This document shows positions 1-28,700 of a stretch of DNA of 28,700 bases, one piece after another. Position 1 is the first letter of the stretch, and the number at the start of each line of letters is the position of its first letter. The notes beneath the pieces were generated by a model, which was given only the letters and a program-made list of their open reading frames with translations, searched no databases and was not told the DNA's origin. A program made the translations under genes and the position numbers. The DNA comes from an uncultured virus (IMG/VR IMGVR_UViG_3300005239_000190). Lineage: Duplodnaviria > Heunggongvirae > Uroviricota > Caudoviricetes. The DNA lies in IMG/VR virus record IMGVR_UViG_3300005239_000190; one strand, 5' to 3'.

Positions 1-798
1 TGTACCTTTAATAGTTACAGAGTTGCCATCAGTACCATCCGCTCCATCTGCCCCGTCGGTTCCATCTACACCTGCAGGACCTTGTGGCCCTTCTTCACCA
101 TCATCGCCTTTAGGCCCTTGGGGACCAATTTCTCCTTCAGGACCAGCTGGCCCTGTTGGTCCAGTTGCACCGTCAGCTCCGTCAGCTCCGGCTGCCCCTT
201 CTCTTCCTTGCGCTCCTATTAAATCATTTGTTCGAAACTCATCTCCGTTTGTAAATGTTATTGTAAGCGTTCCCTCTTGGTCTGTTCTAACATCTTTTAT
301 ACCATTGCCTTCTGCCCCAGTCGCACCTGTTTGGCCTGTGGGACCTTCTGAACCTTTCGGACCTGCTACACCGCTAGGGCCTTGCGGTCCCTGAATTCCC
401 TTGGCATTGGCATATTGCGGTATATTTAAAACTCCATCAATTAAGGTAGCCTCGCCGGTTTCGCCACTTGTTGTGATTTCTTGTATAACACCTCGGTTGC
501 TAGTGTAATGGGCGGGGTTTGAAGATAGGTAGTATCTACCGTCTATGTTGGTTGTAACCGCAGGCATATCCCCGCTGCTTCTTGTAAGCGACAACATACC
601 AGTTAGGGCATCAAACGATGCACCTGTTACAACTTGGTCCTCTACATAGGTTTCTGAAGCTGAGTTAGTAGCAACGTAGCTCTTTAAGGTACTTAGTTTT
701 ACGCTTTTTGTGGCGTAGCCCTTAGATTTGTCATCTAAAAGTAATAAATCGTCGTTTGATATTACGCTTGTTAATGGATAGCTATTTATTCTAGGCAT
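1..798 (-). CDS. Collagen-like (Gly-X-Y) tail fibre/virion protein, 3' end truncated by the window edge
   Basis: Manual translation from ATG at 798 (MPRINSYPLTSVISNDDLLLLDD...) is open to base 1, with two Gly-X-Y runs (GIQGPQGPSGVAGPKGSEGPTGQTGATG; GAQGREGAAGADGADGATGPTGPAGPEG...). Not in the ORF track because there is no stop in the window. Confidence 0.85.
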   Translation of the reverse strand, partial: MPRINSYPLTSVISNDDLLLLDDKSKGYATKSVKLSTLKSYVATNSASETYVEDQVVTGASFDALTGMLSLTRSSGDMPAVTTNIDGRYYLSSNPAHYTSNRGVIQEITTSGETGEATLIDGVLNIPQYANAKGIQGPQGPSGVAGPKGSEGPTGQTGATGAEGNGIKDVRTDQEGTLTITFTNGDEFRTNDLIGAQGREGAAGADGADGATGPTGPAGPEGEIGPQGPKGDDGEEGPQGPAGVDGTDGADGADGTDGNSVTIKGT

Positions 799-1041
799 TT
801 ATTCGTTTTTTGTTCCGTTTTTACGGGGATTCATACCTCCTCTGTTCCTATGGGCAGTTACAAAAGTACCCGTGTAGTGATCATAGTCCTTACCTTTGAT
901 ACTTTTACCTGCTTTTTTAGCTGCACGACGTTTTTTTTGACTATCTGCACGCTTTTTCTTGCGATCAGTACTATTTGCGTACTTTAAATCGCGCTTTTTC
1001 TTGCGTTTTGCAGCTGCTGGTGATAACTTTTGTTTACCCAT
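799..1041 (-). CDS. Small highly basic protein with a degenerate HNH-like tail (DYDH...HRNR)
   Basis: ORF track; K/R-rich; its stop abuts the collagen gene start; first gene of the leftward unit. Confidence 0.7.
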   Translation of the reverse strand: MGKQKLSPAAAKRKKKRDLKYANSTDRKKKRADSQKKRRAAKKAGKSIKGKDYDHYTGTFVTAHRNRGGMNPRKNGTKNE

Positions 1042-1054
1042 TCAATTTTTTCTT

Positions 1055-1075
1055 GTATATTATACAGTTCACACA
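1055..1075 (-). promoter_or_regulatory. Candidate middle/late promoter (TGTGTGAACTGTATAATATAC)
   Basis: Just upstream of the leftward ORF; shares TGTGTRA-N6-TAATATAC with the element upstream of the ERF gene. Confidence 0.35.
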
Positions 1076-1100
1076 CTTTTTACCGTTTTTACAGGTCTAA

Positions 1101-1148
1101 ATGCGACGATAGGGTGCTACTATTATATATAACTACCTAATGTCATAT
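1101..1148. promoter_or_regulatory. Dyad site A: ATGCGACGATAG-N24-CTAATGTCATAT
   Basis: Imperfect inverted repeat; same architecture at 2496 and 10973. Confidence 0.65.
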
Positions 1149-1245
1149 TATTTTATTAGATATATAGGGGTAATGGGTTACACTACTATTTCTACCTAGC
1201 ACCACTGTTACAAAAACCCGTTTCTTTTCGCCCAGCCCCCGAAGT

Positions 1246-1366
1246 TTCCAGGATCATCTGCACAGGTTCCGAGATCATGGCCTGGTTCCAGCCAGATATC
1301 CAGACTATTCCCGGGATCTGCTAGACTGGTGTTCTGGTCTAGTCCGCAGGACAGGATCCATGCTGG
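1246..1366. repeat. Degenerate ~19-24-bp tandem array (TTCC..GATC...CWGG), GC-rich and non-coding; candidate terminus/packaging region
   Basis: GATC-like words at 1252, 1273, 1295, 1315, 1336, 1355; TTCC/TTCT at 1246, 1267, 1286, 1308, 1332. Confidence 0.5.
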
Positions 1367-1383
1367 TTATATGTATAGCATTA

Positions 1384-1414
1384 TACATACCTAGTACGAG
1401 TGGTATTCGATAAT
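1384..1414 (+). promoter_or_regulatory. Conserved early motif copy 1
   Basis: TACATACC TAGTACGA GTGGTATT CGATAAT. Confidence 0.75.
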
Positions 1415-1438
1415 ATATATGAATACAAAATAAAAGAT

Positions 1439-1609
1439 ATGTTAGTAAGAATAGATACAAAGAACTGGTTAGGGAATTACAACAACACTGTTAAACAGTT
1501 CCAGAACCAACAGCATCTGGACAACTACCTCAGCAAATGTTACAGCAACCAGGTTGGTAACAATGTGATCAACAGCAAGATCATCGGGGTTGAGATCCTA
1601 CAAGACTAA
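1439..1609 (+). CDS. Hypothetical early protein (56 aa, MLVRIDTKNW...)
   Basis: ORF track 1400..1609; ATG at 1439 preferred because it lies downstream of motif copy 1 after an A-rich leader. Confidence 0.7.
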   Translation: MLVRIDTKNWLGNYNNTVKQFQNQQHLDNYLSKCYSNQVGNNVINSKIIGVEILQD

Positions 1610-1629
1610 TACGAAACACTATCGATAAT
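1599..1629 (+). promoter_or_regulatory. Conserved early motif copy 2
   Basis: TACAAGAC TAATACGA AACACTAT CGATAAT. Confidence 0.8.
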
Positions 1630-1651
1630 ATAAATGTAAATAAGTTAAAGC

Positions 1652-1804
1652 ATGAAATACAAATTCAATCACAAAGTCATACTAAAGTATGCTGGCCAAG
1701 CACTGGTCATCGGAACAACTGGGTTCATCATCACGGCACTACTATCAGTCATCGTGCACATGATCCAGCACGGAGCACCAACGTCATTCGGAATCTACGG
1801 GTAA
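1652..1804 (+). CDS. Small single-TM membrane protein (50 aa)
   Basis: Manual translation MKYKFNHKVILKYAGQALVIGTTGFIITALLSVIVHMIQHGAPTSFGIYG; basic N-terminus then a hydrophobic stretch. Confidence 0.7.
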   Translation: MKYKFNHKVILKYAGQALVIGTTGFIITALLSVIVHMIQHGAPTSFGIYG

Positions 1805-1834
1805 ACGATTCCTCAAACCTTAAATCAATTAACT

Positions 1835-1954
1835 ATGTCAACTAAATCATACACACTATTAAAGATCGGTTGGAGACGCTTCGGGCTCAACTGGCTAGAT
1901 CTAACAGACGAACAGAAGTCTGAAGTCATGGATATCTATTACGATTTCTACTAG
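1835..1954 (+). CDS. Hypothetical protein (39 aa)
   Basis: Manual translation MSTKSYTLLKIGWRRFGLNWLDLTDEQKSEVMDIYYDFY; A/T-rich leader. Confidence 0.6.
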   Translation: MSTKSYTLLKIGWRRFGLNWLDLTDEQKSEVMDIYYDFY

Positions 1955-1963
1955 ACTTAAAAA

Positions 1964-1994
1964 TACAAACTCAATACGAGTAGTAAACGATAAT
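1964..1994 (+). promoter_or_regulatory. Conserved early motif copy 3
   Basis: TACAAACT CAATACGA GTAGTAAA CGATAAT. Confidence 0.8.
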
Positions 1995-2024
1995 ATAAAT
2001 GTAAATAAATAAATAATAAATCAA

Positions 2025-2339
2025 ATGTCAAATTCTAAATTAAACGAAGCAATTTCAAAACTATCTAAAAAAGAACTATCTGAAATCTTCCCACCAATCG
2101 AACGTAAGAACTTCGTAGTCCGTAAATCATGGTACGGTCGTAATCAAATCATAACTTTTGTTAACAACAAAAATCAAAAGATTACTTACAACCACGATGA
2201 GGTTTTAAAAGTAATGTTACCTAAACTAAACATTATGCCTTGTTGGATTAAAAGAGGTTATTGGTCTCAATCTACCGATATGCCTTCGAATGTTCGAACT
2301 AATGTAATCGAAAGAGTTGAACTAGATGAAGTAAAGTAA
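2025..2339 (+). CDS. Hypothetical early protein (104 aa)
   Basis: ORF track; follows motif copy 3 and an A-rich leader. Confidence 0.8.
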   Translation: MSNSKLNEAISKLSKKELSEIFPPIERKNFVVRKSWYGRNQIITFVNNKNQKITYNHDEVLKVMLPKLNIMPCWIKRGYWSQSTDMPSNVRTNVIERVELDEVK

Positions 2340-2349
2340 TCTAGTTTAA

Positions 2350-2490
2350 CCCCTAACGGGACTGGCGCGTTGAGATGTGTATGATCACCAGTATAAATAA
2401 CGTTAAACAGATCACCCAATACACTCAGAGAAACCTGATGTGTATAGCAACCACCTATAACATTGTTAAATTTAGGTGCAATCGATCAAA
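2350..2490 (+). ncRNA. Putative structured non-coding RNA
   Basis: Intergenic; stems ACTGG/CCAGT (2361-2392), ATACAC-TCAG/CTGA-GTGTAT (2419-2445), CACCTA-TAAC/GTTA-TAGGTG (2452-2478). Confidence 0.4.
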
Positions 2491-2495
2491 TCGGT

Positions 2496-2544
2496 ATGCG
2501 ACGATAGCTTCTTATTATATATACTTAGCACCCTATTGTCACAC
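2496..2544. promoter_or_regulatory. Dyad site B: ATGCGACGATAG-N25-CTATTGTCACAC
   Basis: Same left arm as sites A and C; right part is the reverse complement of site A's left part (16/18). Confidence 0.65.
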
Positions 2545-2645
2545 TTTCTAGGTAAATAATTTAATTAGGTACTTAGAGGTAGAGAGTAATACCTTAACTA
2601 CTTTTTATACTTCATAATATTTTACCACCTTTACCAACTAATTTT

Positions 2646-2676
2646 TACAATACTAATACGAAGTATCTTCGATAAT
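2646..2676 (+). promoter_or_regulatory. Conserved early motif copy 4
   Basis: TACAATAC TAATACGA AGTATCTT CGATAAT. Confidence 0.8.
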
Positions 2677-2702
2677 ATATATGAATAAAAAATATAACTA
2701 CT

Positions 2703-2837
2703 ATGCAATACATATTAACTTGTGATAACGGTAAGAAAATAGATATGTCTACCGATATTTTACAGCAAATGGAGGGTCTTATAGAAAGACAAGAAATCTT
2801 AGAAAGAATTAACTACTATAAATCCACTAACAAATGA
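2703..2837 (+). CDS. Hypothetical protein (44 aa)
   Basis: Manual translation MQYILTCDNGKKIDMSTDILQQMEGLIERQEILERINYYKSTNK; follows motif copy 4. Confidence 0.65.
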   Translation: MQYILTCDNGKKIDMSTDILQQMEGLIERQEILERINYYKSTNK

Positions 2838-2969
2838 AAAATATTAAACTCACTGAAAACGATTGTATTTTTGTACACTATGTATTAAAGTATTACGCTA
2901 ATCAAACTGAAGGTTTAGATTATGACGACAAACAAGAAATATACGAAGTTGCAGCTAAATTTAAATAAT

Positions 2970-3140
2970 ATGGAATTTTACTGGAATGACGATACGATCG
3001 AGTACTTCAAGGAATTGTACTCTAAAGACGAAAATAATTACCGAGAACTATGGAACTTCGTTAAATACGAATGTGACCTAGAAGATGGCGAAACATATGA
3101 AATGTTAGCAAACGATTTAATAAATAAAATACAAAACTAA
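2970..3140 (+). CDS. Hypothetical acidic protein
   Basis: ORF track 2922..3140; in-frame ATG 2970 (MEFYW) has the typical A-rich leader; start uncertain. Confidence 0.65.
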   Translation: MEFYWNDDTIEYFKELYSKDENNYRELWNFVKYECDLEDGETYEMLANDLINKIQN

Positions 3141-3160
3141 TACGATTACCTATCGATAAT
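3130..3160 (+). promoter_or_regulatory. Conserved early motif copy 5
   Basis: TACAAAAC TAATACGA TTACCTAT CGATAAT. Confidence 0.8.
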
Positions 3161-3168
3161 ATATAAGT

Positions 3169-3501
3169 ATGAAACTAATAGAAATAAATAAAAACGGAAC
3201 ACAAAAGTTCCAGCTAAAAGACGGTAGATTTATATACTCTTATACTTCTGGCTATGTAAGAATCGACAGTAACCTCGATCGATTGTACCAAATAAACCAA
3301 GTACGTAAAGTAACGCCAAATACTAAAGGCAATTACTTTCCCCTATACGAAAGAGTACTTATACCATGCCCTGAAGCAAGATTCCAATATATAGTTAATT
3401 GGGTTGATCGAAATGTAAAAGATATACCTTACGCTATAACTAGAGAACTAAAAAATAAAACTGGGTGGATTAAATACTACACTGAAAAATACGGATACTA
3501 A
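3169..3501 (+). CDS. Hypothetical early protein (110 aa)
   Basis: ORF track; follows motif copy 5. Confidence 0.8.
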   Translation: MKLIEINKNGTQKFQLKDGRFIYSYTSGYVRIDSNLDRLYQINQVRKVTPNTKGNYFPLYERVLIPCPEARFQYIVNWVDRNVKDIPYAITRELKNKTGWIKYYTEKYGY

Positions 3502-3662
3502 TGATGGCAATGAAGCTAACGAATATAGAAAAAAACGTGTTATTGGTCGCTTTAGACCATATGGAAGAACACATACAGGAATTAATGGAAGAACGTGAAC
3601 TACGTGGTGATATGTGGCAAGAACGGTTAGATGCGTGTAAAACTATAAGAACTAAGCTATGA
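3501..3662 (+). CDS. Hypothetical protein (53 aa, helical)
   Basis: Manual translation MMAMKLTNIEKNVLLVALDHMEEHIQELMEERELRGDMWQERLDACKTIRTKL; TAATG and ATGA couplings on both sides. Confidence 0.7.
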   Translation: MMAMKLTNIEKNVLLVALDHMEEHIQELMEERELRGDMWQERLDACKTIRTKL

Positions 3663-3910
3663 TGACAATGAAAGAAGCGTGCGAGTACGTTAAAAACTCA
3701 AGGCTAGCGAAGAATCGCAAACACCGAATTGAAGTAACTCAAGGTGACTATTGCTCTGGATTAACGGATAAAGAGTACAAACGGTTACACGTAAAAGGTA
3801 AAGGTGCTGGTAACAAAGGTAGAACTCATTCACACACTAAACTGTGGGAGACTCAGAAGTACTCAAATAACATACACACTATGTACCACGATGGCACTTT
3901 TACAAACTAA
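3659..3910 (+). CDS. Hypothetical protein (83 aa)
   Basis: ORF track; translationally coupled. Confidence 0.7.
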   Translation: MMTMKEACEYVKNSRLAKNRKHRIEVTQGDYCSGLTDKEYKRLHVKGKGAGNKGRTHSHTKLWETQKYSNNIHTMYHDGTFTN

Positions 3911-3931
3911 ATACGAACACCGATCGATAAT
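3901..3931 (+). promoter_or_regulatory. Conserved early motif copy 6
   Basis: TACAAACT AAATACGA ACACCGAT CGATAAT. Confidence 0.8.
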
Positions 3932-3959
3932 ATATATGTAACAAATAAAAATAATACCT

Positions 3960-4163
3960 ATGCAAAAATTTAAAATTTCAACCGACAAATCCATTAAACT
4001 TAATGGTATCAAATTCAAACCATACACAGTAGGCAATCTGCCACCTTCATTCGGTTTCAAATACAATGAAGACAAAGATAAAGACGGAATTTATCAATGG
4101 TTTAACTACAAAGGCTTAACTTATGTCGAAGACAAAAAAACTATCTGGGATGCTTTTGCATAG
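3960..4163 (+). CDS. Hypothetical protein (67 aa)
   Basis: ORF track; follows motif copy 6. Confidence 0.75.
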   Translation: MQKFKISTDKSIKLNGIKFKPYTVGNLPPSFGFKYNEDKDKDGIYQWFNYKGLTYVEDKKTIWDAFA

Positions 4164-4416
4164 GGGTATTCCCTACCACTACAAAGAGTGGACTACTTGG
4201 AACGGTAAGCAAGCTAGCGGTTATGGATGTGAACACTTTAACTTCGCACCATACAATGTTAGCTACTTACCAGCCCAAACAGAAGCTGAAATGAAAGCTA
4301 GAATTGACGATAAAATAGACAATATCGATCGATATACCGAATTACGTAGACTACACGATGCCGGATGTGCTGAGTACTACGCAAGTAAAAAACCCGGCGA
4401 TTATACAGGAGATTAA
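4123..4416 (+). CDS. Hypothetical protein
   Basis: ORF track; start may be the internal ATG near 4150. Confidence 0.7.
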   Translation: MSKTKKLSGMLLHRGIPYHYKEWTTWNGKQASGYGCEHFNFAPYNVSYLPAQTEAEMKARIDDKIDNIDRYTELRRLHDAGCAEYYASKKPGDYTGD

Positions 4417-4419
4417 ATT

Positions 4420-4662
4420 ATGAGTGATACAATAACTAAATGGCACGAAATGCAAGAAGAAAATAACCCAAAACCGTACCATCAAACAGCGCAATGGGTA
4501 TTCATTATGGACTTTACCGACGGTAAAGCATATAGATATGACGTAAGCGACTTAGCCAACGATAGCGAAGTGATCGAAGCATTCTTACACGGTGCTGGAC
4601 ATAAACTATCTAACTGCGAGTGGATGGTAACTAAATATAAAGATTTTGTAAATGGTAACTAA
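4420..4662 (+). CDS. Hypothetical protein (80 aa)
   Basis: ORF track; tightly packed. Confidence 0.75.
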   Translation: MSDTITKWHEMQEENNPKPYHQTAQWVFIMDFTDGKAYRYDVSDLANDSEVIEAFLHGAGHKLSNCEWMVTKYKDFVNGN

Positions 4663-4768
4663 TAAAGAATTATACGAAGCGTTTATATACAATTTAAACT
4701 GCTACGACGCTAAAATAATCGATAAAGACGACTTTATTAACGCAATGGAAGAATGGATATATGAGTAA
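4652..4768 (+). CDS. Hypothetical protein (38 aa)
   Basis: Manual translation MVTNKELYEAFIYNLNCYDAKIIDKDDFINAMEEWIYE fills the gap with short overlaps. Confidence 0.55.
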   Translation: MVTNKELYEAFIYNLNCYDAKIIDKDDFINAMEEWIYE

Positions 4769-4976
4769 AATGGTAACTGAAAAAGCAGAATATTACGTAC
4801 ACACTTGGTTATGCGGCAATAAAACACACGTTATAATCACACTTGCTCGCTTACTTACTAGCCACTCAATCGGCGCTAGAATAGAATATAATCATATACT
4901 AGAAAAGTTTATAGCGCATGACAGTGATTTAGCGTTAACAATAATTGATAGAGTAAATCATAAAATACACGGATAA
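4761..4976 (+). CDS. Hypothetical protein (71 aa)
   Basis: ORF track; TAATG coupling to the next gene. Confidence 0.7.
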   Translation: MSKMVTEKAEYYVHTWLCGNKTHVIITLARLLTSHSIGARIEYNHILEKFIAHDSDLALTIIDRVNHKIHG

Positions 4977-5173
4977 TGAGTAAGATGAAAGAACTTGACG
5001 AAATCGCACAAGGTATTGCGGACGTCACAATGGAATTAATGTATGATAGTGTCGATTGGCAACTATCGGATTTTGAACAAGACGGTGATGACTACAATGC
5101 TATACACAGCCACGTCATGTCCGTCGCAATAGCTAAAATGTATGAAGAAACAAAGAAAACAACGAAAGTTTAG
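4976..5173 (+). CDS. Hypothetical acidic protein (65 aa)
   Basis: ORF track. Confidence 0.7.
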   Translation: MSKMKELDEIAQGIADVTMELMYDSVDWQLSDFEQDGDDYNAIHSHVMSVAIAKMYEETKKTTKV

Positions 5174-5273
5174 CCACAAACCGCTCAAAAGAGTGGAGAT
5201 CGAGGCGATCGAGCGTCAGTATTGGGAGAGATACAACGCAGGTATACCCCAGTGGCAAGCGGATATGTATTAA
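5142..5273 (+). CDS. Hypothetical basic protein (43 aa)
   Basis: Manual translation MKKQRKQRKFSHKPLKRVEIEAIERQYWERYNAGIPQWQADMY; ends just before motif copy 7. Confidence 0.5.
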   Translation: MKKQRKQRKFSHKPLKRVEIEAIERQYWERYNAGIPQWQADMY

Positions 5274-5276
5274 ATT

Positions 5277-5307
5277 TACAAATGTAATACGAACGCAAAT
5301 CGATAAT
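5277..5307 (+). promoter_or_regulatory. Conserved early motif copy 7
   Basis: TACAAATG TAATACGA ACGCAAAT CGATAAT. Confidence 0.8.
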
Positions 5308-5332
5308 ATAAATGTAACAAAAAACTAAAACT

Positions 5333-5521
5333 ATGTATTGTAGATGTGGAAATAAAGTACACCCCGTCCGTTTAGACTTAGGATATAACACGTGTGTGAA
5401 GTGCTCAACAACTAAAACATACTCGTATGTCCCAATCATTGAGCATAAAACGGGCAATACAATACAAATCGTCAGTCAAGAGGTGAGCGCTTCAGTGCAC
5501 AGATCTTGGCGACGTAAATAA
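5333..5521 (+). CDS. Small C4 zinc-finger protein resembling the DksA/TraR finger
   Basis: CRCGNKVHPVRLDLGYNTCVKC resembles the CxxCG..I...RL......CxxC pattern. Confidence 0.65.
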   Translation: MYCRCGNKVHPVRLDLGYNTCVKCSTTKTYSYVPIIEHKTGNTIQIVSQEVSASVHRSWRRK

Positions 5522-5562
5522 AGACCATGACGAATGGTTGAAACTTACTAATCGGTAAGCAA

Positions 5563-5738
5563 GAGAGGTTTAAGGTTGGAAGGACGAGTAGCTTAATTAG
5601 GTTAAGCCGCGACGTAAAACCAAAGGTTAACACATAAGTGAATTGCCAGAAAGACGGGATAAACAGAGAAAAGGGTATAAGTCAGGGCATACTAGTAAAT
5701 GACGTGCATCCCTAACATTCCAGTCCCGTCCACCTCTC
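5563..5738 (+). ncRNA. Putative multi-stem structured RNA
   Basis: Closing helix GAGAGGT/ACCTCTC (5563-69/5732-38); inner helix GACGGGAT/GTCCCGTC (5653-60/5723-30); hairpins GCTTAA/TTAAGC and AACC/GGTT; stem AGGG/CCCT; no ORF. Confidence 0.55.
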
Positions 5739-5745
5739 AAATATA

Positions 5746-5803
5746 CAGGTATGGGCACGAGTGTGGTGCTGTAACTCGACCGAAAAACATACGGGCATAC
5801 CTG
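5746..5803 (+). ncRNA. Putative small structured RNA (three-way junction or pseudoknot)
   Basis: Perfect 8-bp CAGGTATG/CATACCTG enclosing CGAGT/ACTCG and CCG/CGG. Confidence 0.5.
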
Positions 5804-5807
5804 AAAT

Positions 5808-5917
5808 GGGCGTGAAATGGTTAGACTATTAAACTACGTGCACCTAATATTGCAATGTTAAAGGTACAAAGCAGATGTTAAATAGTAACGCAGGTTCGAT
5901 TCCTGCCACGTCCACTA
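5808..5917 (+). ncRNA. tmRNA-like RNA: tRNA-like domain only ('mini-tmRNA')
   Basis: Acceptor stem GGGCGTG/CACGTCC with G3:U wobble and discriminator A; stemless D-loop ending in GAC; helix ACTATT/AATAGT; canonical T-arm GCAGG-TTCGATT-CCTGC; no anticodon arm. Confidence 0.75.
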
Positions 5918-6114
5918 TGGAAATAAATAAATATATAAAAACAGAGTTAGCGAAGCTCGATCGAGGTATCGTGGCCACGCCTAGCAACAGAGAACGGTTA
6001 GAATTGTTTGTTAAAGCAAACAACGGAGCCAACGACTTTTTACTAATGCAAATGGCGATTAATTTCGGTTATAAAATAGCGTTAGAAAATTTACAAACTG
6101 AATACGAACAATAA
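5917..6114 (+). CDS. Hypothetical protein (MEINKYIK...)
   Basis: ORF track 5875..6114; the upstream part overlaps the RNA gene, so ATG 5917 is preferred. Confidence 0.7.
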   Translation: MEINKYIKTELAKLDRGIVATPSNRERLELFVKANNGANDFLLMQMAINFGYKIALENLQTEYEQ

Positions 6115-6122
6115 TCGATAAT
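6092..6122 (+). promoter_or_regulatory. Conserved early motif copy 8
   Basis: TACAAACT GAATACGA ACAATAAT CGATAAT. Confidence 0.8.
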
Positions 6123-6140
6123 ATAATAAATCAAACAAAT

Positions 6141-6392
6141 ATGAGTAGACTAACACTTTATCAAAGGCTAAAGCCCGAAATCAAAGAGGCATTACATTCC
6201 TCTGAAAACGACAAATACAAAGCATCTATTGACAGTATAGTTGAAGCATTGTCAAGCACTACATTTTATAGTGACTTAAAAATTAGCGACGTTAGCTCGT
6301 TATATACATTTTCTAACCTTGAGCTACTTAGAGTTTCAGCGTGGGATTTTAAATACGGCGATAACATTTTAATACCTACAGGCAATGAGTAA
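6141..6392 (+). CDS. Hypothetical protein (83 aa)
   Basis: ORF track; follows motif copy 8. Confidence 0.75.
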   Translation: MSRLTLYQRLKPEIKEALHSSENDKYKASIDSIVEALSSTTFYSDLKISDVSSLYTFSNLELLRVSAWDFKYGDNILIPTGNE

Positions 6393-6843
6393 AATACTAA
6401 CTGACGAATTGATCGAAACAAGATTGCGTAAAATTAACGTACTCGAAAGAGAAGACTTAGACCATGACTATATGCTTAAAACCATAGCTGATCACTTTGA
6501 TTTCAAAATAACAGACGACTGGCCAAATCAACCTGATATGATGTTTTATACTGAAACAACCGCTGATGGTTATGAAGTATGGATTGCAACCGATAACGAG
6601 CGCAACCCGAGTGTTAACGAAGACATATACTATTATGATAACGACTGGCTAGAAAAAATGCCTGACGCTATGATCGATGGCGCTTCTATATATTATGACC
6701 AGCTTGATGACGAAGAGTATGCTTTTCAAGAGGTTATTGAAGAAGTATACGACGACTATTACAACGATAAAAAGAAAGAAATTGAAAACGAATTAATTGA
6801 AGAAGGCTATGAGTACGAAAGAGAAGAAACAATCAGTGCCTAA
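6385..6843 (+). CDS. Highly acidic protein (candidate DNA mimic)
   Basis: About 45 D/E versus about 13 K/R in 152 aa by hand count. Confidence 0.75.
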   Translation: MSKILTDELIETRLRKINVLEREDLDHDYMLKTIADHFDFKITDDWPNQPDMMFYTETTADGYEVWIATDNERNPSVNEDIYYYDNDWLEKMPDAMIDGASIYYDQLDDEEYAFQEVIEEVYDDYYNDKKKEIENELIEEGYEYEREETISA

Positions 6844-7078
6844 ATGGTTTACTGGTATGATATATGACAAAGGTGAAACCGTAACAAATCCGTTCAGCGG
6901 CGAGACATACGATCTAAACGGTGTTGAGTTATCAATGTACGATTTTATTATGGGTAGCCAATATGTAATGGAAGTTGCACCTAAAACAGTAACAAGTAAA
7001 CAAATTAACGAATTCCATAAAGCACTGAGATGGTTCCAACAGAACAATATCGACGCTTATATGGTACTATTAGACTAA
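6809..7078 (+). CDS. Conserved phage hypothetical protein
   Basis: ORF track 6797..7078 (ATG 6809 preferred); its C-terminus recurs at 8697-8756 with mostly synonymous changes. Confidence 0.8.
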   Translation: MSTKEKKQSVPKWFTGMIYDKGETVTNPFSGETYDLNGVELSMYDFIMGSQYVMEVAPKTVTSKQINEFHKALRWFQQNNIDAYMVLLD

Positions 7079-7082
7079 AATT

Positions 7083-7292
7083 ATGCCAAACATGAGTTAT
7101 TGCCGCTTCGAAAATACGGCAACAGATATGAGAGACTGCATCTATGCGATCGAAGAGCGTGATGTATACGAATTCAGCAACTACGAACTATCTGGGTTCA
7201 AAGACGTGCTTGAGTATGCACGAGATATTGTAAACATGGAAGATGATATTGAAAAAATAATTGAATACTATGAATCTTCTGACGCAAAATAG
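7083..7292 (+). CDS. Conserved phage hypothetical protein (NMSYCRFENT motif), copy 1
   Basis: ORF track; homologous copy at 8767. Confidence 0.85.
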   Translation: MPNMSYCRFENTATDMRDCIYAIEERDVYEFSNYELSGFKDVLEYARDIVNMEDDIEKIIEYYESSDAK

Positions 7293-7875
7293 TAAATTAA
7301 AAAAGACAAGTAAAGAACTCGGGCTCCGTGTGTTTAACTTCGGTATACCTGCATATAAATCTGCAAGTGGTAAGTTGACATGCCCGATGGCTGACGAATG
7401 TGTTAAATTTTGTTATGCCAAGAAAGGAGCCTACATCTGGTCTAATGTAAAACCGGCGTTTGAGAAGCGTTATCAGCTAACAAAGACTGACAACTTTGTT
7501 GAAGCTATGAACGCTGAAATACGTAAGAAGAAACCTGATTACGTCAGAGTCCATGATAGCGGAGATTACTACTCACCCGCATATCTAAAAAAGTGGATTG
7601 AAGTTGCTATACACAACCCAAGCGTTCGGTTTTACAGTTATACCAATATGGTAGATATGATGTTAAAGACCTCATTGCCAAGTAATTACGATATAATATT
7701 CAGTGATTCAGGCAAGCAAAAACATATGATAAATGAAAGAAAACATAGACACACAAAAATCTTTTCTACTAATAGCGATCTTGTATCTAACGGTTATGTG
7801 GATGCTTCTAGTATTGATCTGATGGCAACAAAGTGGTTCAGTAAAAACCACAAAGTGGGATTAGTATTCCATTAA
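7270..7875 (+). CDS. GP88-family protein (Cys triad, radical-SAM-like), copy 1
   Basis: TCPMADECVKFCYA and VRVHDSGD...FYSYT motifs typical of phage gene-product-88 proteins. Confidence 0.75.
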   Translation: MNLLTQNSKLKKTSKELGLRVFNFGIPAYKSASGKLTCPMADECVKFCYAKKGAYIWSNVKPAFEKRYQLTKTDNFVEAMNAEIRKKKPDYVRVHDSGDYYSPAYLKKWIEVAIHNPSVRFYSYTNMVDMMLKTSLPSNYDIIFSDSGKQKHMINERKHRHTKIFSTNSDLVSNGYVDASSIDLMATKWFSKNHKVGLVFH

Positions 7876-7879
7876 AATT

Positions 7880-7910
7880 TACAAAGTTAACACGAAGTAT
7901 AATCGATAAT
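7880..7910 (+). promoter_or_regulatory. Conserved early motif copy 9
   Basis: TACAAAGT TAACACGA AGTATAAT CGATAAT. Confidence 0.75.
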
Positions 7911-7922
7911 AAATTAAAAACA

Positions 7923-8147
7923 ATGAGTAATATAATTGAAAAAGTCCTAGTAGACTCTGAGTGCATACACGATGCACAGTACAATAACGTAACTAAAAGA
8001 CTAAAGTTATTTTATAAAAACGGTGGCGTGTACAACTATGAGCGTGTACCATCTTTCTATTGGCATGGCTTATTTAACGCTACCTCTAAAGGTAAATTTA
8101 TAAATAGCCACATTATTGGCCAGTGGGAATATAATAAAGCAGGTTAA
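7923..8147 (+). CDS. KTSC-domain protein, copy 1
   Basis: VDS..I....Y......L...YKNGGVYNY..VP......L..ATSKGKFIN..I matches the KTSC pattern. Confidence 0.8.
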   Translation: MSNIIEKVLVDSECIHDAQYNNVTKRLKLFYKNGGVYNYERVPSFYWHGLFNATSKGKFINSHIIGQWEYNKAG

Positions 8148-8431
8148 TGACTGAAGATGAAATAGAACAGTTAGCGGTAAGAGTTGCTGACCTCGTTATG
8201 ATCGGCTTAATTGAAAAGCAGAAAGAATGGGATCAGCAGTTTACCAATGACGTAAACCAAATGTTTACAGGTACCAATGCAGAACTTGTTAATGAAGAAG
8301 AGCTATTGCTCGCTGAATTAGCTAGACTAATGACATTACTATCTGGATACGAAGAAAAAGAGCAGTTCGAAAAAGCTGCAATTATCCACAATAAAATTAA
8401 ATATATAGAAAACAAAATAAATAGATTATGA
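8147..8431 (+). CDS. Protein with a C-terminal UvrB/UvrC (UVR) coiled-coil motif, copy 1
   Basis: EEKEQFEKAAIIHNKI resembles the UVR consensus E.YE.AA..RD.I. Confidence 0.7.
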   Translation: MTEDEIEQLAVRVADLVMIGLIEKQKEWDQQFTNDVNQMFTGTNAELVNEEELLLAELARLMTLLSGYEEKEQFEKAAIIHNKIKYIENKINRL

Positions 8432-8676
8432 TAAAACCAATGCTCGCATACAAAGTAGGCAAGAAAGAAGTCGACTGGTCCGAGAAAGTATTTATACAAC
8501 CTAAGCTTGACGGCGTACGCTGTGTAATATCTAAAGACGGCGCTTATTCGCGTACCGGTAAAGAGTGGCTAATATCCATCACATTATCCGATCTCGATCA
8601 GTGTCCAACGTACCCTGATGTGGTACTCGACGGCGACTATACACCACGATCTAAAAGATGATTCGAAAAATCATTT
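8428..8676 (+). CDS. ATP-dependent DNA ligase, N-terminal fragment (degrades into the assembly gap)
   Basis: PMLA...QPKLDGVRC (motif I, KxDG), YSRTGK, VLDG; frame breaks in the ~100 nt before the Ns. Confidence 0.8.
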
Positions 8677-8696
8677 NNNNNNNNNNNNNNNNNNNN
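8677..8696. other. Assembly gap (20 N)
   Basis: Run of N. Confidence 1.
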
Positions 8697-8766
8697 AAAG
8701 CACTACGTTGGTTTCAAAAAAATAATATTGAAGCCTATATGGTATTGCTAGATTAATACTAAAATT

Positions 8767-8976
8767 ATGCCAAATATGAGTTATTGCCGCTTCGAAAATA
8801 CGGCAAAAGATATGCAAGACTGCGTGTACGCAATCGAAGAGCGTGACGTATATGAATTTAGCGCCTATGAACTGCGTGGTTTTAAACACGTTTTAGAACT
8901 TGCGCAAGAAATTGTAGATATGGAAAATGATATTGAAAAAATAATTGACTACTATGAATCTTCTGACACAAAATAG
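8767..8976 (+). CDS. NMSYCRFENT protein, copy 2
   Basis: Homologous to 7083..7292. Confidence 0.85.
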   Translation: MPNMSYCRFENTAKDMQDCVYAIEERDVYEFSAYELRGFKHVLELAQEIVDMENDIEKIIDYYESSDTK

Positions 8977-9559
8977 TAAATTAAAAAAAACAAGTAAAGA
9001 ACTCGGGCTCCGTGTGTTTAACTTCGGTATACCTGCATATAAATCTGCAAGTGGTAAGTTAACATGCCCCATGGCGGATACTTGCGTTAAGTTCTGCTAT
9101 GCTAAGAAAGGAGCCTACATCTGGTCTAATGTAAAACCCGCGTTTGAGAAGCGTTATGAGCTAACAAAGACTGACAACTTTGTTGAGGCTATGAACGCTG
9201 AAATACGTAAGAAGAAACCTGATTACGTCAGAGTCCATGATAGCGGAGATTACTACTCACCCGCGTATCTAAAAAAGTGGATAGAGATTGCTATACACAA
9301 TCCGAACGTGCGGTTTTACAGTTATACCAATATGATAGATATGATGCTAAAGACCTCATTGCCAAGTAATTACGATATAATATTTAGTGATTCGGGCAAA
9401 CAAAAACATATGATAAATGAAAGGAAACATAGACACACCAAAATATTTTCTAGTCATAGCGATCTTGTATCTGCTGGCTATACTGACGCTTCATCTGTGG
9501 ACCTCTACGCCACAAGATGGTTTAATCCAACTAACAGAGTGGGATTAGTGTTTCATTAA
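8954..9559 (+). CDS. GP88-family protein, copy 2
   Basis: Nearly identical to 7270..7875 except at the C-terminus. Confidence 0.75.
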   Translation: MNLLTQNSKLKKTSKELGLRVFNFGIPAYKSASGKLTCPMADTCVKFCYAKKGAYIWSNVKPAFEKRYELTKTDNFVEAMNAEIRKKKPDYVRVHDSGDYYSPAYLKKWIEIAIHNPNVRFYSYTNMIDMMLKTSLPSNYDIIFSDSGKQKHMINERKHRHTKIFSSHSDLVSAGYTDASSVDLYATRWFNPTNRVGLVFH

Positions 9560-9561
9560 TT

Positions 9562-9592
9562 TGCAAACGTAATACGAAGAACAATCGATAAT
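9562..9592 (+). promoter_or_regulatory. Conserved early motif copy 10 (orthologous to copy 9)
   Basis: TGCAAACG TAATACGA AGAACAAT CGATAAT. Confidence 0.75.
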
Positions 9593-9599
9593 AATAAAT

Positions 9600-9827
9600 A
9601 TGATAAATACAATAGAAACAGTAATGGTTGATTCAAGTGCCATATACAGTGCAGAGTACAATCTTGAAAAAGAAGAGTTAATAGTTTATTTTAATAACGA
9701 CGGTATATATAAATACTTAAACGTCCCGAAGTTTTACTGGAGAGGTTTATTTAATTCTACATCTAAAGGTAAATTTATTAACAACTTTATTCTTCGAAAG
9801 TTTACATACACTAAACTAAATGACTGA
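9600..9827 (+). CDS. KTSC-domain protein, copy 2
   Basis: VDSSAI...EYN...L.VYF...GIYKY.NVP...SKGKFIN. Confidence 0.8.
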   Translation: MINTIETVMVDSSAIYSAEYNLEKEELIVYFNNDGIYKYLNVPKFYWRGLFNSTSKGKFINNFILRKFTYTKLND

Positions 9828-10101
9828 AAAAGAAATTGAGGCACTGGCGATAAAAGTTGCTGACCTTGTTATGATCGGCTTAATTGAAAAGCAGAAAGAA
9901 TGGGATCAGCAATTTACCAGCGAAGTAAGTCAAATGTTTGGCAACGGATATACTTCGGCGCCTGACGAAGAACAATTGCTATTAGCTGAATTAGCTAGAT
10001 TAATGACACTGCTGTCTGGATATGAAGAAAGCGAACAGTATGAAAAAGCCGCTATAGTTAATAACAAAATTAGAATGATACAAAACAAACTTAGTAAATA
10101 A
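9820..10101 (+). CDS. UVR-motif protein, copy 2
   Basis: EESEQYEKAAIVNNKI. Confidence 0.7.
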   Translation: MTEKEIEALAIKVADLVMIGLIEKQKEWDQQFTSEVSQMFGNGYTSAPDEEQLLLAELARLMTLLSGYEESEQYEKAAIVNNKIRMIQNKLSK

Positions 10102-10310
10102 TGAATAGAGACAAGCACATATGGGAAGGCTGGACAGTTGGTCACTTTATCGATGATATAGAACCTATGTTTAATATGGCTATCCACATAAACAGGCAGC
10201 CTTTCACCAATAAAGCAGAGCTTAAGCAGTGGGTTAAAGATACCCAACCTTATTACAAGAAACATATACCAGAGGTATACAATTACTTTCTTAAAAAATC
10301 AGGATTATAA
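10101..10310 (+). CDS. Conserved phage hypothetical protein (HIWEGWTV...QPYYKK)
   Basis: ORF track; TAATG coupling. Confidence 0.75.
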   Translation: MNRDKHIWEGWTVGHFIDDIEPMFNMAIHINRQPFTNKAELKQWVKDTQPYYKKHIPEVYNYFLKKSGL

Positions 10311-10802
10311 ATGAATATATTTTATTTACACCCAGACCCAGCTAAAGCAGCTAGTTTCTTTTACGACAAGCATAAAGTTAAAATGATTCTGGAATCGGCG
10401 CAAATGTTATGTACTGCACATCACGTATATAATAACGGTGGTAACGTACCATATAAAAAAGCACACCTTAATCATCCAAGCACCATATGGGTACGAGATA
10501 GTATACACCACTACAATTGGTTATACGATCATATGCTCGCATTAGGCAAAGAGTATACGGCGCGTTACAATAAACATCACCTTAGTATTGCTAAGTGTCG
10601 TGATGCTTTAATGTACCCACCTTCTGGTATGCCCGACAATGGATTTGTTGAGCCACCACAATGTATGCCTGACGAATACAAAGAACCTAGTAGCTTAGCT
10701 GCATACTGGAATTATTATGAACAAGATAAACATAAAGTAAAAAATAAAAATGAGCAAAAAATTATACGACCATCTTATATCAGTGAATTATGCAAAAATT
10801 AG
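10311..10802 (+). CDS. Pyrimidine-dimer DNA glycosylase/endonuclease-V-like family protein
   Basis: MNIFYL..DP...A....DKH.VKMILESAQML.TAH, H.NHPST.W and PPQCMPD.YK motifs. Confidence 0.75.
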   Translation: MNIFYLHPDPAKAASFFYDKHKVKMILESAQMLCTAHHVYNNGGNVPYKKAHLNHPSTIWVRDSIHHYNWLYDHMLALGKEYTARYNKHHLSIAKCRDALMYPPSGMPDNGFVEPPQCMPDEYKEPSSLAAYWNYYEQDKHKVKNKNEQKIIRPSYISELCKN

Positions 10803-10984
10803 TACGAAAATTAAAACGTTTACGAAGAAAAAAGGCGCACGTAAGGTACCTTCAAAATAGTATATGGACATTAAAGTATGAAATACTTAATGATGCACTC
10901 ACTTTAGAAATTAATGAAACCAAAATAAATTTGTTTCACAAATACCAGAAAAGATACAAGCTAATCACGTTTATGCGACGATAG
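10790..10984 (+). CDS. Hypothetical basic protein (64 aa)
   Basis: ORF track. Confidence 0.55.
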   Translation: MQKLVRKLKRLRRKKAHVRYLQNSIWTLKYEILNDALTLEINETKINLFHKYQKRYKLITFMRR

Positions 10985-11021
10985 CTTATATATAATTAAT
11001 AGTAAAAAGCTAATGTCATAC
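10973..11021. promoter_or_regulatory. Dyad site C: ATGCGACGATAG-N25-CTAATGTCATAC, overlapping the ATG of the HTH gene
   Basis: Left 15 nt identical to site B; right 11 nt identical to site A. Confidence 0.7.
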
Positions 11022-11633
11022 TACGACCGAAATACTAAATACCTAAACCAGCATCGTATTATATATAGATGTTTTCCGTGGTCAGACGAGCCAACAGATA
11101 CATATGAATGGGGTTGGTATTATGAGAACGGCACACACCAATGCTATACACTCTTTAATTCACGGGCTAAAATAAACACGTATAAGAGCCTTAAATGGCA
11201 TTTGTATGTATTATGGTATCTTAATCCTCAAATGGATCAAGAAGCATTTGTAGGACTTGTTAAATACATTTGTAATAAGCGCACGGGGTTTGTAACTTTT
11301 AATGTTTCAGATCAACTTAGAGAAAGCATGATATATGATGTTTCGTTAATGGAATTAGATACTCCACCGCCTAATAAATTGCGCAAAGTTATATTCAAAG
11401 ACTTCACGGGATTGGACATGCGACAAAAGCTGTCTATAGTGGGTAAGTTAGTTGGTAGGTCTAAAATATCTGAAAGCGAAATATACGATGCCATGCTCCT
11501 AATTAACGACGAAAACGAAAATATAACTATTACTAAAGTCGCTAAAGCCTTAAAATGTTCGACAAGAACTATATATCGTAATATGAGTAACGAACTTAAA
11601 AAAGAAAAAGAATTACTTAATCAACAACTATGA
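11013..11633 (+). CDS. DNA-binding protein with a C-terminal helix-turn-helix (regulator or replication-initiator-like)
   Basis: ITITKVAKALKCSTRTIYRNM is a typical HTH. Confidence 0.75.
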   Translation: MSYYDRNTKYLNQHRIIYRCFPWSDEPTDTYEWGWYYENGTHQCYTLFNSRAKINTYKSLKWHLYVLWYLNPQMDQEAFVGLVKYICNKRTGFVTFNVSDQLRESMIYDVSLMELDTPPPNKLRKVIFKDFTGLDMRQKLSIVGKLVGRSKISESEIYDAMLLINDENENITITKVAKALKCSTRTIYRNMSNELKKEKELLNQQL

Positions 11634-12385
11634 AAAAGTACAATGTACAAAACTATATAAGGTACAAAGAAGATCTTAAGCGGTCTATGCCTAAAGATAA
11701 GTTTTATGATTACTACAAAAGAAATGAACTTGTAATTAAGTTTTTGCCTTTAGTAGAAAATATTGCACGTAAGTTTTCTACTACCCAACAAGCTTCCGGT
11801 GTAATGAATATTAACGACCTTATTCAAGAAGGATCAATCGGGTTAATAGCCGCTGTTGATAAATTAGATTGGATTAAATTATCAGACTCAGAAGATATTG
11901 AAAGGACTCTTAAATCATTTTTTGCAAAACGAATTAGAGGCGCAATAAGAAGAGCTATCGATATAAACCGAGGCGATATGCGTATACCTGAATATAAGCT
12001 AAATGATATACGAAAAAACTTTGGTAAAGATCGCAAAATAGTACAAACATTTTTTAATCAGGTTTTTATGTCTATTGATGCAAACTTTAACGAAGAAGGC
12101 GATAATCCCTTGTTTCAAGTCCCAGATAAATCAGAACCTTATAATATTACTTTATTAAATGCCTATTTAATGGGTATAATGAAACAATTTTTAAATGAAA
12201 AAGAATATGAAGTGCTACGTATGTCTTATGGACTAGACTGCGATAAGTTTCCCGCTAAGGAAATTGCGGCAAAATTAAAAATTGATGGCGTAAGTAATTA
12301 CGTAAGAATATCAGAAATAAAAAAGACTGCAATAAAAAAATTAATTGACAATGTACCGGCTGAAAACGTGATAGATTATCTGTAA
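11630..12385 (+). CDS. Sigma-70-family RNA polymerase sigma factor (phage-encoded), copy 1
   Basis: LPLVENIARKF, DLIQEGSIGLIAAVDK (region 2), IRGAIRRAI, MRIPE; region 4 LNEKEYEVLRMSYGL...EIAAKL...RISEIKKTAIKKL. Confidence 0.9.
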   Translation: MKKYNVQNYIRYKEDLKRSMPKDKFYDYYKRNELVIKFLPLVENIARKFSTTQQASGVMNINDLIQEGSIGLIAAVDKLDWIKLSDSEDIERTLKSFFAKRIRGAIRRAIDINRGDMRIPEYKLNDIRKNFGKDRKIVQTFFNQVFMSIDANFNEEGDNPLFQVPDKSEPYNITLLNAYLMGIMKQFLNEKEYEVLRMSYGLDCDKFPAKEIAAKLKIDGVSNYVRISEIKKTAIKKLIDNVPAENVIDYL

Positions 12386-12435
12386 ATAAATAAGCCAATG
12401 TGTAATTATATTAATATACCAAAACAATAAACCAT

Positions 12436-12518
12436 ATGACCATAAATGAAAAACTGGCAACGATCTCAGACAAAGTTTAAATCTAAAAAATCAAGGTTTA
12501 ACTCATTCGGCAAATACT
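12436..12518 (+). CDS. 5' fragment of the ERF gene (duplicate of 13272-), cut by the gap and carrying a 1-nt insertion
   Basis: Near-identical to 13272-13353. Confidence 0.75.
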
Positions 12519-12538
12519 NNNNNNNNNNNNNNNNNNNN
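12519..12538. other. Assembly gap (20 N)
   Basis: Run of N. Confidence 1.
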
Positions 12539-13208
12539 CTACACAAGAGATGAAATGATTATAAAATTCATGCCTCTTGTAGAAAATTTAGCGCGCAAGT
12601 TTGCGACGTCAGATCAAGCGTCTGGTGTATTAAGTATAAACGATTTAATACAAGAAGGAAACAAAGGCCTAACATTAGCAGTAGATAAATTAGAATGGGA
12701 TAAGCTCATTGACTCTGAAGATATTGAAAAAACTTTAAAAAGCTTTTTTAGCAAAAGAATCAAAGGAGCTATAAGACGTGCAATTGATATTAACCGAGGC
12801 GATATACGTATACCTGAACACAAGTTAAATGAAATACGTAAAAACCCTAAAGATGAAAAAATTGTTATGATGTTTTTCAATTCTATATTTTCTAGCATTG
12901 ATGCTAATTTTAATACAGATGAAGAAAACCCATTATATCAAATACCAGATAATTCAGAACCATATAATATAAATTTACTCAATGCTTATTTGCTAAGTTT
13001 AATGAAACAACATTTAACCAGCATTGAATATGAAGTGCTAAGATTATCTTATGGTTTGGATTGTGATAAACACTCTGCCAACTATATAGCAGGCAAATTA
13101 AATATAAATGTAAACACCGCTAATGTACGTGTTTCACAAATAAAAAGAGAAGCTATCAACAAACTTATCGCCAACACTGACGCAAACCAAGTGATTGATT
13201 ATCTGTAA
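12539..13208 (+). CDS. Sigma-70-family factor, copy 2 (5' truncated by the gap)
   Basis: Colinear homologue of 11630..12385. Confidence 0.85.
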
Positions 13209-13232
13209 GTTATGAACTTAAATACAAATAAA

Positions 13233-13270
13233 AATGTGTAATTATATTAATATACCAAAACAATAAACCC
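13233..13270 (+). promoter_or_regulatory. Candidate promoter/leader for the replication operon (AATGTGTAATTATATTAATATACCAAAACAATAAACC)
   Basis: Identical in the other variant (12397-12433) while the flanking intergenic DNA differs. Confidence 0.5.
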
Positions 13271-13271
13271 T

Positions 13272-13808
13272 ATGACCATAAATGAAAAGCTGGCAACGAT
13301 CCAGACAAAGTTTAAATCTAAAAAATCAAGGTTTAACTCATTCGGCAAATACTACTTCAGATCAGCCGAAGACATTCTCGAAGCAACAAAACCCTTTCTA
13401 TTAGAGTTAGGAGTATCAGTAACGATTAATGAAGAACTAATCGATAACCACAATATGCCTATAATGCAAACAACTGCGACTGTATCGGACGGCGAAAATG
13501 CTATACACGCTACAGCTTTGGTTGGTGTTGACATTAACCAGAAAGGTATGCAAACACCTCAGCAATTTGGTAGCGCGTCGAGTTATGGAAAGAAGTATGC
13601 GTTAGGTAATTTATTCCTAATAGATGACACTCAAGACTCTGATGCTGTAAATACTCACGGCAAAGGAGCGGGCGCAACATTAACATCAACAAAAGATCCA
13701 GCATTTGCTAAGGCAAAGGATTATGTGCAAAAAGGCGGAAAGCTTGATGCAATTAAAAAGAAGTATAAATTAAGCGCTGAAGTTGAAAAAGCGTTAACAA
13801 CACTATAA
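13272..13808 (+). CDS. ERF-family single-strand annealing protein
   Basis: FGKYYFRSAEDILEA.KP and Q.FGSASSYGKKYAL.NLFLIDD..D.D. Confidence 0.85.
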   Translation: MTINEKLATIQTKFKSKKSRFNSFGKYYFRSAEDILEATKPFLLELGVSVTINEELIDNHNMPIMQTTATVSDGENAIHATALVGVDINQKGMQTPQQFGSASSYGKKYALGNLFLIDDTQDSDAVNTHGKGAGATLTSTKDPAFAKAKDYVQKGGKLDAIKKKYKLSAEVEKALTTL

Positions 13809-14539
13809 TGAAAAACAAAGCAGCTATTGAAAAGTTAAGAGACGATGAAAACTACTATGGCAAGTTTGGTAAACAATACTTGTCTAATAGTGACATTGGA
13901 ACTTTGCTTACAAACCCTTTAGCGCTTGGTACACCACTAAAACCGTCAGCTGCATTTTTGGTTGGCGGTTACTTTCACACTGCAATACTAGAGCCAGATA
14001 AGCTTAAGAAGTATAAGATAGTAGAAAGTTCAACACGGAATACTAAAGCGTATAAAGAGATTTCAGGCGGTGAGCTGTGCCTATTACAAAAAGAAGTGGA
14101 TCAAATAGAACTGATGACAGACATAATGTTGGAAAACGATGTTTGCCGCGGTTTGATTCGCGGTAAAGATGTAATATACGAACAGCCTGGAATTACAGAG
14201 TTAGAAGGATTACAATGGAAAGGTAAAGCGGATATTGTTAACCACGAGGAAGGATTAGTTATTGATCTGAAAACAACGGGAGACATTGAAAAATTTCGCT
14301 GGTCTGCTTCAAGGTATAATTACGACTCACAAGCTTACATTTATAGTAAACTATTCGGTTATGAAATGTTGTTTATAGTTATAGACAAGAATACACACCA
14401 AATAGGAATATTTGATTGCTCTCCTGAATTTTATTCAAGAGGCGCAGACAAAGTTCAACAAGCGGCGGAACAATATAAGTTGTTTTTCCAAAACCCGGAC
14501 TTCGATCCGACAAATCATTTTATTAACAAAACCCTTTAA
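13808..14539 (+). CDS. PD-(D/E)XK exonuclease (RecE/ExoVIII-like)
   Basis: LSNSDI, G.YFHTAILEP, KGKADI, IDLKTT, Y.YD.QAYIY. Confidence 0.85.
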   Translation: MKNKAAIEKLRDDENYYGKFGKQYLSNSDIGTLLTNPLALGTPLKPSAAFLVGGYFHTAILEPDKLKKYKIVESSTRNTKAYKEISGGELCLLQKEVDQIELMTDIMLENDVCRGLIRGKDVIYEQPGITELEGLQWKGKADIVNHEEGLVIDLKTTGDIEKFRWSASRYNYDSQAYIYSKLFGYEMLFIVIDKNTHQIGIFDCSPEFYSRGADKVQQAAEQYKLFFQNPDFDPTNHFINKTL

Positions 14540-14541
14540 AA

Positions 14542-14721
14542 ATGGCAAGAACCAGGAAACCACAATTAAAAGTATGTACAATCACAGGATTAGAAACTAG
14601 TGTAGATAACTTTTACACTAATCAGAACCATGTAAAAGCCGTAGACAACTTAAGGCGGAATAGCGGCGCGACTAAAGATCAGTTGCAAAGAATGTTTAAT
14701 CAGTTAAATCAATATGCGTAA
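14542..14721 (+). CDS. Hypothetical protein (59 aa)
   Basis: Manual translation MARTRKPQLKVCTITGLETSVDNFYTNQNHVKAVDNLRR...; fills the gap exactly, TAATG coupling. Confidence 0.75.
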   Translation: MARTRKPQLKVCTITGLETSVDNFYTNQNHVKAVDNLRRNSGATKDQLQRMFNQLNQYA

Positions 14722-15035
14722 TGGCAAGTATAATTAAAGCGAGTATCAATTTATCGGAAATCCCGGCAGACAAAATCATCACTGGTAAGAAAGGTAAGTA
14801 TTTACCTATAACAATTACCATTAACGATGAGCTTGATCAATTCAATAATCAAGGACCGATAGTTGTAGCACAAACAAAAGAAGAGCGCGAGGCTAAACAA
14901 AAGAAAACTTACTTAGGTAATGTTCAAGTTGTTTGGACCAACGGTGATAATGTGGCTGCGGCACCAAGACAAGATCAACCAATGCAAGCTGCTCCAGTAG
15001 GACAAGCTGCACCTGCAGATGATCTGCCTTTCTAA
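14721..15035 (+). CDS. Probable single-stranded DNA-binding protein
   Basis: Beta-rich N-domain, A/P/Q linker, C-terminal DDLPF tail; lies in the recombination/replication module. Confidence 0.7.
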   Translation: MASIIKASINLSEIPADKIITGKKGKYLPITITINDELDQFNNQGPIVVAQTKEEREAKQKKTYLGNVQVVWTNGDNVAAAPRQDQPMQAAPVGQAAPADDLPF

Positions 15036-15124
15036 TGCAGCAATGCGAAATATGTAATGAGGAAATGTCGCAGGAGGAATACGACTTCTGCGATATATGC
15101 CCTAAATGCAGAGAAGAATGGTAG
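15035..15124 (+). CDS. Tiny Cys-rich zinc-ribbon peptide (29 aa)
   Basis: MQQCEICNEEMSQEEYDFCDICPKCREEW; TAATG coupling. Confidence 0.55.
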   Translation: MQQCEICNEEMSQEEYDFCDICPKCREEW

Positions 15125-15198
15125 ATGAAAACGATTACATTAGTATAACTACAGATAGCGATGGTAATGTAACATTAATAGAAGATTAATTAAATTAA

Positions 15199-16909
15199 AT
15201 GCAGACAACAGAGATCAATGGATTTGTTATTGACGAGTTCAATATACACGGCCTAAAGGAAGGAAAGAAGCAGGGTATATGCCCTGTCTGTTCTCACGAT
15301 AGGAAACCCAAGAATCCAAAAAGCAAAATGTGCTTCTTACGATTGGGAACGGGGTCTCGGTACTTGTCATAATTGTAATAAATCATTTCAACTACATACT
15401 TATCAGCGCAAAGGTAAAGCTGAAAAAGTATATGTTAAACCCGAACCTGTTGCTATACACAAGCCAGGAACTAAGGTTGAAGAATGGTTTAAAACTCGTG
15501 GTATATCTCAGGAAACCCTTGCTGATCTTAAAATTAGCGAGGGGCCTGAATATATGCCTCAGACCGGCAAAGCCGAGAATGTAATAAAGTTCAATTATTT
15601 TATGGGCGGTGAATTAACTAATGTTAAATACCGAGATGGAAGAAAGAACTTTAAATTATATAAGGGTGCTGAAAAGGTGTTCTATAATATAGATAGCATT
15701 GTAGGTTGGGAGTATTGTATTATTGTTGAAGGCGAAATGGACGTATTAGCGTTGCACGAAGCCGGTATAACAAATGCAATATCTGTACCCAATGGAGCAA
15801 CCCTTAATACAAACAACTTAGATTACTTAGATAATTGTATTGATTATTTTGAAGACAAAGAAAAAGTAATCTTAGCTGTCGATTCAGACGCGGCAGGGCA
15901 AGCATTACAAACAGAGCTTATTAGAAGATTAGGATCTGAAGTTTGTTACTTGGCTACGTTTGATGATTGTAAAGACGCAAACGAATATTTACTTAAATAT
16001 GGAAAAGAAAAACTGGCAGAGCGTATATCGCGAAGCAAGCCAGTACCGCTGGAGAATGTTACAACGTTCAGGGATATTGAAGACGAAGTTACCGACTTTG
16101 TTCGTAATGGCTTTAAACCAGGATTCCAAATTGGCCTTCAAAATTTTGATGACATATTCTCAACTTACACTGGTCAATTTATTACTGTCACTGGTATCCC
16201 TAGTTCCGGGAAGAGTGACTTTGTCGACCAGATGGTTGTTGGGTATAACACTAATTACGGTTGGAAAACGGCATTCGCTTCGCCAGAAAATGTTCCAACA
16301 TATTTACATGCTCATAAACTAATGCGTAAAACTTGGCAAGGCATGCCAAGCAGAGCTGACATTGGCGGCGACAAATGGAATCAAGTTGCAGATCATTGCA
16401 ACACTAATTACTTTCACATTGATATGGAGCGCTACACGTTAGAATCCGTATTAAAGAAAGGCGCAGAGCTTGTTAAGCGTAAAGGTATAAAATGTTTAGT
16501 GATAGATCCATTTAATAAGGTTAGAGACGTAGATTGTAAAACAGAAGACGTTAATCGTTATACTATGGAATACTTAACTAAGATTGAAATCTTTGCTAAA
16601 AAGTATGATGTGCTTGTGTTTGTAGTTGCTCACCCAACTAAAATGTATAAAGGCAGTGATGGTAAAATAGAAGAACCCACGATGTATAACATTAAAGGTG
16701 GAGGCGAATGGTATGATGCTAGTTATCATGGCTTATTGGTCCACAGAGATTATGAAGCCAAGACTGTTAAAGCTAAAGTTCTTAAGGTTAAGTTTCAAAA
16801 CTTAGGCGAAAATGGCGCTGAGGCTCATTTTAAATGGGAACCTAAGTCAGGTTGTTTTATTCCTCACGAACAAGTTAATCTTGCTGGTGAAAAAATGCCC
16901 TGGGAATAA
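15199..16909 (+). CDS. Primase-helicase (Zn finger + TOPRIM + SF4 helicase; T7 gp4/Twinkle-like) with a +1 frameshift near 15316
   Basis: CPVC in the frame from ATG 15199 and CHNC in the next frame; IVEGEMD and DSD (TOPRIM); GIPSSGKS Walker A; LVIDP Walker B; VVAHP. Confidence 0.9.
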
Positions 16910-17184
16910 TGCCGAGTTTGTATGGCAAACGCGCGAAACCAATGCCAAATTATACGGCTAGCAACGAAGAGTGGTCGGCATATAAATATTGTGTTAAAAA
17001 CAATATAAGAATATCACCTTATGGCATACAAAACGATACTGATCACTGGCATATAGCTATTAGCTTAGGTCCATATCAAAAATGGGAAAAACCAAATATA
17101 TCGCCAAGTAAGTATTGTAGAAAAACAATATGGGTTGAATATTACAAAATGTGTAAATATTATTATGATAAATATAGAAAATGA
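16909..17184 (+). CDS. Conserved phage hypothetical protein, copy 1
   Basis: ORF track; homologue at 17534-17808. Confidence 0.8.
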   Translation: MPSLYGKRAKPMPNYTASNEEWSAYKYCVKNNIRISPYGIQNDTDHWHIAISLGPYQKWEKPNISPSKYCRKTIWVEYYKMCKYYYDKYRK

Positions 17185-17513
17185 ATATAGAGGACTTATG
17201 GCAGGAATTCTCTACGGAGGATCTGATAAGGCGGACAGAACAGGGACTGGGACGAAGGCTGTCTTCGGGAGAACGATTAAGCATGACATGTCACTTGGCT
17301 TCCCTATACTTACAGGAAAAAAGATAAGCTTCAATGCAGCAAGAACAGAATTGCTTTGGATATTACAAGGTAGAACTGATCTTAAGTATTTAGAAGATAA
17401 TGGTGTTAAGTATTGGAGGCCAGATTATGAGCGCTCAGGCAGAACAGATGAAACGTTAGGCCCTGTGTATGGAGCTCAATGGCGTAATTTTAACGGCACA
17501 GATCAGCTAAACA
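17165..17513 (+). CDS. thyA: Thymidylate synthase, 5' part (cut by the gap), copy 1
   Basis: DRTGTGT, FPILTGKK, ELLW, LGPVYGAQWR. Confidence 0.9.
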
Positions 17514-17533
17514 NNNNNNNNNNNNNNNNNNNN
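17514..17533. other. Assembly gap (20 N)
   Basis: Run of N. Confidence 1.
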
Positions 17534-17808
17534 TGAAAAGTTTATACAAAAGAAGAAAACCAAATTATCTTCCGCCGTATATGCCAACCCCAGAAGAACA
17601 AGATTGGAAATTATATTGTACAAGAAACAATATAAGAATATCACCCTGGGCTATGCCATTAGATGGCCAATGGAAAATATGTATAAACTTAGGCCCGTAT
17701 AAAAAAGGAGAGAAGTGTAACTTTGCTCCACACGTATACGATAAAGAAACATTATGGCCAGAATATTATAGAATGTGTAAATATTATTATGATAAATATA
17801 GAAAATGA
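17534..17808 (+). CDS. Conserved phage hypothetical protein, copy 2 (start at or in the gap)
   Basis: NNIRISP...LGPY...EYY.MCKYYYDKYRK shared with copy 1. Confidence 0.75.
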
Positions 17809-18643
17809 ATATAGAGGATTAGTGTCTGGTATATTAGGATCAGGCGTTGATAAAGACGATAGAACAGGTGTTGGAACTAAATCTGTATTTGGTAGACAGC
17901 TTGTTCATAATATGGCTTTAGGTTTTCCTTTATTAACAAATAAGAAAATGTATTTCAATTCCGCAAGGACTGAATTGCTTTGGATTTTACATGGCAAAAC
18001 AGATATGAAATACTTACAGGATAATAATGTAACTTATTGGGATGCTGATTATAAAAGATCAGGCAGAACAGACGGAACGTTAGGCCCTGTCTACGGTGCA
18101 CAATGGCGTAACTGGAAAGTAATTAATTGGGATATTATTTCAATTTATGAAGATCAGTTATTTAACTTAGTTAAAAATATAAAAGAAAACCCAAGCTCAA
18201 GAAGATTGATGGTTAATGCATGGAATGTTGGTCAATTAAAAGACATGGCCTTACCTCCTTGTCATTATGCTTTTCAAGTTTATATTAACAACGGTGTAAT
18301 GGATTTAATGTGGCAACAAAGATCAGCTGACGTGTTTTTAGGGTTACCTTATGATATTACAATGTACGGCCTGCTTTTAGAAATGCTAGCTAAAGGTGCT
18401 AATTTAAAACCTGGCAAACTTATTGGCCAGCTTGGTGATTGTCATTTATATAATAATCATTTAGAACAAGCTAAGGTATATTTAGATAGACCAAAAAGAA
18501 TATTACCAAAATTAGACCTTAAAGAAGGAATATGGTTTGACACTGTAGTTGAAAAAATTCATATACCAACAGCTGATAAGATTAAATTAATTAAATACAA
18601 TCCTTTACCCGCTATAAAAGCGGAGCTAAGTGTTGGTAAATAA
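17789..18643 (+). CDS. thyA: Thymidylate synthase
   Basis: DRTG, SRR, MALPPCH, QRSADVFLGLPYD, GDCHLYNNH. Confidence 0.95.
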   Translation: MINIENEYRGLVSGILGSGVDKDDRTGVGTKSVFGRQLVHNMALGFPLLTNKKMYFNSARTELLWILHGKTDMKYLQDNNVTYWDADYKRSGRTDGTLGPVYGAQWRNWKVINWDIISIYEDQLFNLVKNIKENPSSRRLMVNAWNVGQLKDMALPPCHYAFQVYINNGVMDLMWQQRSADVFLGLPYDITMYGLLLEMLAKGANLKPGKLIGQLGDCHLYNNHLEQAKVYLDRPKRILPKLDLKEGIWFDTVVEKIHIPTADKIKLIKYNPLPAIKAELSVGK

Positions 18644-18651
18644 ATAAAAAT

Positions 18652-19425
18652 ATGTACAACATTTATCACATTCCTGGTAAGAAAATTGGCGTTACACGTA
18701 ATCTTAATAAGAGAGTTACGGAGCAACAAGGTTATGCGCCAGGCGAATACGAAGTTTTATTTACAAGTGATGATATTGATTTAATATCTAACAAGGAGAT
18801 AGAACTTCAACAGTCTTATGGCTATAAGAAAGATCGGACACTATACAAAAATTTATTTAAATCAAATATGAGAATAAACCCAACAGAACAAACAACCACG
18901 TTTCCTATGCCTATAAATAAACTTAAGGGTAACCTTATAGACAACATAGGTTTACAATGGAAAACATCCGAATATAAGTTTGAATTAAAAGAAGAACATA
19001 TACCTTGGATAATGCAAAATGTAAGGACCTCGATGTACAATGACGATCGAAGCTATATTTACAATAAGGCTTTTTATGAGGCCTTTTTTAATCCAGATCA
19101 TAATCCAAAGCCAACAGCATTAAATAGCGCTAGATTTGATTTAATAAGATCCTGGGCTGCTGAACGAGGCATATATGATAACGGCAATTCGCATACTCAA
19201 TATGTTAAGCTTATGGAAGAAGCCGGGGAGCTTGCTCAAGCTTTGTTAAAAAATGATAAGCCAGAAATACAAGACGCCATTGGCGATATGGTTGTAGTTT
19301 TAACTAACTTAGCTTATCAAGAAAATTTTCAGATAGAAGATTGTATTGATAGTGCTTACGCTGAGATAGCAACCCGTACAGGTAAAATGGTTAATGGAAC
19401 ATTTGTTAAAACAGAATCATTATGA
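18652..19425 (+). CDS. Fusion: GIY-YIG-like N-terminal domain + MazG-like nucleotide pyrophosphohydrolase
   Basis: N-term IYHIPGKKIGVT.NL..R; C-term KLMEEAGELA...DAIGDMVVVL...AY.EI..RTG. Confidence 0.75.
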   Translation: MYNIYHIPGKKIGVTRNLNKRVTEQQGYAPGEYEVLFTSDDIDLISNKEIELQQSYGYKKDRTLYKNLFKSNMRINPTEQTTTFPMPINKLKGNLIDNIGLQWKTSEYKFELKEEHIPWIMQNVRTSMYNDDRSYIYNKAFYEAFFNPDHNPKPTALNSARFDLIRSWAAERGIYDNGNSHTQYVKLMEEAGELAQALLKNDKPEIQDAIGDMVVVLTNLAYQENFQIEDCIDSAYAEIATRTGKMVNGTFVKTESL

Positions 19426-19685
19426 GTAAAAAACAAATAGAATTTAGAGATCCAGTTGTTGAACGCGTAGTTGATAAGTTTGTATCAAGATCTGATGTAG
19501 GCTTTGCAAAATATGGCGTAACGCTTAATGAAGACAAATCAAATTTGTTTGCTTGGATTAATCACTTGCAAGAAGAATTAATGGATGCTGTGCTATACAT
19601 GCAAAAATTAAAAGAATCTAGTACGGAAGAAATGCAAGAAGCTTTGCTAAGAAATATTGAGGTCCATGAGGAAACAACCATATAA
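19422..19685 (+). CDS. Small all-alpha NTP-pyrophosphohydrolase-like phage protein
   Basis: RS..G..KYGVTL...W..HLQEELMDA.LY. Confidence 0.6.
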   Translation: MSKKQIEFRDPVVERVVDKFVSRSDVGFAKYGVTLNEDKSNLFAWINHLQEELMDAVLYMQKLKESSTEEMQEALLRNIEVHEETTI

Positions 19686-20124
19686 AAGAAAGAAGAAGCG
19701 CGGGCCAGTGCAGGCAAAGAAGGTATCATATGACGGTATTAACTTTGCTTCTGGTCTTGAGCGCTATATGTATATGGCATTAAAAAACGCAAAGATCAAG
19801 TCTAAGTACGAAGGTGAAACCTTTGTATTATTAGCTGGCTTTCATTTTGATAATGAAGTATACGAAAGATGTGCTAACGGCAAAGGTGATTACAAAAACA
19901 GAGGCTGCAAACGTATACTACCTATTAAGTACACACCTGATTTTATTGGTGATGACTTTATAATTGAAACAAAAGGTAGAGCTAACGAATCATTCCCAAT
20001 GCGTTGGAAGTTATTCAAAAGACTAGTTATGACCCAGTTTCCTAATGTAACACTTTATAAACCACAAAATCAAAAAGAATGCGACGAGACAGTAAAGCTA
20101 ATCCTTTCGAGGCGAAGAGGATAG
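19666..20124 (+). CDS. T7 endonuclease I-like Holliday junction resolvase
   Basis: FASGLE, YE, YTPDF, IIETKG. Confidence 0.8.
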   Translation: MRKQPYKRKKKRGPVQAKKVSYDGINFASGLERYMYMALKNAKIKSKYEGETFVLLAGFHFDNEVYERCANGKGDYKNRGCKRILPIKYTPDFIGDDFIIETKGRANESFPMRWKLFKRLVMTQFPNVTLYKPQNQKECDETVKLILSRRRG

Positions 20125-20249
20125 CAAGACAAAAGTATGCTGAACGCCAAATTGATAAATGGTGGCGATGGAGCTGGGAAACAAGAGGTAAAATAAAATA
20201 TAAAGAATTAATAGAAATACAAGAACAATATGGAATCAGAGCAGAATAA
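20079..20249 (+). CDS. Hypothetical protein (56 aa)
   Basis: Manual translation MRRDSKANPFEAKRIARQKYAERQIDKWWRWSWETRG...; fills the gap. Confidence 0.5.
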   Translation: MRRDSKANPFEAKRIARQKYAERQIDKWWRWSWETRGKIKYKELIEIQEQYGIRAE

Positions 20250-20379
20250 ACAATGGAGTATCTCTATTGGGTTTTATCCCGGTATATTACTGGGAATGAG
20301 ATCTTATAATGAAGAAACACAGAACACACACGTGCTATATATACCATTTATTGATTTGGCAATTGAAATATATAAATAA
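20230..20379 (+). CDS. Hypothetical protein (49 aa)
   Basis: Manual translation MESEQNKQWSISIGFYPGILLGMRSY...HVLYIPFIDLAIEIYK; TAATG coupling to nrdB. Confidence 0.65.
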   Translation: MESEQNKQWSISIGFYPGILLGMRSYNEETQNTHVLYIPFIDLAIEIYK

Positions 20380-21347
20380 TGGGATTATTCAATGAACGCG
20401 TAGCGTATAAACCTTTTGAATACCCTGATTATTATACCGAGGGTTGGCTAAAACAAGCACAAGCATTTTGGTTACACACCGAAATACCAATGCAGGGGGA
20501 TATCAAAGACTGGAAAGAAAAGTTAACACCAGAAGAAAAAAACCTAGTAGGTAATATACTATTAGGTTTTGCACAAACAGAATGTGCGGTAAGTGATTAC
20601 TGGACGCAAAAAGTGGTATCATGGTTTCCTAAACACGAAATACAGCAAATGGCCATGATGTTTGGATCACAAGAAACAATACATGCTGTAGCTTATAGTT
20701 ATTTAAATGAAACACTTGGTCTTGAAAATTATGAAGCCTTTTTACACGAGCCTGCAACTTCTGAAAGGTTTGATAACCTGGTTGCTTATGGCGGGACAAG
20801 CTCTGTTGGTATTGGGAAGTCTCTTGCTGTTTTTAGCGCTTTTGCTGAGGGGGTTAGTTTATATTCTGCTTTTGCTGTTCTCTATTCTTTTCAATTAAGA
20901 AATTTATTAAAAGGCATAGGACAGCAAATGAAGTGGAGCGTGCGTGATGAATCTCTTCACAGTAAAATGGGTTGTAAGTTGTTTCGCGACATGTGCAGCG
21001 AAAACAACCAATTATTAAACTTATGTCGAGAAGATATCACTACCGCTGCGGAAACAATGGTAAAACTTGAATGTAAGTATATAGACAAGATGTTTGAGAT
21101 GGGAGATATTGAAGGCATTAAGTCAAATGATTTAAAACACTTTATAAAGAAAAGAACAAATGAAAAACTGGTTGAACTTGGTTATGTCGACCTTGGCTCG
21201 TACTTCGCATATGACAAAGATGCAGCGTCTAATCTTGATTGGTTCTATCATCTTACCGGCGGGGTCACTCATACTGATTTTTTCGCGGTTCGGCCGACGG
21301 ATTATTCGAAAGCTGGCGAAGGTGAAGACTTCGAAGATATTTGGTAA
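20379..21347 (+). CDS. nrdB: Ribonucleotide reductase class Ia beta subunit
   Basis: AFW...E, ETIH...YS (radical Tyr), EGVSLYSAF, RDESLH, DFF..R...YSK. Confidence 0.95.
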   Translation: MGLFNERVAYKPFEYPDYYTEGWLKQAQAFWLHTEIPMQGDIKDWKEKLTPEEKNLVGNILLGFAQTECAVSDYWTQKVVSWFPKHEIQQMAMMFGSQETIHAVAYSYLNETLGLENYEAFLHEPATSERFDNLVAYGGTSSVGIGKSLAVFSAFAEGVSLYSAFAVLYSFQLRNLLKGIGQQMKWSVRDESLHSKMGCKLFRDMCSENNQLLNLCREDITTAAETMVKLECKYIDKMFEMGDIEGIKSNDLKHFIKKRTNEKLVELGYVDLGSYFAYDKDAASNLDWFYHLTGGVTHTDFFAVRPTDYSKAGEGEDFEDIW

Positions 21348-21373
21348 TTTAATAACAGAAGAAGATATTTTTA

Positions 21374-21931
21374 ATGATCTATATAAAAGATAATTTTTTA
21401 CCAAACAATTTATATAAAAAGCTAGTGACTTATTGCGATAAGTTTGAGGAAGTAAAATATCCAGATAAGTCTTTTTGGGTGAAAGAACTTCCATCAGAGC
21501 TAACACATTATATTGAAAGGTCTTTAGAAAAAATAGAGGGCAAAGACATTAAAAGTATATTATGCTTTGCTAGAGAGGCTAAACAAAGCCAAGACAATGA
21601 TTGGCGCATACATAACGACACTATAATCGAAGGCCAGCAACCGGATCGCGCAATAGTTTTATTTGTTAAAGCTAGCGAAGATAAATTACACGGTACAGCG
21701 TTTTGGGAGCACGAAAATTATGGTCACACTTACACCGAATCTAACAGCGAGGAGTTTAATCGCATGTTAACTGAAGATGCTGAAGATAAATCAAAATGGA
21801 AATTAAATTCAATAGTAGGCTATAAAGATAACAGGCTACTGTCTTATCCTTGTAATTATTTTCACAGCAAATATCCTAATGAATATACAAATCAAAGAAT
21901 AGTAGTAGTAATGTTTTATAAATACATATGA
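21374..21931 (+). CDS. 2OG-Fe(II) oxygenase-like protein
   Basis: IKDNFL, IHND (HxD), GTAFW, NRLL.Y....FHS, R. Confidence 0.7.
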   Translation: MIYIKDNFLPNNLYKKLVTYCDKFEEVKYPDKSFWVKELPSELTHYIERSLEKIEGKDIKSILCFAREAKQSQDNDWRIHNDTIIEGQQPDRAIVLFVKASEDKLHGTAFWEHENYGHTYTESNSEEFNRMLTEDAEDKSKWKLNSIVGYKDNRLLSYPCNYFHSKYPNEYTNQRIVVVMFYKYI

Positions 21932-22167
21932 AAGGGAAAAAACAAAGTAGATTAGAAAGCGTTGAAAAACGTTTAGCCGCTGTTACAAGAGTATTACAAG
22001 AGCTAATTAATGAAATACAAAATACCAAAACAATAGCGCTAGGAGTGCACCAAACAATAAAAGAAATGCCTAATTATGAAAAAGCAATCAAAAAACTTAA
22101 AAAGAAAGTGGCTGAAGAGCCTGATAAAACAAAGACGGTTAACAGCAGCGGAAAGGCTGGCCAATAG
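21928..22167 (+). CDS. Hypothetical coiled-coil protein
   Basis: ORF track; ATGA coupling. Confidence 0.65.
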   Translation: MKGKKQSRLESVEKRLAAVTRVLQELINEIQNTKTIALGVHQTIKEMPNYEKAIKKLKKKVAEEPDKTKTVNSSGKAGQ

Positions 22168-22354
22168 GCTCGGCTATATGGGCACGGCATTTATGATGAC
22201 ATCGCCACATTTGTTACCAGACTCAACGGGAATAGTTACATATATTGTTGCCGGCGTAATATCAATACCGCAGGTTTTTGTTGCAAAACAATGGAACTTA
22301 GTGGCGGTTAATTTAAACGTAGCGATAGCCTACACAATACTATACTTTACATAA
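22076..22354 (+). CDS. Small membrane protein (about 3 TM)
   Basis: Hydrophobic segments after a basic N-terminus; start uncertain. Confidence 0.6.
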   Translation: MKKQSKNLKRKWLKSLIKQRRLTAAERLANRLGYMGTAFMMTSPHLLPDSTGIVTYIVAGVISIPQVFVAKQWNLVAVNLNVAIAYTILYFT

Positions 22355-22366
22355 AAACAAACAAAG

Positions 22367-22492
22367 ATGAAAAAATTTAAACCACACATGATGTACGACC
22401 CTAAAACAGGAAAAGGGTATAAGGCTAATAAAATGGCCGATCACACGAGAATGAAGAAAAAAGGTTATACGCATACTAAACCTAAAAAGTAA
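22367..22492 (+). CDS. Small basic protein (41 aa)
   Basis: Manual translation MKKFKPHMMYDPKTGKGYKANKMADHTRMKKKGYTHTKPKK; A-rich leader, TAATG coupling to nrdA. Confidence 0.7.
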   Translation: MKKFKPHMMYDPKTGKGYKANKMADHTRMKKKGYTHTKPKK

Positions 22493-24213
22493 TGTGGAAT
22501 GAAAGCTGGAAAAAAGGTGAGGATTACCCCGCTTGGGGTAATAACGACGTATACAAGAAGACTATATCCGGGGGATATTTATTTGCAGGAGAGTCACCAA
22601 GAGAAGCTTACATGCGGGTTGCTAAAACAGTTGCTCGCAGATTATATAAGCCGGAAATGGCGGAAACTTTCTTCGAATATATTTGGAACGGCTGGTTATG
22701 TCTGGCTTCGCCGGTCCTTAGCAATACTGGGACAGATCGTGGTTTGCCTATTAGTTGCTTCGGTATTGATGTTGCTGACTCGATACAAGACATAGGCCAA
22801 AAAAATTTAGAGATGATGTTGCTCGCTAAGCACGGCGGTGGAGTTGGCATTGGTATCAATCAAATTAGACCCGCTGGCGCTAAAATTACAGGTAATGGAA
22901 CATCAGACGGAGTCGTACCTTTTTGCAAAATATACGACTCAACAATCCTCGCAACTAATCAAGGATCTGTTAGAAGAGGAGCTGCCAGTGTTAACATTAA
23001 TATTGAGCACGACGATTTTGAAGAGTGGCTTGAGATTAGAGAACCTAAAGGAGATGTTAACAGACAGTCGCTTAACCTACATCAATGCGCAGTTGTTGGT
23101 GATAAGTTTATGCGTAAGCTTGAACAGGGAGATGCGGACGCTAGAAATAGATGGAGTAAACTTATTAGAAAGCGAAAAGCAACTGGAGAGCCGTATATAC
23201 TGTTTAAAGGAAACACTAACAAAGCAAATCCAAAAGCATACAAAGACAATGGATTAAAAGTTCATATGACAAATATCTGTAGTGAGATTACATTACACAC
23301 AGATGAGAGTCATAGTTTTGTTTGTTGCTTGTCATCATTAAATTTAGCTAAATATGAAGAATGGAAAGATACTAACCTTATATACGACGCCACGTGGTTT
23401 CTTGATGGCGTTATGGAGGAATTTATTCAAAGAGCAAAAGGACTTAGAGGTTTTGAAAATGCCGTTCGTTCTGCTAGCAAAGGACGAGCGCTTGGATTGG
23501 GTGTACTCGGATGGCACACGTATCTCCAAGAAAAGGGAATTCCTTTTGAAGGTTTACTTGCTCAATTTGAAACTAGGAAAATATTTTCGCAAATCAAGAT
23601 TGAAAGCGAAAGAGCATCTATGGACCTTGCGGAAGTTTATGGCGAGCCCCTGTGGTGTGCTGGCACTGGCTATCGCAACACCCATCTTAGGGCTGTTGCT
23701 CCTACTGTGTCTAATAGTAAGCTTAGTGGTAATGTTAGTCCTGGCATTGAGCCTTGGGCCGCTAATGTTTTCACGGAACAAAGCGCGAAGGGTACGTTCA
23801 TTAGGAAAAACCCCACCCTTCTAAAACTTCTTAGAAAGCATAAGTTAAATACAAACGAGGTATGGGATAAGATACTTGCAGACGGCGGAAGTGTACAGGA
23901 TATTAAAGAGTTAAACGACGTAACAGTTGGGCAACACGACATACCCGCTAAGGAGGTATTTAAGACCTTTAAAGAAATAAACCAACTAGAGCTAGTAAAT
24001 CAAGCGGGCATTCGCCAGCAATACATAGATCAGTCGGTTAGTTTGAATCTTGCTTTCCCAAGTGTCGCAACGCCAAAATGGATTAACCAAGTGCATATGC
24101 AAGCATGGAAAAACGGAATAAAGACTTTGTATTATACTAGAACAGAAAGTGTTCTACGTGGAGATATAGCGCAGCAAGCTATGGATCCTGAATGTGCCGC
24201 TTGTGACGGATAA
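22492..24213 (+). CDS. nrdA: Ribonucleotide reductase class Ia alpha subunit (compact, no ATP cone)
   Basis: SPVLSN, ISCF, GGGVG, RRGA, TNICSEI, VCCLSSLN, APT, KTLYY, C-terminal CxxC. Confidence 0.95.
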   Translation: MWNESWKKGEDYPAWGNNDVYKKTISGGYLFAGESPREAYMRVAKTVARRLYKPEMAETFFEYIWNGWLCLASPVLSNTGTDRGLPISCFGIDVADSIQDIGQKNLEMMLLAKHGGGVGIGINQIRPAGAKITGNGTSDGVVPFCKIYDSTILATNQGSVRRGAASVNINIEHDDFEEWLEIREPKGDVNRQSLNLHQCAVVGDKFMRKLEQGDADARNRWSKLIRKRKATGEPYILFKGNTNKANPKAYKDNGLKVHMTNICSEITLHTDESHSFVCCLSSLNLAKYEEWKDTNLIYDATWFLDGVMEEFIQRAKGLRGFENAVRSASKGRALGLGVLGWHTYLQEKGIPFEGLLAQFETRKIFSQIKIESERASMDLAEVYGEPLWCAGTGYRNTHLRAVAPTVSNSKLSGNVSPGIEPWAANVFTEQSAKGTFIRKNPTLLKLLRKHKLNTNEVWDKILADGGSVQDIKELNDVTVGQHDIPAKEVFKTFKEINQLELVNQAGIRQQYIDQSVSLNLAFPSVATPKWINQVHMQAWKNGIKTLYYTRTESVLRGDIAQQAMDPECAACDG

Positions 24214-24217
24214 TTAA

Positions 24218-24247
24218 AAAAGGGGAGGCCGTTAAGCTTCCCCTTTT
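24218..24247. terminator. Bidirectional intrinsic terminator
   Basis: AAAAGGGGAGGC-CGTTAA-GCTTCCCCTTTT between convergent nrdA and endolysin. Confidence 0.85.
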
Positions 24248-24292
24248 CAATTACAGGACCGTTGGGTATGGTACGCCCATTTTTTATTCCTG

Positions 24293-24649
24293 TTAATATG
24301 TCCAAATAACGTTAGTTGATTTATCAGGATCAACATCAACGTGAATAAAAGTATCCGCGATGCCAATCCTGTTTATGCCTAGGTCTAGTAATATATTGAT
24401 AAGTTCAAACCTGTCACCTGACTTAGTGCAGGCAATATCTGCTGCAAAGCCTTTTAAATGCGAAGACGATTCCACTCCCCCAATATTTTGGTTATGTTGT
24501 GGTGTACGGAAGCCAGAATTAATATTGATAGGTTTATCAAAGCGATCCCTCGCTTGATCCAGTATTTCTAAAAAATCTTTATCCATCATCTGTCCAGATC
24601 CCTGCACATCAGGGCTATCGAATTCTGAATAATTAAAATACTTCATCAT
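24293..24649 (-). CDS. Endolysin, peptidase M15 family
   Basis: INSGFR...HN..IGG..SSSHLKG.AADI and FIHVD (Zn ligands H-x6-D, H). Confidence 0.9.
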   Translation of the reverse strand: MMKYFNYSEFDSPDVQGSGQMMDKDFLEILDQARDRFDKPININSGFRTPQHNQNIGGVESSSHLKGFAADIACTKSGDRFELINILLDLGINRIGIADTFIHVDVDPDKSTNVIWTY

Positions 24650-24804
24650 TACTTTTTCTTTTTAATGTCTTTCCATTTTGCTATAGTATATCCTATAGTC
24701 ACTACTAACAGCGCAATTTTTAAACCATCTTCTATTTGAGTAAAAGTGGTCAAACCTAATGTACCACCATTTATTGCGTAAAGTTTTATTTCTTCTAGGC
24801 TCAT
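24649..24804 (-). CDS. Putative holin/small membrane protein (51 aa)
   Basis: Manual translation MSLEEIKLYAINGGTLGLTTFTQIEDGLKIALLVVTIGYTIAKWKDIKKKK; coupled directly upstream of the endolysin. Confidence 0.65.
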   Translation of the reverse strand: MSLEEIKLYAINGGTLGLTTFTQIEDGLKIALLVVTIGYTIAKWKDIKKKK

Positions 24805-25079
24805 TTCTTTTTTCTTTTTACAGATTTAACACGACGAGGCTTGCCTTTTGGTTGGCCTAGTCTTTTCTTTTCACGTATTTTTGCAGCTTTTTCTTTTGAC
24901 GACATTTCGCTTGCTGTTTTTGGCGTTGCTGATGATATGCGTTTTTTTGGGCGACAATATGGTGTACCACGTTTTTCGCCCTCGCGCCTCCCACAAGGCT
25001 TACCTGTTTTCACATCAATCCATTCTTCTTTAAACCAACGCTTAAGGCTTGCTCCTTTTTTTGTTTTACGAACAGCCAT
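24801..25079 (-). CDS. Small basic conserved viral protein (LKRWFKEEW.D...PCGR...YCRP)
   Basis: ORF track; coupled on both sides. Confidence 0.75.
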   Translation of the reverse strand: MAVRKTKKGASLKRWFKEEWIDVKTGKPCGRREGEKRGTPYCRPKKRISSATPKTASEMSSKEKAAKIREKKRLGQPKGKPRRVKSVKRKKK

Positions 25080-25231
25080 TACTTTTTACTTTTATTACCC
25101 CAGTTAGCTGCCCCAGCTTTGCGGCATTTAGCTATTGCCCCACTTGCGTATGCAGAGGGAAATACCCTGTATTTTGCTTTTACTTTTCTGTAACAAGCGT
25201 CTTTTTTTTGAAATGGTGAGTTTGATTCCAT
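25079..25231 (-). CDS. Small basic conserved viral protein (KDACYRKVKAKYRVFPSAYASGAIAKCRK)
   Basis: Manual translation, 50 aa; fills the gap exactly. Confidence 0.75.
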   Translation of the reverse strand: MESNSPFQKKDACYRKVKAKYRVFPSAYASGAIAKCRKAGAANWGNKSKK

Positions 25232-25232
25232 A

Positions 25233-28200
25233 TTAATCTTTTTTAATGTTATACTTTTTACCCATAGCCTCGTAAAAACTTTTTAATTCTTTATTTGGTG
25301 TTCGAAAAAACACTGATTTGTCTTCAGGCCCGAGGCTGTCAATTACTTGTTGTTTAAACTTTTCTTCCTTTTCTCTGTTTATTCTTCTAGTTTCTTTAGC
25401 CTTTATTTTTCCTTGTTCTTTCCTAGCGTCCTTTGCTTCTGTTTTAATTAAATCAAACTCTTCGTTTTTAACATTAACATCCCAAGTTCTCCAGCCTAAG
25501 CCCAGTGCCATTCTTTGATATGCGGTGTTTCTTTTATCAAAAGCTTCTGCAATGGCTTGTGACTCCATAATTGCTCTGTCAAGCGGCACGTTTAATGTAG
25601 CCGATGCAACATTTCCAATAATACTATATGTTGGTGATAAATTAAATTTACCGTCTATAGTGACATCCCAAGGATGTTTAGCTATAACATCTTTATCAAA
25701 TTTATTTGTTTGTATACCACTGTAGATTTTTCTAAGTTTAGAACCTATTGGAGGGGCTATGTTTGCTGCCTCTATAATAGTGTACGTATGATCCGCTTTG
25801 TACCCTTTTTTATCTTGCTCTAAGAACTTTAGTATAGTATTTTTTATAGTAGACACTACAGCTCCATATATGCCAGTACCACGCAATATTGTATCGGTCA
25901 TACCGTTTAACATACGTGTAAGCTTCTTATCCTGCGCAGCTTCTTTTTCTTCATCTGTCTCGTCGTCATCATCGAACCCAGGAATTAAAGAAAACACTGC
26001 GTTTTGTAACGCTGAAAATATTATATTTTGCACAGCACCATAATAAGCAATCTTAGATATGTTTGACTTAGCATCTCCACGGCCGTTTATAAGATCCTGA
26101 GCGGCTTTTTTCATCAATCTAGTATATTGCATAGGCGTGTTTTGGAAAGACAATATAAGACGTCCTGCAACGCTTCGCTGTTGTTGAGATACCAACGCTG
26201 GATCACCCGACTGCTGCGACTCGTCTGATATTTTACTAAAGTCTAAAAAGGCTTTTGCTTCAGCATCTTTTTGAGACATACCTTCTTTTAAATAAGTATT
26301 AACTCTGTTTCTATAAAATGTAGCGCCACCGGCTGCAATTGCAAAGCTATCCGCAATTTGCGTAGGTGTAAAACCTATTTTTAATAAATAAGAAACAGCG
26401 GCGCTTGCTTTATCTTTTGCATTTTTAGCAGCGTTAGCGATTTCTTGCTCTTGTACATCAGATTTCAAACCTCCTCTACGTTGCTTTAATTTGTCGGAAT
26501 TAAATAGCATAGCAAAGTCTGTCCAGTATTGCTTTTGATTAGCAAATGCTAAACCTGCTTTTAATGGGTTGTTATCGCTCCAATTAATAAAGTTAATTGA
26601 AGATATGGTTTGTAGCAATGCTGATCTTCTGTTAAAGAACATTATAGTACCAACAGAATTGTTAACCCAGTTGTTCCATGCGTTGGTAATTTTGTTAGCT
26701 CCTGAAGTACGGTTTGTACCATTTTTCATTGCAAACAAAGAATCTTCAATAGCTTCTCTTAGGTTTGTACCGTATACAGCTTCTATTTTATTTAAATTCT
26801 TTTCGCTAAATATGGTTTCAGCATTTTCAATAAACTCTGCTAAATATTCTTTTCTGTTTACTTTTTCCGTTAAACTTTGTAAATCACTAAGTAAAGTTTT
26901 AGCGTCCCAAAATTCGCCCGGCTCAGTCCATTTATCTTTCTTTGACACAGCTAATAATCCATCTGCATATGCCGAAAGGTCCGCGTCATTCCTTACAAGT
27001 TTTACCAGTCTATCTTGATCTCTTTTAGATATGCCAGGTATTTCGTAACCAGCCTTATTCCAAAGATAAACCCTTATGGCAGAATCATATGTATAATCCC
27101 CTTCCGGCACGAGCTTATTAATAATTCTCCTAACTGGTTTAAACATTTTATTTAAAGCCCTGGTATCATTCTTAATAGTTTGGCGAGCTCTTTCCATTGC
27201 GGCAACGCCTTGAAAATAAGGATCCATTAAATTTTGTTCAAAGAAGGCTTGATCAGCTTCGCCTTGCTTGCCCTTGCCAGCAAATACGTATTGGGTTAAT
27301 CCTCTAAAATCTTCCGCGCTTGGTGGAATAAAGAATTTAAATCTACCTTTTGTTTTACCTCGTCTTCTAGCAACAGCTGCAGAAAATTCTTTAAAATCTT
27401 CAACGCCTTTTTGGCGTTCAATCATTTTATTAAAGTCTACGTTTAAGCTAGAGCTATGCTTAATTCTAGCTTGCTGCACTTTACCTTTAACGTCAAAAAC
27501 ATTAAGCACATCTTTAACAGCTTTAACATTACCCATGTGATCATCTACAAAGTAAAAATCATTGAACCCATCCGCAACCTTACCAACCATCCAGGCGGCT
27601 TTTGCGGCAGGCGCACCGTTAGCAAGTCCAGTTATATTTTCAAGAGGTATTTCTAAACCTAAACCTTTTAAAAATTTATATATAGCCGGAGCTGAGTCAG
27701 CTGGTCTTGCTGTTAATACAAATATATTTTTATTACCAAATTTTTCTATAGCTTTTTTGAGCCTTGGCGCTAGTGGCCCGGGTGTTCCTTCAACAACCTT
27801 ACTAAACTCACTAAAATTAAACTCAGCGCCTTGATTTGCTAATGTTTCACCTTGCTTAGCAAACTCAGCGGGTGTTATTCTTCTAGTTGTTCCTGGTACA
27901 TCTTTTAAAACTTTTGCTTGCTGCTCTTCATTAAGATTATCAAACGTTTTTTGGAATCCTGGTACATTTTTAAGTGCTGTTTCGCCAAATAATCTTCTGG
28001 CGCTAATATCAAGCATAGCTTTTTCAGCGGGCATTGTAACTATAACCTGACTTTTGCTGAATGCTAGCGTGTCATCAAAATCATACACGCTAATACCCTT
28101 TGGCGTTATAGAATATTTGCCTTCACGAGCATTAGCCATTGCTTTATCTACTGTTCTTTTTTCTTCAGTTTCTTGCGTAGCGTCTGCTTTAACTACAGGG

Positions 28201-28700
28201 TTTTTACCTTTCTCGTTAAAGTATTGTTCATATGTTTCGCCTACTGTTTCTTTACCGTCATAACTAACCATCGCATAAGGCATACGTCCTCTAGTAAATA
28301 AGTTGTAATACCTATTATGCCAAGCTGTTTCACCTGGAACATAGTTAGATGTGGTTATAGAACTAAACCCAGCGTCATCTAATACACTGTCCATTTCCGC
28401 TGTTGGAATAATGGTTACTCTATAGTCGCTCCAAAGTGATTCAATGTTGACGTCTTTATTGTTGTTAACATGATAATCATACAGATAAGCCAATACCACC
28501 CGGGCAGGGATAGCATGCTCAAACCTATAAGGGGTTTCAAAAACAATTTTACCTTTTTTATCTCTAACTACCTTTCCGTTTCTTATTTTTTTAATACGGT
28601 CTAAATTTGCATAAGGCATTACCTTAGATTTACCCCACACTGGCGCAGAAGCTCTTAAAGCGTTATTTGAGCCGTCGTTAAAAGTGGCTATCATTAAAGC
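25233..28700 (-). CDS. Giant virion/ejection-type protein, C-terminal >1150 aa, containing a HAD-like domain; start lies outside the window
   Basis: Frame is open to the window edge; VYDFDDTL, VLTARP and FVDD HAD motifs; long helical C-terminal region; lies in the late module. Confidence 0.8.
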   Translation of the reverse strand, partial: ALMIATFNDGSNNALRASAPVWGKSKVMPYANLDRIKKIRNGKVVRDKKGKIVFETPYRFEHAIPARVVLAYLYDYHVNNNKDVNIESLWSDYRVTIIPTAEMDSVLDDAGFSSITTSNYVPGETAWHNRYYNLFTRGRMPYAMVSYDGKETVGETYEQYFNEKGKNPVVKADATQETEEKRTVDKAMANAREGKYSITPKGISVYDFDDTLAFSKSQVIVTMPAEKAMLDISARRLFGETALKNVPGFQKTFDNLNEEQQAKVLKDVPGTTRRITPAEFAKQGETLANQGAEFNFSEFSKVVEGTPGPLAPRLKKAIEKFGNKNIFVLTARPADSAPAIYKFLKGLGLEIPLENITGLANGAPAAKAAWMVGKVADGFNDFYFVDDHMGNVKAVKDVLNVFDVKGKVQQARIKHSSSLNVDFNKMIERQKGVEDFKEFSAAVARRRGKTKGRFKFFIPPSAEDFRGLTQYVFAGKGKQGEADQAFFEQNLMDPYFQGVAAMERARQTIKNDTRALNKMFKPVRRIINKLVPEGDYTYDSAIRVYLWNKAGYEIPGISKRDQDRLVKLVRNDADLSAYADGLLAVSKKDKWTEPGEFWDAKTLLSDLQSLTEKVNRKEYLAEFIENAETIFSEKNLNKIEAVYGTNLREAIEDSLFAMKNGTNRTSGANKITNAWNNWVNNSVGTIMFFNRRSALLQTISSINFINWSDNNPLKAGLAFANQKQYWTDFAMLFNSDKLKQRRGGLKSDVQEQEIANAAKNAKDKASAAVSYLLKIGFTPTQIADSFAIAAGGATFYRNRVNTYLKEGMSQKDAEAKAFLDFSKISDESQQSGDPALVSQQQRSVAGRLILSFQNTPMQYTRLMKKAAQDLINGRGDAKSNISKIAYYGAVQNIIFSALQNAVFSLIPGFDDDDETDEEKEAAQDKKLTRMLNGMTDTILRGTGIYGAVVSTIKNTILKFLEQDKKGYKADHTYTIIEAANIAPPIGSKLRKIYSGIQTNKFDKDVIAKHPWDVTIDGKFNLSPTYSIIGNVASATLNVPLDRAIMESQAIAEAFDKRNTAYQRMALGLGWRTWDVNVKNEEFDLIKTEAKDARKEQGKIKAKETRRINREKEEKFKQQVIDSLGPEDKSVFFRTPNKELKSFYEAMGKKYNIKKD

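Follow-up and report, generated by a model that had tools for sequence, protein, structure and literature searches.

The 107-nt RNA encoded at positions 5808–5914 (+ strand) of the analyzed phage DNA, a 28,700-nt stretch referred to here as the window, is a real gene under selection. The family to which it belongs is new and large, but its kind, the tmRNA reduced to its tRNA-like domain (TLD), has been described in print once before. Comparative sequence evidence, namely a match to the Rfam tmRNA model RF00023 and the recurrence of the same shape, with compensatory changes, in dozens of phage contigs, confirmed that the observation is more than chance. It seems on balance probable that the RNA is a tag-less tmRNA homologue of the kind found in Mycobacterium phage DS6A, which would mature like a tRNA, be charged with alanine, bind host SmpB and compete with host tmRNA; we infer each of these steps from the features described below.

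Structure of the RNA and its match to the tmRNA model

The gene, all elements of which lie on the + strand, opens with the 5′ strand of the acceptor stem, GGGCGTG (5808–5814), unchanged in 22 of 22 aligned copies, and closes with the 3′ acceptor strand CACGTCC plus the discriminator A5914 (5907–5914). The sequence then reads CTA (5915–5917), a 3′ trailer in which CCA is not encoded. Seven base pairs form the acceptor (G5808:C5913, G5809:C5912, G5810:T5911, C5811:G5910, G5812:C5909, T5813:A5908, and G5814:C5907), the third of which, with G5810 as G3 and T5911 as U70, is the G3:U70 wobble pair. Downstream of the 5′ acceptor strand is a D-loop mimic, AAATGGTTAG (5815–5824), which has no D-stem and aligns with the conserved tmRNA 5′ block of the Rfam model. 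The two strands of helix 2 (5825–5834 and 5877–5886), assigned as partners in the alignment of 22 copies, pair at 9 of 10 positions in the window RNA and enclose a variable inner arm of 42 nt (5835–5876), predicted by folding to be a hairpin and occupying the place of the pseudoknots and tag frame of a tmRNA. A linker, AAC (5887–5889; GAC at the equivalent site in tmRNAs), leads from helix 2 to a perfect 5-bp T-arm, GCAGG/TTCGATT/CCTGC (5890–5906), whose loop is TTCGATT. The minimum-energy fold recovers the acceptor stem, T-arm, and helix 2 (z = −2.8).

The features that characterize the tRNA-like domain of a standard tmRNA are therefore all present (acceptor with G3:U70, A73, D-loop analogue, T-arm, and helix 2); neither pseudoknots PK1–PK4 nor the ∼350 nt length of a standard tmRNA is found. 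The original prediction of the tRNA-like domain of a tmRNA with no mRNA-like domain attached, 107 nt long and carrying G3:U70 and A73, is borne out by the sequence and by the RF00023 match, and its description of a non-permuted order of the two halves, with CTA in place of an encoded CCA, agrees with our reading of the sequence.

In a sensitive local search, RF00023 matched the window RNA with 36.5 bits (E = 5e-13 for a 701-nt search), aligned from the first to the last model position with 40 nt standing in for 304 central model positions, a score that falls below the model's gathering cut-off of 47 bits. At gathering score, no Rfam family was matched across the whole window, and ARAGORN called zero tRNA or tmRNA genes in it. 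Both tmRNA ends were matched and no anticodon was called, as the original prediction had expected, with the match lying under the cut-off and ARAGORN silent. When the region and the element were compared by blastn with 50,697 GenBank phage records, no relative emerged, the sole match being 29 nt in Microbacterium phage Gack.

Conservation and covariation across a phage family

The exact 30-nt 3′ end of the RNA occurs in 16 IMG/VR loci, and the exact 22-nt 3′ core, searched in genomes of 185,579 species, was found in only six MAG contigs, all carrying the short form. At every locus recovered by these exact 3′-end searches, the 5′ half GGGCGTG lies upstream and the middle differs. A first alignment of 22 distinct copies was collected through the RNA's own sequence, and a covariance model was built from it. 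In this alignment the acceptor stem and T-arm are nearly constant, and all 10 pairs of helix 2 show two-sided changes. For the 22 copies, the covariation score was 0.239 vs. 0.095 in shuffles (reached by 0 of 500), and 86.5% of cells were paired, vs. 37–48% when the partners were slid as a control.

As a sample independent of the RNA, we used IMG/VR contigs encoding the protein of the upstream 62-aa ORF, taking the best 80 of 158 relatives (76–100% identity). Within 750 nt downstream of this ORF, the covariance model found the RNA in 54 of these 80 contigs, representing 45 distinct sequences of 71–129 nt. Among the 26 contigs with no match, 10 hold less than 700 nt downstream of the ORF; the other 16 have at least 1,000 nt and carry no such RNA, which indicates that the mini-tmRNA is dispensable. 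In this sample, G1:C72, G2:C71, G3:U70, and A73 are kept in all 45 distinct copies, and the neighboring pair 4:69 is C:G in 32, G:C in 10, and A:U in 3. Alanyl-tRNA synthetase (AlaRS) is well established to recognize its substrates by G3:U70 together with A73. Because the wobble pair is kept while pair 4:69 covaries, selection appears to act on G3:U70 itself. The trailer of the same 45 copies reads CTA in 40, CTG in 3, and CAA in 2.

A third sample consisted of loci picked solely by the 17-nt 5′ end (n = 37), and in all 37 a paired T-arm is followed by the acceptor 3′ strand with U70 and A73. Retention of G3:U70 by homologues, which had been proposed as a check on the element, was therefore seen in both of these samples. 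Over 57 distinct copies the T-stem occurs in seven combinations, six of them fully Watson–Crick, and the length of family members spans 71–149 nt.

Nor does the RNA appear to be a one-off deletion from a full-length phage tmRNA, an outcome against which the original prediction had cautioned. An Rfam scan of the 16 contigs without the short form found no full-length tmRNA (in five, a tRNA-Met gene lies downstream of the ORF). In five related phage genomes, with a CheckV completeness of 90% or more in four, neither SmpB nor a tmRNA above the cut-off was found; the short form is present in each of the five, at 27–38 bits. No tmRNA-like match was obtained in four phages among the closest cultured ones by primase-helicase (Cellulophaga phage phi10:1, vB_RanS_PJN03, Tenacibaculum phage JQ, and Flavobacterium elemo phage). 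Across 151 Bacteroidia genomes, a tally that takes in one unpublished genome (G097) with a weak match only, the element was found solely in the seed MAG contig, at 87.8 bits. All other matches scored at most 43.4 bits; the best 20 of them are 71–78 nt long, and the one examined (L031) is an ordinary tRNA.

A tag reading frame inside the arm was considered and dropped, since the longest stop-ended frames differ between arm types. The segment between the D-loop mimic and the T-stem measures 29–87 nt in the 57 distinct copies, three of which have no stop codon in any frame of the arm. No peptide is shared across the differing arm types of these copies, and no frame has a tmRNA-type tag ending. 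Given the lack of a tag frame, and of SmpB or tmRNA genes in the related phages, the RNA cannot serve as a template for a tag and has to depend on factors of the host.

These data also bear on whether the element could be an aberrant tRNA, either intron-containing or without a D-arm, or a dead fragment of host tmRNA left at an integration site, an explanation that we consider exceedingly improbable. A look-alike in Microbacterium phages is called a 90-nt tRNA-Pro by ARAGORN, and integration of phages at tmRNA genes is described in PMC10865867. ARAGORN, however, calls no tRNA at the element in the window or in 17 related loci scanned, the tmRNA model outscores the other tRNA-clan families on the window RNA, the tRNA model (RF00005) included, and a cloverleaf with a D-arm and a 7-nt anticodon loop is not found, the anticodon loop not being conserved among the 57 distinct copies. 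A dead remnant, for its part, is difficult to reconcile with two precisely joined tmRNA ends under purifying and compensatory selection, with the restriction of the exact 22-nt matches to short-form contigs, and with the absence of a Pfam integrase family from the 22 ORFs scanned. An attP or integration remnant and an intron-containing tRNA were rejected on these grounds (tmRNA clan score, selection, lack of an integrase among the 22 ORFs, and lack of an ARAGORN call), and the normal or intron-containing tRNA fold that the original prediction had named as a refuting outcome was not seen in either the ARAGORN or the Rfam clan comparison. With homologues keeping G3:U70 and relatives free of full-length tmRNA, all three refuting outcomes accessible to computation were decided in favor of the prediction.

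Genomic context and the portable inner arm

The window is phage DNA with a G+C content of ∼36%. It encodes a collagen-like tail fiber, an ERF recombinase, a primase-helicase, thymidylate synthase, and ribonucleotide reductase, as well as an M15 peptidase and two sigma-like proteins. Among cultured phages, Cellulophaga phage phi10:1 has the best relative of the primase-helicase (43% identity). Among the public runs listed, 20 hold part of the stretch, 14 of which are marine, seawater, coral-reef, or viral metagenomes (probably DNA) that contain 0.30–0.47 of its sampled words. Four RNA-library runs, one of them from a viral fraction, yielded pieces of relatives covering parts of the stretch, including the conserved 3′ end (5886–5917) in X15; these are contigs, and as such are uninformative on transcription, strand, and RNA ends.

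The RNA is embedded in a run of small + strand ORFs. Upstream, at 5275–5311 (+ strand), is a promoter-like repeat, TTTACAAA...AATACGA...CGATAATATAA, one of eight + strand copies between 1409 and 6126, and the next copy lies at 6090–6126 (+ strand), where it closes the unit. Bracketed by these two copies is a single unit comprising a 62-aa, four-cysteine, zinc-ribbon-like ORF (5333–5521, + strand), which on the basis of its translation and 158 IMG/VR relatives is the conserved upstream neighbor of the RNA, a non-coding leader, the RNA itself, and a 65-aa ORF (5917–6114, + strand), the A of whose ATG is A5917, the last base of the trailer. Allowing at most one mismatch, GATAATATAA has 15 matches vs. 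7.5 expected, a number reached in 0 of 100 shuffles. As a putative promoter, the motif at 5275–5311 probably starts the transcription unit that contains the RNA. A sigma-70 promoter scan returned no sites, its only "terminator" being the T-arm on the wrong strand, and the Bacteroidetes −7 word TANNTTTG was not enriched (47 matches vs. 40 expected). Neither the 62-aa nor the 65-aa ORF matched a Pfam or PHROG family.

The close spacing of the RNA and the 65-aa ORF raises the question of whether the tRNA-like element is processing punctuation, a cleavage signal that cuts a polycistronic early transcript and frees the next ORF nearly leaderless. The ATG of that ORF begins 2 nt past the discriminator, several relatives likewise have an ATG within a few nucleotides, and these phages also place short elements made of a T-arm and an acceptor of different sequence ahead of ORFs. 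In many relatives, however, the RNA is followed not by an ORF but by a promoter-like TTACAAA motif or a tRNA gene, and a cleavage signal would need neither the alanine identity set nor a tmRNA-type D-loop mimic; we therefore regard punctuation as quite unlikely to be the function of the RNA.

A further reading is that of a decoy for a host defense nuclease or toxin directed at tmRNA or at the acceptor and T-arm of tRNAs, the phage RNA soaking up or replacing the target. Phage tRNA genes do adjoin the RNA: eight relatives have a gene for tRNA-Met or tRNA-Gln 0–96 nt downstream (0 nt in L115, and 2 nt each in L122 and L055). A conserved frame with a fast-changing arm could also, on general grounds only, reflect an arms race. 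Against this, Pfam and PHROGs recognized no defense or anti-defense gene beside the RNA, and no SmpB or RNA-binding family among the neighboring small ORFs, and our literature search found neither a tmRNA-directed defense of such a kind nor a tRNA-like phage decoy of SmpB. A decoy function of this type strikes us as very unlikely.

The stretch between the zinc-ribbon ORF and the RNA (5522–5807, + strand) is a 286-nt, structured, non-coding leader composed of hairpin modules, with fold z-scores of −3.3 on the + strand and −2.7 on the − strand. One of its modules (∼5745–5800) is found inside the mini-tmRNA arm in other phages; specifically, 5754–5793 of the window sits within the inner arm of two relatives (L016 and L022). 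The frame is constant at the nucleotide level, and the inner arm is swapped wholesale, differing in both sequence and length among relatives. When recurrence was defined as at least 85% identity over at least 24 nt, and "outside" by a regex mask that may miss divergent frames, 24 of the 56 distinct arms that reach 28 nt recurred outside any such element in other contigs. Most of these free-standing matches fall within the leader that separates the RNA from the zinc-ribbon ORF, and the leader of one relative (L066) contains five such modules in series.

These observations suggest a different use for the tRNA-like domain, in which the invariant frame is a natural "tRNA scaffold" built around leader hairpin modules. 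The frame would serve as a handle for processing (through RNase P and RNase Z sites) and stability, so that the enclosed module or modules would be excised and stabilized, and the swappable arm would be the functional, fast-evolving effector, for example an aptamer or decoy for a host defense or RNA-decay protein. The enclosed module may even travel to stalled ribosomes as part of an alanyl-RNA in the company of SmpB and EF-Tu. Beyond the nucleotide-level identity of the frame and the complete dissimilarity of arms of 29–87 nt, this carrier role would account for the free-standing arms in the leaders of other phages, for the window module enclosed in two relatives, and for the predicted structure of the leader. 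Several points weigh against it. A pure scaffold has no need of G3:U70 and A73, yet 45 of 45 copies keep both; the shortest arms, at ∼29–33 nt, extend barely beyond a capped helix; no arm matched a known RNA family in Rfam; and the count of free-standing arms depends on the mask described above. A carrier function, whether for an aptamer or for another effector, is in our view unlikely.

The same phages also bear other acceptor-plus-T-arm mini-elements that do not have G3:U70. These elements and the portable arms, which weigh against the reading preferred below, would fit a processing or a scaffold role too.

Proposed mechanism and relation to known tag-less tmRNAs

In the reading that we prefer, a tag-less tmRNA homologue of the DS6A kind, RNase P would free the 5′ end of the RNA from the operon transcript, RNase Z or exonucleases would generate its 3′ end, and the RNA would then receive CCA and be charged by host AlaRS. 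Handling as a tRNA is suggested by the genes for tRNA-Met or tRNA-Gln that lie close downstream of the RNA in eight relatives. Bound by host SmpB (and EF-Tu), the charged RNA would compete with host tmRNA at stalled ribosomes, allowing products to escape tagging. Since the RNA has no resume codon or tag frame, the predicted outcome is rescue or blockage without ssrA tagging, by which the host tag-and-degrade pathway would be blunted during infection. To our knowledge, a benefit from blocking trans-translation has been demonstrated for no phage.

The G3:U70 pair is unnecessary for binding of SmpB or for RNase P. That it is nonetheless strictly kept suggests a need for charging and, with it, for ribosome entry, which makes a pure SmpB sponge less likely. 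Sequence conservation thus argues less for simple SmpB titration than for ribosome entry, whether the result is tag-free rescue or a block. In the experiment of Mao et al. (2009), as cited in PMC4131195, inhibition was independent of charging, so that titration alone does not explain the conserved G3:U70.

The element had been put forward as the best candidate in the window for an undescribed system, and this claim does not survive comparison with the literature. A tmRNA of "Mycobacterium phage DS6A (TLD only)" is listed, with the idea of SmpB titration that the original prediction also put forward, by Hudson, Lau and Williams (2014; PMC4131195), and the DS6A TLD-only form appears again in PMC11915505, together with mitochondrial and plastid forms that have no CDS. 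Inhibition of E. coli tmRNA is ascribed to "a similar molecule" in one of the two papers and to the DS6A form in the other (PMC4131195 and PMC11915505; Mao et al., 2009, as cited). In our literature search, only papers from the Williams laboratory bore on phage TLD-only tmRNA, and no description in print of the marine family was found.

Tag-less tmRNA mimics have so far been treated as the curiosity of a single mycobacteriophage. In the present case, a widespread marine phage group carries this design as a conserved gene in syntenic position that standard annotation tools miss. This makes it testable whether phages routinely interfere with or bypass the rescue-and-tag system of their hosts, and whether charging is required, as ribosome entry would demand, or not, as for a simple SmpB sponge. 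The portable arm and the array of leader modules, for their part, raise the question of whether the frame is a natural RNA scaffold.

Compared with standard tmRNA (RF00023, e.g., that of Bacteroidia), the window RNA shares G3:U70, A73, the D-loop analogue, helix 2a, and the T-arm, but has no pseudoknots, resume codon, or tag frame and is 107 nt long rather than about 360–410 nt. The 3′ linker is AAC/UAAC in the phage RNA in place of the GGAC of tmRNA, and contacts with SmpB may differ as a consequence. No CCA is encoded by 27 of the 30 Bacteroidia tmRNA genes examined, so its absence from the phage gene is ordinary for the likely host class. A sister subfamily of the phage RNA has the acceptor GGGGGTG and the D-loop word GGTTTTGAC or GGTATTGAC, and among the same 30 Bacteroidia tmRNAs GGTTTTGAC is present in 15 and GGTATTGAC in two. 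These shared words would fit an origin from a tmRNA of the Bacteroidia type or an adaptation to such a tmRNA and SmpB. Among the host tmRNAs examined, none had ends identical to those of a phage element.

The CDS-less organellar tmRNAs (jakobid and oomycete mitochondria, RF02544, and the ∼65-bp plastid forms of Mallomonadaceae described in PMC11915505) are likewise tag-less tRNA-like domains under selection, and according to PMC11915505 the mitochondrial forms co-occur with nucleus-encoded SmpB. These organellar RNAs descend from the organelle's own tmRNA, whereas the phage gene is viral and its host has a full tmRNA.

A further relative in design is an unannotated 90–92-nt element that Microbacterium phage Gack carries in its tRNA cluster and that recurs in 28 more records of Microbacterium phages. 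It resembles the window RNA in its G3:U70 acceptor, AATGG D-loop mimic, and T-arm, sits between tRNA genes, and has tmRNA as its best Rfam match (27.9 bits). Unlike the window RNA, it belongs to phages of another host phylum, has a plausible anticodon loop, and is called tRNA-Pro(agg) by ARAGORN; in view of this call, the element could represent an unusual tRNA and not a tmRNA without a tag.

The closest known counterpart remains the DS6A element, which we located at JN698994.1 28478–28560 (tmRNA Website tmID 11587), where it scores 43.2 bits, below the Rfam cut-off, with ARAGORN silent. Both RNAs are phage-encoded and join the two tmRNA ends, in normal order, by a short hairpin with no tag frame, and both have a 7-bp acceptor with G3:U70, an A-CTA end, a short helix 2, and a T-arm, the D-loop mimic of DS6A being AATGG...GAC. 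Past this shared frame, the two sequences are unrelated. The element of DS6A, a temperate actinophage, is solitary as far as published, whereas the window RNA is a member of a large marine family in which the frame is invariant and is preceded by a conserved leader and zinc-ribbon ORF; the hypervariable, portable arm of this family is the one aspect that goes beyond the published DS6A example.

Additional copies of the RNA and smaller elements

Extra copies of the mini-tmRNA gene (the tag-less tmRNA) or of its frame occur among related contigs. On a single phage contig, a full-size second copy of the frame, the constant tRNA-like part, lies ~1.5 kb downstream (L072:3932-4025). Its acceptor (AGGCGTG/CACGCCT) carries G3:C70 and its discriminator is T, which makes this copy a paralogue that lacks the alanine identity pair. 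One MAG contig (L022, the same as L027) holds tandem mini-tmRNA genes at 363-453 and 520-625, separated by ~70 nt, of which the upstream gene is the more divergent, keeps G3:U70 and encodes CCA. In G154, a complete relative (the contig of L004 and L008), the mini-tmRNA lies within the direct terminal repeat (379-488 and 63129-63238), and a copy is therefore present at each genome end.

The same phages also carry 'top-half' elements, which are smaller (41–62 nt) and consist of an acceptor stem, a D-loop mimic of the AATGGTTAA type and a T-arm, without helix 2. These were located at L015:1325-1367 (− strand), L113:4029-4071, L076:4034-4076, L059:3861-3903, L074:3761-3803, L009:2212-2270, L011:4384-4433 and L126:4018-4066. 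Some of their acceptor stems have G3:U70, others A3:U70 or unrelated stems, and an ATG often lies no more than a few nucleotides 3'. The 'top-half' elements may be RNase P/Z processing signals.

Repeated motif and duplicated genes of the window

A long repeated motif, TTTACAAA..AATACGA..N7..CGATAATATAA/T, occurs at eight + strand sites between 1409 and 6126 of the window (1409, 1624, 1989, 2671, 3155, 3926, 5302 and 6117), 15–35 nt 5' of the ATG of one small ORF after another. The motif probably serves as early promoter of the phage; it conforms to neither the sigma-70 nor the Bacteroidetes −33/−7 consensus. In many related contigs the motif is also placed 3' of the mini-tmRNA.

In the window, a two-gene cassette encoding a 69-aa phrog_8760 protein and then a 204-aa GP88-family (PF17338) protein is tandemly duplicated (7083-7875 and 8767-9559, + strand), with a 74–75-aa phrog_3292-like ORF 3' of each copy. 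A 133-aa ORF (17135-17536, + strand) matches positions 1–111 only of thymidylate synthase, and a complete 306-aa thymidylate synthase gene follows just 3' (17723-18643, + strand); the shorter ORF may have arisen by partial duplication, or an inserted element may have split the gene.

Related elements, leader modules and known systems

The tRNA cluster of Microbacterium phages contains a 90–92-nt element that has an acceptor with G3:U70 and lacks a D-stem. It is found in phage Gack (L132:339-430, PP978884.1 39854-39945) and in 28 further Microbacterium phage records; among the records listed, it is annotated in BAjuniper alone, as tRNA-Pro, and bears no annotation in the 28 others. Its best Rfam match is tmRNA (27.9 bits), but ARAGORN calls tRNA-Pro(agg), whose anticodon loop is plausible. 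The element is a tag-less tmRNA, or else a tRNA of alanine identity decoding a proline codon.

Directly 5' of the leader and RNA, the window encodes a zinc-ribbon-like 62-aa protein (5333-5521, + strand) that has a CxC...CxxC motif. At 76–100% identity, it is conserved in the same position across at least 80 contigs from marine phages, and it matched no Pfam or PHROG family. The leader itself (5522-5807, + strand; about 2190-2460 in related loci L052-L131) is an array of hairpin modules, for which Rfam returned no family match. These modules are shuffled among phages and are present within the variable arm of the mini-tmRNA too, with CGAAAA(A)C as a recurring hairpin-loop word. The same word is contained in the arm of the published 'TLD only' tmRNA of mycobacteriophage DS6A.
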